Part shown: positions 1 to 64,000 of the stretch, piece by piece | Layout of the letters: every line of letters starts with the position of its first letter | Numbering within the stretch: the stretch's first letter is position 1 | DNA from: Candidatus Obscuribacterales bacterium | GTDB lineage: Bacteria > Cyanobacteriota > Vampirovibrionia > Obscuribacterales > Obscuribacteraceae | DNA length: 64,000 bases | Reading direction: 5' to 3' | Assembly: GCA_965228855.1 (NCBI GenBank) | Contig: CBDDIJ010000003.1 | Location: forward strand, 1,312,001-1,376,000 | The notes under the pieces: model-generated | Told to the model about the DNA's origin: nothing | The model's input: the letters and a program-made list of their open reading frames with translations, nothing else | Databases searched by the model: none | Program-made: the position numbers and the translations under genes

Positions 1-1
1 G

Positions 2-1291
2 ATTGGTGGTAAACGAACCGCTTGTGCTTTGCGGGGGAAGCTGGTTTTGCTGACCATTAGCATTGAACTGATTCTGCTGGAACTGTGCTACCGAATTTTG
101 CATATGTGGCGGGATGCTATTGCCGCTGTTAGCCTGCTGCTGGTTGCCTGTGGTGCTCAGCGGATCTGGGCGACCAAGTCTGTCGTTGCTGTTTTGTTCC
201 AGATAGAAGCTGCCTGTGATTTGCTGCGCCGTCTTGGGCTCGGCGTACGGGTCGTGCATAACACTCTGTCCGTCCGGGGTTAGTGCTAACCCTAACTTCA
301 GAAGGTTGGTTGCAATTGCTATCCATTGACTGGGGTTGAGAGACAGGAGTAGCGAAATGTCCTTGAGAGTTCTGTTGCCATCGAGATTTTGAAAGAATCG
401 CTTTTGGAGATCGAGTCCAAGCGGTGGACCGTCGAGGATCCTTTTCTCGAATGCCTGTTCTGAAATATTGCTGGTCGCTCTGCTGAGAACGGACATATCG
501 TCAATCCCGTGATCTTGCAGAAACGCTATATTCTCGATCAGTTCAGCCGATAGATATAGAATTTGTTCGATCGGTTGGTGGATCGTATTGGTATCAGCCT
601 TGGTGCCCTGAACAAAAGAAACTTTGCCCTGCATCCATGTGCAAAGCTCCAGCATGGCTTCTAAACCGCTCTGAGTCGGCGTGGTTGCATGGACAGGTCT
701 GCCGTGCAAGAACACCACAATGCCTTCGCCTTCCGGTGATTCTATGGTCAATTTCCCTGAGGCATCTTCTTTGGCTGCGAGCTGAAGAAGCGAGTTCATA
801 GGTACTGTTTCCAATGAACCGCTCAGAAGTTTTGTAATTGGCGGTCTGTTCGACTGTTGTTGCTGTTGTTGTGACGTCAGGGTGCTGCCGGGAGAGACGT
901 ATCGATTGCCTGGAGTTGTGTGCTTCAGGGTACCAAGCGAATCAAGAATCGTACCTGATTGCTCTACGGGTTCGTCGGCCGTTGGGTCTGGGGCGCCAAC
1001 CCCCTGCAATATTTGCGGATAGATCACACCGAGGTCCATGGTCCGGTAGAACCAGAGCATGCGTTGGCCCATCTCCGATGACTCATGCATCCACCATTGC
1101 ATCTCGTCGTTTGCTTTCTTGAGATAAAGCGTGAGTGTGAATTGGCGAGCTTTCTCGTCGACCCAGTAAAAGCAGTGTTTGATACCTTTGATCTTTTGCG
1201 CTTGTTCTATGAATTTCGCCAATTCAGGGAGACCGGGATAGGTATCCACTCGGTAGTGCTGTTTAGGGATGTTGTGTTGGTAACTGAACAT
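2..1291 (-). CDS. DUF4388 (PATAN-like) domain protein, 3'-partial (runs off the window start)
   Basis: Not in the ORF track because it has no stop in the window. Manual translation from ATG 1291: MFSYQHNIPKQHYRVDTYPG...LLSGSLETVPMNSLLQLAAKEDASGKLTIESPEGEGIVVFLHGRPVHA...WMQGKVSF, matching the DUF4388 pattern, then a Q/N-rich linker. Confidence 0.75.
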   Translation of the reverse strand, partial: MFSYQHNIPKQHYRVDTYPGLPELAKFIEQAQKIKGIKHCFYWVDEKARQFTLTLYLKKANDEMQWWMHESSEMGQRMLWFYRTMDLGVIYPQILQGVGAPDPTADEPVEQSGTILDSLGTLKHTTPGNRYVSPGSTLTSQQQQQQSNRPPITKLLSGSLETVPMNSLLQLAAKEDASGKLTIESPEGEGIVVFLHGRPVHATTPTQSGLEAMLELCTWMQGKVSFVQGTKADTNTIHQPIEQILYLSAELIENIAFLQDHGIDDMSVLSRATSNISEQAFEKRILDGPPLGLDLQKRFFQNLDGNRTLKDISLLLSLNPSQWIAIATNLLKLGLALTPDGQSVMHDPYAEPKTAQQITGSFYLEQNSNDRLGRPDPLSTTGNQQQANSGNSIPPHMQNSVAQFQQNQFNANGQQNQLPPQSTSGSFTTN

Positions 1292-1451
1292 TCGCTATTG
1301 AAGCTGATCAACGCACAAGAACTCGGAAATTACAGGCGCCCTCGCGAGATCTGAGGCCCCATAATAATTGTGCACACATTGGGAATTGTGAAACCTGAAC
1401 TATTATCGGCTGTTTGCGCCTTTTGACATTCCGTATGTCCAACAATAACAC

Positions 1452-1485
1452 TTGTCGACAATTAAACAAGTGGTATTGTCGACAA
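1452..1485. promoter_or_regulatory. Two perfect TTGTCGACAA palindromes, candidate dimeric transcription-factor operators
   Basis: TTGTCGACAA at 1452-1461 and 1476-1485 (24-bp period) in an AT-rich divergent intergenic region. Confidence 0.45.
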
Positions 1486-1568
1486 AATTTCCAATTGCAT
1501 TCCCTCAGGGAAATTTTTTCACGGATGGCTACGAGTTTCGCGGTCATCAAAACTTTGACTTAATTGGC

Positions 1569-1618
1569 GTCTATCGTAGGATGACGGAATTTCGCAAATT
1601 CGGCATTCCGAGATAGAC
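1569..1618. repeat. 50-bp imperfect palindrome, family B copy 1
   Basis: GTCTATC-N5-ATGACGGAAT...AATTCGGCAT-N5-GATAGAC; the flanks AATTGGC/GCCAATT extend the inverted repeat. Confidence 0.7.
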
Positions 1619-1668
1619 AGCCAATTGCGATTGGAGCATGCCGCAACAGGAGCCCATCTTGAAGTGCA

Positions 1669-1706
1669 CCTGAACGAATACAATGAGTTTATTGCATTCG
1701 TTCAGG
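1669..1706. repeat. 38-bp REP-like palindrome, family A
   Basis: CCTGAACGAATACAATGAGTTTATTGCATTCGTTCAGG, the same unit as in the 55.3-55.6 kb array. Confidence 0.85.
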
Positions 1707-1765
1707 TTAATTTGAAGCTGAACTCGTCGCGGTTTCCGTGGCGCAGAAGACCGAATGCAATCTCT

Positions 1766-1815
1766 GTCTATCTCTCAATGACGGAATATCCAAAATCCGT
1801 CTTCGTGCCATAGAC
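1766..1815. repeat. 50-bp imperfect palindrome, family B copy 2
   Basis: GTCTATC-N5-ATGACGGAAT...TCCGTCTT-N5-CATAGAC followed by AGCCA; same length and layout as 1569-1618. Confidence 0.7.
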
Positions 1816-1908
1816 AGCCATTGGACGACTCGTCTCAAGTGACAGACGAACACAGAACCTGCCGGCACTGGCCTCGCTCAAGGCGCAACCGGAGCGGAGT
1901 TCGGAATA

Positions 1909-1967
1909 CCTGAGCGAATGCTATGAGTCTACTTACTCTATTCAGGGAACCTGAACAAACGCAATAA
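1909..1967. repeat. 38-bp family A palindrome, GAA linker and a half unit
   Basis: CCTGAGCGAATGCTATGAGTCTACTTACTCTATTCAGG-GAA-CCTGAACAAACGCAATAA, the same unit/linker junction as in the 55 kb array. Confidence 0.7.
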
Positions 1968-2215
1968 GACCTTTCGAGTGGTCGACAATACGAATGTTCA
2001 AATTGTGTGACACGAAACTTCCACAAATTATCCCTATACTCAGTGAACTCACTTGTCCTATGGACGTTACTGTAAAAATGACGACGCTGCCCACTTCTAG
2101 TTCTTTTGCTCCTTGCGGTGAAGTCGCGACTGCGAGCTTTGGTCTTCTGGTTCAGAAAATCGTTCAGTCCAATTCCGGTAGACACACGGCTCTACGTCAG
2201 TCTCCGGAAGTTGAC

Positions 2216-2824
2216 ATGGATGACAACTGGGCAGATTTCCGAACCCGCGCCGAGCAATCTGAAAACGCGGGCAACTTCGCGCACGCCGAGGGAATGTGGT
2301 TAAAGGCGATATTTGAAACTCACGCCTTCGACGATCGAGATTGGCGAACGGCCTATTCACTGGATAGGCTTGCCGGTCTGTACTATTCGCTAGAGCGTTT
2401 CGATGAGGCTGAGGTTTTTGCGGAGCGCGCGCTGACCGCAACGCGTTTAGCATATGGCTCCGATCACCTCAAGACAGCCGAGAGCGAATCACTCGCCGGC
2501 GCGGTTTCTTATTGCCTCGGAAAACTCGAAGAGGCCTGCAGCCACGTCCACAAGTCGTTAACGATTAACGAGCACCTTCTCGACCCGATTCATACGAAAA
2601 CAGCTGCGACCTGCTTGAACCTGGCTTACATCTATCATGCCAAAGGTGACTTCGATTTATCTGAGCCGTTCTATCAGAGAGCCTTTAAAATTCGCGCTCA
2701 AATCTTCGGATGGGATCACGAAATGACGTCGAAGGTCTCGAAGGCTTACGCCGAAATGGCGATTGACAGAAAGTGCCATCTCGAAGCCAAACAGATGGTC
2801 GATCTGCTCATGGAAGCAGTTTAG
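2216..2824 (+). CDS. Tetratricopeptide repeat protein (kinesin-light-chain-like TPR)
   Basis: SLDRLAGLYYSLERFDEAE and CLNLAYIYHAKGDFDLSEPFYQRAFKIR repeats. The ORF is open from 1994; ATG 2216 is the more plausible start. Confidence 0.8.
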   Translation: MDDNWADFRTRAEQSENAGNFAHAEGMWLKAIFETHAFDDRDWRTAYSLDRLAGLYYSLERFDEAEVFAERALTATRLAYGSDHLKTAESESLAGAVSYCLGKLEEACSHVHKSLTINEHLLDPIHTKTAATCLNLAYIYHAKGDFDLSEPFYQRAFKIRAQIFGWDHEMTSKVSKAYAEMAIDRKCHLEAKQMVDLLMEAV

Positions 2825-3092
2825 AGACTGAAGCACAGGGGTCGAAACTTCACGGAGCAAACAGTGGATTTCTGGCGGTTTCGCCGGTGGTGCTCCAGTC
2901 TGATAATGTATATTATGTTTCATCGGGGCGTCTGGAGGTCTGAGACCTTTGCCAGAGTAGCGTTTCGGGACTTGGAATTTTTAGGCGTTTTTAGCGCCTT
3001 TTCGTTTTCCGAAGGACGGATTTCTAGTCGCCGCGATTTCGACCGCCTTATTTCGGATGACTTCATATAATTGAAGAGTCAGTTCTATTTTT

Positions 3093-3587
3093 TTGCGAGT
3101 CTTCTCAAAATTGCTGTTTCGAACCTTGCTAACTCTCTTTCTCCTGGTGAACTTCGCGTCACCGCCAGCGGTGCAGGCTAAAACTGCTAGCAATGCAGCG
3201 CTACTGAAGCAAGGCCGTAAGCTGGTCAACGAGAAAAAACACAAAGAGGCGCAGGCAGTTTTTGAAAAGATCTTGCTGACTGAACCCAGAAACGCGGAAG
3301 CTTGTGCCGGTTTAGCCTGGTCGCTCTTCAGTCAGGGGCAACGCGATAAAGCCGAAATCTATGCCAAGAAGTCGATCGAGATTGATGACAAATTTCCGAT
3401 GGCGCACAACGTCATGGGCGCCATCTACTTCGCTCAGGGAAAGGTGGAGGAGGCAAAGAACGAGTTTAGAACAGTTCTTCGAATCGATCCCAAGCGACGA
3501 TGCGGTGGTTGCGCAGACTTGCGGGGGCTGCTTGGTAATGATATCCCTCCGGTTCAGAATACCAAGGGCATTAAATACAAGGATTGA
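3093..3587 (+). CDS. Secreted TPR protein
   Basis: Signal peptide (VQA), about 3 TPR units, C-terminal CGGC. Confidence 0.8.
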   Translation: MRVFSKLLFRTLLTLFLLVNFASPPAVQAKTASNAALLKQGRKLVNEKKHKEAQAVFEKILLTEPRNAEACAGLAWSLFSQGQRDKAEIYAKKSIEIDDKFPMAHNVMGAIYFAQGKVEEAKNEFRTVLRIDPKRRCGGCADLRGLLGNDIPPVQNTKGIKYKD

Positions 3588-4184
3588 TCAAGCAAAAAGT
3601 GCGTCAGCGATTTCCCTGGTTAGCCAGCCGTGACGAATGAAAGCGTCAACCAGCGAGGCATTCTCCTGCCACTTCATCTCCATCTGCGCGATAAGCACCA
3701 TGTCCAGTGTAGCCAGGTTGAGTGCAATCAAACGCTGGGCGATTGGGTCGTTGCGCTCACCATCCACATCGATCAAACCCTGGCCCAGTAGCAGTCCCTC
3801 GAGTTGAACCCGAGATAGAAACTGTTTATCTTCCAAAACTTCACCGAGCGGCAAGCCGGTTCTGATCTGTTCCTGAACCGCTTCCTCTAATTGCTCCATC
3901 GATATAATGCCGGTTGCCACGCACATTTGCCCCAAACGTGGGTGAGTGGTTTCATTGCTTCGGGAGCTCTGATGGCTGGCTCGCGCGGATTCTGCAGAGC
4001 CGCCGGAGGTCAAACTTCGGTAGGCTTCGTCGATTGCAGTCACGCATTTTGCGGCCTGGTCTCGTGCCGGACCGGTCTGAAAGGATTCAGGCGCCAATCT
4101 GGTTGAGAGGCTTTTATAAGCTTTGTCAATTTCGGCTGGCTCGGTGTCTTCGGGTATTCCGAGCACCTGATAAGGGCTGTACAT
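3588..4184 (-). CDS. J-domain-like protein (no HPD) with MshEN/GSPII_N-like motifs
   Basis: N-term SPYQVLGI...IDKAYKSLSTRLAPE...IDEAYRSL; RLGQMCVATGIISMEQLEEAVQEQ...PLGEVL. Confidence 0.7.
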   Translation of the reverse strand: MYSPYQVLGIPEDTEPAEIDKAYKSLSTRLAPESFQTGPARDQAAKCVTAIDEAYRSLTSGGSAESARASHQSSRSNETTHPRLGQMCVATGIISMEQLEEAVQEQIRTGLPLGEVLEDKQFLSRVQLEGLLLGQGLIDVDGERNDPIAQRLIALNLATLDMVLIAQMEMKWQENASLVDAFIRHGWLTREIADALFA

Positions 4185-4343
4185 TTGGCAACAATCCGCT
4201 GCTGAGCACTAAAACGACCTTCAGATTAACACAAGCGAATGTATGCAGATATATGACATCTGAAAAGCACTTAAAGACCCCGGCTAGATGACCGGCCTAT
4301 GATAGTCAAGCATTGCCTGAAAGCCTAATTGGCGCGGTGTTCT

Positions 4344-5795
4344 TTGGTATTTAACTCACTTCAGTACCTGCTTTTCCTTCCGACCGTACTGGTCCTGTTC
4401 TGGCTGTGTCCATTTAAATGGCGCATTCCGATATTGCTCGTTGCAAGTTACATCTTCTATGCGTCCTGGCGCCCGATCTACTTGTTCTTGATTCTGGGCA
4501 TGACGATCGCCAACTATTTCCTGGGCATTAAAATTGCCGATTCTAAGGACCATAAGAAGGCCTGGATGATCACGGGCGTCGTCGGTAACCTTCTGACGCT
4601 GGCATATTTCAAGTACTTCTACCTTTTAGAAGAAACATTCATCTGGGCAGCGAAACCTTTTGTCGGAGAATTGCCAAAGCTCGATCTCAAGATTGTATTG
4701 CCGCTTGCAATCTCGTTCTTCGTGTTCGAGTTCATCCATTATCTTGTTGACGTCTATAAGGGCAAATCGGAGCCGGTAAAAGACCCTCTGTCCTTCGCGC
4801 TGTTCCCTGCTTTTTTCCCTACGCAGGTTGCTGGTCCTATCAAACGTGTCCAGGACTTCCTTCCGCAGTTGAAGATCGAATCAAAATTCAAACGTGAAGA
4901 CCTCGACCAGGGCTGCTTCTTGATTTTGAACGGTCTCTTCAAAAAAGTATTGCTTGCCGACAACCTGGCGCTGTTCGTCACCGGCGGCTTTTCGAATCCG
5001 GAACTGATGACGTCTCTGGATGTCTGGATTTGCGCCGCGGCCTTTTCGTTCCAGGTGTATTTCGACTTCAGTGGTTATGCCGATATCGCCCGCGGTTCCG
5101 CACAACTCTTCGGATACAAAGTTCCTCTGAACTTCAAATTCCCTTATCTGTCAGGCAGCATCACTGATTTCTGGCGGCGTTGGCACATTACGCTCGGAAG
5201 TTGGCTGCGTGACTACTTGTACTTTCCGATGGGCGGGTCCAAAAATGGTCGTTTTCGCGCTTCATTGAACCTCATCATAACCATGACCCTGTGCGGACTC
5301 TGGCACGGTGCAGGATGGCATCTGGTAGCTTGGGGCTTCTATCATGGACTCTTGCTGACTGCTCATCGTGAATTCTCACACTTCAGGGAGCATCATCCAA
5401 AGTTCCTCACTGTGCTGGATACAAAGGTCGGTCATATGTTCTCTGTGGCTCTGACGTTTGCTTCATTCTGCGTGGGTATCGTTATATTCCGCTCTGACAA
5501 TATCTTCATCGGTCTGCAGATGGTGCAGAAGATGCTGTTTTTGAACGGATTGTTCAACGCCGACCATAACTTGAGCACCATTGCCGGTATCAACTACCCG
5601 CTCATCTTCTCTAGCATTTTGTTTGTTCTTCCAGTCTTCTGGGTCGGTCAATTGGTGTGTCAGGAAGTGATTAAACGTTTTCCGCCAACCCAAGTACCAC
5701 AAGTCGTTCGGGTCGTTTACGCTACCGCGCTCATTTTTATGATCGTTGCGTTTGCGCCTGATTCTTCTCCTCGTTTCATCTACTACCAATTCTGA
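4344..5795 (+). CDS. MBOAT family O-acyltransferase (AlgI/DltB-like), copy 1
   Basis: PLAISFFVF, FFPTQVAGPI, YFDFSGYADIA, FWRRWHITLGSWLRDY, GLWHGA, C-term FIYYQF. ORF open from 4329. Confidence 0.92.
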   Translation: MVFNSLQYLLFLPTVLVLFWLCPFKWRIPILLVASYIFYASWRPIYLFLILGMTIANYFLGIKIADSKDHKKAWMITGVVGNLLTLAYFKYFYLLEETFIWAAKPFVGELPKLDLKIVLPLAISFFVFEFIHYLVDVYKGKSEPVKDPLSFALFPAFFPTQVAGPIKRVQDFLPQLKIESKFKREDLDQGCFLILNGLFKKVLLADNLALFVTGGFSNPELMTSLDVWICAAAFSFQVYFDFSGYADIARGSAQLFGYKVPLNFKFPYLSGSITDFWRRWHITLGSWLRDYLYFPMGGSKNGRFRASLNLIITMTLCGLWHGAGWHLVAWGFYHGLLLTAHREFSHFREHHPKFLTVLDTKVGHMFSVALTFASFCVGIVIFRSDNIFIGLQMVQKMLFLNGLFNADHNLSTIAGINYPLIFSSILFVLPVFWVGQLVCQEVIKRFPPTQVPQVVRVVYATALIFMIVAFAPDSSPRFIYYQF

Positions 5796-5810
5796 TCGAG
5801 GCAACCGAAA

Positions 5811-7016
5811 GTGAAACCGTTTAATTGGTCAGCATTTCTCAGTGGAGCTCGAAAGAGTGACGTGGTGCTGGCTTTGCTTTTGTTTGTCATTGTTGATGCT
5901 GCCGTCGGGATTGGGATTGCTCTCAACCAAAAACCGCTTGCGTTCAACTACGACGTCCCGTTTCGCAGTAGAACCTGGTACGCGTTGACCGATTTAGCTC
6001 AACAGAAACAGACACCCGATCTCGTTCTCCTTGGTGCTTCCGACATGACGTGCGCCCTGTATGGTGCCGAAGCGACGTATCAGAAGAAAACGGTAAGCCA
6101 GCTGACTAACCACCGAAGTACTTATCTTGAAAGTCAACTGGAGAAAGCATCTGCTCCCTACAAATCAACTTTCTGTCTGGCTATTCCAGGCCAGATGCCT
6201 TCCGATCAGTATTTCATGCTTCGTACTCTGGTATCGAATAAGGTGAAACCAAAGGCACTCTATTGCACGATGGTGCCGAGAAACTTTGTCGATGCAACAT
6301 TCAAAAACCCAAGCACCAGCGACGTTTACAAGAACGCTGCCAGAGTGAACGGCGTTGGAATCGCCGACGAGATTGCTTGCCGGAAAAAAGATGTATTTTC
6401 TCTTTTCGACTGGGGGCTCAGCAGACTTTCATCAGTCTACGGGCATACACAGACATTCAAGAGCATCCAGCATCACCTCGTTCAGAGCATCTGTCGACCA
6501 GGCGATTCTCGTTTTGAAACAGTAGAAATGCCGGTGACCATGCGGAAATTGGCGCTTATGGACTTGCCGGAGGACTTTGCTCCGACAGAGGTAGGGCAAG
6601 ATCCGTTCGACCCGAACAATAACGTTTTCGTTGATAACCTTCACGAGTATCGCGTCCGATATTCTCAATTCAGCCCCAAAATCTGGGCTCAGCAACTCGA
6701 CTACTTCAAGCGCACTTGTGAGCTTGCTAAAGCAGAGGGAATAGACCTGGTGGTAGGCAACTCTCCGTTGACGGCAGAAAACCTCGCCATGGTGCCGTCA
6801 GATACCTATAAACGATATCTAGACCAGGTATCATCCACGGTGCGAGCAAATGGTGGCGTCTTTGTTGACCTCAACTTGCCCGGTCTGTTCCAGCACGATG
6901 ATTTCTTCGACAGCGTGCACCTTAACGGTAAGGGCGGCCAAAAGTTCCTATCCTACGTTGCTGACGCAATGTCATCGCGGTCCCTGGCTCAAAGCGCGAC
7001 TCAGCAGACTAAGTAA
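5811..7016 (+). CDS. SGNH/DltD/AlgJ-like periplasmic acyltransferase partner, copy 1
   Basis: N-terminal TM, LLGAS motif, C-terminal DSVHLN (DxxH); directly downstream of the MBOAT gene. Confidence 0.75.
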   Translation: MKPFNWSAFLSGARKSDVVLALLLFVIVDAAVGIGIALNQKPLAFNYDVPFRSRTWYALTDLAQQKQTPDLVLLGASDMTCALYGAEATYQKKTVSQLTNHRSTYLESQLEKASAPYKSTFCLAIPGQMPSDQYFMLRTLVSNKVKPKALYCTMVPRNFVDATFKNPSTSDVYKNAARVNGVGIADEIACRKKDVFSLFDWGLSRLSSVYGHTQTFKSIQHHLVQSICRPGDSRFETVEMPVTMRKLALMDLPEDFAPTEVGQDPFDPNNNVFVDNLHEYRVRYSQFSPKIWAQQLDYFKRTCELAKAEGIDLVVGNSPLTAENLAMVPSDTYKRYLDQVSSTVRANGGVFVDLNLPGLFQHDDFFDSVHLNGKGGQKFLSYVADAMSSRSLAQSATQQTK

Positions 7017-7017
7017 C

Positions 7018-7887
7018 CTATTCCTTGGCCAGAACGAAATTCAGTCCCTTCGCGAAGCTCTTGTGCGAAGGCGGCAATTCGTGTCCGCAGTCGATTTCTT
7101 CGAGTTCTACCTTGATTCCCTGTTTCCTCAATGCTTCAGCCAGAGACTTTTGCAATGGCGGTGGAATCGTAGCGTCAGCTTTTGCCGACATCATGTACAC
7201 GCGGGTTTGTTTTGGAAATTTTTCTATCTTTGGCATGATGCTCATGTCCAAATATCGCTGCTTAACTTCCTCGGTGTCCGGCGGACCGCCGAAACACTGT
7301 TCGAGCGCCGAGCGAACAAGCGCCGTTGTTGTTTTCTCGTGAAGTTCCACGAAATCGCCGGCCGGATACATCGCAATAACTCCGATGATTTTTCTGCGAA
7401 TTTCTTCCGGCGCTGTCGCCGAATAACTGAGGGCAGTTGAAGCACCCATGGAACATCCGCACAAAACAATGTCTCTGGATGGATACTTCTTCAAAATAGC
7501 ATTGATACTATTGGTAATATCATTCGAAGAGTCTTCGTCCGCCCATTTCCCGCCGGCTCCGAACTGGGTGGACATAAACGTGATGCCGGGTTTGAAGTGA
7601 GTGACCGTATCAGCATAAGTGTGTCGCCAGGGAAGGGAAAAAGGCTGTTGCCAGTTTGCTCCCAGTCCGTGCAGGTAGACGACTAGGAGAGATTCGTCAC
7701 CTATTCCGAAAATGCCGGACGTAGGCGCGATATAACCGACAGTCAGGTCGCGCTTGCCGCTTCGTACCTGCGTTTGTTCACAATCTGTAGTAGCGTGTTT
7801 CTTTCCGCAGGCGGAGAGAAAGAACGGCACCGATAGTAGTGTCACGCCGGATACGAGAACTGGAAGAAAGCGTTTTCTTAAAAACAT
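7018..7887 (-). CDS. Alpha/beta hydrolase lipoprotein
   Basis: Lipobox LSAC, YLHGLG, GCSMG nucleophile elbow, DATIP, GH. ORF open to 7947. Confidence 0.8.
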   Translation of the reverse strand: MFLRKRFLPVLVSGVTLLSVPFFLSACGKKHATTDCEQTQVRSGKRDLTVGYIAPTSGIFGIGDESLLVVYLHGLGANWQQPFSLPWRHTYADTVTHFKPGITFMSTQFGAGGKWADEDSSNDITNSINAILKKYPSRDIVLCGCSMGASTALSYSATAPEEIRRKIIGVIAMYPAGDFVELHEKTTTALVRSALEQCFGGPPDTEEVKQRYLDMSIMPKIEKFPKQTRVYMMSAKADATIPPPLQKSLAEALRKQGIKVELEEIDCGHELPPSHKSFAKGLNFVLAKE

Positions 7888-8055
7888 CGTAAATAACTTA
7901 ACAGGCAGATCCCGGATTGGGACCTCGCAATGCCCACACATTAGCACGCTTGCCGTTTCATCAAGTTGCCATATAGAGATAAAAAGAGTTTCAGAGCGCC
8001 CGTTCTCTTGTCTACTTGGAATACGATCTAGCGATTGTCTCTCAGCGAGAACGAT

Positions 8056-9507
8056 TTGTTATTTAATAGCGTCGCCTACCTCATATTTCTGCCCCTGGTG
8101 CTCTGCCTGTACTGGCTAGTGCCGAGCAAGTGGCGAACGCTACTGCTATTGGCTGCGAGTTACGTGTTTTACATGAGCTGGAAGCCAGTCTACGGGCTTC
8201 TAATTCTTGGTCTGACGGCGATGAACTATTGCCTCGGTCTCTGGCTTGCGCGCAGCACCAAGCACAAGAAGTTGTTGCTGGTCGGGACGATTTTCGCGAA
8301 TTTGCTAGTTCTTGCCATATTCAAATACGCCTATTTCACAGTCGATGTAATGAATCAGGCTCTAGAACCCGTAGGCGCTCACGTTCCCAATATTACCTGG
8401 CAAATCATTCTGCCGCTCGGCATCTCGTTTTTCGTATTCGAATTTATTCATTACATAAGCGATGTTTATCGCGGCGATAAACCAATAAAGTCTTTCTGGC
8501 AATTCGCATTGTTTCCCAGCTTCTTTCCGACACAAATCGCCGGTCCCATCAAGCGCTACCAGGATTTCATACCTCAGTTGAACGAGGAGAAACACTTCAA
8601 GCTGAAAGACCTCGATGAGGGATTCAAGCTGATTATCTTCGGTTTGTTCAAGAAGGTGATTTTCGCCGATAACCTCGCTGTCGCCGTTGCCAGTGCGTTC
8701 TCACATCCAGAGCTTCTCAGCGGAGCAGACCTTTGGTTGGCTGTTTATGCCTTTGCTTTCCAAATCTACTTCGATTTCTCCGGATACACTGACATTGCCC
8801 GGGGCTCGGCCCAGCTCTTTGGATTTAAGGTCCCGATAAACTTTTCCTTGCCTTATCTCGCAGGCAGCATCACGGAGTTTTGGCATCGCTGGCATATCTC
8901 GTTGTCGACGTGGCTCCGTGACTATCTCTACATTCCGTTGGGTGGCAGCAAAGGCAAGACTAAGTGGTTTACCTACAGAAATCTATTTCTGACTATGCTG
9001 TTGGGTGGTCTCTGGCATGGCGCTGCGATGAACTTTGTTGTGTGGGGAGCGTATCAGGGGATTCTTCTAATACTTCACAAAGAATTTCGGCTTGTTGCAG
9101 AACGCATCTCTCCGCTTAGACGAATCCTCGATAATCCCGTCGGCAAGCTCCTTTCGATTGTCGTGACCTTCAATTTGGTTTGTATCGGTTGGGTATTCTT
9201 CCGAGCGGAAACATTCGATACTGCTTGTCGGATTATCGCAAAACTAACTTTCATACCTCAGCTCATGTCTGCTCCGGAGACTGCTTTCACCGTCAACCTT
9301 CCGACAATCACAGACCCTGCAATATTCATGGTCTTGCCGCTTCTGCTGCTGCTTTTGCTTGCGGGGCAGATTGCCAGTGGAATCACACAGCAAAAGGTAG
9401 TTCAGCTCCCGAGGTTGGTGGACATTGCTTATGTCGCATCAATGGTGCTTCTGCTGCTAATTTTTTCGCCTGATACGTCGCCAAAATTTATTTACTTCCA
9501 GTTCTAG
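8056..9507 (+). CDS. MBOAT family O-acyltransferase (AlgI/DltB-like), copy 2
   Basis: PLGISFFVF, YFDFSGYTDIA, FWHRWHISLSTWLRDYLYIPLGG, GLWHGA, FIYFQF. ORF open from 8035. Confidence 0.92.
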   Translation: MLFNSVAYLIFLPLVLCLYWLVPSKWRTLLLLAASYVFYMSWKPVYGLLILGLTAMNYCLGLWLARSTKHKKLLLVGTIFANLLVLAIFKYAYFTVDVMNQALEPVGAHVPNITWQIILPLGISFFVFEFIHYISDVYRGDKPIKSFWQFALFPSFFPTQIAGPIKRYQDFIPQLNEEKHFKLKDLDEGFKLIIFGLFKKVIFADNLAVAVASAFSHPELLSGADLWLAVYAFAFQIYFDFSGYTDIARGSAQLFGFKVPINFSLPYLAGSITEFWHRWHISLSTWLRDYLYIPLGGSKGKTKWFTYRNLFLTMLLGGLWHGAAMNFVVWGAYQGILLILHKEFRLVAERISPLRRILDNPVGKLLSIVVTFNLVCIGWVFFRAETFDTACRIIAKLTFIPQLMSAPETAFTVNLPTITDPAIFMVLPLLLLLLLAGQIASGITQQKVVQLPRLVDIAYVASMVLLLLIFSPDTSPKFIYFQF

Positions 9508-9520
9508 TTCTTCAATAACC

Positions 9521-10750
9521 ATGACCAAACCTGAGCCAGACAACCTGAAGTCCGTGATTGCGAAGAGTAACGCAGTGGCGGTTATTGTCGTGGTTTTGCT
9601 GGTCAACTTTGCGTTTGCGTCTTTAAATCCCTTCGGTAAAACCACGTTAGCTGATTTGCCTAAAGACCATAGCTGGATATCCTGGACCACGAGTGACTTC
9701 GTCGGTCAACCGGCGACTCCCGATATCGTCTTTCTAGGGTCATCCCTGCTTTTGCATCCGCTGACGATGCTCGATGCGCACCATTTGAAAAGGACCGTCG
9801 ACTACGCTGATTACCATCGCAGTGCATACACTGAAGAGCGAATTGCGGCGAGCATGGGCGTTAAGAAGCCTATTGCCTTCAACTTCGCAATGCCTGGTGG
9901 CATGATATCGGACGATTGGATTATCACAGAGGCGATGGTTCGTTCTAGCAAGAAACCTAAGCTTATAGTTCTTGGTATTTGTGCTCGCGACTTCATGGAT
10001 TGCAAGGTTCGCTGTCCAGGCGTGATGCCGACCTTCAAATATCTGAGTAAGGCAATCGATATGCAGCCTGTTCTTGATCTTGCCCTCCCAAATCTTACTG
10101 ATAGAACCGACTTTGTAATTGGCAAGATAGCTTATTTGTGGGATGTAAAACCCGCTATCCAAGAACTTCTTCGGGGGCAGACCAGAAGTGCCTTTGCTGC
10201 CTGTGGTGTTACAAATGGTGCTTCGCAGTTTACACCTGAGCAACTAGACAAACTGTTGACGGCTGACATGTCGGCCGAATTAGAACGAGGAATGATGGTT
10301 GAAGAGCCAGACAAAGAGCGGCCTTTCTCTGACAATACGCTTGAGTATCTTCAAAGGTATAAGCATCGTCATGAATCCCTTTTTGCTTCCGAAAAGAAAT
10401 TTTTCGAGAAGCTTCTGATTGCAGCAAAGTCCAATGATATCAAAGTCGTAGTCGTGAATATGCCGCTTACAACACTCAACGTCAAACTCATGCCGCCTGG
10501 TACTTACAATGATTATCTAAATACAGTGCAGACTCTGACATCCAAGCATGATGCCGTTTTTGCTGATTTTAACGATGATGATCGATTCCCCTCGAGTTTG
10601 TTTTACGACACCGTTCACATGAATTCCGCCGGCGGAAAGAGGTTCGTAGACGCGCTTGTAGAACTGATTTCCGCAGATAAGGTTTGTATTGAGAAGTTGT
10701 CGTCACCCGGAGCGGATGGTATCGCAGCTGGTGGCGGCCCGCCACTCTGA
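9521..10750 (+). CDS. SGNH/DltD/AlgJ-like partner, copy 2
   Basis: N-terminal TM, VFLGSS, DTVHMN; paralog of 5811-7016. Confidence 0.75.
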   Translation: MTKPEPDNLKSVIAKSNAVAVIVVVLLVNFAFASLNPFGKTTLADLPKDHSWISWTTSDFVGQPATPDIVFLGSSLLLHPLTMLDAHHLKRTVDYADYHRSAYTEERIAASMGVKKPIAFNFAMPGGMISDDWIITEAMVRSSKKPKLIVLGICARDFMDCKVRCPGVMPTFKYLSKAIDMQPVLDLALPNLTDRTDFVIGKIAYLWDVKPAIQELLRGQTRSAFAACGVTNGASQFTPEQLDKLLTADMSAELERGMMVEEPDKERPFSDNTLEYLQRYKHRHESLFASEKKFFEKLLIAAKSNDIKVVVVNMPLTTLNVKLMPPGTYNDYLNTVQTLTSKHDAVFADFNDDDRFPSSLFYDTVHMNSAGGKRFVDALVELISADKVCIEKLSSPGADGIAAGGGPPL

Positions 10751-11185
10751 CGTAAGCGAACCGGGCTGCTTGAACATACGGATGGTCGTATTGTCGACTG
10801 TTTGTATTATTGGCAATTTCGGTCCGAAAGCGCTAAAAATCCGACGGAGCCTGTGATTCAGGCGATGTAGACAGTTCGCTACTCCCAGCCAATGTATTTG
10901 TCGTATGTACGACCATTCAACAAGAGAACTTGTGGAACGGTCGTATATCCGTATTTACATATTTAGGTAAGTCCGTAAATTGGAATGCTCATCAATCCGG
11001 TTTTGTTTTTACTCTGAATTTGTAGAATGCGTCGCGCTTAAGCGGAGCGTCTAGAGACGCTCTACGCGTTCGTTCCCGTCAGTAAGTAGAGAAGCTTTTA
11101 ACATAACGCTTGATGAATGAAAGCAAGAATTGGAGCCCATTCCGACTATACTTTTAGCTTGTCAGGAATACGGAGCTGACGATAG

Positions 11186-12307
11186 ATGAACTCACGGAAA
11201 CTCTCAATCGGCGCACTTGTTGTGGTTATCTCTGCGGCGTTTTTGTCGTACTTTTGCAAGTATTCGCCGGATATGACGCCGACAGTCGACCCGAAGTACG
11301 AGACAAGCGCGCCTGAACTGCAAACGGTTCCAAATCCGAAGTTCGCTGAGGGAATTCTCAACTCCAACATTGCAATGGTGCTGATCCACTCGGACTTCTC
11401 CGACAAGAACGCGCTGGCGCTAGATGCTCTTCGCACATGGGCGAAAGAACAGTTCAGTCAGGATATCCAGTATCTTCACCCCGTATCTTGGACAGTCGAC
11501 GAGAGTCAAAATACAATTTTTTCTGCCTTCGTGACTAACCTCATGGGACCCGCTCGTGGACTACTTGAAGGTGGCATCAAGCAGTTTCTCAGGTGGCGTG
11601 TGGATGAGTTTCACGGCTCTGATGCATATCAGAGTTTCCGCCTCGATTATTACAACCTGTTTGGCGTAGACCCTGAAGCTGCAACGCTTCTAGTGCGCTA
11701 CCAGGAAGAGCGAGCTAAGTTGGCAACCGAAGTTATTACCGGACTTCTCTATGTGATCACAGCATTCGCTGGCTGTCTGACCTACTACTTCGTTTCAACG
11801 CAATGGCTCTGCCGCGGTCGCCTGGCTTTGTCATACGGATGGTTGTCCGTTGCATTCATGTACACTGCCTGCGCCTGGTACGCGAATGAAGTCTCGTTTA
11901 TGGTATCGGCTGCGGTATCATGTCTGATCGGATTGTACCTTCGTTATCCGGTTTCGCTGTCGTTTGATGAGGCTGGTTATCTTGATGTGCGCGCCATTGA
12001 AATAAGTAGAAGAGTGGTTGCGGCCGTAGCCTGGATCTCGCTCACTCTGGTAGGAATTCAGATATTGACCTGGGTCAAAAGCGGAAGCTTAATGGAGCCC
12101 GATCCAGTGACTCTGTTGGTTTGCAGTGCAACTGGTAACTTCTTCCATGATCCATCAAACATCAAGAAAACCATCTCGCATGTTGTCGGAGTCATCTGGA
12201 TCCTTTCCAGTCTATCCACACTCTATGTCCTCAAGCAGGGCGCACCGGCGACTCCCGATCTTGAAAAACAACTCGAGTCACTCGAGAACACCGGCGTAGT
12301 CAGATAG
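11186..12307 (+). CDS. Hypothetical multi-pass membrane protein
   Basis: 373-aa ORF with an N-terminal TM, a soluble domain and about 5 C-terminal TMs. Confidence 0.7.
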   Translation: MNSRKLSIGALVVVISAAFLSYFCKYSPDMTPTVDPKYETSAPELQTVPNPKFAEGILNSNIAMVLIHSDFSDKNALALDALRTWAKEQFSQDIQYLHPVSWTVDESQNTIFSAFVTNLMGPARGLLEGGIKQFLRWRVDEFHGSDAYQSFRLDYYNLFGVDPEAATLLVRYQEERAKLATEVITGLLYVITAFAGCLTYYFVSTQWLCRGRLALSYGWLSVAFMYTACAWYANEVSFMVSAAVSCLIGLYLRYPVSLSFDEAGYLDVRAIEISRRVVAAVAWISLTLVGIQILTWVKSGSLMEPDPVTLLVCSATGNFFHDPSNIKKTISHVVGVIWILSSLSTLYVLKQGAPATPDLEKQLESLENTGVVR

Positions 12308-12324
12308 GCATATCACTTGATTCC

Positions 12325-12993
12325 CTATTCATCAGGAGATGGATGAGGAAGACCGGGGCAACCGTATTCTTCAAGCGAAGGTAAGTCTTTGACTTCCGGC
12401 TCCAGCCAATGAGGAATCACCTCACGGTTTTGAATTGAGTTTAAAACTCGCGCTGAGATATATCTGTCCGCTGCCCCGCCGGTGAGATTTTTCTGGCGAG
12501 CCTCCATACCGATCGAACGACCGATCATGTTGTTGTAGAGGTCTTTTCGCGTGTCCATATAGTGTGAGTACCTTCTGCCATCACCGGATAGGTATGCTTC
12601 GACGTACTCATTTGCTCTGAAGAGTAGATCCGCGATCTGCTCTCCGAATTCATAAGCCACAAGACCGGATCCAAAGGCATGTTGAAATCCGTTGATGACT
12701 TGCTTGTGGACTCGAAGCGGTTTGTGGTTGACCTGGATGTCGTAAGTAAACGCGCCGTACGTCTCCATCGATGGAATCTCAGTGAACTTGCGAGGCTGGA
12801 GCGACATTGGAATTAGTTCGCTTCTACCGAAAACCTTTTGTTCGTAAGCGCTTACTCGCCATATGACGCTGAAGACGTACAGAGCCAGTAATGCGATCGG
12901 TATCATGGCGATTGCCACCACACTCTTCAGCTTCGACTTCTCACATTTTAGGGGAGTACTAACTGCTGGTTTCTGCCGGACCGCTGTGGTCAT
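12325..12993 (-). CDS. Membrane-anchored DUF6973-like protein
   Basis: One TM; NGFQHAFGS and DLYNNMIGR motifs. ORF open to 13014. Confidence 0.6.
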   Translation of the reverse strand: MTTAVRQKPAVSTPLKCEKSKLKSVVAIAMIPIALLALYVFSVIWRVSAYEQKVFGRSELIPMSLQPRKFTEIPSMETYGAFTYDIQVNHKPLRVHKQVINGFQHAFGSGLVAYEFGEQIADLLFRANEYVEAYLSGDGRRYSHYMDTRKDLYNNMIGRSIGMEARQKNLTGGAADRYISARVLNSIQNREVIPHWLEPEVKDLPSLEEYGCPGLPHPSPDE

Positions 12994-13176
12994 ATTGGTG
13001 CCCCTTGATAACAACTGGTGTCTGCCATAAGGTCTATGACAATGATGAGTCAGAAGTGTTCCTGATGAGAAGTAAGAGTTGCGTTAAGCGACCGTGAACC
13101 ATGTCATAAATTGTGCACCGCAGGCAGTGCCCAAGCTGGTTTGGTAGAATGTGCTAACCGGAGAGAAATTAGGGAA

Positions 13177-13914
13177 ATGCGTTTACTCATCACAGTTATC
13201 AGTCTAGTGTCGTGTGTCATCGTTGGTGTCTGCGGTGCCGCATATGGTGGCTCGACCGGCAACGGTTTGTCAGTTTCGTCTGTTAAAGGCGACAGTGGGA
13301 CGAGCTATCACCTTTACGAGAGGGGGGCAGACCTGGATGTTGCCTGGCAAGTAAAAAGACCTTCCAAGAGCGATCCCAGGATAAGACTTTGTATCCCTGC
13401 TGCATTTACCACGACGACAGGCACCGTGGTCGGTATCTATTGTGTGAACGGCAAAATCGGCCATCGTAATCAAATTTCCAGACCAATTGGCGGTGTCCTG
13501 GAAATAGTGAATGGAAAGTTCAAGATTTTCCCGAGTAACAAAGGTGCTAAATTTACGCCCGAGTTTCTTGCCTCTCTGGAAAACAGCAAGGCATCTCTGT
13601 TTCAGCAATTTCAGCTAGTCGAGAACGGAACGCCTGCCAAGTTCAAAGACAAAAAACACTTTCAAATGCGTGCGATTGCAAAGTTCAGCAGTGGTCTAGA
13701 GGCCATTGTCGAGAGCGATACTGCAATTGATTTTAAAACTTTCAATTCCGATTTGGCGTTGATGGGTGTGAAAGACGCCATATATACCGATATGGGTGCC
13801 TGGGATGAAGGTTGGTATCGCGATTCGAAGACCGGCAACCTGGTTGCGATCGGTCTGGATCGTTCTAAGACCGACAAGCAAACTAACTGGGTGACCTTTG
13901 TTCAGCGTCCCTAA
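13177..13914 (+). CDS. Secreted hypothetical protein (possibly phosphodiester glycosidase-like)
   Basis: Signal peptide, PAAFT and AIYTDMG motifs. ORF open from 13111. Confidence 0.6.
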   Translation: MRLLITVISLVSCVIVGVCGAAYGGSTGNGLSVSSVKGDSGTSYHLYERGADLDVAWQVKRPSKSDPRIRLCIPAAFTTTTGTVVGIYCVNGKIGHRNQISRPIGGVLEIVNGKFKIFPSNKGAKFTPEFLASLENSKASLFQQFQLVENGTPAKFKDKKHFQMRAIAKFSSGLEAIVESDTAIDFKTFNSDLALMGVKDAIYTDMGAWDEGWYRDSKTGNLVAIGLDRSKTDKQTNWVTFVQRP

Positions 13915-15212
13915 CGGTTCAGTCGCTGCAGTTTCGAGATTGCATGACCAAAATATCTAATTGGCACGTTTGCATGTTCATCTTTTGTGTTCGCGAACAC
14001 AATCGGCGTGCCGGCTAGGTCTTGCGGTCCTAGAGGTCCACGGCCTCTCCTGCCATAATCTATGCTTATTAGATTCGGATTTCTGCGAACCAGAGCGGCG
14101 GCACTTTCTGCTTGCACTCCGCTCAGGCTGGCTGTTTCACCAGTCCACAAATTCAGAAACGCCGCTTTGCCGCTGGCGAACTTTCCGTTTCTCACATTAT
14201 GCTCAATCCAATCATCGACAGCTTGTTTGGTTTCATACTGCGAATCGAAACTGGCGAGAGTAGTGACTTTTTCGTATAACGGACTTGTTCTGAGTTGGTT
14301 AAGCTCGTGAGCGACAGCATTGTAGCCGGCAGAATGTGAGACGATCGTGATGTTGGAGATGTCACCTAATGTCTTTCCGTTTAGCCGCATTGACGCATCT
14401 ATTGCGCCGATGAAACCGGTTTTGAATTTACTGTTCGAAACACCATTGGCGGCACCGTCCACTTTTTGCCAGGAAGGGACGATGAGGATACTGTTCGGCG
14501 GAGCTTGAGCCATTTGTTCTTGCAGTCGGGCATTTCTGAATGCACTGCCTATGGTGTCATTCCATCCATGGTTGTAAACGATAACGTTAACCGGTTTTGA
14601 TGGATCGAAATTTGGATTGACGTAAACCTTCGCGTCTGGGATTCTGCCCATCGTGCGAGCATCCAGGCGGTCGCTCAGATTGAATGTTTGTGCGCTGCGG
14701 ACTACCTGGCGCTCAGGCGCTTGTTGTCGATCGCTTGGTGCGTTTCTTTGCTCTCCTGGCTGCTGCGGTCTCACTGTATCTTGAGGAACGGGCGCTTCTC
14801 TCCTGCGCAGTTGAGGTTGATCCCAGCCGGGTCTCGATGGATCCCATACTGGTGACCGATTTCGTTGCTCGTTAGGAGCAGAGAAACGTTCGGTTTGACG
14901 CTCCGGAACCGTCGCACGTTGAGTTTCAGGCACCTTTGCCGACGGCTCCTGCGACCTTATCCAGCGACGGTCGTCAGCCGTGTCGATTGTAAGCCTGGAC
15001 CGGCCGAGTTCGGATGTAGTTGCCTGAGCAACTTCAATTGGTATCTGCGGTGACGCTTGCGTATTTAATGGCACAGTGAAATCCAGGGTCGGCGGTTCAA
15101 GACGACCTGTGGTTTGACCCCTGGGCGCCTCTAAGTACGCCGGCTCGAAGGGAATCGAAGTTAGCGACTTCGATTCTGTTGACTTTGCAGGCTGATCAAG
15201 GCCTGAAGGCAT
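13911..15212 (-). CDS. Hypothetical protein with disordered N-terminus and alpha/beta-hydrolase-like C-terminus
   Basis: VYNHGW, SHSAG elbow, FDS and late His (DEH). Confidence 0.65.
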   Translation of the reverse strand: MPSGLDQPAKSTESKSLTSIPFEPAYLEAPRGQTTGRLEPPTLDFTVPLNTQASPQIPIEVAQATTSELGRSRLTIDTADDRRWIRSQEPSAKVPETQRATVPERQTERFSAPNEQRNRSPVWDPSRPGWDQPQLRRREAPVPQDTVRPQQPGEQRNAPSDRQQAPERQVVRSAQTFNLSDRLDARTMGRIPDAKVYVNPNFDPSKPVNVIVYNHGWNDTIGSAFRNARLQEQMAQAPPNSILIVPSWQKVDGAANGVSNSKFKTGFIGAIDASMRLNGKTLGDISNITIVSHSAGYNAVAHELNQLRTSPLYEKVTTLASFDSQYETKQAVDDWIEHNVRNGKFASGKAAFLNLWTGETASLSGVQAESAAALVRRNPNLISIDYGRRGRGPLGPQDLAGTPIVFANTKDEHANVPIRYFGHAISKLQRLNR

Positions 15213-15444
15213 AGTGACTTCCTCGATTACCTGGGCTCAAATCCGTTTCTGCATACATGCAGAAAGACTTGAACTCTAGACATGTTTACTAAACCAGTTC
15301 ACTCCTTCCGAACCGGAAGGTCACTGATCGCTCTAGTGGTGGCGAAGTTCATAGGGTTAGGGGAGTCACCACATTCATGGAGTATGAAGCATCAACGTCA
15401 TCGTTTTGTGACATAGTCTCCAAGCTGATATGATTAACCCTCAC

Positions 15445-15528
15445 GCCCTTGTGTCGGAACTGGTATACGAGCCGCACTTAAAATGCGGTGCCCGTAAGGG
15501 ATTGAGGGTTCGATTCCCTCCGAGGGCA
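15445..15528 (+). tRNA. tRNA-Leu(TAA), intronless, CCA not encoded
   Basis: Acceptor GCCCTTG/CGAGGGC+A, D-loop GGAACTGGTA, anticodon arm CCGCA-CTTAAAA-TGCGG, variable arm CCC-GTAA-GGG, T-arm GAGGG-TTCGATT-CCCTC. Confidence 0.96.
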
Positions 15529-15550
15529 GTTCTTTGAAACTTTTATATCT

Positions 15551-16378
15551 TCAGTGCAGCCCCAGGCTGTGCAAACATGATCTTGTGATAGTTCTGGCCA
15601 CCCGACCCGTGGCTTTATCCTCCGCAGAAATATTTGTGGCGAAGATATAGGGGTTGTCGTCTTCAACGACGTAACCCACGAACCATCCCATCGTTGTCTT
15701 CTTGTTTTTCATGTCCGTACCCGTCTTGCCTCGGAGCACGCTTGAGCCATCATCTGAGACGACTATCAGTTTCTTGACGGTTTCCATTGCGTCCTTGGAA
15801 AAGGGCAGTTCGTTCTTATAAAGCCGGGTCAGGAACTTGACTTGCTCGTCAGGCGAAATCTTCAGTGAATCACCGAGCCAAAACTTTGTGATACCGCCGG
15901 ATATATCTTCGTTGCCATAGCCTACTTTGTGGATGTATTCCTTCATGCGAGCTTCGCCGATATCTTTGGCGACTTCCTGGAAGTACCAGACCGTTGAATC
16001 TTGAATCGCACTTTGTAGCGTGTGGTCATGGTTCCACGAGTCCAACCAGCGCCTGGTACCATCCCATTTCTTTTTGTCATCCGGTCCGGACAGGACTTTG
16101 CTGTCGAGTCCGGCAAGTGAATTGAAAATTTTGAAAGTGGAGCAGGGTGAAAACCGCTCTGCGCAACGTTTCTCATTGAATCGAATGTATTTGTCATTTT
16201 TCAAATCGTAGAGAACGAAAGCTCCCTGGTAGCCCTTGAACTTATGTTTTAAATCGACGTTGCTTTTCAACGTGACCGCTTGAGCCGGTTTCTGATCCAA
16301 ACCGAGCGCCGCGGCCGTTGCCAGCGCGATAGATGCAATGGCTGTCACGATAAGCTTCTTTGTCAATCTATTTTTCAT
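15551..16378 (-). CDS. Class D (OXA-like) beta-lactamase / BlaR sensor-like protein
   Basis: Signal peptide; PCSTFK, STVW, YGN, KTG and GWFVG motifs. ORF open to 16435. Confidence 0.9.
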   Translation of the reverse strand: MKNRLTKKLIVTAIASIALATAAALGLDQKPAQAVTLKSNVDLKHKFKGYQGAFVLYDLKNDKYIRFNEKRCAERFSPCSTFKIFNSLAGLDSKVLSGPDDKKKWDGTRRWLDSWNHDHTLQSAIQDSTVWYFQEVAKDIGEARMKEYIHKVGYGNEDISGGITKFWLGDSLKISPDEQVKFLTRLYKNELPFSKDAMETVKKLIVVSDDGSSVLRGKTGTDMKNKKTTMGWFVGYVVEDDNPYIFATNISAEDKATGRVARTITRSCLHSLGLH

Positions 16379-16486
16379 TGATTCCTCATTGTTCTGAATT
16401 GGATGCCACCGGAGATGGTGGCATCCAGAACTCATAGCTCACGACGCCGCTACTTCAATTTCCGCGCTTTTGCATCAGATGCGATA

Positions 16487-17332
16487 TTACTGCTTGGAGG
16501 CTGCGAGCTGTTTGATCTTGACCTTATTCTCTAAAACGCCGATGCCTTCTACTTCCATCCTTACGACGTCGCCGTCTTTGAGCCAACCATACTTTGCCGG
16601 CTCAATTTCTTTGTTGGTTTCAGGATCAATTTTGGCGGAATGTTCCGCGATGCAGCCATTACCTACGGTGCCGGAGCCGATTATATATCCTGGTTCAATG
16701 CCGATGTTTTGCTGACCAAGCCAGGCCATAATGCGCGGAAAGCTCCAAGCCGCTTTCGACTTGGTTTCCGGATGCGTGTGATAAAGGGTGTTGGCGTTGG
16801 TTCTCGAGCGTTCCTCACCGTTCACAGTCAAAACCATTTCCATTTCGAGAACGCCGTGCTCGTCCATTTTTATGTCTTTGGCTGCCACCAGCTTCGGACC
16901 AATGCTGTTGCCAATAACGAATTTGCTGTTTGCTGGACCCAAACCCAGCATGTCTTTTTTCTGAATATCGCGAGCCGACCAGTCATTAAGAATAGTCAGG
17001 TAGCAGTGGTCTTTGAAAAACTTGAGAGCTTCTTCTTCGGTTTTGAGCAAAGCCTTTTGAGTGACGTAGCAACCGATTTCGAATTCAAAGTCAGGAGCTT
17101 TGACGCATTCCGGAATAGTTACCTCATCACCAGGTCCGAAAAGTTTGTCGGCGGTGATGTCGACTATGTAGTACGACCCGTGGTCGTACCATGCCGGCCA
17201 TATGCTGGTGCCGCGCTTGTCTCTGATTTGTTTGACGTGGGTTTCGAAGCCGAGGAAATCGAGCAGGACTCGAGGTTCTGGCACTTTCGTTCCAAATATC
17301 TCGACCATATTTTGGCTTTGTGTGTAAAGCAT
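16487..17332 (-). CDS. Fumarylacetoacetate hydrolase family protein
   Basis: DFLGFETH, DFEFEIG, NDWSARDIQ, GSGT, WLKDGDVVRMEVEGIGVLEN; GGAGG RBS before ATG 17332. Confidence 0.9.
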   Translation of the reverse strand: MLYTQSQNMVEIFGTKVPEPRVLLDFLGFETHVKQIRDKRGTSIWPAWYDHGSYYIVDITADKLFGPGDEVTIPECVKAPDFEFEIGCYVTQKALLKTEEEALKFFKDHCYLTILNDWSARDIQKKDMLGLGPANSKFVIGNSIGPKLVAAKDIKMDEHGVLEMEMVLTVNGEERSRTNANTLYHTHPETKSKAAWSFPRIMAWLGQQNIGIEPGYIIGSGTVGNGCIAEHSAKIDPETNKEIEPAKYGWLKDGDVVRMEVEGIGVLENKVKIKQLAASKQ

Positions 17333-17538
17333 GTTGCCTCCGCTTTGCGACCGGGTGTCAAGAGAACCGCAGGGTGTCCCTGGCTTCGATGATTTGACGT
17401 TCGAAGCCGACAAATTATCGCAGCTCTGCTGCTGTTTCCTTTATTTCTCAATATTGCCCTTATAAATCCGGTTTGACAGATTCAAGAACGGTTTAAAGGC
17501 GATAAACTGTTGATTTGAGACTTGGCAGCGAGGTGTAT

Positions 17539-17973
17539 ATGGACGACGAGGAACTCTTGAAGGTCGGTTCCCTGCTCAACCAGCGTTGCATGGGTGGTGT
17601 TCCTGACTTGATGCAAGAGGAGCTTGATTACATGCTTCTCTGGGAGTTGAACTGCGAAATCGATCGGGGCACTTTCGATCAGTATCTGACGGTCGCAGCA
17701 GGCGATCGAGTTCTGGATGTTGCATCCGCACTGGAGCGCCTGGGCTCTACGCAAATGGTTGCGGTGTTGAATCAGGTTATCGGCTTGTTGCCAGGCGGAT
17801 GGTGCGAAGACCTGAACGAAAGGCGCATTCGGGTCGCTGCCGTCCCAAACGGCCCGGCCATGTTCAAAGCGCTGACTCAGGCATACTATGACGCCCTCGA
17901 AGCAGAGCAGACCGTGAGTGAGCGTATGATGGGGCGAATTCACGAAGCTTACATTAGACGCGGGCTAATTTAG
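17539..17973 (+). CDS. DUF4375/DMP19-like acidic protein
   Basis: ELNCEIDRGTFDQYL...ALERLG pattern; GAGG RBS. Confidence 0.65.
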   Translation: MDDEELLKVGSLLNQRCMGGVPDLMQEELDYMLLWELNCEIDRGTFDQYLTVAAGDRVLDVASALERLGSTQMVAVLNQVIGLLPGGWCEDLNERRIRVAAVPNGPAMFKALTQAYYDALEAEQTVSERMMGRIHEAYIRRGLI

Positions 17974-18065
17974 TTTTTAAACATAACTGCGTGGTTTTTG
18001 CCTCGGTTCAAAACTGCTTGAGCTGTTATACTCTGGGCTTGTCTTTTGGCGCGGAGTCAGCAGCT

Positions 18066-18452
18066 ATGAAACATTCCGAGGCATTCGTCAAACTCGTCGA
18101 CGAGGTCAGACCTCACATCACCGAGACCACTCCTGAAAAGGTTCTGCCGCGTTTGCAGGCCGGGGAGAAGTTCCATTTTGTCGATGTGCGGGAGGACAGC
18201 GAGTGGGAAGCGGGACATGCTCAGGGCGCTATCCACATAGGTCGTGGTGTGCTTGAACGCGACGTCGAAGGTATCATACTCGATAAGTCCGATGAAGTGA
18301 TTCTCTACTGCGGAGGAGGCTATCGATCGGCGCTGGCCGCATTCAATATGCAGAAGATGGGCTACACAAACGTGGTTTCAATGGACGGAGGCATTCGTCG
18401 CTGGCGCGAATTGGCTTATCCGGAGGAGAAACCTCAGCATGCGAAAGTATAG
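18066..18452 (+). CDS. Single-domain rhodanese (sulfurtransferase)
   Basis: VDVREDSEW, GH, LYCGGGYRS, SMDGG. Confidence 0.92.
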   Translation: MKHSEAFVKLVDEVRPHITETTPEKVLPRLQAGEKFHFVDVREDSEWEAGHAQGAIHIGRGVLERDVEGIILDKSDEVILYCGGGYRSALAAFNMQKMGYTNVVSMDGGIRRWRELAYPEEKPQHAKV

Positions 18453-18690
18453 CCCCGTCATCGCCTTTGGTATCAGTATCGCATGCGGTGCTGCCGCTCT
18501 GGCCGGAGAAGCGTCGGACGCATTCGTTCCGATTCAGGATTCGACCTCCCGAGATCCAGCCGGTATGCAGCTTATGTTCATATCGATTGGAATTCTCGTG
18601 ACTATGGTGGTTGCAATTTTTACAGTGACCACAATCTACATGGTTAAGGGGAGCAAAAAGAATCGCCGGCAAAACGAGAGCTCAGACTGA
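18439..18690 (+). CDS. Small membrane protein
   Basis: Signal-like N-terminus, one TM and a basic tail; overlaps the rhodanese stop. Confidence 0.6.
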   Translation: MRKYSPVIAFGISIACGAAALAGEASDAFVPIQDSTSRDPAGMQLMFISIGILVTMVVAIFTVTTIYMVKGSKKNRRQNESSD

Positions 18691-18837
18691 TTGACGGAGC
18701 CTCCGACTCTACGATTAATGGCAGTATCTGAAACCGTCAGCCTGCTATCGTTTTCGGTGCTTCTGGTAGTCAAGTATTGTGCTAATGCCAGGCACCACCG
18801 ATAATATCATCGGAGTGGCGAACGCTAGAAAGCAAAA

Positions 18838-19275
18838 TTGATGAACAGTAAAAAGAAGGTATCACCGAAAGCTGATCCCATCGCACTGAACGGTTTCGAA
18901 GCCCTTCTGGATAAGGCTCATGTTGAAGTCGCAGAGCCAATCCAGCCGCAGAAGCCGGATGGAGTTCAGCTCGAGAAAACGACGACGTACTACGAGACGA
19001 GAACGTTACTTGAGCTCCTCGGGCAAGTGCAGAAGGTGCACGAGCTTCTGAATGAAACCAATAAACGTTTAACCAGTGCCTATTCGCGCGTACAGCATAT
19101 GGAGAAAGTTGTGGAAGATCAAGAGAAGAAACTCGAAGTAATTCCCGCTCTCGAGAAGCAAGCACAGAGAGCGATTGAACTGCAAGACAAGCTCGATAAG
19201 GCTATCGCCGAACTAGAGAAGTTGCGCCAACCCTGGTGGCATCGTCTCTCCAATAATGGAGTCAACAAGATCTAG
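18838..19275 (+). CDS. Coiled-coil hypothetical protein with PWW tail
   Basis: Heptad-rich E/K/Q/L sequence ending in RQPWWHRL. Confidence 0.7.
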   Translation: MMNSKKKVSPKADPIALNGFEALLDKAHVEVAEPIQPQKPDGVQLEKTTTYYETRTLLELLGQVQKVHELLNETNKRLTSAYSRVQHMEKVVEDQEKKLEVIPALEKQAQRAIELQDKLDKAIAELEKLRQPWWHRLSNNGVNKI

Positions 19276-19330
19276 TTCATGCGAAACTGATATTGCCAGA
19301 GGCGAGATGCATTATGTATCTCGCCTTTTA

Positions 19331-20743
19331 TTATGCTTTGGAGCAGCTGGTGGCGTTCTCTTCCACTACGACTTCATATCCGGCTGTCCGCCAGGCATTG
19401 GTACCGCCTACGGTGTTATAGAGATACGCGACCCCACCGCTCTTGAGGATGTGCGTTGATACGCTCGAGCGATATCCGCTGGCACAAATTATCGCTGTGG
19501 GACGATGTTTGTCGACCTTGTCCAGATTTCTTTTCAGTTCAGCCAGCGGGATATTGATCGCGCCTGGAACATGACCGGCTTCATACTCGCCTTTGCGTCG
19601 AACATCTATAACCTGAAGATCTTTCACTTCCGTCATTTTTTCTTTGAGCTGATCGATTGTGATCTGTGGCGTTTCTCCAGTGTCGTGACCGCTCTTGATC
19701 CAGGCATAAATTCCGCCTTCAAGATAACCTACGACCGACTCATGACCGGCTCGAGCCAAACGTGTGATTGCTTCGTCGATTTGTTCTTTTTCTTCGACGA
19801 CAAGAATCAAAGGTGTTCCTATCGGAATCAGTGCACCTGCCCAGGATGCGAACTGTCCTCCCAAGCCGATGTTTATCGAGCCTGGAACGTGCCCGCCACC
19901 ATAGAGAGTGTTAGTGCGCGTGTCGACTACCAGATGACCTTTATTCATAGCCTCGTGGACTTCCTGAGGATTCATTGGCTTCGGTTGAGAGAGCCTGTCT
20001 AAAGATTGCGCGCCTTCTCTGTTTTTTGCGACGGCGGTCGGAAAATAGGCGGGGACCTCGGGAAGATCGGTGCACATCATGGCGATGAAATCATCTTTGC
20101 TCATATCTTTGAGCGCGTAGTTAAACTGTCGCTGCTGTCCGATTGTAGAGAAGCGCTCTGTCGACATGTTCTTACCACACAAAGAACCCGCTCCGTGCGC
20201 TGGATAGACGATAACCTGGTCGTCCAGCTTCAGCAGCTTTTGTCGCAGGCTGTCGTAAAGTAAGCCTGCCATCTCTTCTGAGCTGAAGCCTTTTGCGCTC
20301 ACCAGGTCCGGGCGGCCGACATCACCAATGAATAATGTGTCGCCGGTAAGCACCATCGCGGGTTTGTCGGATTGCTCCTTGTCCGTAACCAGAATGCAAA
20401 TGCTCTCGGGAGTATGCCCGGGCGTTGCGAGGATGTCGAGTTTGACTTTCCCGAATTCGATAGAGTCGCCGTCATCCACGGCTCGATGAGCAAAGGACGC
20501 CTCCGCGCGTTTGCTGAAAACAATCTCTGCTCCTGTTTTTTCTGCCAACTCGCGGTGACCTCCCACAAAGTCGGCGTGCACATGGGTCTCGATGATGTAC
20601 TTGATTTGCAAACCTTCCTTCTCAGCTGTCTCTAGATACTGGTCTACATCGCGTTGCGGGTCTACAACGCATGCTTCGCCTTCTGAACCAATCATGTAAG
20701 AAGCGTGTGCCAGGCATGCAAGAAAAAATTGTTTGAAGAACAT
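19331..20743 (-). CDS. MBL-fold persulfide dioxygenase-like protein fused to two rhodanese domains
   Basis: THVHADF, TPGHT, TGDTLFIGDVGRPDL, PAHGAGSLCG; the C-terminal rhodanese has ICASGYRS. Confidence 0.92.
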   Translation of the reverse strand: MFFKQFFLACLAHASYMIGSEGEACVVDPQRDVDQYLETAEKEGLQIKYIIETHVHADFVGGHRELAEKTGAEIVFSKRAEASFAHRAVDDGDSIEFGKVKLDILATPGHTPESICILVTDKEQSDKPAMVLTGDTLFIGDVGRPDLVSAKGFSSEEMAGLLYDSLRQKLLKLDDQVIVYPAHGAGSLCGKNMSTERFSTIGQQRQFNYALKDMSKDDFIAMMCTDLPEVPAYFPTAVAKNREGAQSLDRLSQPKPMNPQEVHEAMNKGHLVVDTRTNTLYGGGHVPGSINIGLGGQFASWAGALIPIGTPLILVVEEKEQIDEAITRLARAGHESVVGYLEGGIYAWIKSGHDTGETPQITIDQLKEKMTEVKDLQVIDVRRKGEYEAGHVPGAINIPLAELKRNLDKVDKHRPTAIICASGYRSSVSTHILKSGGVAYLYNTVGGTNAWRTAGYEVVVEENATSCSKA

Positions 20744-20905
20744 CGCTCAATCCCCAAGTAATTCAACCAATAGGCTAACCCGTCCGCGCGCAGAGCGCCT
20801 AAATCAACACAGTGATTTAATGATATCCGATACCTTGGCTTCTCTGGCAGTCGCTCTTTGGAGTCTGTATGATTGTCGATTCGATCGGTATGTCTCGGAG
20901 AAGTC

Positions 20906-23755
20906 ATGTTAAATCCTGTTGTTTTGCGTTATTCCAGGTTTTGGTCTACATTGCTGGCATCTACATTGCTGATTCAGTTTCCGGTCACCGCCAGGGAGAA
21001 TTCAGACCCGGCTAAGGCTGGCAAGAGTGCCATCAGGTCGCAAACCAAACCTCGAAAGACGAAAGATGTAGGGTCCATCAAACACGCTGTGCGCCTACCC
21101 AGAACAGTTCTTCCCGACACTTACCGAATCTTCATCGAGCCCGATCTCGAGAATGGGCAATTCACGGGCGAGGAGACCATCTTCATCAACGTGAACTCGG
21201 CCACCAAAGATGTCGTATTGAACGCAGTGGGTTTAGAAATTGGTGAAGTCGAGATTGCTCAAAACGGCGAGGATGGGCACGGTAAGTGGATTGCGCCGGA
21301 GCAGACAATCGAGAACCCGGAAAAACAGCAGATAACCTTTCGTTTTCAGCAAACGCTTAAACCCGGTAAGCATGAGTTACGCATCAAGTTTGGCGGGAAA
21401 CTGAACGAAAAGTTGGAAGGTTTCTACCTGTCAGGTTATACCGATAGCAGCGGTGAGAAGCGCAAAATAGCCTGCACTCAGATGGAGCCGACCGATGCTC
21501 GAAAGGTTTTTCCATGTTTTGATGAGCCGGACATGAAGGCGACCTTCAAAGTAACTCTTGCTGTTGACGAGAGTATGACGGCGATTTCAAATGCTGCGGT
21601 CCAATTCGACAAAACTGAAGGGCGAAGCGGAAAACGCCAAATCACTTTTGCTGAAACTCCGAAGATGTCTACTTATCTAGTGTGTTTCGTCGTCGGCGCA
21701 TTTGAAGCGACGGAAGCCGTGCGAGTCAACAACGTCGACATCCGTGTGTGGGCGACGCCGGGGCGGAAGGCGCAGTGCGCGTTTGCCAGCGATGCCGCTC
21801 AAAAGATGTTGCCGTATTTCGAGAAGTATTTCGGTGTTAAGTATCCACTGGCAAAGCTGGATTTGATTGCCGTACCTGATTTTTCCGCTGGTGCAATGGA
21901 AAATCTCGGTGCCGTTACCTTCCGTGAAACGCGCCTGCTTGTAGACGAGAAAACCGCTTCAACTGTCGCAAAGCAGGACGTGGCTTCAGTAATCGCACAT
22001 GAAATGGCCCATATGTGGTTTGGCGACGTAGTAACAATGAAATGGTGGGATGACCTCTGGCTCAACGAGGCATTTGCCACTTGGATGTCCGTCAAGGCAC
22101 TGGAGTCGTACAAGCCGGAATGGAATCCCTGGGATTTGTTCGTGAAGGATAGAGCGCCGGCACTGGCATCCGACTCTCTGAGTTCGACAAAACCAATCTA
22201 CAACGAAGTATTAAATCCGAGTGAAGCCGAAGAGATGTTCGACGAAATTACCTATGAGAAGGGCGCTTCCGTACTCCGGATGCTGGAGCGATTTCTAGGC
22301 GAAGAGACTTACATGAAAGGCATTCAAAAATACATTGCGGACCATCAGTTCGGTAACGCCGAGACCAGGGAGCTTTGGGATGCTCTAGAAAACGTCTCGG
22401 GTAAACCTGTGGCGTCGATAATGCAAAATTGGGTTTATTCTCCGGGCTATCCCGTCGTGAAAGTGGGAGAACGCTCGTCTTCTAAGAAAGGCACGGGAAC
22501 CGGGGTAACGCTCGGCCTGACCCAGGAATATTTCACAATTTCGCCGGTGGATGATTCCGGAAGCAAGGCTCAAAAAGCGGCGACCGAAAAAGAGAAGAAA
22601 CTGAAACTGTGGCAAGTGCCTGTTACCAGCCGGATTTTGAGTGACTCGATAAACCCGCCTGCGGACTCTTCCGGATTTTTGAAGCTTCTTCTGACGGAGC
22701 GAAAATCTGATTTACTGAATGTACCAGCTCAAGATCCAATCGTTGTAAACGCCCTTGCCGACGGCTATTATCGGGTTCAATATCCGAGAGAAATGAGCGA
22801 GTCTATTGGCAAAGTAGCTCAACAGGCTATGACTCCTGCTGAGCGCTATCAGTTTTTAAACGACTCGTGGGCTTTCGTAGAAGCCGGGACAATGCCGGTT
22901 TCGCAATACCTTGCTCTGACTGCTTATTTTCGCGATGAAACTGATCCAAACGTCATTGAGCTCCTGGTCTCACAAATTGCCACTCTCGACTGGTTTGTGA
23001 AAGACGCGTCTCGTGCTGAATTCGCTGCGTTCGTCAGGGACCGTTTTGGACCAATGGCTCGCAAACTGGGTTGGGAGCCCAAAGATGATGAAACAGAGTT
23101 GACGCAAGTATTGCGTTCTCACGTTCTAACAGCGATTGGTACCTATGGACAGGACCGCGGCACCATCGCAGAGGCAAGAAAGTTCTGGGATATCTATCAG
23201 GAGCAGCCGGAGGAGATCAACCCCAATCTGTACGAAGCGATCGTTGCCATAATGGCTTATAACGGAGATAAAGGCGTTTATGATGAGATGGAACATCTGT
23301 TCAAAAGCGCTACGACACCCGAGGCAAAGCTCCGAAATTTATACGGTTTGGCATACTTCCGTGATCCCGAGCTTCAGAAACGAACGCTGGAGCTTTCCTT
23401 AACGGATGAAGTAAAAACGCAGGATGCACCACATGTGATCCTACACGTTTTGAAGACGACGGCTGGCCGAGAGCTGGGATGGAGCTTCGTTAAACAGAAT
23501 TGGAAAGAAATGGAGACCCGTTATCCGGTTCATCTGTTCCCGCGCATTGTAGGCGGCGCTGCATCATTCGTTTCCAAATCACAATCCGATGACCTTGAGC
23601 AATTTCTCGCCAGTCATCCGATTAAATCCGGAAATCGAGTGGCTGGTAAAGTCATTGAGAGGGTGCGTTCTAATGTCAAAATCAACGAACGTAGTGGTGA
23701 TTCTCTAGACACCTGGCTGAAGGACTTTCGCTCCAGGGAGAGCGCGAGCCGATAG
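20906..23755 (+). CDS. pepN: M1 family aminopeptidase N with ERAP1-like C-terminal domain
   Basis: GAMEN, HEMAH-x18-E (WLNEAFA), YEKG; N-terminal signal-like segment. ORF open from 20873. Confidence 0.93.
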   Translation: MLNPVVLRYSRFWSTLLASTLLIQFPVTARENSDPAKAGKSAIRSQTKPRKTKDVGSIKHAVRLPRTVLPDTYRIFIEPDLENGQFTGEETIFINVNSATKDVVLNAVGLEIGEVEIAQNGEDGHGKWIAPEQTIENPEKQQITFRFQQTLKPGKHELRIKFGGKLNEKLEGFYLSGYTDSSGEKRKIACTQMEPTDARKVFPCFDEPDMKATFKVTLAVDESMTAISNAAVQFDKTEGRSGKRQITFAETPKMSTYLVCFVVGAFEATEAVRVNNVDIRVWATPGRKAQCAFASDAAQKMLPYFEKYFGVKYPLAKLDLIAVPDFSAGAMENLGAVTFRETRLLVDEKTASTVAKQDVASVIAHEMAHMWFGDVVTMKWWDDLWLNEAFATWMSVKALESYKPEWNPWDLFVKDRAPALASDSLSSTKPIYNEVLNPSEAEEMFDEITYEKGASVLRMLERFLGEETYMKGIQKYIADHQFGNAETRELWDALENVSGKPVASIMQNWVYSPGYPVVKVGERSSSKKGTGTGVTLGLTQEYFTISPVDDSGSKAQKAATEKEKKLKLWQVPVTSRILSDSINPPADSSGFLKLLLTERKSDLLNVPAQDPIVVNALADGYYRVQYPREMSESIGKVAQQAMTPAERYQFLNDSWAFVEAGTMPVSQYLALTAYFRDETDPNVIELLVSQIATLDWFVKDASRAEFAAFVRDRFGPMARKLGWEPKDDETELTQVLRSHVLTAIGTYGQDRGTIAEARKFWDIYQEQPEEINPNLYEAIVAIMAYNGDKGVYDEMEHLFKSATTPEAKLRNLYGLAYFRDPELQKRTLELSLTDEVKTQDAPHVILHVLKTTAGRELGWSFVKQNWKEMETRYPVHLFPRIVGGAASFVSKSQSDDLEQFLASHPIKSGNRVAGKVIERVRSNVKINERSGDSLDTWLKDFRSRESASR

Positions 23756-23861
23756 CAACTACATCACATAATTTGCAGTTTTTTGATTTTTAGGTAAAGT
23801 AGGAAAGGAGCCTGATGCCGGGAAAGACTCCTTACCGCAGACCTAAGAGTTCTCATTAAAA

Positions 23862-24893
23862 ATGGTAAGCAGCGCAAATCGGGAGGCAACTCCCCCTGTC
23901 CGGGCACTCGTCCTTTCGGGCGGTGGCGGTCGCGGCGCTTATGAAGCCGGCGTGGCTAAAGCATGTTTCGAACGAGACTTTCATTTTGATTGGATTGTCG
24001 GCACCAGTATTGGAGCGCTGAACGCCGCACTCGTGGGGCAAAATGACCTGGTAATACTGGAAGAAATGTGGCAGCGAATTAAATCGTCGGATGTTTATAG
24101 ACTGCCGTCCCCTGCCCATCTGCGTCGAGTATTTTTCGGACAACAGCTCGGGTTGTTAAACACGGCTCCGTTGGAAAGCCTCTTGAGGAGCTGCGTCAGC
24201 TTAGAAAGGCTCAAGGCCGGCAGATCGAAAGTCGGCTTCGTAACCACTGATCTTTGCGGTTTGGGAACCAGAGTCTTTACCGGAGATGAAATAGAGACTC
24301 AGGATGATCTTATCGATATTTTGATGGCATCATCTGCGATACCGCTTCTATTTCCTCCCAGATCGCTCAATGGTGAGGGGTGTTGGATGGATGGAGGGCT
24401 GGTCAGGAATACTCCGATTCAGGCGGCTATAAACCTTGGTGCAACTGAGATTTATGCGGTGCTAGTCGAGCCTAATTCAGCTGAAGCTTGCCCGTCCTCG
24501 TTAACGCAGTTGATTTCGCGTGTGCTGGAAATCGTTTTCGATCACTCCGCCCGCAGTGGCATTGCCCACGTCACTCAGCACAATCGAATCCTTGATGCCG
24601 GTCGTTTGCGCGGCGGAAACGGCAATTGGTGCTTACTGGAAGAAAAAGAAGTTGCTTCCGCCAGTGGAGACGGTACCGGCAATGGAAATGGCAAACGTCC
24701 CCAGGGATGCGCGTTCGAATTCGTCGACCTGTCAAAACAGGCAGGCACCGGAAAGCGAGTTAGTTTGTACATAGTAAAGCCGGAGCGCCAGATCCTGGGC
24801 TCTTTACTGGAGATTGATCCGCATGTTTCAAACTGGCTGCTCAAGCTTGGGTATGAAGACGTAATTCGCAAGTGCGAGCCTGCTGTTGTTTAA
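23862..24893 (+). CDS. Patatin-like phospholipase
   Basis: GGGGRG, GTSIG and DGG motifs. Confidence 0.92.
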   Translation: MVSSANREATPPVRALVLSGGGGRGAYEAGVAKACFERDFHFDWIVGTSIGALNAALVGQNDLVILEEMWQRIKSSDVYRLPSPAHLRRVFFGQQLGLLNTAPLESLLRSCVSLERLKAGRSKVGFVTTDLCGLGTRVFTGDEIETQDDLIDILMASSAIPLLFPPRSLNGEGCWMDGGLVRNTPIQAAINLGATEIYAVLVEPNSAEACPSSLTQLISRVLEIVFDHSARSGIAHVTQHNRILDAGRLRGGNGNWCLLEEKEVASASGDGTGNGNGKRPQGCAFEFVDLSKQAGTGKRVSLYIVKPERQILGSLLEIDPHVSNWLLKLGYEDVIRKCEPAVV

Positions 24894-24934
24894 GCACGCA
24901 GTTGTTTCCCAGCCTGTTGTTTAAAAACGTCGTT

Positions 24935-26065
24935 TTACATTGATTCGATGGCGCGCTGCCTGTCTCGTTTAGCCTTGTCCGGCTGCCCCAGTTTTTCATA
25001 AACCAGAGCACGTTGCCTGTATGTATCGGGAGATGGGAACGCTGAGTTTTCCAGGGCGTTTGTGTAATCCGCAAGTGCCTGAGGGTACTGTTTTGTCGCT
25101 AAATAGCAATCTCCCCGAAAGCGATATGCATCGCTGTTGTCGGTTTCACGCTTTAGTAGTTTCGAGTATAGTGCGATCGCTTCGTCGTACTTCTTGATTT
25201 TGCGAAGCAGGTTTCCGTATCGGTAAACATAACCTACTGCATTTTTCGTCGATTCAAGAGCACGTTCAAAATATTTGCATGCGCGCTCGCCCTCGTTAAG
25301 ATTCTCGAGGCAACTCGCTGCCGACGCATAGGAGCTTGCATCTCCCGGATTATTCTTGATAGCTCTTACGTAGTCTTCGTAAGCATGTTTATAGTCTCCG
25401 GCATAAAAGTAAAGGTTGGCTCGATACTGATAAGCACATGCTGCGCCTGGAAACCGTTTAATGTAATTGTTGTACACCTTCAGTGCTTCTGCGCTCTTGC
25501 CCTTCTTCTCGAGCGCTACAGCGTGCCAGAGATCGTTGTTTTGAAGTACGGTTTTATCGTGATCGCGAGGCAGCCGAGCTTGACTGTACAATTTGCGCAG
25601 AGTAAGGACGATTTTGTCGTCTGTCGGGTCTAGACCGTAAGCATATTCGTAGGCCGCGGCTGCCCTTCGATAATCCTGTCTCGATTTAAAAATATCGCCT
25701 CTGGCATTCGCGGCTGGTTTAAATGCTTGGTTCAGTTGAAGCGCTTTCTGGTAGTCGGCTTCTGCTTTTGCGTACTCTCGTTTTCTGCTGTGCAGTCGAC
25801 CACGAAGTTGATAGACATTGGGATTATTCGGATATCGCTTGAGCAGGGTCTCTATTTCCGCTTCAGCTTTTGAAATCTCTTTGTGATCGAGCAATTTGTC
25901 GCATGTATAGATATCCTGGATTTCCGGATCTGTCAGCACGTCGCCGCGCGCGGACGAAGCGCAAATCAGGTTGCAAGCAATGGACAGTAAGATTGTCTGT
26001 CTTCGTGGGTAAACGTGCATTTTCGTCGACGGAAAGTTTTTCCATCCTAGCACGCGTGTGACCAT
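24935..26065 (-). CDS. TPR repeat protein, probably exported
   Basis: About 8 TPR units (e.g. YQLRGRLHSRKREYAKAEADYQKAL); start uncertain. Confidence 0.85.
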   Translation of the reverse strand: MVTRVLGWKNFPSTKMHVYPRRQTILLSIACNLICASSARGDVLTDPEIQDIYTCDKLLDHKEISKAEAEIETLLKRYPNNPNVYQLRGRLHSRKREYAKAEADYQKALQLNQAFKPAANARGDIFKSRQDYRRAAAAYEYAYGLDPTDDKIVLTLRKLYSQARLPRDHDKTVLQNNDLWHAVALEKKGKSAEALKVYNNYIKRFPGAACAYQYRANLYFYAGDYKHAYEDYVRAIKNNPGDASSYASAASCLENLNEGERACKYFERALESTKNAVGYVYRYGNLLRKIKKYDEAIALYSKLLKRETDNSDAYRFRGDCYLATKQYPQALADYTNALENSAFPSPDTYRQRALVYEKLGQPDKAKRDRQRAIESM

Positions 26066-26079
26066 GACTCGAATGCAAC

Positions 26080-27270
26080 TTAGCCGCCAAAATCCTCGTT
26101 CGCAAACGGGTATGTCTGGGTCAGGATTCGATCGAATCCCAGGTAAGGGTCGTCGAGGTCTGCATGTAGAACTTCGCGATATAGCCAGCCTTTCATATCG
26201 TCCGGTTTGAGCGTCCTGTTTGTCTTGACGAGCGAGTCACGAAGATAGGCGTGAATCAGCGGTCTTCTTTCGGACTCGTTCAAGTCTGAATCAGACTGTA
26301 GCGCCGCGTTTAAAGCCGACCTGGTTGTAGCAGTCGTTTCAAGCGGCACCGCAGGTGGTGAAGACGTACTTGCAAGTACTTTCACCGCAGGGACCAGAGG
26401 AGGCGCCGAAAGGCTGTGATAAGCGATTAGCTTACGGTTCATCTGCTCTGGGTTGGACGTCAAGTCAGCAAATTGGTTCTTGATCAACGAAAGCGCCGAC
26501 AAGTATCGAGATTGACTGTAGATTCCGGGAATTACATCGATCACGCTTCCGTCACTTGTACATATGTACGTGGCAATATTTCCATTCACTGTTCTGGTTA
26601 TTGTTTTTCCCGTTCCAAAATCTATTGTGATTTTCGGAACAGGTCGGACCGAGACCCAGGTCGGTTCAAAGTTCTGGTTTATGTAGTTGGAAACTTCCGG
26701 CGACGAGAACAACACGGTTCTCGCAAGTCTTGCGTTCGTTCAGCAGAAACGATCGTCCAGTGCTCCCATCATGTGAAATACAAGTACCGGTTTGCCTGAT
26801 TTCGACGCACTGTTCATTGCCGCTGTTAAGTCTTTATGCCATGAGACCAGTCCGGGTTTGACCTTGACCATAGCCACTGCCGGCGGTGCTGAAATCGGGA
26901 TGCCGCTATCAAGTTTCTGCAACTCGCCTCTGGTCTCCAGACTTTTAAAAAGATCCGGCGCTGTACTTGTTTTCAGCATCGACTTTAACGGCGCCTCGAT
27001 TCGAATTTTGCTGAAGTCGGGCCTTCGCGGAGCGGCTGGTACATACTCCGATCTGATCATCCGCTTCAGCGGAATTTCGATTGCCGCCTTACTCATGTCC
27101 ATCCGGCGCGTCGTCTTCAGCGTTTGATTTGACAGATTTTGAGCCGATGCTGCAGACATTACGCAAAGTCCCGCAATGAGGGACGCTGCAACAGTCAGGC
27201 AGACACTGGTTGAGGTGCGCCGTGATATCGACGGCTGTTTTGCACGCGACCAATTATCGTTGAGATTCAC
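26080..27270 (-). CDS. Predicted selenoprotein: exported thioredoxin-like protein with SELENON-like C-U motif, 396 aa if UGA 26740-26742 is read as Sec
   Basis: ORFs 26740-27270 and 26080-26715 are in the same frame and read ...GKPVLVFHMMGALDDRFC-TGA-TNARLARTVLFSSPEVSNYINQNFEPTW...; signal peptide; SECIS-like hairpin 3' of the UGA. Confidence 0.85.
26704..26723 (-). promoter_or_regulatory. Candidate bacterial SECIS element
   Basis: mRNA CGAGAAC-CGUGUU-GUUCUCG: perfect 7-bp stem, apical loop 23 nt after the UGA, G at loop position 2 followed by U. Confidence 0.65.
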
Positions 27271-27509
27271 GGTTTAATCCTCTGTCTGCGCCGGAAACGG
27301 ATGACTATGGATGTGCAAATTCAATTCGAGCCATCTGGACCTATTCTGATCAAGTAACGCCGTTTTTGATCTGGTGTAAACCCTGAAGTTCTGCAGGAAG
27401 TTTCCCGGAACTTTTGTGACAGAGCGTAATAATCCCCTTTGCAACTCGCCTTAATGGAAGTATCTTTGATGCTGTAAAAGAGGGGTATCCATGCAACAGG
27501 TCAACGATT

Positions 27510-28100
27510 ATGCATCCCTACTGGATTCAGAAAATTGAGGAGAGCCGAAAGACGTCTGTGACCAAATTCTGGGTCGTGATTGTGCTCATAATCGTACTTC
27601 CGTTGTTGTTAGTCATGAAGCATGACCACTTTATGATTCTGGGAGTTCTGTGTTTTGCAGGTGCCGGATTGCGGCTTTACTGGCTGGGGCGAGATTTACC
27701 GTCGACTCCCAAAGATCAACTGCCGGCGTCGGCAGACCTGACCAATCAAACGGAGATGCAGTTTCCCCCGCAGTGTCCGTCGAACACCACTCCAAACATC
27801 TTTGGCACTCCTCAGACACACTCTGACTTCGCCTCGGCACCTATGCCGCATATGGGTGTTCAAACACATCCGTTTCCAGAACAAGCTCAGGTTGTCTCAG
27901 GTCAGTACGTGACCGGAGCGCAACCGCAAATAGCAGGTGGAGTGCCTACTCAATTTCCAAATGGTTTGCCGCCAAATCCGTTCCCTCAGAGTCAATCTGT
28001 GCCGTCGTTGACGGGCGAGGAAGATTTGCCCGGATTACAGACTGGTGTCGAAACCGCAGCGCCGCAGAGACCGCTTCACTTCCACGACATGGCTCGCTGA
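27510..28100 (+). CDS. Two-TM protein with Pro/Gln-rich tail
   Basis: Two hydrophobic helices followed by a low-complexity region. Confidence 0.7.
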   Translation: MHPYWIQKIEESRKTSVTKFWVVIVLIIVLPLLLVMKHDHFMILGVLCFAGAGLRLYWLGRDLPSTPKDQLPASADLTNQTEMQFPPQCPSNTTPNIFGTPQTHSDFASAPMPHMGVQTHPFPEQAQVVSGQYVTGAQPQIAGGVPTQFPNGLPPNPFPQSQSVPSLTGEEDLPGLQTGVETAAPQRPLHFHDMAR

Positions 28101-28125
28101 CGAGTTTCGCAGGGCTATCGTCGTC

Positions 28126-29160
28126 TCACTGGCTTGACGTACTTACCTTACTGTTCTTCTTCGGCGGGTGCTCTTTCAAATAGCGCTTGGCTCCGTCTGA
28201 CAGTAAATCTCTGTGCATTCTCCACGGGTCCTTGAAGAAATAAACCGCGATGTCCTTGTCCAGCATGTGTGTCGAGACCAATTCGATGGCGTAGAGCTCT
28301 TCGTTTTTTCCCTCTCCGTAAATTATGTTTTGTCCCTCACGTTTTTGCTTTAGCAGCTTCTGGAAATAGAGCATGGCGCTGTTCTGCTCACGCGGCATAT
28401 GACCAGACATGACTGCGATGTGAAGACGTTTCCACTCATTTTCCGGAATGGTCGCTTGCCACTTCTTCATTTGTTCGTCGATTGCTTTGAGTTCGAAACT
28501 GATTGCCTCATAAGCATTTTCTAGAACCAGGGGCCCAGCTTGCCTTGTGTATTCCAGGAGCCGCGTACTATTTACGGCGCCCGCTTTCTCAATTTCATCG
28601 ATGAATTGAGAAGTCTTATCTATGAGGAGATGCTGGCGCTTCAGGCATTTATCAGATAAATTCCATTGCTCTAGATTTTTCGAAGCAGTCGAATATGTTT
28701 TTCTAAAATTATTCAGGCGCTCCAGAGTTGGCTTGGAAAGAGCCTTTCCGTCTGTCCCCTCGAGGATAACAAATATCGTCAGTGGGATGTGGGCAACCGA
28801 CTTCAATAGAGAATACTCAGCCGGAATGATATTCGTCTCCTCGCGTTTGCCCTTGTAATCGAGGATAAGCTTGTCTTCCTTTTGAATTATCAATGGTCCG
28901 CTGGTCGAGTATTTGTCGGACCTGGCGAGTGCATATGCGCTTCGGAATTGCTGGTTCATCTCGTTCCACGGAACAAGCAAGTCTTGTTTTGTTGATGCTG
29001 TATTCGTCTCTGACTTCGCTTCTGGATTTAGCTCGGCTCCGGTTTGCGCAGACCCGGTATTTGAAACGCTCGAATCAGGTGTGCTTTCAGCGTTCACTGC
29101 ATGAATGAGTCCAGTTGAGATTGCCAGTGAGATTGCCAGGGCAAATATTCTCTTATTCAA
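28126..29160 (-). CDS. Secreted helical hypothetical protein
   Basis: TTG start at 29160 gives signal peptide NKRIFALAISLAISTGLIHAVNA. The ORF is open to 29265, but that extension overlaps the neighbour. Confidence 0.7.
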   Translation of the reverse strand: MNKRIFALAISLAISTGLIHAVNAESTPDSSVSNTGSAQTGAELNPEAKSETNTASTKQDLLVPWNEMNQQFRSAYALARSDKYSTSGPLIIQKEDKLILDYKGKREETNIIPAEYSLLKSVAHIPLTIFVILEGTDGKALSKPTLERLNNFRKTYSTASKNLEQWNLSDKCLKRQHLLIDKTSQFIDEIEKAGAVNSTRLLEYTRQAGPLVLENAYEAISFELKAIDEQMKKWQATIPENEWKRLHIAVMSGHMPREQNSAMLYFQKLLKQKREGQNIIYGEGKNEELYAIELVSTHMLDKDIAVYFFKDPWRMHRDLLSDGAKRYLKEHPPKKNSKVSTSSQ

Positions 29161-29173
29161 CTCTCGCGACCTT

Positions 29174-30145
29174 CTATTCTTCTTCAACTCTGACGCAAAC
29201 AGCCGCACGTCCGTCTGAGAACGCGAGACCCTCGTTGTATTTCGGCTTGATGACCAGCTTTCCATTCTTGTTGATGTAACCGAATTTCGAGTTGAGCTTC
29301 ACCAGGGCCCGGCCTTCTGAAAATTTCTCGGCCTCGTCGAACTTATATTTGATAACCACATCGCCCTTTCTGTCGACGTAGCCCCATAGACCCTCTTTCT
29401 TGACAGGTGCAAGTCCTTCCGAATACGCAGATCTCGATGCCAATTCAGGTCTAAGCTGGAAATTGCCGTTTGAATCGGCAAAACCAAACTGACCATTTTG
29501 CCTGACTTCAGAAACACCATCCGTGTAACTTTCCGCTGTCTCGAAAGCGGGTTCTACTTTCAGTGTCCCAGATGTGTCCACAAAACCCCATTTGTCCTTC
29601 ACCAGAACAGGTGCCAGACCGTCTCCGAATGGCTTAGCGTCGTCATAGGTCGGTTTTACGACCAGGTTGCCGGTCTTGTCGACAAAACCCCACTTGTCTC
29701 CCTGCTTAACGGGACCGAGACCGTCGCCCCAGGACTTCACATCGTCGAACTCAGCTTTGACGATTTGCGTACCAGAGGCATCGATGAAGCCCCACTTCCA
29801 GTTATCGGCGCGCACCGGTGCTACTTCATTCTTGAAAGGACGAGCCTCCAGGAACTGAGGCTTTATCACGAGTTCTCCTGATTTGTCGATAAAACCCCAC
29901 TTGCCACCCTGCTTGACCGCAGCGAAACCGTCTGAATAAGAGAGCGCTCTTTCGTACTTGGGCTCGATTAGAACGGCTCCTTTCCAATCTATATAACCCC
30001 AGCGTTTTCCGATATCGGCCGGGTCAACCTGAGCAGCTTCCTGCTGGGCACTATCGGCGGTACTATCACTGTTGCCACCACCGGCGGAGCAACCTGAAAG
30101 TGTGAGCGCGAGCCAGAGAAGCAGTATGGTAAGGATTAATTGCAT
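29174..30145 (-). CDS. WG-repeat (KWG) lipoprotein
   Basis: Lipobox LSGC; about 7 repeats of F/YSDGxAxVK..KWGFIDKxG. Confidence 0.92.
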   Translation of the reverse strand: MQLILTILLLWLALTLSGCSAGGGNSDSTADSAQQEAAQVDPADIGKRWGYIDWKGAVLIEPKYERALSYSDGFAAVKQGGKWGFIDKSGELVIKPQFLEARPFKNEVAPVRADNWKWGFIDASGTQIVKAEFDDVKSWGDGLGPVKQGDKWGFVDKTGNLVVKPTYDDAKPFGDGLAPVLVKDKWGFVDTSGTLKVEPAFETAESYTDGVSEVRQNGQFGFADSNGNFQLRPELASRSAYSEGLAPVKKEGLWGYVDRKGDVVIKYKFDEAEKFSEGRALVKLNSKFGYINKNGKLVIKPKYNEGLAFSDGRAAVCVRVEEE

Positions 30146-30255
30146 TACGTGATATTATCGGACGTTATTGGGGAGCCGAAGGCAGTTTGACAATCAGCCC
30201 TACTAGCATAGTGCGGTATAGCGCTCGATGCAAGGCGACGAGATATTTGAACCGG

Positions 30256-32919
30256 TCAGACGGAGTTCAACTCGGCTTTTACTTCATCCAACTTTTGCCT
30301 GTCACCAGTCTGTTCCAGGTAGTTCGAGTATGTTGATAAAACTTGAAGCTTTGTCTCTCGCGGGATATTAACGCCCTCTTCCGAATGCAGAATCTTGACG
30401 GCATCGGAAAGTAGAGGACCGGCCTTATCGGTTTTCTTGTCCTTCAAATAGTCGTCAGCCAGGAGACCCATGAGAGAACAAGACTCAGCGCTTTTAAGAC
30501 CATTGAACGTTTCGCTCAAACTTAAAGCTCTTTCGATACTCTTAGCAGCCGCTTTGAAATCATGCTGATCTCGATAATACATCCCGATGAGCCGCCGATC
30601 TTCGATCACCCCTCGCGTCTTTCCAGTGCTTTTATCGACGTTTTCGGCGATATTGTAGATAGCCAAAACATCAGCGCTCTTTTCTGCATTCTCGTACATT
30701 TTGCTCAGCTTCCCAAGCACGTAAAGCACCCGAGACTCTTCTCTTGCTCGCGAGCGAAACATCAGCGCAAGCGCACGCTTGTAGAAACCTTCGGCAGTCT
30801 CGAATTCAGCTGGGGATTCGCTTGCTTTGGCTGAATGGATATCGCCCAAGTCTGTCAGTGCGCGCGCCAGAAGAAGGACCTGATTATCGTTAGCCTCTTT
30901 CAACAGGTCGCGTGCAGTATCGAAATCTTTTGCTGCGTCCGTGAATTTGTCATTCATTGCTTTTGCTTCGCCAATCAGGATATGGCATCGCGCCTGTTCC
31001 ACATCGTCTGATTCTTTCAGTTGATCCATCGATGCCAGGGCGCTTGTCGCGTTAGCGGCAGCCGGGTTTGGCTTGTGTCTCGACAAATCCACATCAGCGA
31101 GCTGGCATTTCATTAGAGCAGCTTGCGAACTGTTCGACCGAAACGCATTTCGCGCTATCGACAATGCTTTCGACGCATTTGCTCTTGCATCTTCCAGTTT
31201 GCCTCTCCGCCGTTGAACCTCGGAAAGCGCGTCTAGTGTTCGGATCAATCCGGTACTCTCTCCGCCTGCAACTTCCTGTCTGCTCGATACTGCATCCGAG
31301 AGGTTCTTCTCGAGCACATCATATTTTTCATCCAGATTGTCCTTGAGGTCAAGCAGAGTCAGATTATCCACCAGACCCGCAACGACTAAACTTTTTTCGC
31401 CCAGCGACTTTCTTGCTATTTTCAAAGTTCGTTTGAGGACGCTGCGAGCAGCGCTCCATTGCTGGTTGTCTATGTAGTTTTGCGCGACGTCGATCAGTTG
31501 AAAACAAATATCCTCGATTTCCTCGACTTCTTCACTGTCCGAACTCGTGTTTTCAAGACGAGTTAGAAGCTTCTTTTCTGTTTTCGCAATTGTTTTAAAC
31601 TTGGCCTGCTGCAGATCATTTATTTGCGATTCCAGTTTCTCGGAATCCTTTATTCTTCCCTGGATTCGGTAAAGGTCTACAAGATTTTTCATGGCCGGAA
31701 TTTGCCATTGTTTCCGCTCTTCGGATGCCACTTGCAGCGCTTTGTTTGCCTCTGCCTCCGCAACATCATACGAGCCTGCGTCGAAAGCGTTTCGATAAGC
31801 GACTATGGCGCTGTTGAAGCGCTGATCGGCAGGTACGATTATTTGCTTGATACGATCCTGGAAGAGAAAAACGCAGGCTATTACAACTACCGCCGTCACG
31901 GAAGCCGCGACTACAGCCGGAATTCCCTTGCCTTTGGATGCACGCTCGCGAATTTTTCTTTGTTGGTAGCCGGTAATGAGTTTGTTGATACCACTGCCTG
32001 AAGTGAACGCGCCAACGTGTTCCAGAGCATCTTTCAGCTCGTTCATGGTCTGGTAGCGATGACGCGGATTCTTCGCCATCGCCTTCAGAATGATGAACTC
32101 AAATTGAGTTCCGTTTTTAAATTCCGGTCTTATGTCACCAAGAGGGCGAGGGCGATCGTGGGTCTGCATGTGGAAAGTCTCGTAGACGTTCCCTCCCATC
32201 AGGGGAGGTTCTCCCGTCAGAGCTTCGTACATCAGGCAGCCGAGAGAATATATGTCACTGCGATGATCAATAGGCTTGGCCATACACTGCTCAGGGCTCA
32301 TATAAAGCGGGCTTCCGACGATCTCACCTGTCTGCGTCAAGCCGAGTTGCGTATTGTCGTCGTTGGGCATGAGCTTGGCAATGCCGAAGTCCAGGACCTT
32401 AACGAAGTCTCCGTCGTTTTCTGTTTCAACCAGAGCGATGTTGCTCGGTTTAAGATCTCTGTGCACAATGCCCTGCGCATGAGCATGATCGAGAGCCGAA
32501 CAAATTTCAGAGAAAACTTTGATGGCACGTCTGACACTCAAACGCCCGGTGTCAGAAAGCACTTCGGAAAGGTTTTTACCCTCGTGATATTCCATTACCA
32601 GGCAATGCCGTTCGGCGTCATCCATGAAGAAATCGTAGGTTTTGACGATATGGTCGTGACGAAGGTTGCGATAGGTTTTAGCTTCTTGAGTGAATCTTTG
32701 AACGCGCGTCGTGTCGGAAAGCAGCTCGGCATGCAGAATCTTGAGTGCTACCGTTCTGCCTGTAGACATGTCGAGAGCTTTGTAAACGGTGCTCATGCCA
32801 CCGCGACCTAGGTACGCAACGACTTGATAGCGGTTTTTTATAATCGCGCCGATTCCCACCGCTTCGCTTTTGGCGGCGCGGCGCATGTGATCGGTAACGT
32901 CTTGGTTATCTGGTGCCAT
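30256..32919 (-). CDS. Ser/Thr protein kinase, TM, TPR domain
   Basis: GRGGMS, VALK, HRDLKPSN, DFG, SPE; one TM, then TPRs. Confidence 0.93.
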   Translation of the reverse strand: MAPDNQDVTDHMRRAAKSEAVGIGAIIKNRYQVVAYLGRGGMSTVYKALDMSTGRTVALKILHAELLSDTTRVQRFTQEAKTYRNLRHDHIVKTYDFFMDDAERHCLVMEYHEGKNLSEVLSDTGRLSVRRAIKVFSEICSALDHAHAQGIVHRDLKPSNIALVETENDGDFVKVLDFGIAKLMPNDDNTQLGLTQTGEIVGSPLYMSPEQCMAKPIDHRSDIYSLGCLMYEALTGEPPLMGGNVYETFHMQTHDRPRPLGDIRPEFKNGTQFEFIILKAMAKNPRHRYQTMNELKDALEHVGAFTSGSGINKLITGYQQRKIRERASKGKGIPAVVAASVTAVVVIACVFLFQDRIKQIIVPADQRFNSAIVAYRNAFDAGSYDVAEAEANKALQVASEERKQWQIPAMKNLVDLYRIQGRIKDSEKLESQINDLQQAKFKTIAKTEKKLLTRLENTSSDSEEVEEIEDICFQLIDVAQNYIDNQQWSAARSVLKRTLKIARKSLGEKSLVVAGLVDNLTLLDLKDNLDEKYDVLEKNLSDAVSSRQEVAGGESTGLIRTLDALSEVQRRRGKLEDARANASKALSIARNAFRSNSSQAALMKCQLADVDLSRHKPNPAAANATSALASMDQLKESDDVEQARCHILIGEAKAMNDKFTDAAKDFDTARDLLKEANDNQVLLLARALTDLGDIHSAKASESPAEFETAEGFYKRALALMFRSRAREESRVLYVLGKLSKMYENAEKSADVLAIYNIAENVDKSTGKTRGVIEDRRLIGMYYRDQHDFKAAAKSIERALSLSETFNGLKSAESCSLMGLLADDYLKDKKTDKAGPLLSDAVKILHSEEGVNIPRETKLQVLSTYSNYLEQTGDRQKLDEVKAELNSV

Positions 32920-33060
32920 CGTGTATCCGATGGTTTCCTTTCAGCAATCACCACGCCAAACAAGAATTGAGCTTTCTCCAATCCAATCGAGATCAGATCA
33001 ATTCTACTAATAATGTTCTGCCCAGCTTCGGACTAATTTAGCATCATCTTCTGAGCATTT

Positions 33061-35946
33061 TTAGCCGGTGCTTTGTAGACCTTCGGCTACGCCGTTGATG
33101 GCCATCAGCACAGTGTCCAGAAGCGGGTCTAATGTGGCGGATAATCCAGGCTTTGCCTCAGGCTCTTCCCCTTTGCCGGAATCGTTCTGAACCTTCTCAC
33201 GTAACTCTTTGATGAATCGCACCTGCAGATAACTCAGAGGATCAACATACGGATTCCTCAGCTCGATGGAACGTCGCAGATATTCGGTTTTTTCGAGCAA
33301 GATCTTTTGACCTGTAATTTTGAGAATAGCCTCTTGAGTGAGACTATGTTCGCGCTTTATACGAGTAAGAATGTTGTCCAGAACCTTCGGATCTTGCACA
33401 AGATTCTCGGCATAGTACGTGGCGATCTGCATGTCCGAAATCGCCAGCGCGGTTTCAACCTTGGTTACCAGACCTGCGAAGAACGGCCACTCTCGATAGA
33501 GCTTGGACAGAAAGGCGATTCGCTGCTCTCCGTGCTTTTCAATTTGTTCACTGATAGCCGAACCCAGACCGAACCAACCGGGAAGGAGAAAACGACTTTG
33601 TGTCCAGGCGAATACCCATGGTATTGCGCGCAGATCTGCGATGGATGTGCTGCCTTTTGTTCTTCGTGTTGGCCTCGAGCCCAGTCTCAGTCTGGCGATT
33701 TCATTGATCGGAGTGGCCTGCTGAAAGAAGGTCAGGAAGTCCGGCTCGTTAAAAACGAGATCTCGGTAAGCGTCAAATGATGACGCGGAAATCTCTTCCA
33801 TCGCTTCTAGCCACTCGGGCTCATCTATGCCTTCCTTGCGTTTGTGAGATTCGGTGATGCTTGATTCGATAACCGCGCAAGCCAGTCGTTCGAAATTGCG
33901 AACCGCAATCCCGTGCAGCGAGTACTTGGAACTGATTACCTCGCCCTGTTCGGTGATTTTTATTCGACCAGAAACCGTTCCGGGTGGCTGCGCGAGAATT
34001 GCTCTGTGGGTTGGCCCGCCGCCTCTGCCGATGGTGCCGCCTCGTCCGTGAAAAAGTCGAAGTCTCACGCCTTTAGAATCAGCAAGTTCAACCAGTTTTT
34101 TCTGTGCTTTGTACAATTCCCAGTTAGAGGTGACGATACCGCCGTCCTTTCCGCTGTCAGAATAACCAATCATGATTTCCTGCAAATTGCCGCGGCGGGC
34201 AATATATTTCGCGTAAGCCGGCTGCGATAAAAGCTCTTCCATTAAGCGCGGCGCGTCACGCAGGTCTCCGATTGTTTCAAACAGCGGTACGATATTGATT
34301 GTGCGGTTTGGATAATTTTCGTTGTCTAGAAAACCTGCTTCCTTAGCGAATAGAAGAATGGAAAACAGATCGCTCACTGACTTGGTCATGCTGACAATGT
34401 AGGTGTCCAGGGCGACGTCTCCGTGTTGATCTTGCAGTGAAGCCATCGCTCGGAAAGTCTCAATTGTCTGATTGGTTTGCTCTTCAAAACGGAGTTCGTG
34501 CGGGAAAAGTGGTCTTCTGGACACAATTTCCTTGGCGAGCCAACTAATCTTGTCGGCTTCAGTCAATACGGCGTAGCCACCAGGGACAATACCAAGCGTT
34601 TTTGTAACGTCATCGAGAGCTGCTGTGTGCTTTTCGCTATGTTGGCGCACATCGAGCTTGGCAAGATGAAATCCGAAGACTTTGACCATGCTGATGAAAC
34701 GATCGAGAGATTTCGTGGTCAAAGCTGAGCCGGACTCGCATAATGACTTCTTCATAACATAAATATCTTGAAGAAGCTGCTTCCGACTGGTATATCCTCG
34801 CTCGTCTCCCCTGAGAGTATTCTCCAGCTTCTCGCGAATAAACAACAACTTCAGTCTGTACGGTTCAAAACCATATCGCGGTGCAAATCGTTCCTGTATG
34901 TCTGGAAAGCGCCCGGCGTCATTGTCCAGAGACTCTTTAAGCGAGGCACTCGGAGGAACGACGTTGCTGGAATGCGATAATTGATTGAATAGAGATTCCA
35001 GTTCTTTTAGATATCGCTTGATGATGACGCGTCGTTGGTACGAGAGGGCATCGACAGTAACATCCGGTGTTACGTAAGGGTTTCCATCACGGTCCCCTCC
35101 GATCCAGCTTCCGAAAGTCGTATAGGTTATGTCTTCGTTTGCGGTATCGCATTCGGTAGCAACTGTTTTTCCTTCCAGTTTTAAGCGCTTTTCATCGATG
35201 CTGTTATGAACGCTCAAGATAGCGTCTATTACGACTGTTTCAAACAGGTAGAGCCCGTATCTAACTTCATCCATGACCGTTGGTTTGAAGTAGATAATGT
35301 GGTCCGACAACCAGAGCGATTCAACCACGCTCTTCAAACCTTCGTCGACACGCTCACGGTCTTCGTTCGTCAAGGGTGGATGATCTCGATTGTGGAGGTA
35401 CTCCGCCATCTCCAATTGCTTCAAAAGGATAGTTCGACGCGTGATTTCCGTAGGGTGAGCTGTGAAAACAACTTCGATGTCGAGATTATGCAGGGTCTCC
35501 AACAGCGAGTGCTCGTCGATGCCTCGCTCCTTGAACCGTGAAAATAAATCGTTGAGCGAATCAGGTTGAACGGAGTCCGGCGAGTTCCATTCAATCAGTG
35601 CTCGCCTCCTCAACCTGTGGTTCTGTTCGGCGATATTGATCAAGTCGAAATAGCAAAGAAAGGCTTTGATTATTTTATTACCTGTTTCCATATCCAGGCT
35701 GGAAATCAAAGTCGAAAGCTCCTCCTTCAACTGATTCAGAGCCAGGTCGTCTCCGCCGATCTTGAGTTGATGCATGGACTTGCAGATGCGTCGGAAGTCT
35801 TCGATCTTGTTTAAAACCTCGACGCCTTCAAGTCGTTTCACGGTGTCACCGAGGAGAAAGCCGAGCATGCGGATATCGTCGCGAAGCGGTTTGCTGCGTT
35901 CGCTCAGGTCCTTGTTTAGACTTGTATCCTCTATTTTGGCAGTCAT
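33061..35946 (-). CDS. ppc: Phosphoenolpyruvate carboxylase
   Basis: VFTAHPT, WIGGDRDGNP, QEIMIGYSDSGKDGG, FHGRGGTIGRGG, LRAIPWVFAWTQ. Confidence 0.97.
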   Translation of the reverse strand: MTAKIEDTSLNKDLSERSKPLRDDIRMLGFLLGDTVKRLEGVEVLNKIEDFRRICKSMHQLKIGGDDLALNQLKEELSTLISSLDMETGNKIIKAFLCYFDLINIAEQNHRLRRRALIEWNSPDSVQPDSLNDLFSRFKERGIDEHSLLETLHNLDIEVVFTAHPTEITRRTILLKQLEMAEYLHNRDHPPLTNEDRERVDEGLKSVVESLWLSDHIIYFKPTVMDEVRYGLYLFETVVIDAILSVHNSIDEKRLKLEGKTVATECDTANEDITYTTFGSWIGGDRDGNPYVTPDVTVDALSYQRRVIIKRYLKELESLFNQLSHSSNVVPPSASLKESLDNDAGRFPDIQERFAPRYGFEPYRLKLLFIREKLENTLRGDERGYTSRKQLLQDIYVMKKSLCESGSALTTKSLDRFISMVKVFGFHLAKLDVRQHSEKHTAALDDVTKTLGIVPGGYAVLTEADKISWLAKEIVSRRPLFPHELRFEEQTNQTIETFRAMASLQDQHGDVALDTYIVSMTKSVSDLFSILLFAKEAGFLDNENYPNRTINIVPLFETIGDLRDAPRLMEELLSQPAYAKYIARRGNLQEIMIGYSDSGKDGGIVTSNWELYKAQKKLVELADSKGVRLRLFHGRGGTIGRGGGPTHRAILAQPPGTVSGRIKITEQGEVISSKYSLHGIAVRNFERLACAVIESSITESHKRKEGIDEPEWLEAMEEISASSFDAYRDLVFNEPDFLTFFQQATPINEIARLRLGSRPTRRTKGSTSIADLRAIPWVFAWTQSRFLLPGWFGLGSAISEQIEKHGEQRIAFLSKLYREWPFFAGLVTKVETALAISDMQIATYYAENLVQDPKVLDNILTRIKREHSLTQEAILKITGQKILLEKTEYLRRSIELRNPYVDPLSYLQVRFIKELREKVQNDSGKGEEPEAKPGLSATLDPLLDTVLMAINGVAEGLQSTG

Positions 35947-37004
35947 CGCAATCCTTTCTGTCTTTGGACCTTTTCCCAGTTCCGCAATGCTTCAACGCCT
36001 TTGTCAAAAGCTGCGGCACTGCTGTAATAGTTATGCGCACCGTCCTGTCTATCCGGGTTGCGTACGTAGTAAAGGAAATTGGTTGTGGCAGGGTGAAGTG
36101 CCGCGTTAAGTGATACCAGACCTGGTGAGCCGACGGGCCCCGGCGGCAAGCCTTTGTAGATTCTGCTGTTGTAGGGGGATTTGCGATCCAGATCGCTCTG
36201 ATAGACCTTGCCGTCGTAGCGCCATTTCCCGGCTAGTTTCGAGGCGTATACAATCGTGGAATCCATGCTTAAACGCATTCCTTTTGCTATGCGGTTGTAG
36301 ATTACCGAAGCAACAATCGGTCGCTCCGAATCCAATTTTGCCTCGGTTTCGATGATCGAGGCCGTGGTGACGATGTTGTGCAGAGGAACTTTGGAGGCTT
36401 TAACGTCAGCTGCCAACTTTTCATCATACACTTCGCGGAAACGATTCACCATCTGTAGTACCAGACCTTTGGCCGTAGAATCAGCTTGCACAAAATATGT
36501 GTCTGGGAAAAGGTAGCCTTCCAAGCTTGTTGCCCAGGGATCGATATCTTTAATAGGTGACGGATCGTCAAGCAGGCGCAACGCTTCTGCTTCCGATTTC
36601 AGTTTTAACGACGGTATCGCTAACAGTGCCCTGGCAATTTCGAACTTTGTCCATCCTTCCGGAACAGTGATTCTTTCGTGCTCTGTGCCTCCTTTCTCCA
36701 GTTCTTTTAGAACCTGGATTGGCGACATCGGCGACGCGAAACGATAGTCACCGGCTTTCATAGTGGAAGCTCCGCGTTGAAGTCGCAGGTAGAGCTTTAA
36801 CGGAAGTTCTTCGCGTATTATCCCGTTGGCCTTAAGCGTCGCGATTATCTGTTCTGATGACGCTCCTCTGCTTATAGTCACCAGGGCATCGGGTCTATTG
36901 TGAGCGAACGGCTCGTTCAGTTCGTTCCAGATCCAGAATCCGGCTGCACCACAGGCGGTGGCGATTACTAAGAGGACAGCGATGAAGCCGGATAGAAAGC
37001 GCAT
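35943..37004 (-). CDS. mltG: Endolytic transglycosylase MltG
   Basis: N-terminal TM, TVPEG, LEGYLFPDTY, ASIIETE, SPYN...GLPPGP; 4-bp overlap with the ppc start. Confidence 0.93.
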   Translation of the reverse strand: MRFLSGFIAVLLVIATACGAAGFWIWNELNEPFAHNRPDALVTISRGASSEQIIATLKANGIIREELPLKLYLRLQRGASTMKAGDYRFASPMSPIQVLKELEKGGTEHERITVPEGWTKFEIARALLAIPSLKLKSEAEALRLLDDPSPIKDIDPWATSLEGYLFPDTYFVQADSTAKGLVLQMVNRFREVYDEKLAADVKASKVPLHNIVTTASIIETEAKLDSERPIVASVIYNRIAKGMRLSMDSTIVYASKLAGKWRYDGKVYQSDLDRKSPYNSRIYKGLPPGPVGSPGLVSLNAALHPATTNFLYYVRNPDRQDGAHNYYSSAAAFDKGVEALRNWEKVQRQKGLR

Positions 37005-37178
37005 GAATTCCAACGATTTGACGGCACTGCGAAAATTTGTGGCAGTATTGCACATTATAAGGTTAAACTCTTCGTGGCAAGCAAAAAAACAAATTCCGAC
37101 AATTCTATTAAGAGGTTGTCAGCGGTCGTAACAAGCGAACAGGGAACTACGTGAGCCCGGCGGCGTCAGAAGGACCTG

Positions 37179-38336
37179 ATGAAACGGATTGCAACAGCTT
37201 TTAAGTTGGGAATTTTAGGGACCGCAATGTGCCTGGTCGCTGGACCTGTTTCAGTTCAGGTGGAAGCCGCCGACACGAGCCAGGCTCCCAAAACTGCCCC
37301 GGACCGGCATTTGCGATTGAATCGTTCTTCCGCTTCCTTAGCCGATCCAGCTTCTTTTGGCGCTCAAGGCGAGGATTTGCCGAACGGTTCTTCGGCGGCG
37401 CATAGCGCAGCATCGACCACAGTTTCTCTTCAGGGGGGCGTCACCAGGCTGGATGGTAACGCGTCGGATGCCTCACGACCTCCTATTCAGGGACGTATTC
37501 AGGGTGAGCAGAGGATGCCATTTCAAGGCAAAATCGAATCCCTGATCGAAACGCCCCTCGAGGCTCAGAAGCCCCGGTCAGAATCTATTCCTCCGCAAAC
37601 CTTTCGAGCCTGGCTGGAAAGCGCCCACCCTCAGTTCTCATTGAACGCTTCGCAAAACGCCCCGGAGACCGTCATTTGTATCAAGGGACGTTGGGACGAT
37701 TCGTCGAAAACTCTCGATAAATTCCAGATTCCACACTCAAAAATTGGCAGTGGCAAATTAGCATCAACGAATCTTGCCAACACAAGGGTGATTATTGTCG
37801 ACTGTGCAGGCGACATCAATAATGCCGGCAAGCAAAAGCTCCGTGACTTCGTACTTCGCGGAGGGTACTTGCTTTCTACCGATTGGGCGCTGGATGGATT
37901 TCTGACCGCTACCTGGCCTAATTCAATCAAATGGAACAAAGGAACCAATCGTCGAGATATCGTGGATGCCACCGCATTCGATACCGACCCAGTGCTATTC
38001 AATCACGTCGTGTCGAATGCGTACTGGAAGTTGGACCAGGACAGCCACTTGATTCATATAGAACAACCGGGTGCTAATGTTCGGATTCTTGCGAAAAGCC
38101 GTCAGCTGGTTCAGGACGACCCGGATCGAGCCGGAATTCTGGCTGTTGTGTTCCCCTTCGGCCGGGGTTTCGTGATGCACATGACCGGACACTTCGATAA
38201 CAACAGCAAGCTGGCTATAGGAAATTTTCTTCCTGATCCGGCGCCGCGAATCGGCATAAGTTTTCGCCAGGCTCTCGCCGCAAACTTCGTTGTGGCTGGA
38301 CTCGAAGGAGTAAAAATTCCGACGAGACTAAGGTGA
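37179..38336 (+). CDS. Secreted hypothetical protein with GATase-like C-terminal domain
   Basis: Signal peptide, disordered linker, LRDFVLRGGYLLSTDWAL and FGRGFV motifs. Confidence 0.65.
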   Translation: MKRIATAFKLGILGTAMCLVAGPVSVQVEAADTSQAPKTAPDRHLRLNRSSASLADPASFGAQGEDLPNGSSAAHSAASTTVSLQGGVTRLDGNASDASRPPIQGRIQGEQRMPFQGKIESLIETPLEAQKPRSESIPPQTFRAWLESAHPQFSLNASQNAPETVICIKGRWDDSSKTLDKFQIPHSKIGSGKLASTNLANTRVIIVDCAGDINNAGKQKLRDFVLRGGYLLSTDWALDGFLTATWPNSIKWNKGTNRRDIVDATAFDTDPVLFNHVVSNAYWKLDQDSHLIHIEQPGANVRILAKSRQLVQDDPDRAGILAVVFPFGRGFVMHMTGHFDNNSKLAIGNFLPDPAPRIGISFRQALAANFVVAGLEGVKIPTRLR

Positions 38337-38341
38337 GCAGC

Positions 38342-39031
38342 TTACCAACCGCCCATCATGCTGCGCATCCCAGCTCCCATGTACGGGTTATAGCCGCCTC
38401 CATATCCCATTCCTGGAATCGGCATAACTGGCGCTGGAACGTACATTCGCATATTGCCGCCGACTGCTTTGTTCATCAAATATAGGCTCGCTGCCGGCGC
38501 TGCGACCCGGGCCGTACCACCGGCTAGTTTGCCAAGTATTCCAGCTGCGCCCTTGATCATGGCGCCGCCGTGCCCGCCGCCGCCTGGGTTCTCCGTGACG
38601 GATTTTTCAGGCTTTGAGTCATCTCCGGGAGGCGGGTCATTGTTCAGAAAAGAGCCTGCCGGCATTTGGTTATTGTTCTGTGCTTGCTGCTGCTGCCACT
38701 GTCCCTGTGTGTTGGCTTGAGCATTACCGTAGTAGACCGGAGGCTGAGGTGGTTGCCCGTACTGCGGAGTCTGGGCCTGCATCTGCGGCTGACCGTAAGC
38801 CTGTTGTTGGGGATAGCCCTGTTGTTGCTGCCCATACTGCGCTTGTTCAGGAGCCCCGTAGCCGTAGTTCGGCGTAGTTTGGGGCAGACCGCCGTACTGT
38901 TGATAGGTCGGTGGCTGCTGGTAGCCGCCCTGCTGGTACTGCTGATTCGGGTCGTAACCCTGAGCAATCGCTGCTTGAGCGCACGCCAACACGAAAGAAA
39001 CCATGACGGTCAGGCTGTAGATGTTTCGCAT
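38342..39031 (-). CDS. Secreted Gln/Tyr/Gly-rich low-complexity protein
   Basis: Signal peptide (AIA-Q), QQY/YGQ repeats, Gly-rich C-terminus. Confidence 0.75.
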   Translation of the reverse strand: MRNIYSLTVMVSFVLACAQAAIAQGYDPNQQYQQGGYQQPPTYQQYGGLPQTTPNYGYGAPEQAQYGQQQQGYPQQQAYGQPQMQAQTPQYGQPPQPPVYYGNAQANTQGQWQQQQAQNNNQMPAGSFLNNDPPPGDDSKPEKSVTENPGGGGHGGAMIKGAAGILGKLAGGTARVAAPAASLYLMNKAVGGNMRMYVPAPVMPIPGMGYGGGYNPYMGAGMRSMMGGW

Positions 39032-39157
39032 ATAGCTTAGGCCCAGTTTAGTAATTAGCAGAAGCATAGTTGTAGCAAAGATGGATGTCAATAGGACTTC
39101 AGAGCCTTTTATCTGCTAACTTTTAGGGACTTCCGCCTTTACTAGAGGACTAATGCG

Positions 39158-39964
39158 ATGACGCTCAGTGCCACTGCCATGAAAAACCTGTCTGAGTCAG
39201 AATGGACGGTCGACAAGGCAAAGCAATATCTCAAGGTCAACAATTTCACGGTTGCTGAGCAGCTGTTTACTGAAGCGATCAATCATCGCAAAGATGCGGT
39301 CGGCGCAGAAGACCCCGGCGTCGCCGAATTGCTGGACCAGCTCGGCGAGGTCAAGGTAGAGCTGAATAAATACGACGAGGCGATCGAGTGCTTCGAATCC
39401 GCTAACAAGATTTTCGAAAAGGTCTACTACGCCGGTCATTTCAAAGTCGGCGTGGTCTACAGCCATCTCACCACTTGTTACATACACGAGGGTAACTTTG
39501 AAAAGGCACTCGAGGTTTGCTTGAAAGCCCAGGATATTTTCGGCAAAACACTTTCAGGAGAGCACCGCATGGCTCTGGAAGCCGTTTACAAACTTGCGAC
39601 TATCTATCGCCAGCTGAAAAATGCTCCGGAAGCACTCAAGCTTCTTACCAAAGCCAAGAAGAACGTTGAGACTCCACTTGGTCCGAACGAAGAGTTTGCA
39701 TATCTCGAAGCACTCTTGCAGGAAGACGAGGGCAAGCCAGAGCTGGCGGACAAATGCTACCGCGACGCAATTGCCGGCTTCAAACAGCGCAGAGCGTTTA
39801 AACGTCTTGGGCAATGCTTGCATCGTTACAGCGAATTTTTGAAGAAGCAAGATAAAAACAGCGAAGCGGAGAAAATCCTCTCTCAAGCGGAGCAATACAA
39901 ACTCATAGGCGAATCATCGTCGAGAAGCGACGATATCTTCCCTTCGACTCTGCTACGTGCGTAA
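39158..39964 (+). CDS. TPR protein
   Basis: Kinesin-light-chain-like TPRs; GAGGA RBS. Confidence 0.85.
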   Translation: MTLSATAMKNLSESEWTVDKAKQYLKVNNFTVAEQLFTEAINHRKDAVGAEDPGVAELLDQLGEVKVELNKYDEAIECFESANKIFEKVYYAGHFKVGVVYSHLTTCYIHEGNFEKALEVCLKAQDIFGKTLSGEHRMALEAVYKLATIYRQLKNAPEALKLLTKAKKNVETPLGPNEEFAYLEALLQEDEGKPELADKCYRDAIAGFKQRRAFKRLGQCLHRYSEFLKKQDKNSEAEKILSQAEQYKLIGESSSRSDDIFPSTLLRA

Positions 39965-40009
39965 CACCATCTGTGGTGCCCGGGTTAGATTGGAACGGCC
40001 GGTAGGTGC

Positions 40010-40579
40010 TTATTGGTTTAGTCCTTCCGGAAACTCAGCGCTGGAAGTAGCTGTGAAAGTCAATCGAGCCGGCGGTCCCAGACCTGGAACGTTGCCGATG
40101 AACGGCAACATACTCAAGTTCATAAACGGCCCCATATTGAAGTTTGCTTCAACCTTGTATTCGTAGGTGTTTGTGTCCGGTGTTGCTGCAGTGCCCATCG
40201 GAGTATTCTTCGGATGGGTGGTCGCAGATCCTCCGCCATAAGGAACGGAAACGACGGAAAGGTCGATACCGCTTCCTCCGATTCCACCAATCGGAACCAG
40301 TTTTGCGAATTTGCCAAAACCCGAAGCTACGAAAGTCCCACTCTCTTGTTGAACGACGTTCATAGCATCAGTGAAGGTGTTCTGAGTCCCCGCTCTACTG
40401 GCGCACTGTTTCGCGCAGAGATAACCTGTTGCGTAACCAGTCGTGAACATGATCAGGTTGATCAGGGGAAATAAGATCACCAGAAAGAAAATTATGAGCG
40501 CCGGCGCGAACTCGGCGGCACCTGCACCAGAGCCAACCTGGTTGCGTATGCGTTTTTTTGTTTGAAGACGTACGAGCAT
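40010..40579 (-). CDS. TadE-like pseudopilin
   Basis: GAGAAEF prepilin-like site followed by a hydrophobic helix. ORF open to 40603. Confidence 0.7.
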   Translation of the reverse strand: MLVRLQTKKRIRNQVGSGAGAAEFAPALIIFFLVILFPLINLIMFTTGYATGYLCAKQCASRAGTQNTFTDAMNVVQQESGTFVASGFGKFAKLVPIGGIGGSGIDLSVVSVPYGGGSATTHPKNTPMGTAATPDTNTYEYKVEANFNMGPFMNLSMLPFIGNVPGLGPPARLTFTATSSAEFPEGLNQ

Positions 40580-40702
40580 CGGGCCCCCAAAATCTTGCCC
40601 CAATGATCTATCTATACCACAATACTTATTCTCTCAGGCGAAAACTGTGGCAGTTTTCCGCCAAACAAATCTTGGGAGGAATTTGCAGCCGGCGTCGCTT
40701 GC

Positions 40703-42871
40703 CTAATGTTTTGTCCTGAAGTCGTGAGTCTTCAAGTTCTTTGTGTATTCCTCGCTCACTCTATCGCGAAGTTTCATCGCCTGCTTTGATAGCTGCTCAC
40801 CCTTCTCGACCATATTGATTTGTTTCAGTAAATCTCCATAGCTGCCGTAGAATTCGGCAAGCTGGTCAGGACCAATCTCTTTGCACTTTTCAGCGTGCGC
40901 GATCGCTTCCGAAAGAGTTCTCTCTGCTTTATCAAATTCGCCTCGGTCACGCTGCCACTGCCCGAGGTGCAGCTCTGCGCGGATGTACTTCGGGTCTGAT
41001 TCGGCTTCGCGATGCGCGTCCCGGTCATGGGAGAACCTGATATCTTTGATGCGACCATAGAGGTTACGTGTACCGATTTCGGCAACGCGATCCTGGTTAA
41101 GCAAGCAATCCGCAATCTGCTCTTTGATATCAGCCAGACCAATAAAATTCTCTCCGAAAAGCTTTGTCAGGAGAGCCTCTGAGTGAATCAGCAATTCGTA
41201 CTCAAGTCCATACGCATAGGTTGCGTCGAGGCGACGCGCGACTTCGACAATTCTACGTGTGCTACCCGCCCAATTTAGTCGAGGTTCCGAGAGGTGTCTC
41301 TGAACGGAGTCTCCTTTTTGCTCAATTTCCTTGATGTAAGTCTGAGCGTCCATAATGTCGTCGAGTATCTGATTGGCGAGACCTTCCCATCGCTCTCGAT
41401 CAAGTTTGACAATCTCGTCGATAACGTCCTCTTGTTTGGCTGCGTCACCGGTGGACAGCAGTACGTCCGCCTGCCTGCCCAGGGTTACTATCATCGCTTC
41501 GTAATTCGGTCTCTTATTTTTACCGCTGAGATTTCTTGCATCGACCACTGCTTTGTCTAATATTGACAGCGCCATACCCGGCCACTGGTGGACTACGCAA
41601 TAGTCAGAGAGCCAGATTTCGAAATGCCAAATCATTTTCTGTAATGGGGAGCCGGGATCCTCTGCTGTTTGGAACGGGAAGAAAGCCACCAGACCAACCC
41701 AAAACGCAAGAGTGATACCAAAAACGGTGGCAAGAGTCTTGGTAGAAATCCTGATTATTTGTTTCTTCGTCTTGCGAGGAGTTTTAGAACGTCCCTGCAG
41801 AGGACCGGCCACTGAGGTCGTGGACTGCACCATATCGCTCAACTTCATCGCGACAGTGCCAGTCTGCGTAGCTTTTGGTTGGTAATTACCAATTGTCGGT
41901 AGAGCGTCTAAAACTGCATTAGCGGTTTGAAACCGCTTCTTTTGCTGCTTCTCCAGGCAACCGAAGACAACGCTGGACAGTTCCTCGGGTACCACCACAT
42001 CCGGTGCCATTTGTCTGAAGTCCGGCGGCGGATCATTGACATGCATAGACATAGTTTCGACAGCGTTCTTGCCGAGAAAAGGAGGAGATCCGGTGAGCAC
42101 CTCATACATTACACAGCCCCAGGAATAAATGTCGGATCTCAGATCAAGCGGCAATCCTGAACATTGTTCGGGGCTCATGTAAATGGGGCTTCCAAAGACT
42201 TCTCCCGTCTGGGTGAGATGTTGTGATTCGCCACCATCTTGCGGAATTACTTTAGCTATGCCGAAGTCGACGATCTTGACCTGAACAGTTCCATCCTCGT
42301 CAACTGCAAGGACCATATTCCGTGGCTTGAGGTCTCGGTGAACGACTCCCTTTCTGTGCGCGTGTGCCAAGCCTTTCAGTACCTGGCGAAAGATATCGAT
42401 GGCCTCATCGGCCGGCACTGAGCCCGTTCTGTCCAGTAAGTCTCCCAGCGACGGTCCCTCAAGATAGTCCATGACGAGAAAGGCCAGCCCGTCTTCAGTG
42501 ACACCAAAGTCGTAGACGGTAATTATGTTAGGATGCGAAAGACTGGCCGCCGCTTTCGCTTCTTGTTGAAAACGCTGGATACTGATTGGATCGGATACCA
42601 GGTGAGGGTGCAACAATTTCACTGCCACCACGCGATCCATGTACGTGTGCTGAGCCTTGTAAACGGTGCTCATGCCGCCCTGACCGATAATTGATTGAAT
42701 GCGATAGCGATTAGCGAACACTTGCCCGACCAGTCGATCTTGCTTGGTGTTCACAAGATCCCCTCCGTCGTCCGGGCATTTCAGCAGTGAAGCATTCACT
42801 GCCTTATGGCAGATGAGGCAGATCTTTGATTCTGTGGTCTGAGCCTTAGCCGTTTCGACTTGTTCTGTCAT
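40703..42871 (-). CDS. Ser/Thr protein kinase with N-terminal Zn-ribbon, TM and TPR-like C-terminus
   Basis: CLIC...CPDD, GQGGMS, HRDLKPRN, DFG, SPE. Confidence 0.93.
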   Translation of the reverse strand: MTEQVETAKAQTTESKICLICHKAVNASLLKCPDDGGDLVNTKQDRLVGQVFANRYRIQSIIGQGGMSTVYKAQHTYMDRVVAVKLLHPHLVSDPISIQRFQQEAKAAASLSHPNIITVYDFGVTEDGLAFLVMDYLEGPSLGDLLDRTGSVPADEAIDIFRQVLKGLAHAHRKGVVHRDLKPRNMVLAVDEDGTVQVKIVDFGIAKVIPQDGGESQHLTQTGEVFGSPIYMSPEQCSGLPLDLRSDIYSWGCVMYEVLTGSPPFLGKNAVETMSMHVNDPPPDFRQMAPDVVVPEELSSVVFGCLEKQQKKRFQTANAVLDALPTIGNYQPKATQTGTVAMKLSDMVQSTTSVAGPLQGRSKTPRKTKKQIIRISTKTLATVFGITLAFWVGLVAFFPFQTAEDPGSPLQKMIWHFEIWLSDYCVVHQWPGMALSILDKAVVDARNLSGKNKRPNYEAMIVTLGRQADVLLSTGDAAKQEDVIDEIVKLDRERWEGLANQILDDIMDAQTYIKEIEQKGDSVQRHLSEPRLNWAGSTRRIVEVARRLDATYAYGLEYELLIHSEALLTKLFGENFIGLADIKEQIADCLLNQDRVAEIGTRNLYGRIKDIRFSHDRDAHREAESDPKYIRAELHLGQWQRDRGEFDKAERTLSEAIAHAEKCKEIGPDQLAEFYGSYGDLLKQINMVEKGEQLSKQAMKLRDRVSEEYTKNLKTHDFRTKH

Positions 42872-42991
42872 GTGATCCTGAGGCGCACCGAAAACGTTGG
42901 TTGGTTAAGCCAGGAGTGAATTTTGCCGGGAAATTAGATACCGAGAGATTGAATCTTATAAGATATTCCCCGAGGAAAGCAGCTTTTAGCG

Positions 42992-43879
42992 ATGGACACC
43001 CCCTTAAAGGCAGTTGAGTTTTTTAGCGGTCTCGGCGCATTCGCCGAGGCGTGCCGCTTTTCGGGCATTAATGTTGTTGCTGCTTTCGATCAAAATGAAC
43101 ACGCAAACAAAGTTTATGAGTCGAATTTCGACCTTTCACCTGACGTCCGGAATATTGAAACATTACGTGCGACGGACGTTCCTGTCTCATCTATCTGGTG
43201 GATGAGTCCGCCGTGCACACCCTTCAGCCGCCGCGGCAAGCAGAAAGACGATGAAGACCCCCGCGCCAAAGCCTTATTACGATTGCTTGAAATTCTTCCT
43301 GAGCGAACTCCGGATTATTTTTTTATGGAGAACGTCGAGGGTTTCATCGGGTCAAGAAGCGAAGAGCGTCTGAAGGCGCTTCTCGAACGCCTTGGGTATA
43401 AACAGAGCTCGTTCAACATCTGTTCCTCTATGTTTGGAGTTCCAATGCGGCGTCCTCGTTTCTTTCTGTCCGCATCGCGTCTGCTTCAGCCAAAACCACC
43501 TGAGCTTGATCCATTATCGGAAGAAAGACTACTGAGCGATTTCCTGACCGAAAGCATTGATGAAGACTTGCGCTTACCCGACGGCGAACTTGAAAAATAT
43601 GATGCGGTTTTGAACATTGTTGATCCAGATAAGAAAGACGCCTATGTAATCTGTTTTACTCGCGGCTATTTCAAATGCCGCAAAGCAAGCGGGTCTCTGA
43701 TCCGGTTGCCGGATGGTGGTGCGCGATTTGTTTCTCCGGTGGAGATGCTCGATCTTTTTGGTTTCTCATCCACCTACAAATTTCCGGCGGAACTTTCCAA
43801 GCAAGTGTGCTGGCGATTGATCGGAAATTCTGTGGATGTTCGGGCCGTACGAGCTGTTTTGGCTACTGTCGGTCTCTAG
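42992..43879 (+). CDS. C5 cytosine methyltransferase, Dnmt2-like
   Basis: FFSGLG (I), SPPC (IV), ENV (VI), RPR (VIII), CFTRGY, IGNS (X). Confidence 0.88.
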   Translation: MDTPLKAVEFFSGLGAFAEACRFSGINVVAAFDQNEHANKVYESNFDLSPDVRNIETLRATDVPVSSIWWMSPPCTPFSRRGKQKDDEDPRAKALLRLLEILPERTPDYFFMENVEGFIGSRSEERLKALLERLGYKQSSFNICSSMFGVPMRRPRFFLSASRLLQPKPPELDPLSEERLLSDFLTESIDEDLRLPDGELEKYDAVLNIVDPDKKDAYVICFTRGYFKCRKASGSLIRLPDGGARFVSPVEMLDLFGFSSTYKFPAELSKQVCWRLIGNSVDVRAVRAVLATVGL

Positions 43880-44052
43880 CTCTGTTGAATTGAACAGTTA
43901 CTGTCTGCTTTGATGCTTGTACTATCGAGGCTGAATTAATCGTCGATTGCGTTGATTCGGTATCTAGAGTTACAAAGCCTGTAACGGGGAATGATTGATG
44001 GAGCATATGAGGTTCGATTTCTCGAGTTCAATTTCAGGAATTTCGTCTAGAT

Positions 44053-45117
44053 ATGTCCGACGATAAAAGCAAGTCTACGAGAATTGACTCCGGCGAAGAT
44101 CGGACTGGCGATGTTCGACGTGACCGGGGACCGGGTTCGGCCGACAGTGTTAATTTGTCGGAAAAACGAGTGACTGCAGTTGAGCGAGCAGCAAGAGAGT
44201 TGTACAGACCAGCCGCAAGTCACGCCTATGAAAGCGCCGGTGATTTGTCCGCCGTCACTTCCGCATACGAATCCGCACGTCTGGGCGATGCTCTTTCGCG
44301 CGCTGCGATTGGACTGAATCACATCAATGACTCGCTCTTAGAGATTCGGCGAAGCCCGCATGCTCGTTATATGCTCGGTTCCGAATTTGCCATCGTTGCG
44401 ATCGTTGCTATTGCCGGCATCGCGAAGCGGAGAGCCGATCTGAGCCAATCGGAAATCAAAGCAGTAGTTGATGGCGATGAGAGTGGAAATGGTGAACTCA
44501 TCTATCGCGCTCAAAGGAAGAAAAGTAATCCTGTTGAGCGGGCTTTGAAACGACAAGATCCGTTGTCTGAGTTCGCCGGCAATCATCCGATTCCCGGCAG
44601 AGAGTATGGCAAGGGACGGAACATCCCGGATTGGTTGATCAGTTTGGACACGAGTGTCGCTAAGGAAGCTGGTTATCTGTTCAACTCAGTTTTGAGACGT
44701 CCGACTGTGCTTATGACATTGTCTGACACTTTTGTTTCGCTGGGCGAGCAGCACTTCTTCGACGGTCTTTTATCCTGGCTTATCGTTGATTTAAATAAGA
44801 ACAAGGTTACCGAATTCTGGAAAGGCGCAACTAAAGTGGTCGCGATTGCAAACGGCGAGTCGATTGAATTGCCGGTATGGGAAGACATTGTCGAGTTCTA
44901 TCAAAACAAACCTAAACAAGCAAAACCGGATAATTTGCTAACGGTGGTTTTAAAACGAAATCTGGATCGAGAATTGATAGAAGCGGCGCTTGCGGATGTT
45001 GTCCTTCCTGGTGACGCGAAAATAATTCAAGGTAACCGGATGGACTTGAAGAGCCAAAGCGACGAATCTGTGGTTCGCCTCGAAGACATTCTTCCCACTA
45101 TGTTCCGTGATGACTAG
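44053..45117 (+). CDS. Hypothetical protein
   Basis: 354-aa ORF; possibly a degenerate LysM-like segment (DTFVSLGEQHF...WLIVDLN). Confidence 0.65.
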   Translation: MSDDKSKSTRIDSGEDRTGDVRRDRGPGSADSVNLSEKRVTAVERAARELYRPAASHAYESAGDLSAVTSAYESARLGDALSRAAIGLNHINDSLLEIRRSPHARYMLGSEFAIVAIVAIAGIAKRRADLSQSEIKAVVDGDESGNGELIYRAQRKKSNPVERALKRQDPLSEFAGNHPIPGREYGKGRNIPDWLISLDTSVAKEAGYLFNSVLRRPTVLMTLSDTFVSLGEQHFFDGLLSWLIVDLNKNKVTEFWKGATKVVAIANGESIELPVWEDIVEFYQNKPKQAKPDNLLTVVLKRNLDRELIEAALADVVLPGDAKIIQGNRMDLKSQSDESVVRLEDILPTMFRDD

Positions 45118-45120
45118 AGT

Positions 45121-45867
45121 CTAGATATTCGAGTAATCAAACTCGTCTTCTAACCAATCCCAAATTTCGTTGTCCAGCTTTGGCAGGTCATCGGGGTCTA
45201 CAAGACCTCGTCGAATGCCCTCATAAACTATTCGTGTTCTCGGATTGAAAATCTCCATGCCGGCCGATTCGCGAAGATGGGCGTCCTGACCCTTTACGAG
45301 TTTGCCGAGGAGCATCGATAGTCGATTTTGGACGCCGCGGACGCTGATATGACGTCGTTGAGCGATAGCCCGATCCGTCATTCCGATAGCCACATCCAGC
45401 AGTGTCTCGTATTCAGTATCGCTCAAAGAATCGTCCTTCGATTTGAGTCGATTCTGGACCCCCTGAACGACCGGATCAATGTAGGGATCGCCTTTGGTCA
45501 AGACGCTTTCGATAGCAAATGCTAACTTGTCGTCGGATTCACCTTTGAGTAAGTAGCCGTGAATAGCATCGTCTGGAACAATTCGTCCCAAGGTTCTCAC
45601 GTATGCCTCTCGATGATATTGAGACCAGAACAGGATGCGCGCCTGCTTATTTGCTTCCCAAATTTCTTCTGCCGCTTTGACACCATTGAGTTCCGGCATC
45701 GATATGTCCATTATGGTCAGGTCCGGCGCGGTCGACTTCGCCAGTTGCACGCCTTCAAGACCGTTGGAGGCCTCGACAATCTCTATCCCCTCTCCGAAAA
45801 CCTTGAGCACTACCTGACGAGCATGAGCTCGCAATGCCGGCATGTCTTCGACAATCAAAATGCGCAA
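45121..45867 (-). CDS. NarL/LuxR-type response regulator
   Basis: ILIVED, MDISMPELNG, GYLLK; C-terminal HTH (GMTDRAIAQRRHISVRGV). Confidence 0.92.
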   Translation of the reverse strand: MRILIVEDMPALRAHARQVVLKVFGEGIEIVEASNGLEGVQLAKSTAPDLTIMDISMPELNGVKAAEEIWEANKQARILFWSQYHREAYVRTLGRIVPDDAIHGYLLKGESDDKLAFAIESVLTKGDPYIDPVVQGVQNRLKSKDDSLSDTEYETLLDVAIGMTDRAIAQRRHISVRGVQNRLSMLLGKLVKGQDAHLRESAGMEIFNPRTRIVYEGIRRGLVDPDDLPKLDNEIWDWLEDEFDYSNI

Positions 45868-45905
45868 GCGAAATCTCCTTGCTTTTGCTGTGTTTCAACA
45901 TTTTA

Positions 45906-47036
45906 TCACTTGGGTTTTGTAATAGTGATGTCCACTCTGGTGCCTTTATCGCCGTCGCCGGTAAGCCAGAGTACCTGCGCATTTATGAGGCTTGCTCTCT
46001 GCTGCATATACCTTAACCCACGAGATTGTGTCGAGCGGGCCGATGCATTAATACCGACTCCATCATCTATTATGCTAATCTTCAGAATGCCACCGTCAGC
46101 GGTGACAAGACATTTGACGGTAGTGGCTTGGGAGTGCTTGCAGATGTTAGTTACGGATTCTTGAACGAGTCTATAGAGCAGGGTAGTTTCGATCTCATTG
46201 AAAACAGCGAATTCTCCCGAATCAACGCTTGACCTAAAACGCACCTTGTACCCTGCTCGCTCCGCGCCGCTTCTGATACAGTCTTCGATTGCGTCCACAA
46301 ATCCTAAGTGCTTAAGAACCGCAGGCGAAAGGCTGTCCATTACCTCGCGAATCTGGTTCATCGAGGTAACTATCAATTCGTCCATCTCCTTTTTTTTGTC
46401 ATCTTCAATTGAGGTCAGTAGTGATGCTTTTTCACGCAGCATCTTCAAATCATTGAGAACTTGATCGTGGAGATCAGCTGCTAAAACTCGGCGCTCAATC
46501 TCATCGTCCTTGACCAACTGAATTTTCGATTCCAATAGTTCTTGTCGGATAGTATCCAGAGCAGAATCCTTGGCTTTGAGCTGAAGCCGGGTGTCTTTGG
46601 TTCGTTTGATGAAGGCTCCGTATATCAATCCGAGTCCCGAAGCTATCGTCAGAGAAAGAGGCATGGCAAGTTGATCGGTGCTGTTTGGGAACAAGGTCTT
46701 TTGCACGAGATGAAGCACCATATTTAGTGCGACGAATTGTATAAATACAATCCACCTGAGCTTCTGACTGACCTTGTATGCTACCACTGTCGCGGAGACC
46801 GCGAAACTACATATGATACCAATGCGCATAAGCGCGGCACCTAAAGATGTTTCTGGTGCTGCGATGGCTGAAGGTCCTGGCTGTCCGAACAAATTGTGAG
46901 ATAAAGCCTGTTCGAGCCAGATGAATTTTTCGGAAAATAGCCAGGCAATTACCGAACTCGCTAAAATTCCGGATGCAAGCGTAAGTGTGTCATTTTGATT
47001 TTGCGGGCGCAGCTTTTGCTGCGGATTTGCTTGCAT
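45906..47036 (-). CDS. Membrane sensor histidine kinase (HisKA_3)
   Basis: 4 TMs, ERRVLAADLHD, QESVTNICKH, DDGVG, GLRYM, GT. Confidence 0.92.
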   Translation of the reverse strand: MQANPQQKLRPQNQNDTLTLASGILASSVIAWLFSEKFIWLEQALSHNLFGQPGPSAIAAPETSLGAALMRIGIICSFAVSATVVAYKVSQKLRWIVFIQFVALNMVLHLVQKTLFPNSTDQLAMPLSLTIASGLGLIYGAFIKRTKDTRLQLKAKDSALDTIRQELLESKIQLVKDDEIERRVLAADLHDQVLNDLKMLREKASLLTSIEDDKKKEMDELIVTSMNQIREVMDSLSPAVLKHLGFVDAIEDCIRSGAERAGYKVRFRSSVDSGEFAVFNEIETTLLYRLVQESVTNICKHSQATTVKCLVTADGGILKISIIDDGVGINASARSTQSRGLRYMQQRASLINAQVLWLTGDGDKGTRVDITITKPK

Positions 47037-47934
47037 CTGGTTTTACAGCCGGCGCTGGGGGAGAGGTTTTCGTAGGAGAGGTCGGTTTCGGACTGGTTAA
47101 ACTCTTCGCAATCCAATATTCCACACTGTTCTGCGTTCCCGTCTTAACCACCCAGTCTAAATGAGTCTGTGCGAGTTTTTTTTCTTTACCGGTGAGGTAT
47201 TTGAGAGCGAGAAAGCAGTGCGCTTGAGTGCTGTCGTAGTCGCTGCTTTCAGCCTCTTCCAGTAGCTCCTTTCCACTAAGTTTTCCGGTGAGGAATTTCA
47301 GCGCCGGATAAGGCCACTTCAGGCGATCGGTTTTCTTGAGAGCCTCCTCCAAGAGAGCGTTTCCTGGAGCGGGATTTCCTCCCTGACGATAACCCAGGGC
47401 TGCGAGAACGCTTGCGTGACCTGCGTATTCGCCTTTCCAATCGGTCTTTCGCAGCCAACTTTCAATCTTTCTGGCCGATTCGATCCCGCTTCCCTTCGCC
47501 AGTGATGCGCCTGCTCGGTTTAGATAGGCAATAGGCTGGTTGGGATCGATCTCGATAGCTTTGTCGAAATCTTTGATGGCAAGTGGCAGGTCGTCCTCGC
47601 GAAAGTGTGTAACTCCGCGATTGTTGAAGGCAAGATAGTTGGTTGGAGTTAGTTTGATTGCACTATTGAAATCAGCTATGGCGAGAGCGTATTTGCGAAG
47701 CCCATTGTAGGCCGTGCCTCTATCTACGAGTGTGGCGGCGCTATTCGGATCGAGCTTCAAGGAGGCGTTGAATTCTTTGAGAGCCAATTCGAAGTTTTGA
47801 TTCACCAGGAAATTTTTTCCGAGTTTGTGGTGATCCTCGGACTCCGGGCTCGCGTTTGCCGGACTTCTTGTGGAAGGAAGCAAGCCAAGAAGCAGGATTA
47901 GCGCCAGGAGCGCCGATGCGGAAAACTTCGTCAT
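46990..47934 (-). CDS. Secreted TPR protein (NlpI-like)
   Basis: Signal peptide, TPRs, WPYP and NSVEY motifs. ORF open to 48030. Confidence 0.8.
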   Translation of the reverse strand: MTKFSASALLALILLLGLLPSTRSPANASPESEDHHKLGKNFLVNQNFELALKEFNASLKLDPNSAATLVDRGTAYNGLRKYALAIADFNSAIKLTPTNYLAFNNRGVTHFREDDLPLAIKDFDKAIEIDPNQPIAYLNRAGASLAKGSGIESARKIESWLRKTDWKGEYAGHASVLAALGYRQGGNPAPGNALLEEALKKTDRLKWPYPALKFLTGKLSGKELLEEAESSDYDSTQAHCFLALKYLTGKEKKLAQTHLDWVVKTGTQNSVEYWIAKSLTSPKPTSPTKTSPPAPAVKPDASKSAAKAAPAKSK

Positions 47935-48209
47935 GGTTTCTCTTTCGTTTTTTCGAAATAGATTATTGGACACGAGAGTTATTGTATTTCGCCATTTCGA
48001 CTGATGCAGCGCGGTTATGTAAAAAACCATTCATATCATTCGGGGTGAAAACGTAGTCAATCGCTTTATTGCGTTATATGGGGGTATATCGTAATAAGCA
48101 ACGACGGATTCTGATTCTCAAGAAGTTGCCGATAAACATTCACGAATCAGAACATCGGGAGGTCAGCAATGGCCGGTGTCCAGATCTCGCAAGACTCCAG
48201 GAGACTCTA

Positions 48210-50297
48210 ATGACTACTTGGACGAACATGTCCAGTGATCCGAGTTCAGACGAAAGGGTCTTGAGGGACGCACAAAAGACTATCGAAAAGGTTGTCGAGG
48301 CTGCTCGAGTAGCGCTTGATGACGAACTTGCCGTGCAGCAGATGGAGTACGACCAGGTCTACGGGCTCAACTCCATGCAGTTCGCCATGTATCAGACGCT
48401 TGTCATGACATTTTTCCAAGACCATCAGATGCTTGCGAGTTTGAATTTGAAACGTTCTCAAAGAGACTTGTCTCCAGGTGTCAACGAGTCTAAACGGGCT
48501 CAGCTCATGGAGGTTATCGCGCAACGCGTCTCAACTGGTGCTCAGTCGACTGGACAACCGGGTGGAGCAGGGCAGACTCAAATGCCGGCGCCTCAGGTCC
48601 CGGCTCAGCCGAGCGCCTGGTCCAGCGGAGGAGCGCAGACCCCTCCACCTGCCTGGGGGCAGCCGCCGGTCAATGCGGTGACCAACTCAAACGCAAGTTG
48701 GCTTGATCAAGCCGCACCACAGGCGGCAGCAGAGACGTCGGCCGGAGATTGGCTCAGCACGCCCGGAACGACGGAGCGACCGCCGTCTTCTGCCTGGCCG
48801 ACGGCAGGCGAGGGCGCCCAAGACGCATCCAATTGGACTTTGAAGCCTGGCGGCGGACAATTGCCCGTAGGTCAAGGTAGTTCGGAGTCAAATGGCGGGT
48901 GGAACTCAACGCCGACTGCTTGGCCATCCGACACGTCAAAGAGCGGTGAAGGAGCTTGGCCCCAGCCGGAAGCAGCAACCGCTACTGAGAGTAATGAGAC
49001 GGCGAGCGCGTGGCCGACACCTCCTGCGGCTCCAATTCCAACGAGCTCTTGGCCGGAACAGCCAGGTGCGAACAAACAGCTACCTCCTGCTGCATGGCCC
49101 GCATCCAATTCCGGGGGACCTCCAAGAAATATCGAGCCCTCCGCACCACAGGCTGGACCATCTGATGTTATGAAACCAGCCTGGACCACGCCGATCGGGG
49201 ACAGTGGCCAATCGGGAACTTGGACCATGGATTCGAAGCCAGGCGGACCGCCGGCGCCAGCCTGGTCGTCTCCGGCTGCACAAGAGCCGCAGTCAAACAA
49301 CTGGAACGCGCAGCAACCGTCAACTCCTCAGACTCCGGCTCCAGCCGCCTCCTGGTCAGAGCAAATGCCTTCCCAGAGCACGTGGAACAACGCCACCACA
49401 GCTGGTGACTTGCCGAAGCCGGCTTGGCAAAGCAACTCGGGCGCAGCAGCTGTTCCACCCGCCCAACCGGCAAACCAGCCCTGGCAAACGCCGGTCACTA
49501 GTAATCAACAGTATCAGTCCGGTCCCAATCAAGCAGCATCTCCTGCGCCAGCTCAGCCGTGGCAGCAACAAACTCCACCGGTAGCTCCAGTGAACTCTCC
49601 GCAAGTTTCCCAGCAGCCTTGGCAAGCACCGTCCGACGGACCTCCGCAGCCGGCGTGGCAACCGCAAAGTTCGCAGACGCCACAGCCCCAGCCATGGCAA
49701 GGAGGAGCACCGCAGGCGCCAGCACAGCAGTTCCAACAACCCGGTCAGCCATGGACGCCTCCAGTAGCTCCGTCCCAACAAATCGCGCAGCAGCAACCAC
49801 AGCAATCACCGCAGCCCTGGATGCCTCCTGGTCCGCCGACCGCCTCTATGACCGGAATTCCACCAGCTAATGGCGTTCCTCAACCAGGTTCAAACGGAAA
49901 TTACGGACAACAGGGTTCCAACGGTACCCAGCCGCCGGCACCGGCGTGGCAGACGGGCGCTGGAATGACACCACCTGTGATGCCTCAGCCTCAACCTGCT
50001 TATCAATCGAATACGCCGCCATACCCAGCGGCGCAGGATTATCAAAATCCAGCTGTTCAACAACCTCCAAATTACCAGACTCAGGGGCAAGTTCCTCAGC
50101 AGGCATATCAGCAACAGCCGCCCAACGGTAGCACGGAAGATATGAGTATCTCGTTCAGTCAGCAAGCACCCCAGGGGCAGAATGGTGCCACCTTGGGCGG
50201 TGTCTTGAGGCAAATGCGCAGTTTCGATCCGGCAAGAAAACGCAGTGATGATGAACAAAATCAAGGCGAGTCTTACAACCCTAATAATGCCTGGTGA
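48210..50297 (+). CDS. Large intrinsically disordered Pro/Gln/Ser-rich protein with periodic Trp
   Basis: GGAG RBS before ATG 48210; about 100-aa helical N-domain, then a long low-complexity region. ORF open from 48069. Confidence 0.8.
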   Translation: MTTWTNMSSDPSSDERVLRDAQKTIEKVVEAARVALDDELAVQQMEYDQVYGLNSMQFAMYQTLVMTFFQDHQMLASLNLKRSQRDLSPGVNESKRAQLMEVIAQRVSTGAQSTGQPGGAGQTQMPAPQVPAQPSAWSSGGAQTPPPAWGQPPVNAVTNSNASWLDQAAPQAAAETSAGDWLSTPGTTERPPSSAWPTAGEGAQDASNWTLKPGGGQLPVGQGSSESNGGWNSTPTAWPSDTSKSGEGAWPQPEAATATESNETASAWPTPPAAPIPTSSWPEQPGANKQLPPAAWPASNSGGPPRNIEPSAPQAGPSDVMKPAWTTPIGDSGQSGTWTMDSKPGGPPAPAWSSPAAQEPQSNNWNAQQPSTPQTPAPAASWSEQMPSQSTWNNATTAGDLPKPAWQSNSGAAAVPPAQPANQPWQTPVTSNQQYQSGPNQAASPAPAQPWQQQTPPVAPVNSPQVSQQPWQAPSDGPPQPAWQPQSSQTPQPQPWQGGAPQAPAQQFQQPGQPWTPPVAPSQQIAQQQPQQSPQPWMPPGPPTASMTGIPPANGVPQPGSNGNYGQQGSNGTQPPAPAWQTGAGMTPPVMPQPQPAYQSNTPPYPAAQDYQNPAVQQPPNYQTQGQVPQQAYQQQPPNGSTEDMSISFSQQAPQGQNGATLGGVLRQMRSFDPARKRSDDEQNQGESYNPNNAW

Positions 50298-50320
50298 GAC
50301 TCAACCGGTTCGTCACTCGG

Positions 50321-52330
50321 TTATCCCATAGATTGTCTTGCTTGCACGAGAGCGGCGCGCAGTTCTTCCATACTGCTGAATCGATTGGCCGGCTTCTTTT
50401 CCAGTGCTTTGAAAATCACCTGTTCAAGTGCGAACGGAATGTGTATGTCTGGTCTTGCAACAGAAATTCTGTCAGGGACGACATTGACGTGCTTGAAAAT
50501 AGTTTTGACGACGTTCTCGGCCATTATCGGCGGTTTGCCTGTGATGCCCTGATACATCACGCAGCCAAGCGAGTAGATATCGGTCCGGACGTCTAACTCC
50601 TCGCCCATGCATTGTTCCGGGCTCATGTAGAGTGGGCTTCCGAGAATGTCTCCTGTTTGGGTGAGTTCTTGGGCTTCCAGACCACGCGGATCGATTACCT
50701 TTGCAATGCCAAAGTCTACAACCTTCACAAGATCTGGTGTTTCTGAGTTCTTGACGATTAAAATATTGCTTGGCTTTATATCACGATGGATTACCCCTTT
50801 TGAGTGCGCGTGAATCAATGCCGCGCACACCTGATCGAAGATAGGGAAGAAGCGACCTGGAGGAAGACCTCCTTGTTTTCCGAACTCGTCCTGCAAAGTT
50901 ACTCCCTCGATCAGTTCCATCACCAGATACGGTATCTCTTTCTTTGTGATGCCATAATCGTGCACAACGACAAGGTTCGGGTGCTTAAGAGCTGCTGCGG
51001 CTTTCGCTTCACGGTCGAAACGCTGTCGATTATTCCCGATGTCTGCGACATGAGGGTGCAAAATTTTGATAGCCAGCAGCGCATTTGTTTTTCGGTGCCT
51101 GCTTTTGTAAATTGCACCCATGCCACCTATGCTGATTCTGGCTATGAGTTGATACTGCTCCGGCAAATCAATAGAGTCAGTAGTCGCCAACTTGCCACTG
51201 GAAGCCAGTCCGTATGGAATTTGCCCGGAATCGCCCGGGATTGTTTCTCCATTGTCTATGCCTAACTCGGCGGCAAAAAGTTTTGCAAGCTTCGGGGGAT
51301 TATGGTGGTTTATCAGAGATTGAGACAGAATTGCGACCGCCATATTAGCACTTGAGCTTTTGTCGAAATGCATACGCCTGAAATTCGCATTTGCGAGTCT
51401 GCGTCTATCCAAAACGAAGTCCCATAGCCCGCCCAGACCTGATGTAGAGTCGCCCCGCTTGGGTAGCTTAAATTCGGAAGCTTTCGGAAACCATCTCATT
51501 TTGATCCATGTATCAATCAGGATGGCACCGAATATGGTTCCGATCAAAACGTACGGAGTTGCAAAACCTTTTGCGGTGACCATTGAGAAAAATCCTCCAA
51601 TGGCACTATTATTCGAGTTGTAGTTTACGGAAGCCGTATGGTCTAGAACGGCGTAAGCAAATCCTAACGACGCAATGATGATTGCGGTATTCTTTTTATG
51701 ACTCATCAACAGAGCCAGACCCAGAAATACTGATGCTATCGCGGTCCATACGGCATGTCCGGCGGAGAGATACTGCCAGTTTACGAAGTCGGCAGTGGGG
51801 AGCCATTGCAATTTGTGAGTCCATTGAACGTGAACGTGCTTAAATGCATCGTACACAAAAGCGAAACCAGCTCCTGATGCTGCACCCATTATCATAACGT
51901 CGGTAACGCCCAGAGTCCAAACTGAGAATTTTTTCGCTCTTGCGAAGAATAAAAAAAGTGGTACCAGTTTCAGTGCTTCTTCGATAAACGGCAACACGAA
52001 CGTACTTGCAGGATCCAAAAATGTACCGTCGATACTCTTTTCGAGTGCGCCGACTAAACCCATCATTACTGCTCCGGAAAAGAACATCAGAGCGACTGTT
52101 CTAATCGGAACTGTGCGAGTGAAACTACCCATCAAAATCAGTCCAATCAAAAATGCCAGGTTAAGCGCTAACGCTGTAATTCCTGTTGGAGCTCCCGTTG
52201 CTATAAATGTGAGGCTGAGCCAACCAGCGATACCGATCCACAACACAATCCAGCGCACCGGGACTTTGGATGCTCCTATTGGAACAACTCCCCAGCTGTT
52301 GTCGGTTTTCGGTGCTTCCGCTTGTTTCAT
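50321..52330 (-). CDS. PrsW-like intramembrane protease domain fused to a Ser/Thr kinase
   Basis: Multi-TM with EEALK, GAGFAF and GHAVWT; C-terminal kinase HRDIKPSN, DFG, SPE. Confidence 0.85.
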   Translation of the reverse strand: MKQAEAPKTDNSWGVVPIGASKVPVRWIVLWIGIAGWLSLTFIATGAPTGITALALNLAFLIGLILMGSFTRTVPIRTVALMFFSGAVMMGLVGALEKSIDGTFLDPASTFVLPFIEEALKLVPLFLFFARAKKFSVWTLGVTDVMIMGAASGAGFAFVYDAFKHVHVQWTHKLQWLPTADFVNWQYLSAGHAVWTAIASVFLGLALLMSHKKNTAIIIASLGFAYAVLDHTASVNYNSNNSAIGGFFSMVTAKGFATPYVLIGTIFGAILIDTWIKMRWFPKASEFKLPKRGDSTSGLGGLWDFVLDRRRLANANFRRMHFDKSSSANMAVAILSQSLINHHNPPKLAKLFAAELGIDNGETIPGDSGQIPYGLASSGKLATTDSIDLPEQYQLIARISIGGMGAIYKSRHRKTNALLAIKILHPHVADIGNNRQRFDREAKAAAALKHPNLVVVHDYGITKKEIPYLVMELIEGVTLQDEFGKQGGLPPGRFFPIFDQVCAALIHAHSKGVIHRDIKPSNILIVKNSETPDLVKVVDFGIAKVIDPRGLEAQELTQTGDILGSPLYMSPEQCMGEELDVRTDIYSLGCVMYQGITGKPPIMAENVVKTIFKHVNVVPDRISVARPDIHIPFALEQVIFKALEKKPANRFSSMEELRAALVQARQSMG

Positions 52331-53152
52331 TTAGTCTCTGGAATTGCGATTTCTCGATCTGCTGGAAGGTGGTTTTCTTCGCTCTGCTGTACTTCTGCTA
52401 CGCGATGGTACGGAGGTATCCGCGTCATCAGAAGAGGAAGCCCGTTTTACCGGCTCCGGCTTCTCCGATTTCTTCTGGCTCTGTTTGACATTCGTGGGTT
52501 TGTCGATGGCTCCGGAAGTGGTATCGTCAGCGGTGCTTTCCGCCGACGGAGTCAAAATTGTTTTCATAAGACCCGCCAGGAAAGGAGCACGCTCGCTTTC
52601 CATCTTTCCGGTGCGAGTAGCGCTTAGATAGGCTTCTGTCGCCATGGTTTGACCGACATTCTCTGAGACTGCGATTGTGGAAGAGACGCGATATTCGTTT
52701 AAGATTGCCAGTGCGACATCATACTTGCCCCGTGGCGATAGAAACCCATCTACGTAGGTGCGTTGTAGAATCAGAAGATTATCCTGAGCTAGAGCCGCTT
52801 TGCGTTCTGCTGCAAAATCGTATGCGCTTGCTATAGTAGGTTGAACCTGATCGAAAGGAATCTCCGGTATACCAGGAGCTTCAGCAACGGTTTCGGTAAC
52901 TACGGGAGAACCAAACCCCCGACTCGGTATTTCTACGCTAGGTTTGGCGGGGTCTTTCGCTGGGGGCGCTCCTGGAGACTCAGGTGCCACGTTGGACGGT
53001 TTGTCCGTATCCAGCAATTCCTCGTCTTCTACAAACATCCTTTTCGGTTTGGGCGGACGCCGCCCAAGCTCAACGGCAAGAGAAACGCAAGCCAAAAGTG
53101 CAAACAAAGCGGCAAATAGCCCGCTGCTTTCCACGATTGTGCCCACGTCCAT
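52331..53152 (-). CDS. Membrane-anchored hypothetical protein
   Basis: N-terminal TM; GGAG RBS; abuts the PrsW-kinase gene. Confidence 0.7.
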   Translation of the reverse strand: MDVGTIVESSGLFAALFALLACVSLAVELGRRPPKPKRMFVEDEELLDTDKPSNVAPESPGAPPAKDPAKPSVEIPSRGFGSPVVTETVAEAPGIPEIPFDQVQPTIASAYDFAAERKAALAQDNLLILQRTYVDGFLSPRGKYDVALAILNEYRVSSTIAVSENVGQTMATEAYLSATRTGKMESERAPFLAGLMKTILTPSAESTADDTTSGAIDKPTNVKQSQKKSEKPEPVKRASSSDDADTSVPSRSRSTAERRKPPSSRSRNRNSRD

Positions 53153-53277
53153 ACCCGGTCCGTCTCCAGTAGGTAGCTTCTGATAATTAGAGGCTGCGCC
53201 TCATACCATCTCTTACCAATCTGCTCATTATGTTAGACATCTAACCATATAGAACGTCTCGATCCTCCGGAAAGTCC

Positions 53278-53306
53278 TTCACTGAATTTTGCCCGGCTTG
53301 CATAAT
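53278..53306 (+). promoter_or_regulatory. Candidate sigma70 promoter of the 53.4-55.3 kb operon
   Basis: TTCACT-N17-CATAAT. Confidence 0.4.
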
Positions 53307-53432
53307 ACTATGAAATCACTGTAGCCAATGACTTTGAGCATCGTAAACGATAGAAACCAAGCTTCAGTGGGAACTGTTTTCTGAGTCGATCTGAGCCGCT
53401 ATGATGGCGAAGGTTGTGGGAAGGAGGTAGTG

Positions 53433-53684
53433 ATGATGAATAACGACCCACGTTTGAACTTTCGCCCGGACGGCAGAACCGCTGTTCTCCACTTGCGTTT
53501 CGACGGTCTAAGCCGAGACATTGAACTGGATCTTCTGGACCTGGGCGTGGCCGCTTCCGACGCGTCGATAAGAGCGGTGGTTGCAAGATTCGTCGACGTT
53601 CCTGCAGCAAAGCTTAGCGAATACGTTGTGGAACGACACGAAAACGGCAATCTAACACTTCGCCCTGAAGCGGTATTTGGATGA
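53433..53684 (+). CDS. Small candidate ubiquitin-like modifier ending in Gly
   Basis: AAGGAGG RBS; about 83 aa with a beta-grasp-compatible pattern (HLRFDG-SRDI, helix, YVV, NLTLRPEAVFG-stop); upstream of a ThiF gene. Confidence 0.7.
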   Translation: MMNNDPRLNFRPDGRTAVLHLRFDGLSRDIELDLLDLGVAASDASIRAVVARFVDVPAAKLSEYVVERHENGNLTLRPEAVFG

Positions 53685-54634
53685 GCGACGATCCGTTGTC
53701 GTTGATCAGAAGTTTTTCCGACGCCGAGAAAAAATTGGCGTCGGAGATTTTTCTTGCGCCGTATGTGCCAGGTGGAAAGATCACCGTCAAAGTTAAGGGT
53801 GTCGTGCTTTCAGCATCAGTCGTTGACGAAGGTCCGCTTGCCGAAACGCCAGGATTCGGACTTTTTAGAATCACAGAATCATCCAAGGCCGGTTATGTTG
53901 CGAAGCCAACCTTCGCTCAAGTTGAGGCTTATCTGAAGCTGATGCCCAGAGTGAGCCTGACGCTAATTGAAGAATTCGATGGACACTGGTGGGGCGTGCA
54001 GGCACAGTCGTCGGATACAAGATTTGACTTGAAGGACCCGGTTCCGGTGCGCCTGACAGAACGCGGTGCGTCTTTCCAGCAGATATTCGCAAGATTCGAC
54101 GGCTCCTCGTTTTGGTACCAGTGTGAAAATCGTAGACGCGATCCTGTGATTGCGCGCAAGTTGCGGGATGCGTTGGACCGTGACGTCTTGCCGGACGAGG
54201 TACGGATCTCCGGCGCGACCCCGAGCGAATTGTTCGCCTATCGAATAATATTCTTCAGCCGGCACCCTGAACTAGCTCCTATAGAATCAGAGCCAGAACA
54301 GCAAGTTGCTGATGAATTTGTCGAGAGTTCATCGCAGGATTCGTTTTCAATGCAAGGAGGAGTGCACAGGAATCAGTGGGTCAACTCGGATTTGAGACGA
54401 CTGCGTGACGCCCTGGCTCATGCTGGCGCACGACTTGACGGATATTGGACAAACGGCTCAACCGAGATGACAGTTCGATATGTTGTGGACGGGCATTCAC
54501 ACACTGCGAACGTTCGACTTCATGATTTGACTGTAGTCAGTTCCGGAATTTGTCTAAGCGGGCGGGATGAAGATTTTGATCTGACCAGTCTTGTAGGTGT
54601 CATGCGCGAATTTCATAGAAACGAATACTACTGA
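53681..54634 (+). CDS. Hypothetical protein with C-terminal SGICLSG..FDLxSL Cys motif
   Basis: ATGA overlap with the upstream gene; 317 aa. Confidence 0.8.
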   Translation: MSDDPLSLIRSFSDAEKKLASEIFLAPYVPGGKITVKVKGVVLSASVVDEGPLAETPGFGLFRITESSKAGYVAKPTFAQVEAYLKLMPRVSLTLIEEFDGHWWGVQAQSSDTRFDLKDPVPVRLTERGASFQQIFARFDGSSFWYQCENRRRDPVIARKLRDALDRDVLPDEVRISGATPSELFAYRIIFFSRHPELAPIESEPEQQVADEFVESSSQDSFSMQGGVHRNQWVNSDLRRLRDALAHAGARLDGYWTNGSTEMTVRYVVDGHSHTANVRLHDLTVVSSGICLSGRDEDFDLTSLVGVMREFHRNEYY

Positions 54635-54645
54635 GGATTAAACCT

Positions 54646-55281
54646 GTGACTAAGTTGCATCATGAGGTTGTCTATCGAGGCAAAGAGACAATAAGCAGGC
54701 TCGGGGACGCTAGGCTGGTGGTATGCGGTGCGGGCTCGCTAGGCTCTAATCTTGTAACGCAGATATGCCGACAAGGTTTTAAGAACATATGCGTTGTGGA
54801 TCGCGACAGAGTCGAGGAGTCGAATCTTGGAACTCAAGTTTACTCTCTCGACGACATAGGTGCGCTCAAGGCCGAGGTATTGAGAAACTTGATCTATCGC
54901 GAGGTAGGCGAGGAAATCAGAGCTGTTTCTAAAGAACTCAACGATAAAACTGCGGCTAAGTTTTTAAGTGATTGCGACCTGGTTGTCGATGCCTTCGATA
55001 ACTCTGTTTCGCGTCGACTCGTGACTGATTTTTGCAAGTCAAATAGCGTTCCGTGCTTGCACATCGGTGTAAACGGCGACTACGGAGAACTGCGCTGGAA
55101 TGATAGGTACATCGTCCCCTCTGATGCAGGTGACGATGTTTGCGACTATCCTCTAGCAAGAAATTTGGTTCTGCTCGTAACTGCCGTTGCCGCTGAAGCG
55201 TTGATTCGCTTTATCCTCGATGGTTCAATGAAAAACTATTCGGTGACGCTGAGGGATCTTTCAGTGAACTGCGATGATTAA
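54646..55281 (+). CDS. ThiF/MoeB/E1-like adenylyltransferase without Zn CxxC motifs
   Basis: VCGAGSLG, DRDRVEESNLGTQ, KAE, DAFDN; a Cys in DVCDY. Confidence 0.9.
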   Translation: MTKLHHEVVYRGKETISRLGDARLVVCGAGSLGSNLVTQICRQGFKNICVVDRDRVEESNLGTQVYSLDDIGALKAEVLRNLIYREVGEEIRAVSKELNDKTAAKFLSDCDLVVDAFDNSVSRRLVTDFCKSNSVPCLHIGVNGDYGELRWNDRYIVPSDAGDDVCDYPLARNLVLLVTAVAAEALIRFILDGSMKNYSVTLRDLSVNCDD

Positions 55282-55593
55282 ACGCAGTTCGTTTATTGCA
55301 TTCGCTAGGAAACCTGAAGGAACGCAATGAGATTAACGCAGTCGCTCAGGGAACCTGAACGGACGCAATCAGTTTATTGCATTCGCTCAGGAACCTGAAG
55401 GAACGCAATGAGATTAACGCAGTCGCTCAGGGAGCCTGAACAGCCTCAATGAGTTTATTGCATTCGGTCAGGAACCTGAACGGACGCAATCAGTTTACTG
55501 CATTCGCTCAGGAACCTGAAGGAACGCAATGAAATTATGGCATTTGCTCAGGGAGCCTGAAGGAACGCAATGAGTTTATTGGACTCGCTCAGG
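55281..55593. repeat. Tandem array of 38-bp palindromes (7 full units plus 1 partial; 2-3 bp linkers)
   Basis: Units start at 55313, 55354, 55394, 55435, 55475, 55515 and 55556; consensus CCTGAAggaacGCAATgAGTTTATTGCATTCGCTCAGG; linkers GAA/AA/GAG. Confidence 0.93.
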
Positions 55594-55788
55594 GAGCCCG
55601 TCCCGTTAAAAATAAACATTGCAGTAATTCAAACACTTGAGCTAGAATCAATCTCAACACAAATTCCGAACAGCAGAGAATAACCGTACAAGCCGTTCGG
55701 AGAGTCATCATTTAAAAAGCTTGAGCTGAAAAAACATCCAATTTGGAAAGTTCCCCATTTGTACGGTAGTCATTCGGGGGTACTCGTC

Positions 55789-56592
55789 ATGTTTGAACGT
55801 TTGAATTCCTCTTTCCTCGATTCGCTCGAATCGAGTAGAGATTTCCGTAAACAACTTGCCCAGGAACGTTGGAGGGACGGTTTCAATTGTCCTCGTTGCG
55901 GCTGCACCAAAGGGTATGCCTTGCAGACGCGCGACATTGTCGAATGTGCAGGCTGCAAGAAGCAGACTTCATCGACATCCGGAACTGCTTTTCATGGCAT
56001 TAGACGACTGGTTGAATTTGGCAAGGCATTAAAAGATTTCTGCACGGGAAATCATATTTCGGCGGCGCAGCACGCGCGGAACTCTGGCATTGATCCTGGC
56101 ACAGCCTGGACTCATCTTCAGAAAATTCGTTCCGTTTTTGCGTCTGCACCGCTTGAAACCGCTTGCATCGATGTGCCCTGCACCATTTTTAAGCCGGCAT
56201 TGATCAAGCAAGGTAAGGAAGATGAGCACTATTGCGCGACTTCTCCGAAGGCGAGTGCTCAAGAAATCATCGCAGTCACGATTTTAAATTCAGCAACCGA
56301 ATCTAACGCCAAATTGCCTGCCTCCATGATTCATTCGGCATTGTCGTTTCTACTGTCTGTGTTTCGTGGCGTGAGCCGGAAATATTCCCAGCTTTATCTA
56401 GCTGAGTTCAACTGGATCGTAGAAGATAGAACGATCAGTTTTAGTGATGCTTTGGCGATGTGTCTGCGCGGTCACCCGATAATTCGCGATGATATAACAG
56501 ATTTTTCGTCTCCTTTTCTTTTGCGCATAGTGGATACGGAATTCGCCGGTTGTCGAGCGCCGCCGACGATCAAAATCGGCGCATTTGATTAG
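55789..56592 (+). mobile_element. IS1595-family transposase-derived gene, catalytic core apparently missing
   Basis: RW.DGFNCPRCG...CAGCKKQTSSTSGTAFH Zn-ribbon, HTH (ISAAQHAR...TAWTHLQKIR) and C-terminal FRGVSRKYSQLYLAEF; no recognisable DE/TD catalytic motifs. ORF open from 55759. Confidence 0.75.
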
Positions 56593-56668
56593 ATTAAGGC
56601 ATTCTCTCTTTGAATGCTAAAGTGGCATGATATGTTGTCCTACTGCATATTTCTAATTCGATTCGCCC

Positions 56669-58105
56669 ATGATTGAAGACATCTTTTTTGACATCGCTTC
56701 GCAGTTTGGGATTGAAAAGGTTCCGCGCGCCCCTGAGTTTTTTCAATTCAACTCGACGGAAAAGCTTATGTCTGTCGAGGATTGGTTTAGGAACATTCTT
56801 GATGAGACGAAAGATCACTGCGTAGACTTCTCGAGAACAATAATCGAGAGCAGTTGTTGGTATGTCGAGATACAAGGAGACGGAGCGATTCGTTTACGCG
56901 ACGTCCATCAGGGTGAATTTGATCTGGCTATCGATCGCCAGGCTAAATCGGTAAAGGGAAAGAAGCGCGGACAGGGCGGGAAATTGCTTGCTATTTTCGT
57001 GGATGAGCCAAGAAACTACGCAACCAAGAACATGACAGGACGCGATCTCTTGAGGTCGTTAACAGATTCTGTAGACGGGCTACTTGTCCATCTACCGAAT
57101 AAAGCTGCCGTCGAATTTCCGCGTTCGGACTTTCGAGATTTCAACGGATTCGCTCAGATGTGTGAGCTTGAAGAGATGCTTCTCTTTCCAGCAAACAATC
57201 AGATCGAGAAGCTGCTGGAAGCGACATGGTTTGTAGAAAAAAACGAGGATGGTTCTCTACTTCTTAATTGGGCACCCGACTGTAAACAGCTAGTGCATGT
57301 ACACACTCATCCGAGCAAAGCCAGTTCGTTTGACGCTTATCGATTGAAGCCAATGAGCGGACATGAACTGTTTCATTCCCTTTTAGAGAATCAGACCGCC
57401 AATGGGATTGTCGTCAACCTGATCAGCACAATTGGAGTACAGCCATCTCTCAGGCAGTTGTTTCTGTCACGTTCGATAGTCAAAAACATAGTACAGGGGC
57501 TCGATACACGCGTAGGCGTGAATCCGCTGCCCATCCGACACACGGATGAGATCTCGGATTGGCTCGACATGCGCAAGTTCCCTGTTGCCGATCGAAAAAT
57601 TATCGACGCACCCTTCGAAGAGTATACTCTGTATCGAGCTGTGGTACCGCAGGGCTGCGAAATTTCTATGCAGGAAGCGGGTAAGCAAAGGGAGACGCCT
57701 GGACCGACCTGGAGTCCCGTGTTTATTCAGTCAAAAATAAGTCCGATCGCAAGCAGTGAGCCAAGTCGTATTGTCTGTCCAGGTTTTTACGCCGAGCAAC
57801 TGGGCGCGCATTTCCTTGTGGGTGGCTCTGACCCCAGGCGATTTAATCCTGGATCAAATTTTTTGATTGGCAAAAGGATCGATGACTACTCAATTGAGCA
57901 AGCGATGAGAAGAGAACGATGGGCGTCGGAACTTCTAAAATTTCTTCCTCCAGGAGGGGATACGATCCCTCGTGACGCTTTCCACACAGCCAAAGGTGCT
58001 TCTTTGGCTCAAGAATTTCCGCATGCAGCAAAACGAGACTGGATCGAAGCGACTTTGAAGCAGGCTCAGAAATTTACTAAACCTTGGGTCTGGTTCAACT
58101 CTTAG
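56669..58105 (+). CDS. Hypothetical protein, possibly tandem SseB-like domains
   Basis: 478 aa; internal repeat MTGRDLLRSL..DGLLVH / MSGHELFHSL..NGIVVN. Confidence 0.6.
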   Translation: MIEDIFFDIASQFGIEKVPRAPEFFQFNSTEKLMSVEDWFRNILDETKDHCVDFSRTIIESSCWYVEIQGDGAIRLRDVHQGEFDLAIDRQAKSVKGKKRGQGGKLLAIFVDEPRNYATKNMTGRDLLRSLTDSVDGLLVHLPNKAAVEFPRSDFRDFNGFAQMCELEEMLLFPANNQIEKLLEATWFVEKNEDGSLLLNWAPDCKQLVHVHTHPSKASSFDAYRLKPMSGHELFHSLLENQTANGIVVNLISTIGVQPSLRQLFLSRSIVKNIVQGLDTRVGVNPLPIRHTDEISDWLDMRKFPVADRKIIDAPFEEYTLYRAVVPQGCEISMQEAGKQRETPGPTWSPVFIQSKISPIASSEPSRIVCPGFYAEQLGAHFLVGGSDPRRFNPGSNFLIGKRIDDYSIEQAMRRERWASELLKFLPPGGDTIPRDAFHTAKGASLAQEFPHAAKRDWIEATLKQAQKFTKPWVWFNS

Positions 58106-58136
58106 GGGAATAATCTAAGGGAACCGCAATCGAGTT

Positions 58137-60917
58137 TTGTCTGTGACTACGCAAGCTGAACTTTGCGACATCTGTGGTCAGCCAAAATCTTCTGGTTTGA
58201 CTGGCAGTTTCACCCAATGGGTGAATTCGTGTCGATGCGAAGTGTTAGACAATGAGAAGTCGAATGTCCAGATATGTGGTCTTTGCGGAAAACAGTTAGA
58301 TGCTGGAAACACTGGGAGTTTCACACAGTGGGTTCTTCAACCTCAGAACTGCTCTTGCGCTAATCCGGTCGTTCTTGAATCAAACGGTGATGGCGACAGC
58401 GCAAATTCCGAAGAGTCAAAATCAACATCCGCTCGACAGCCTGATCGTCCTACCGGTGAGATTGGAGATCTTAACGCCAGCAACTTTCCTGTCTCGAGAT
58501 ACAAGCCAATCAGCATGCTCGGTATGGGCGGCGGTGGACTCGTCTATTTGTGCTTCGACAAGCATCTTCGCAAGAACGTTGCTGTGAAAATTTTGAGGGT
58601 GACTCAACCAGAACAGATTGTCCAGTTTCAAGCTGAGGCAAAAGTTACGGCCAAGTTCAAACATCCAAACATTGTGTCTATATTGGACTTCGGTTCAACT
58701 GACACAGGGGCACCGTTTATGGTGCTGGAATATGTTGAGGGCAAATCACTCGATGTGCTAATTCAGGAGAGAGGTCCGCTACCTGAGCTGGTTGCTGCTG
58801 AACTTTTTATTCAGATTGCTGAGGCGATCGAGAAAGGTCATGAGTATGGAATTTTTCATCGTGACATTAAAAGCTCCAACATAATAATTTCACAGTCAAA
58901 AAACAATGCGCAAGCCAGAGTCATCGACTTCGGAATCGCTATGGTGGCATCCTCAGAAGACGTCGATTTCCATGGGAAACATTTGGTCGGAACGCCTAAA
59001 TATATGTCTCCGGACCAGATTGCAGGCCGAACATTTGATGCGCGCTCAGACCTGTACTCTTTCGGGTGTGTGATGTACGAGACTCTTCTGGGCCGGTTGC
59101 CGTTCTCCGGCAATGCTATGGCGTTACTGGAGAAGCATTCTAATGCAAAACCTCCTGCATTCGCTGAGATGTCTCCGGATGCAGACATCTCGCAGACTAT
59201 GGAGAGAGTGGTGTTGCGTTGCCTGGAAAAGCATCCTGATGCTCGCTATCAAAGCTTTTCTGATTTGAAATCTGCTCTGCAAAATATAGCGAAAGATGAC
59301 TTGCTAAGTGTTTCCTCTGTTCAGCGTGTTTTGTCGGAAGACAATTTAGTTGACGTGAGTCAGAATTCGAACGGAATCACAGAATCAGAAGCAGACTATC
59401 AGAACAGGAGGGGCACCAAATATGGTATCAGCACTTCCGGTGATAAAGTAAAGCCGGACCAGGCGAGCCAGTTGATTTTAGCTCTTCTTGCTATTCTGGG
59501 CGTTGGTTTGATATCGTTCGTTGGTTATCTGTTGTTGAGACCTGACGAAACAGAGGACTCAAGAATAGTGAGCTCTGCGATTAACGGAACGTCTGACCAG
59601 CATCTTGACGCTGCCGGTCGACCTCAGGATGAAGAAGATAGTGTTGGGAGTTTTGATGGTTTCCACGAATTAGCGCCCCTGAATGCACAAGCAATCAAGC
59701 TCGAGAAAGCTTTTAAATATGCCGCCTCCGAGTCTGCTTACACTCGCGCTATCTCTTTAGACGAAGGCAACTCGCAGTGGTACCGCTTTCGTGGTTTGTC
59801 CAGAATGTACCAGGGCAAGTTCGAAGAAGCCCTTGGAGATTTCAACACGGCCATCCGACTTAAGGCTTCAGACGACAATTTCAGAGCGCGGGCCGAATAC
59901 TACATGAACGCGGGAAATTATACCAAGGCGGAAGCTGACATCATTTCTGCAATTTCCGAAGGACCAAATGCCGTAAATAACTACATTGTTCAGGCTCGGA
60001 TAAATTCAGATATGGTCGACAACTCCAACGTTCAACTGGAGCGTGCCCTACGAGCCACTGATAGAGCTTTGCACCTGGAGCCGGAGCGAATTGAAACACA
60101 GGCTCAGCGTTTGATTGTGGAAGCCAGGCTGAAAAAGGACAAATCAATTACCGAGAGAACCTCGCATGAAATAGCTGCTAAGGGCTCTAATAATGCTTTC
60201 TCACTTTATTGCCTGGCTAGGTATTCGGAGTTAACTGGTGATTGGAATTCTGCTTTAAAATGGGTGTCCCGTGCGATCATCCTGAACCCGACTTCGTGGA
60301 AATCATACGAGTTGCGCGCCGATACCCTTAAAAAGCTTGCGCTGGAAGCCAAGCAAGGGAAGGAAGTGCAGTATGACGACCAGGTTCTTTCGGCAGCCGA
60401 TTGTAAAAGTCGAGCTATGAGCGATTACTACAAGGCGACCTCACTGAATCCGCTAAATGCGAAACTGCTTGTGGAGGTCGCGAAGTTCCATCGTGAGCTT
60501 AATCAGGTTGAAAGTGAAATCAAATATCTGTCGCAGGCGATCGAACTCGAACCTAACCAGGCGGATCTCTACAGGCTGCGTGCTGATGCGAAGCACCGAG
60601 CCGTTATGAATGAGGATGCGGTAGAAGATTGCGAGACCGCAATTGCACTCGGGGAAATTAACCCTGATGTGTATTTGCTGAAGGCCAACTCGCTGGTCGA
60701 CCTCAATCGTCCGCAAGAGGCGGAGCGTGCTTTTTCACAGAGCATTAAGCTGGATGCAGCTAATGCCGATGTGTACTTGTACCGCGCGAAGTTCCGGAGG
60801 CAGCGACGCGAGTACACAAAAGCAGTCGAAGACTACGAGAAAGTTCTACAGCTTAGACCTGGTGAGCAAGATGCTCTAGCTGGAAAGCGTCTTGCGCTAG
60901 AGGAGATGAAAGAGTAA
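58137..60917 (+). CDS. Ser/Thr kinase with duplicated N-terminal Cys motifs, TM and TPR domain
   Basis: CxxC...GSFTQWV...CxC twice; GMGGGG, HRDIKSSN, DFG; TM; about 9 TPRs. Confidence 0.92.
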   Translation: MSVTTQAELCDICGQPKSSGLTGSFTQWVNSCRCEVLDNEKSNVQICGLCGKQLDAGNTGSFTQWVLQPQNCSCANPVVLESNGDGDSANSEESKSTSARQPDRPTGEIGDLNASNFPVSRYKPISMLGMGGGGLVYLCFDKHLRKNVAVKILRVTQPEQIVQFQAEAKVTAKFKHPNIVSILDFGSTDTGAPFMVLEYVEGKSLDVLIQERGPLPELVAAELFIQIAEAIEKGHEYGIFHRDIKSSNIIISQSKNNAQARVIDFGIAMVASSEDVDFHGKHLVGTPKYMSPDQIAGRTFDARSDLYSFGCVMYETLLGRLPFSGNAMALLEKHSNAKPPAFAEMSPDADISQTMERVVLRCLEKHPDARYQSFSDLKSALQNIAKDDLLSVSSVQRVLSEDNLVDVSQNSNGITESEADYQNRRGTKYGISTSGDKVKPDQASQLILALLAILGVGLISFVGYLLLRPDETEDSRIVSSAINGTSDQHLDAAGRPQDEEDSVGSFDGFHELAPLNAQAIKLEKAFKYAASESAYTRAISLDEGNSQWYRFRGLSRMYQGKFEEALGDFNTAIRLKASDDNFRARAEYYMNAGNYTKAEADIISAISEGPNAVNNYIVQARINSDMVDNSNVQLERALRATDRALHLEPERIETQAQRLIVEARLKKDKSITERTSHEIAAKGSNNAFSLYCLARYSELTGDWNSALKWVSRAIILNPTSWKSYELRADTLKKLALEAKQGKEVQYDDQVLSAADCKSRAMSDYYKATSLNPLNAKLLVEVAKFHRELNQVESEIKYLSQAIELEPNQADLYRLRADAKHRAVMNEDAVEDCETAIALGEINPDVYLLKANSLVDLNRPQEAERAFSQSIKLDAANADVYLYRAKFRRQRREYTKAVEDYEKVLQLRPGEQDALAGKRLALEEMKE

Positions 60918-60929
60918 AAGAATCCGCAT

Positions 60930-62036
60930 CTACGAGGAATTTTGATTAGATTCGATTGGGATGGTGAAACAAAATTCGCTGCCGCTACCATTGGTGCTTT
61001 CGACCCAGATTTTTCCTCTGTGCTTTTCAACCAGACCCTTGCAGATTGAAAGACCGAGACCCACTCCCCGTCTTTTCGTTTCCTTCGGCTGCTCTAATTG
61101 TTTGTATCGTTCGAAGATAGCTGTGCGAAGATGGTCAGGCACACCGGGACCCTGGTCTCTTACTTTGAAGAGCACGTCGGTTCCGTGTAGTCCTGCCGTT
61201 ACGAAGACCGCTGCACCTGCGGGCGAAAATTTGATCGCATTGCCTATCAAGTTGCAAATTATTCGAACGACCCGGTCCTCATCTGCAATCAGCGCATCAT
61301 TCGTGATCTCTTTTATCAAAGTAACATTGCTGGCATTTGCTGTGCCCTGACACGAATCCAACGCCTTGTCCACGATTCTTTGTGTGGTCGTCGGCTGGAC
61401 ATCGAGTTGGAAATCTCCTGAATCAATTTGCTCAGAATCGAGCAGATCGTTTACCAGAGAAACCATTAGATTGATACTCGATTCTGCTCGGTTAACATTC
61501 TTCCTGAACTTTTCCGAAACCTCTCCAAAGGTGCCTGCGACGATCATCTGCAAGAACAAACCCATTGAAGACAACGGAGTTCTCAAATCATGGCTTACCA
61601 TGGCAAGAAAGTCCTGTCGGAGTCGTTCCAAGCGATGGCGCTCGGTTACATCCTGTAGATGTGCAAAAATCAAATCGTCTTGCCATTCGTTCACATAGAT
61701 CTCGACCGGAATGCGTTCACCGCTTTTCTTCAATGCCATCGTCCGTAGTGGCTCCGGTGTGTAGTCCAGCCGCTCCAATTCAGGGAATACCAGACCGATT
61801 TTTTTCCCTTTCAGTTCCCTCGGCTCGTTGTATTCCAGTAGCTGTCGCCCCACCGCGTTAATGGTTTCAATTCGCTGTTGGCGGTTTATCACAATAAGAC
61901 CCAGTGGAATAGAATGCAGAATCTTGCGAATCCGCTCTCCTTGATCCGCAAGCGCTGCTGCCTGCTTTTTTACGAGCGCGCGCAGCTCATCCTGCGTTTG
62001 TAGAGTTTGAGCTGAGTTTCCTGGATAATCAGGCAT
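60930..62036 (-). CDS. PAS-domain sensor histidine kinase
   Basis: PAS, SHDLRTPL, NLIGNAIKFS, DQGPG, GVGLGL, GSEF. Confidence 0.93.
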   Translation of the reverse strand: MPDYPGNSAQTLQTQDELRALVKKQAAALADQGERIRKILHSIPLGLIVINRQQRIETINAVGRQLLEYNEPRELKGKKIGLVFPELERLDYTPEPLRTMALKKSGERIPVEIYVNEWQDDLIFAHLQDVTERHRLERLRQDFLAMVSHDLRTPLSSMGLFLQMIVAGTFGEVSEKFRKNVNRAESSINLMVSLVNDLLDSEQIDSGDFQLDVQPTTTQRIVDKALDSCQGTANASNVTLIKEITNDALIADEDRVVRIICNLIGNAIKFSPAGAAVFVTAGLHGTDVLFKVRDQGPGVPDHLRTAIFERYKQLEQPKETKRRGVGLGLSICKGLVEKHRGKIWVESTNGSGSEFCFTIPIESNQNSS

Positions 62037-63870
62037 TTTTCCTCAGATTTTCCTGGTCTTGGCTGGTGCTGTCGTCGCTCGAATCGTCTGTAGTTGAACC
62101 TTTCTTGGATTCTAATCTGGAGAGCTTCAGGTTACGAAGCATTGACTCGATTGCTGTGCCATTTTTAATAGCGTCGATGGAATACCCTCTGGCGCGTAAT
62201 ACGTTTAAAACCGTTAGTGGGGTAGTATTCAGAATGCGAGCCAATCTGTTCAGTCGCGAATCGTCAAATGACTTAGTGCGCTTGGCCTCGCTAAAACCGT
62301 TCGATAGAGTCGGTTGCCCATCTATTGCATGCACGGGCAGCATCGAATCAAGACCGATGTGTTTCGCTCGATAGTCAATTATGCCGTCGGCATCGGCCAT
62401 GAATTGAACTTCAACTTTAGTTTCTCCCGCCGTGGTTGGTGGGCAATTGCTCACGGTCACGTCAGCGAGCGTCGCTTTCTCCGTGGAACCTTGCAGCACA
62501 TGCATGTTCACTGTCGCGGTCGGGGACTCGCATTTGTGGTATGCGGTGACAGGCAAAGGAGTCGCACGCGCGATCACTTGCTTGAGTTCACCGCTGGTCT
62601 CCTCGACCCAAACCGGCTCGGAAATGACATCCCAGACCACGTAGTCGCGAACGCTGTGGTTGAGAAGTGCCGCTTGAAGTGCGGCGCCGCAGACAGGGTA
62701 AGTGTTTGGGCTTGCTGGAAAAATTGTAGCGTTAGAGAATCTGTCATAGAATCTCCTGAAGAAAGGCGTCAGAGTGCGCGTGTCACCAAGCAGCAATATC
62801 TGATCGATTTGATTCGCCTGCGTTTTCGAGTCTTCGATGACTTGATCTACGACACTCAAAGTCCTGGCGATAATTGGTTCAATTAACTCGTGATACTCTG
62901 ACAACGAAATCGAAGCCATGAGATAGGCGTGCGTTTTCGAGCGTACGTTCGGACCAGTCGCCTGAACGTCCAGATTTGTCACACGCACATGAGCCAGACC
63001 GGCTGTATGCAGGTCATAGATCGCTTGTTCTGCTGCACGAATCAGTTTCCAAATCGTTGCTGGAGTGCGTTCCATCTTGTGACCAGAATCGGACTCGAAG
63101 GTTTCCACCATCCAATGAACCATTTCGGCTACAAATGCTTCGCCGGCGAGCGCATCATTACCAATAGTCGCTTTTACCTCCAATAGTCCGTGCTGAAATT
63201 CCATTACTGATGCCGCAAATGTGCCGGCTCCGAGATGGTAAACCAGAATTTTCATGTTGGAATCGCGGCGCAATTCTTGATAGCAGTGATAAAATGCCGC
63301 AGCTGTGGGTTCGTTTATCAATTGCAATATATTCACGCCTGCGGCTTCACCTGCCGCTCTGAGCAGTTTTCTTTGATTACTCGTAAAAGTGACCGGCACA
63401 GTGAGAACGGCTTTGCTGACTGGTCTCGCCAAACTCGCTGTGGCTATGTTGATCATTCTTTTGATCAATAATTCGGTAAACATTTCCGCGCTGTAGAAGC
63501 CGCATTCAGCCTCGACAAACCAGTCCGTTCCAATCAGTTTTCTGAAGTGCTGAATGACGTTTACTGTGTCTGATGTTGGATGCCGACCGACGACAAGATT
63601 TCCATTAGACAATCGACCCGCAATAGAAGGCACTTGATTGGACGAAAACGAATCGAATTTGTCACCTTCAAAGGTGGCAACACGCGAAAACTTCGACCCT
63701 ATATCTATTCCAACCAGAGCATGTCCGGCCTGACCTGTCGCGACAAGGTAGGGCGGAGGCATGCCAGAATCCGGTCCACCCCGTTGGAGAAGCGGCTCCG
63801 AGGGATATCTTGGATTTGCTAGGTAGTCTTCCGTTTCAAAGCAGATTAAGGACCGCTGCTTTTGTTTCAA
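62029..63870 (-). CDS. Divergent Hsp70/DnaK-family protein
   Basis: GIDIGS, AVLTVPVTF, LINEPTAAA, GAALQA; several ATPase motifs altered; GGAGAGG RBS before TTG. Confidence 0.85.
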   Translation of the reverse strand: MKQKQRSLICFETEDYLANPRYPSEPLLQRGGPDSGMPPPYLVATGQAGHALVGIDIGSKFSRVATFEGDKFDSFSSNQVPSIAGRLSNGNLVVGRHPTSDTVNVIQHFRKLIGTDWFVEAECGFYSAEMFTELLIKRMINIATASLARPVSKAVLTVPVTFTSNQRKLLRAAGEAAGVNILQLINEPTAAAFYHCYQELRRDSNMKILVYHLGAGTFAASVMEFQHGLLEVKATIGNDALAGEAFVAEMVHWMVETFESDSGHKMERTPATIWKLIRAAEQAIYDLHTAGLAHVRVTNLDVQATGPNVRSKTHAYLMASISLSEYHELIEPIIARTLSVVDQVIEDSKTQANQIDQILLLGDTRTLTPFFRRFYDRFSNATIFPASPNTYPVCGAALQAALLNHSVRDYVVWDVISEPVWVEETSGELKQVIARATPLPVTAYHKCESPTATVNMHVLQGSTEKATLADVTVSNCPPTTAGETKVEVQFMADADGIIDYRAKHIGLDSMLPVHAIDGQPTLSNGFSEAKRTKSFDDSRLNRLARILNTTPLTVLNVLRARGYSIDAIKNGTAIESMLRNLKLSRLESKKGSTTDDSSDDSTSQDQENLRKNA

Positions 63871-64000
63871 GCTTCCTCTCCACCATTGATTTGACCACTG
63901 GGCGTAGAACCAGTATGACAGAAGCGGAAACTTTCTGACGGAAATTAATCAGCACGTGTCTCTGCTACGAAGTCGATCTGAGTGCCACCATCCGCCGAAT

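Follow-up and report, generated by a model that had tools for sequence, protein, structure and literature searches.

The window analysed here, a 64,000-nucleotide stretch from the genome of a Candidatus Obscuribacterales bacterium, carries on its minus strand two open reading frames of 176 aa (26740-27270) and 211 aa (26080-26715) that share one frame and are split by a TGA codon at 26740..26742. When this codon is read through, they form a single gene of 396 aa (26080..27270, minus), running from a GTG start to a TAA stop at 26082-26080, with only one internal TGA, at codon 177, directly after Cys176. A purine-rich stretch resembling a ribosome binding site, recognised by eye, lies 7 nt ahead of the GTG (27278..27283, minus). 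An earlier note on this DNA had described the pair, leaving the strand unstated, and proposed that it hides a selenoprotein related to human selenoprotein N (SELENON). The arrangement was borne out, as were the 396 residues with U177 in the context quoted there, and the pair belongs to the minus strand. The residues around the selenocysteine (Sec) position are F-C-U-T, with Ala three residues past Sec. A TPR-repeat protein gene (24935-26065, minus) begins 14 nt past the stop of the joined gene and may share its transcript; neighbourhood clustering did not reveal a TPR-repeat gene as a conserved neighbour of the family. Repeat, promoter and terminator scans gave nothing over chance.

The TGA is conserved among relatives of the gene. 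Each of the 13 best matches among 41 genomes contains one TGA, always at the site of codon 177, with the frame kept on either side, and Cys occupies this column in all 80 Cys-type loci, which were selected with a Cys-requiring pattern. The genome (8.2 Mb in six contigs) encodes the machinery for Sec incorporation, all of it outside the window: selA (441 bits), selB (above cut-off), a Cys-type selD (372 bits) and a tRNA-Sec with a UCA anticodon (73.5 bits, cut-off 47). Judged from these sequences and from the hairpin described below, the TGA almost certainly encodes Sec, as the earlier note had proposed.

A hairpin of the bacterial SECIS type is predicted at 26703..26724 (minus), +16 to +37 nt downstream of the TGA. 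It has an 8-pair stem and a 6-nt loop whose second base is G, the loop lying 23 nt past the TGA, a folding energy of -10.3 kcal/mol, and all four properties of a bacterial SECIS as restated in the legend to Fig. 2 of PMC13188914. A hairpin was predicted at the same place in 29/34 Sec genes and 0/80 Cys genes; a 30th Sec gene, with a hairpin flagged at another place, was left out of this count. The Arg at the +7 codon is encoded by AGA or AGG in all 34 Sec genes and in five of the 80 Cys genes, compared with 20% genome-wide. Six core pairs are unbroken in 33 of the 34 Sec genes and in 20 of the 24 copies from Planctomycetota, where 0.32 and 0.18, respectively, would be expected if the proteins were recoded with synonymous codons; only 2/80 Cys genes have them. 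Taken alone the hairpin is not unusually stable compared with shuffled sequences (z 0.2 to 0.5 over 48-63 nt, z -1.9 over 31 nt). Its covariation score was matched by 26 of 500 shuffles, and covariation was therefore dropped as independent support; the only double change in the stem is a single event between subfamilies. An Rfam search gave one match, below threshold. Three subfamily A members that encode Cys instead of Sec (L062, L063 and L064) keep five or six of the core pairs and have lost the loop G, as expected if their hairpins are fossils of a SECIS decaying after a Sec-to-Cys change. Their genomes retain selB and most retain TGA copies, which rules out that Cys-reverted copies are confined to genomes that have lost Sec decoding.

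Obscuribacterales are a non-photosynthetic branch of the Cyanobacteriota, and the suggestion that Sec is used in a lineage related to Cyanobacteria proved correct. We found selA in 86/107 Obscuribacterales genomes, which shows routine Sec use in a lineage of Cyanobacteriota; the review PMC9312934, by contrast, names Cyanobacteria among the lineages that seemed to be without Sec. Within the phylum selA is not confined to Obscuribacterales: a sample of 300 genomes from its other members included 23 positives, spread over five other families; none was found in 123 genomes of one family of the same class. A half-protein homologous to the product of the window gene is assigned in NCBI to an Obscuribacterales bacterium.

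Two other genes of the host genome are probable selenoprotein genes. An MsrA gene (G000:C2:2345996, minus) has TGA in frame for its catalytic residue (G-U-F-W-G), a downstream hairpin and an N-terminal hydrophobic segment, and a TlpA/redoxin-like gene (G000:C5:1078754, minus) has an in-frame TGA within U-x-x-C and a hairpin unlike that of the family described here. Two in-house scans of the genome for further selenoproteins were noisy (287 and 260 candidates), each missing known copies, and give no basis for a selenoproteome count. The genome also contains tRNA arrays of about 21 genes (G000:C3:724518-727973) and five genes (C3:1529761-1530653), each on a single strand, with odd anticodons and the look of acquired clusters.

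The protein starts with a probable signal peptide (27142..27270, minus), with a basic start, a hydrophobic segment at about residues 23-41 (hydropathy peak at residue 23) and Ala-x-Ala at 41-43. Homologues have similar N-termini, and from these sequence features the protein is probably exported, in keeping with the earlier suggestion. Two copies of a short K-x-x-I-E-x-P motif follow in the linker, at residues 58-71 (27058..27099, minus) and 85-98 (26977..27018, minus). It was counted 20 times in 18 proteins of subfamily A (0.1 in shuffles), 57 times in 77 Cys-type proteins (0.4 in shuffles) and once in 43 subfamily B proteins.

Residues ~137-271 form a thioredoxin-fold domain (26458..26862, minus), and the remainder is a C-terminal helical extension (26083..26457, minus) common to subfamily A and the Cys-type subfamily. 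The AlphaFold2 prediction for residues 137-396 (pLDDT 83.8) shows a thioredoxin core followed by long helices. The core in the model is beta-alpha-beta / beta-beta-alpha, with Sec just before helix 2, the place of the redox residue in this fold, and its best structural match was 3f9u_B (Z 11.5, rmsd 2.4 over 108 residues); the thioredoxin-like start noticed ahead of the TGA has a counterpart in both the predicted fold and the structural matches. A joint alignment that includes a CxxC thioredoxin of the same genome places Sec opposite the first Cys of that motif. The dithiol pair CxxC/UxxC is absent from the protein, and in the alignment subfamily A lacks the Pro found before the next strand in SELENON and in ordinary thioredoxins. 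The earlier note had also pointed to a C-U redox pair. It is present in the window protein but is not a constant of the family, since Cys precedes the Sec column in 16/18 subfamily A, 0/43 subfamily B and 1/77 subfamily C proteins. PDB sequence searches with the protein and with a profile gave no significant match, and an ESM Atlas search with a Cys homologue returned only unnamed bacterial clusters and thioredoxin folds.

Three subfamilies were distinguished. Subfamily A comprises the 13 best matches among the 41 genomes and includes the type of the window gene. Subfamily B comprises weaker matches with the motif Thr-Sec-Ser-Ala, and has TGA in 21 of 22 loci examined, the remaining locus also carrying TAG. 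Subfamily C is Cys-type, with the motif Ser-Cys-Ala-Asn, and is widespread. The host genome has four Sec copies, one of subfamily A and three of subfamily B (G000:C3:3379891, C3:1903306 and C5:1052858), the latter with the same SECIS register, together with one Sec-less paralogue. This paralogue (L038:1081-2010; G000:C5:354702-355160) belongs to subfamily A, has neither TGA nor signal peptide, and has Glu in the Sec column; degenerate copies akin to it are found in relatives (P0002 and P0052). Besides this paralogue, Ser (P0001) and Glu (P0002) occupy the Sec column, which shows that the fold of the family can persist in a non-catalytic role.

A profile of the A and B cores matched 92 of the 107 Obscuribacterales genomes, with one to eight matches each (274 in all), and all of the 150 matches listed have TGA. 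Presence of the family largely coincides with that of selA: 81 of the 92 family-positive genomes have selA, the counts being of related and not independent genomes, and ten of the 11 that show none are <90% complete. Conversely, the family is missing from six of the seven genomes that are at least 90% complete and show no selA, with one of these seven scored from its absence from the list and the genomes again being kin; five selA-positive genomes lack the family. The sole family match of one near-complete relative (L195, G074:C376) is a 5′-truncated remnant, and selA is matched there only in part (positions 63-227); this genome is possibly in the process of losing the Sec trait.

Outside Obscuribacterales, 87 of 301 sampled Planctomycetota genomes were matched, with TGA in roughly 120 of the 150 listed matches by hand count and in the same column in the best 24 TGA loci. 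The 14 family matches in the 300-genome phylum sample have no stop codon inside. A scan of GTDB loci passed 558 loci, of which 80 were kept, from Planctomycetota, Acidobacteriota, Verrucomicrobiota, Myxococcota and Cyanobacteriota; as its pattern needs Cys, it reports Cys forms and is uninformative on the distribution of Sec. Natural Cys versions occur in the cultured organisms Adhaeretor mobilis (L135) and Pseudanabaena (L130). A profile search of 1.84 billion representatives gave 2901 matches at E <= 0.001; the 150 of these that were listed are nameless, look like bacterial family members, and do not show SELENON. A Planctomycetota gene (L198:1486-2619) with the motif G-C-G-U-N-N, whose C-terminal domain differs and which matches no NCBIfam family, represents a distant further Sec subfamily.

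The likeness to SELENON pointed out in the earlier note stood up in tests with named sequences, at the level of the C-terminal thioredoxin domain; the window protein is not a full-length orthologue. A family profile built without any SELENON sequence matched a SELENON-type profile in hhalign with a probability of 98.3 and an E value of 1.2e-14 over 111 columns. With E values scaled to 1.8e9 sequences, the same profile recovered, at E < 0.001, 17 of 43 records that bear the SELENON name. These 43 were chosen by name from 120 listed, and many are without the Sec residue. In the reverse direction, a profile of SELENON records ranked three family genes at the top of 80,620 reading-frame segments of the host genome; a second SELENON profile gave the same outcome, and no other thioredoxin-fold gene of the genome was picked. 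Direct similarity between the window protein and SELENON is weak (26% over 148 columns, best reciprocal E 0.003), and the alignment is limited to residues 148-286 of the window protein. These profile comparisons make it very probable that the window protein is homologous to the catalytic domain of SELENON, and it is best described as a homologue of that domain outside SELENON proper.

Within the homologous thioredoxin-type domain, Sec lies in the same column in both proteins, with G-x-L-D-D and Cys ahead of it and an Arg four residues past it. The disease variant Arg466Gln, described in PMC12839072 near Sec462 of SELENON, is at the position of this Arg. Both proteins also have a non-cytosolic location, which is a prediction for the window protein, and a coding-region hairpin just after the UGA. 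Unlike SELENON, the window protein has no EF-hand, central domain or type II membrane anchor. EF-hand matches were absent from the window protein and from the bacterial gene L178 (see below), and weak in all three animal-type sequences tested. The domain is central in the window protein and is followed by the helical extension, which SELENON lacks. SELENON has S-C-U-G (PMC12839072) where the window protein has F-C-U-T, so that C-U is kept and the flanks are not. The window gene would be decoded by a bacterial SECIS, whereas SELENON is decoded by a SECIS in its 3′-UTR.

A metagenome motif scan gave 32 loci, of which 29 are animal-type, one is a bacterial full-length gene (L178) and two were dropped as chance frames; one animal-type protein is ~40-43% identical, over most of its length, to records named Selenoprotein N. 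L178 (1170-2393) is a lipoprotein-type gene that matches SELENON over 405 columns (E 4e-42), including the central domain, and encodes S-C-U-G and a lipoprotein-type signal; its bacterial SECIS stem has the sequence and register of subfamily B. It shares the Sec column and the thioredoxin domain with the window gene, but the latter matches the catalytic domain of SELENON only. On this sequence evidence, L178 is a closer, full-length bacterial SELENON. The genes beside L178 have a pilin-type look, and a word-index search with L178 gave two fragments only. A tree built quickly from 55 cores (143 columns) grouped A with C (94), B (95) and SELENON with L178 (98), and that pair weakly with B (84); SELENON does not group with subfamily A, and long branches leave the root unsure. 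No SELENON structure was returned by PDB sequence and fold searches, which do not prove its absence. A Poribacteria homologue of SELENON is reportedly the subject of thesis work, and bacterial relatives of SELENON may not be wholly new.

SELENON genes contain a Sec redefinition element (SRE), described for SELENON in PMC12839072, and the animal-type genes have a long hairpin at approximately +7 to +45. In 21 of 22 distinct animal-type sequences the hairpins close at pair sums of 50-53 past the UGA, the bacterial SECIS having 53 and the two axes almost coinciding. Positions 22-31 pair in 22/22, and 19-34 is C-G in 18/22 and A-U in bacteria. The conserved part of the SRE is, however, an outer 11-pair stem that is absent from bacteria, and no more than 5/21 have all five of the inner pairs (0.55 expected), several of the bases being fixed by the protein. 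An origin of SREs from bacterial SECIS elements was proposed for SPS genes by Mariotti et al. 2015 (PMC4561486). It is conceivable, though we hold it to be doubtful, that animal SELENON was drawn from the present bacterial superfamily and that its SRE descends from a bacterial SECIS acquired along with the gene. If so, the hypothesis of Mariotti et al. 2015, as put forward in PMC4561486, would gain a test on the best-studied SRE, and multi-copy SELENON-domain proteins would be a main reason that Obscuribacterales keep Sec decoding.

The family was also compared with known thioredoxin-like selenoproteins. NF041199 (Trx7/PDZ), NF041382, NF041383 (VPGUxxT), Trx-like Sec.1 and Sec.2, and the TlpA/redoxin types share with it the thioredoxin fold, a UGA-encoded Sec and a coding-region SECIS. 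Against the three NCBIfam families (NF041199, NF041382 and NF041383) the window family scores 11-19 bits, where the cut-offs are 275-350, and the matches cover the first strand and helix only. The motifs of the catalogued types (CxxU, VPGU, CxU, UxC and UxxC) include neither C-U-T-N nor T-U-S-A in Table 1 of PMC13188914, and this table, a 2026 inventory of 119 prokaryotic families, has no SELENON-like entry. No family in Pfam or NCBIfam 20.0 was over cut-off for 1 + 12 + 10 proteins; the window protein scores 16.7 bits with Pfam Thioredoxin_7 (cut-off 27). The Thioredoxin_7 / DsbD-gamma / DsbH / AGR2-ERp18 group provides the best structural matches of both the window and the SELENON-type domains (3f9u, 2lst, 3ira, 7tkv and 2ju5), from which the window protein differs in lacking CxxC and in carrying both a hairpin insertion and a long extension of helices. 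None of the papers listed by literature searches describes, in title or abstract, a SELENON homologue from bacteria or the use of Sec by Obscuribacterales, and BSepDB records could hold members. The family is real but uncatalogued, and is apparently a large missing part of the bacterial selenoproteome that gene callers cut in half.

Taking these results together, we give a probability of about 0.85 to the reading that the locus is one gene for an exported selenoprotein, decoded through a SECIS element and serving as a thiol/disulfide reductase or isomerase of the cell envelope that works with a single selenol. Recognition of a downstream hairpin by SelB is the standard route of bacterial Sec insertion. 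When the ribosome arrives at codon 177, Sec-tRNA would be supplied by SelB attached to the hairpin at +16 to +37, translation would continue, and the product would leave the cytoplasm by means of its N-terminal signal. The thioredoxin-fold domain would then offer Sec, standing where a CxxC has its attacking Cys but unaccompanied by the second Cys three residues on, to disulfides or thiols of partner proteins; resolution might be by the neighbouring Cys176 in subfamily A and by an outside thiol in the others. The envelope role is suggested by the fold, the position of the motif and the reported redox role of SELENON in the lumen of the endoplasmic reticulum, to which the envelope is the bacterial counterpart. 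Reductase activity towards partner proteins and calcium sensing by SELENON are reported in PMC12839072. From the model and by this analogy, we lean towards an oxidoreductase over a pure sensor or binder. Both the chemistry and the substrates of SELENON, which causes a congenital myopathy, are still poorly understood. Bacterial homologues that are small and probably soluble, natural Cys ones included, open its catalytic domain to structural and mechanistic work.

The strongest competing explanation accepts the selenoprotein but makes it a sensor or binder of redox state or metal(loid)s, with the K-x-x-I-E-x-P motif or the helical extension relaying the state of Sec to a partner. The missing CxxC partner Cys, the persistence of Ser and Glu copies and the abundance of the motif, far above shuffles, in subfamily A and the Cys-type proteins would all suit such a role, but the motif is missing from subfamily B and Sec occupies the catalytic position of the fold. 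An OmpR-like response regulator gene adjoins 25 of 91 Cys-type loci (L065-L127, mostly Pirellulales), apparently with a sensor kinase; this neighbour is present at only 1/18 subfamily A and 0/32 subfamily B loci. Clustering of flanks of ~1.5 kb, in the 16 largest clusters, gave no conserved partner for the Sec copies, and many clusters are antisense frames of the gene itself. We regard a sensor or binder as unlikely, if worth keeping in mind.

Less probable still, at long odds, is that the protein is a peroxidase or sulfenic-acid scavenger that acts on small oxidants and not on protein disulfides. Peroxidases also use a lone Sec on a thioredoxin fold, and several copies per genome would fit with such a function. 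The structural neighbours of the domain, however, are DsbD-gamma, DsbH, AGR and Thioredoxin_7-type proteins and not peroxiredoxins or glutathione peroxidases, and Pfam gave no match to either of the latter.

The two remaining alternatives concern the codon itself, and both are far less credible than an envelope reductase or isomerase containing Sec. Reading of the TGA as Trp, Gly or Cys, by an alternative code or leaky read-through, might be suggested by three database proteins of the family with Trp at the Sec position (P0045, P0048 and P0049), which probably reflect gene callers reading TGA as Trp. This is very hard to reconcile with the remaining data: TGA terminates 988 of 3138 long open reading frames in the host genome and is therefore a stop by default, as in the standard code; the sole UCA-anticodon tRNA found there is tRNA-Sec; and the homologues without TGA hold Cys in the column. 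The possibility that the TGA is a real stop, in a pseudogene, by sequencing error or between two genes, can be set aside: a GTG start does lie 25 nt past it (26715) and databases do store the halves as separate proteins, the split that the earlier note had foreseen, but it would cut the thioredoxin fold at the active site, and two phyla retain TGA at this site, with neither TAA nor TAG ever in its place, together with a hairpin conserved at the codon level. With regard to a misread TGC, TGT or TGG, contigs of three public runs from two studies, among which the source data may be, cover codon 177 and agree on TGA with no letter differing.

Follow-up and report, generated by a model that had tools for sequence, protein, structure and literature searches.

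The three linked genes described here, which encode a ubiquitin-like protein (Ubl), a protein with an invariant cysteine (the Cys protein) and a compact ThiF/E1-like enzyme, are not a whole system and form the core of a larger cassette. In its full form the cassette comprises genes for the Ubl, a Ro60/TROVE-like vWA protein, the Cys protein, an optional JAB peptidase and the E1. We lean, if only by a modest measure, towards reading it as a minimal Ubl conjugation relay that would operate through thioesters and would be tied to a Ro60-like RNP system in RNA or translation stress. Folds, conserved residues, gene order and co-occurrence are established; the chemical steps are ones that we infer. 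The cassette is real, conserved and apparently undescribed in print, and its novelty is provisional because the publication most likely to contain an earlier description lay outside our literature search.

Organization of the locus

The window is the whole stretch of DNA analysed, 64,000 nt from a Candidatus Obscuribacterales bacterium (GCA_965228855.1, contig CBDDIJ010000003.1, positions 1,312,001-1,376,000 of the forward strand), and the feature under study lies at window positions 53433-55281. The closest named relatives belong to Candidatus Obscuribacterales, with 95% identity. A sequence-only reading had reported three tightly linked genes at this place, and the three plus-strand open reading frames were indeed found. 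The Ubl gene (53433-53684 or 53436-53684, depending on which of two possible starts is used) stands just 3' of an AGGAGG on the same strand (53422-53427) and encodes 83 or 82 residues ending in RPEAVFG-stop, as had been described. Its end overlaps the start of the Cys protein gene (53681-54634) by the four nucleotides ATGA. The 317-aa Cys protein carries the expected C-terminal motif, SGICLSGRDEDFDLTSLVG, with Cys291 (codon 54551-54553). After a gap of 11 nt the E1 gene (54646-55281) begins with GTG and encodes 211 residues, including a DVCDY motif with Cys166 (codon 55141-55143). The neighboring open reading frames at 52331-53152, 55759-56592 and 56669-58105 were scanned and none is thiG, moaE or a JAB gene, in agreement with the sequence-only reading. 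Two of these neighbors merit description in their own right: 55759-56592 encodes an IS1595-type zinc-ribbon protein with weak similarity to transposases, and 56669-58105 encodes a 478-aa protein whose sole match, to a type VII secretion-associated family, is weak (E 0.003).

Directly 3' of the E1 stop codon lies a tandem repeat (55291-55593, no strand assigned) of 7.5 copies of a 40-nt unit, each capable of forming a hairpin. The only related locus in which the repeat was found is L015 (95% identical), and a single 39-nt match lies elsewhere in the genome; the array is probably a lineage-specific insertion and no conserved part of the cassette. A CRISPR array was considered and rejected, the units running head-to-tail without unique spacers.

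The trio as part of a wider cassette

A genome scan returned 376 matches, of which the best 80 were examined, and a scan of IMG/VR returned 14 viral loci. Within 8 kb, the best 80 of the 376 genome loci contained an E1 in 64, a Ubl in 43 and all three genes in 42. In the IMG/VR loci, the Cys protein and E1 genes occurred together in 14/14 and the Ubl in 12/14, so that the complete trio is present in 12 of the 14 viral loci. Because the three genes recur together at genome and viral loci, the trio represents more than a chance arrangement. Named hosts among the best 80 of 376 include Melainabacteria, Cyanobacteriota, Planctomycetota, Abditibacteriota, Chloroflexota, Bacteroidota and others.

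Clustering of the neighbors at these 94 loci (80 genome and 14 viral) yielded two extra partners, TROVE and JAB. Outside Obscuribacterales, a TROVE gene was present at every one of the 43 loci having a Ubl match, and the order Ubl-TROVE-Cys protein-E1 was kept in 42/42 scorable loci (those with an E1), which span several phyla and large phages. Where a JAB gene occurs it lies between the Cys protein and E1 genes (23/23 JAB-bearing loci), and the Cys protein gene usually adjoins E1, in the operon's E2 position. A 595-kb phage in GenBank carries the five cassette genes in the same order among tRNA genes. The 9 genomes with the Cys protein, out of 151 in the class, are exactly those with TROVE, and the same two of them hold two copies of each. 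The trio is therefore not self-contained; it is a rearranged and reduced form of the cassette.

Two further gene types lie mostly between Ubl and TROVE: a 241-aa family in 10 loci (for instance L071:1503-2228), with a homolog in the source genome at G000:C2:908678-909604, and short overlapping SEC-C-like open reading frames in 8 loci (L071:2443-2662).

The Ro60-like and JAB partners

The TROVE partner is a helical and vWA protein of ~480-530 aa found at 54/94 loci, including all 14 viral ones. By sequence profile it has a TROVE helical region followed by a vWA domain, the arrangement of Ro60/Rsr. Its family profile matched PDB 9l5y, a TROVE-domain protein, with E 7.3e-5 across both the helical and vWA parts, and matched Rsr (2nvo) weakly (E 0.08); the Pfam vWA_Ro60 match was also weak. 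The Ro60/TROVE-like gene of the source genome is located beyond the window, 11 kb downstream of E1 (G000:C3:1378534-1380225, equivalent to L095:4535-6226; family HMM E 1.8e-211). At a Ktedonobacterales locus (L042:4246-7227), the Ro60-like gene contains an intein with LAGLIDADG domains.

The JAB peptidase was present at 23/94 loci, including 13 of the 14 viral loci, and its metal motif HxH..SxxD is intact in 23/23. Pfam Prok-JAB exceeded its cut-off in two of three JABs tested. A search of the source genome (95% complete) at E 0.01 gave no member of the cognate JAB family, and there is one weak Prok-JAB match on another contig. A quick tree placed the window's Cys protein among Obscuribacterales relatives; since several of these retain JAB, the source genome has apparently lost its cognate JAB.

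The ubiquitin-like protein

The small protein was predicted by the sequence-only reading to be a beta-grasp protein with a conserved terminal Gly. Its AF2 model (pLDDT 83) and its fold matches, which are beta-grasp domains and each weak individually, bear out the predicted fold. The tail extends five residues beyond that fold. Across 81 aligned Ubl sequences G82, R76, P77, A79, H19, R21 and G24 are invariant, and the protein ends in a single Gly (FG/YG), not GG. A profile search of 1.84 billion representatives gave 474 Ubl clusters at 50% identity; among the 150 best, 114 end at the Gly, 24 extend past it by 1-215 aa and 10 are without the motif, counts that are biased toward Gly because the search profile itself includes it. 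Two of 26 extended forms first counted were false motif matches and were dropped. By fold and conserved Gly the small protein is likely a ubiquitin-like modifier, and its role in conjugation is predicted.

The Ubl had no match in Pfam, NCBIfam, PADLOC or PHROGs. For the Ubl and the Cys protein, identities as L23 and L14 were rejected, as PDB sequence searches gave chance-level matches only. In six remote homologs (P0217, P0278, P0287, P0291, P0294 and P0234) the Ubl is N-terminal to fused passengers of 56-215 aa, one of them a vWA domain; these fusions are either JAB-processed precursors or artefacts of stop read-through.

The E1-like enzyme

The third gene encodes a minimal ThiF/E1-like enzyme, likely the one that activates the Ubl. 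It matched Pfam ThiF with E 1.8e-30 and possesses the GxGxxG, Asp, Lys and DxxDN nucleotide-site residues of the ThiF superfamily. R11, G28, G30, G33, D52, N60, Q64, K75, D118, N119, C166 and P169 are invariant in 58 E1 sequences. At near-invariant Thr63 the enzyme departs from SNLNRQ, a motif of active E1 domains that has Arg at this position; yeast Uba1 also has Thr here in its inactive domain. The compact enzyme was correctly described as lacking CxxC pairs and having a Cys in DVCDY, and within the family a CxxC occurs in just 1 of 78 E1 open reading frames. Its best score, 89.9 bits against a cut-off of 159, leaves it below every NCBIfam ThiF/MoeB/UbaA equivalog cut-off listed. It does not belong with thiamine ThiF or MoeB: the score, the two CxxC Zn motifs and a thiG or moaE context are all missing.

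Cys166 follows the E1 core, where a crossover-loop cysteine would be expected, and the catalytic Cys of UBA5 (C250) lies near the end of its crossover loop (PMC11601596). The E1 profile matched UBA5 with E 3e-13, a likeness common to the ThiF superfamily at large and no sign of orthology. The match to BubCD was weak (E 2e-4).

The Cys protein

The middle protein consists of an N-terminal helix, tandem OB folds (~20-76 and ~77-153), a helical linker and a C-terminal alpha/beta domain (~230-315) in which the invariant Cys291 sits. There are 287 homologs of similar length, and in 97 homologs collected without any Cys pattern G289, C291, L292, D296, F299, D300 and S303 are invariant. Cys291 is also kept in the 14 viral loci, themselves retrieved through another motif. 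The supposition that both cysteines would be invariant thus held, for Cys291 in the 97 homologs and for Cys166 in the 58 E1 sequences.

The Cys protein is a putative acceptor in an E2 role. Its Cys domain has a predicted secondary structure of H-E-E-E-E-Cys-H, an order compatible with the UBC fold, and the G[IV]CL motif closes a helix and four-strand meander, by eye like the G-x-CL segment of E2s. The HPN-type flap of E2s is absent. The 25 Pfam families listed for the 97 members include no E2, hhalign of the Cys protein profile against bacterial UQ_con E2s (one E2 subfamily compared) returned nothing, and whole-model fold matches, lists occupied by the OB domain, contained no E2 fold. Of the earlier proposal of a non-canonical E2, the invariant catalytic-type cysteine stands; an E2 identity is not established, the UBC profile comparison being empty.

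The best OB matches were to proteasomal ATPase OB domains, with other likenesses to uS17, IF1, cold-shock and RNase II/R domains. The protein had no match in Pfam, NCBIfam, PADLOC or PHROGs. In a Foldseek comparison with viral structures the only matches were S1/OB-type or weak and unnamed ones, and the ESM Atlas gave no usable match, the homolog model being poor (pTM 0.24). Longer, fused forms were searched for and none was found, which is weak evidence. A complex prediction with two E1 copies, Ubl, ATP and the Cys domain as scored partner returned a score of 0.01, which weighs neither way.

RNA genes and regulatory elements

In relatives, tRNA-like genes adjoin the TROVE gene. Between 1 kb before the Ubl and the Cys gene, ARAGORN called tRNA genes, many with odd anticodons, in 24/30 non-Obscuribacterales bacterial loci and 9/12 viral loci; L072, with a broken Ubl, was excluded. 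In the 30 bacterial loci the calls numbered 64 in the 154 kb of this interval versus 0 in 172 kb past E1. The same interval held no tRNA gene in Obscuribacterales-clade loci (0/12), and no RNA genes were found in the Obscuribacterales trios. Rfam analysis of 9 loci gave tRNA matches and no YrlA.

An 85-nt element corresponding to positions 1093-1148 of the 23S rRNA model precedes the Cys gene in 15 cyanobacterial loci (L054:7781-7865 and 14 others), with a partial copy in one phage (L004:7221-7258) and two copies in each of L086 and L094. An Rfam E-value rescan of L054:5300-8000 was empty, although an Rfam gathering scan had matched the 23S model there. The element, which we take to be the L11-binding GTPase-centre domain, keeps a two-hairpin structure in which 3 of 16 pairs co-vary. 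Such a free-standing copy of a 23S sub-domain is a possible rRNA decoy.

TrcR is a repressor of a tRNA operon and rtcB that is relieved under translational stress, and its operator is TGTAGTAT (PMC10272220; direct repeats also in PMC8421152). In 43 cyanobacterial loci, many of them close kin, and using a pattern that was relaxed after a first look, 23 TrcR-type tandem sites lay upstream of the Cys gene (314 kb) versus 1 downstream of E1 (273 kb); 17 of the 43 loci have such a site. Sites of this type lie, for instance, at L054:1145 and L054:7671. The strict pattern had no match in the window. By these sites, the cassette appears to be wired to a translation-stress repressor in cyanobacteria. 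KptA/Tpt1 genes and NADAR genes were each found in 4 loci.

In most Obscuribacterales-clade loci, ACTGAA occurs 5' of the Ubl gene ~82 nt before its reverse complement TTCAGT and is followed by TATGAT; in the window the three lie on the plus strand at 53281-53286, 53363-53368 and 53400-53405. ACTGAA/TTCAGT is likely an operator pair and TATGAT likely a -10 box. The pattern TTCAGT-N24..34-DATGAT was found in the window and in 8/12 Obscuribacterales-clade loci with a Ubl, against 36 matches genome-wide, a count that is not independent because the motif was derived from those very sequences. Scans for sigma-70 promoters and terminators remained at chance level.

Comparison with known systems

By analogy we predict for the cassette a mode of action like that of Bil or UBA5-UFM1 (single Gly, Cys relay, JAB, no E3), yet it falls outside the Bil, Bub and ThiF/MoeB equivalogs. 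Bil operons have the order Ubl-E2-DUB-E1 and a Ubl with a single conserved Gly that is at times extended (PMC10557695). Like BilABCD (type I/II), the cassette has a separate Ubl, a Cys-bearing second enzyme, a JAB and an E1. In contrast to BilABCD, it has a one-domain E1 of 211 aa in which IAD, CYS domain and Zn site are all lacking, OB folds characterize its second enzyme, for which no E2 homology was detected, and Ro60-like and RNA genes are built into a unit that is common on phages. It is not a BilABCD member, having no IAD-AAD-CYS E1 and no BilB-type E2, and neither the Ubl nor the Cys protein has a PADLOC or NCBIfam match. The Bub (6E/DUF6527) systems combine a compact homodimer-type E1, a Ubl ending in Gly and JAB processing (PMC11601596), all of which resemble the cassette; however, Bub uses Tyr/Ser oxyesters, fusions and BubE, whereas both acceptors here are invariant cysteines and the genes are unfused. 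With an invariant Cys in both enzymes and no BubE/DUF6527 among annotated neighbors, the cassette is not Bub.

UFM1 has a single terminal Gly. The UBA5-UFM1-UFC1 pathway shares with the cassette a minimal E1 whose Cys sits late in the crossover loop, but the enzyme here lacks a CxxC Zn site and no UFC1-like E2 was detected. ThiS-ThiF and MoaD-MoeB likewise pair a beta-grasp protein having a terminal Gly with a stand-alone adenylating enzyme; they differ in that the cassette has no GG end, CxxC pairs or ThiG, MoaE or rhodanese neighbors and possesses a second protein with an invariant Cys. In the rsr-yrlBA-rtcBA type of operon, a TROVE and vWA protein (Ro60/Rsr) occurs beside tRNA-mimic Y RNAs in bacteria and phages (PMC4201824, PMC7790460, PMC7824862). 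The cassette similarly places a TROVE and vWA protein next to tRNA-like genes, although this protein is no more than a remote relative of the TROVE proteins with solved structures (E 7e-5), the nearby RNAs match tRNA rather than YrlA in the 9 loci, and RtcB is not among annotated recurring neighbors.

Proposed mechanism and alternative explanations

In the relay that we favor, an E1 dimer would adenylate the terminal Gly82 of the Ubl, which would then pass to Cys166 of the E1 as a thioester and from there to Cys291 of the middle protein, acting in the E2 role. The OB folds would choose the target, hence without an E3, and the Ubl would be linked to an amine of a protein; the Ro60-like protein, or a co-bound translation or RNA-decay protein, is the most plausible recipient. 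Where present, JAB would trim Ubl extensions and remove the tag. The source genome retains the putative writer and the Ro60-like gene, JAB having apparently been lost; JAB would be dispensable for Ubl maturation there because the Ubl already ends in Gly. Since relatives adjoin Ro60-like and tRNA-like genes, the kit likely tags something in RNA or translation stress. Such a role is favored over cofactor synthesis or host defence because relatives carry tRNA(-like) genes, the 23S-like element and TrcR-type operators. A phage-borne cassette would plausibly keep translation going against RNA-cleaving defences of the host, a role suggested by its position among phage tRNA genes. A bolder form of the proposal, in which a non-UBC, OB-fold 'E2' of bacteria and giant phages writes a reversible tag on a Ro60 RNP or on RNA and thereby governs the fate or repair of damaged tRNA or ribosomes, is put forward tentatively and is doubtful.

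The same relay could instead end on RNA: the Ro60-like protein and the OB folds would hold the acceptor, which might be a tRNA-like RNA, a damaged tRNA end or a fragment of rRNA. The likeness of the tandem OB folds to uS17, IF1, cold-shock and RNase II/R domains, the strict linkage to the Ro60-like gene, the tRNA-like and 23S-like elements of relatives and the KptA/Tpt1 family gene in 4 loci would all suit such an acceptor, but the best OB matches are to domains of proteasomal ATPases, which handle proteins, the Obscuribacterales trios are without any RNA gene found, and RNA binding by the cassette proteins is putative; we judge this unlikely. We give slightly less credence to a sulfur carrier, in which a Ubl thiocarboxylate, as in ThiS, MoaD and Urm1, would serve the Cys protein in thiolating RNA or a metabolite. 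No rhodanese, cysteine desulfurase, PP-loop, ThiG or MoaE appears among the main annotated recurring neighbor clusters, the E1 scores far under the equivalog cut-offs, and the Ubl ends in a single Gly. The initial judgement that cofactor synthesis was less likely gains from this dearth of cofactor-synthesis partners.

That reading had left modification and defence side by side; modification is favored here, and host antiphage defence is less likely than in that reading, since the fullest version of the cassette is found on large phages. A Bil-like system that puts Ubl on phage proteins and spoils virions would share its gene order with the cassette and would fit the patchy distribution (9/151 genomes in the class). 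Against this are the 14 IMG/VR viral contigs (13 with JAB) and the 595-kb phage that bear it, the lack of PADLOC matches for Ubl and Cys protein, the absence of recurring defence genes among annotated neighbors and the translation-stress operators in cyanobacteria, and such a function seems improbable. Equally improbable is that the Cys protein is no carrier but the final target, or a factor under Ubl regulation, with the E1 acting alone and Cys291 otherwise catalytic or metal-binding. The lack of detected E2 homology would agree with this, as would the invariant acidic residues D296 and D300 near Cys291, usable for other chemistry; yet the gene holds the E2 position, usually adjoining E1, and the G[IV]CL motif that closes the helix and meander looks by eye like the G-x-CL segment of E2s.

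Significance and additional observations

In the papers covered, the bacterial Ubl conjugation systems Cap2, Bil and Bub are presented as proven or suggested antiphage immunity. Unlike these, the cassette is linked to a Ro60-like protein and to RNA mimics and has its fullest form on large phages. Our full-text literature search, which did not cover one key review, apparently contained no paper joining TROVE/Ro60 with a ubiquitin-like system; 'ubiquitin' is absent from the main text of two Ro60/Rsr papers (PMC4201824, PMC7790460), as are TROVE and vWA from that of PMC1779556. If conjugation is true, the cassette would provide a new family of E2-role enzymes, a testable handle on the role of bacterial Ro60 proteins and an instance of phages with their own tagging machinery. 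The compact three-gene form in the window is a convenient set for reconstitution.

Several minor observations were also made. Canonical UQ_con E2 genes occur in 14 of 251 genomes of the phylum (L102-L116), including 8/8 in one family. Downstream tmRNA genes (L012:10686-11097 and L014:14213-14612) are present in two phages whose cassette is of a divergent form, with no Ubl gene in the DNA examined. At another phage locus, a match to bacterial small SRP RNA (L002:11601-11690, 49.9 bits) lies just past E1.
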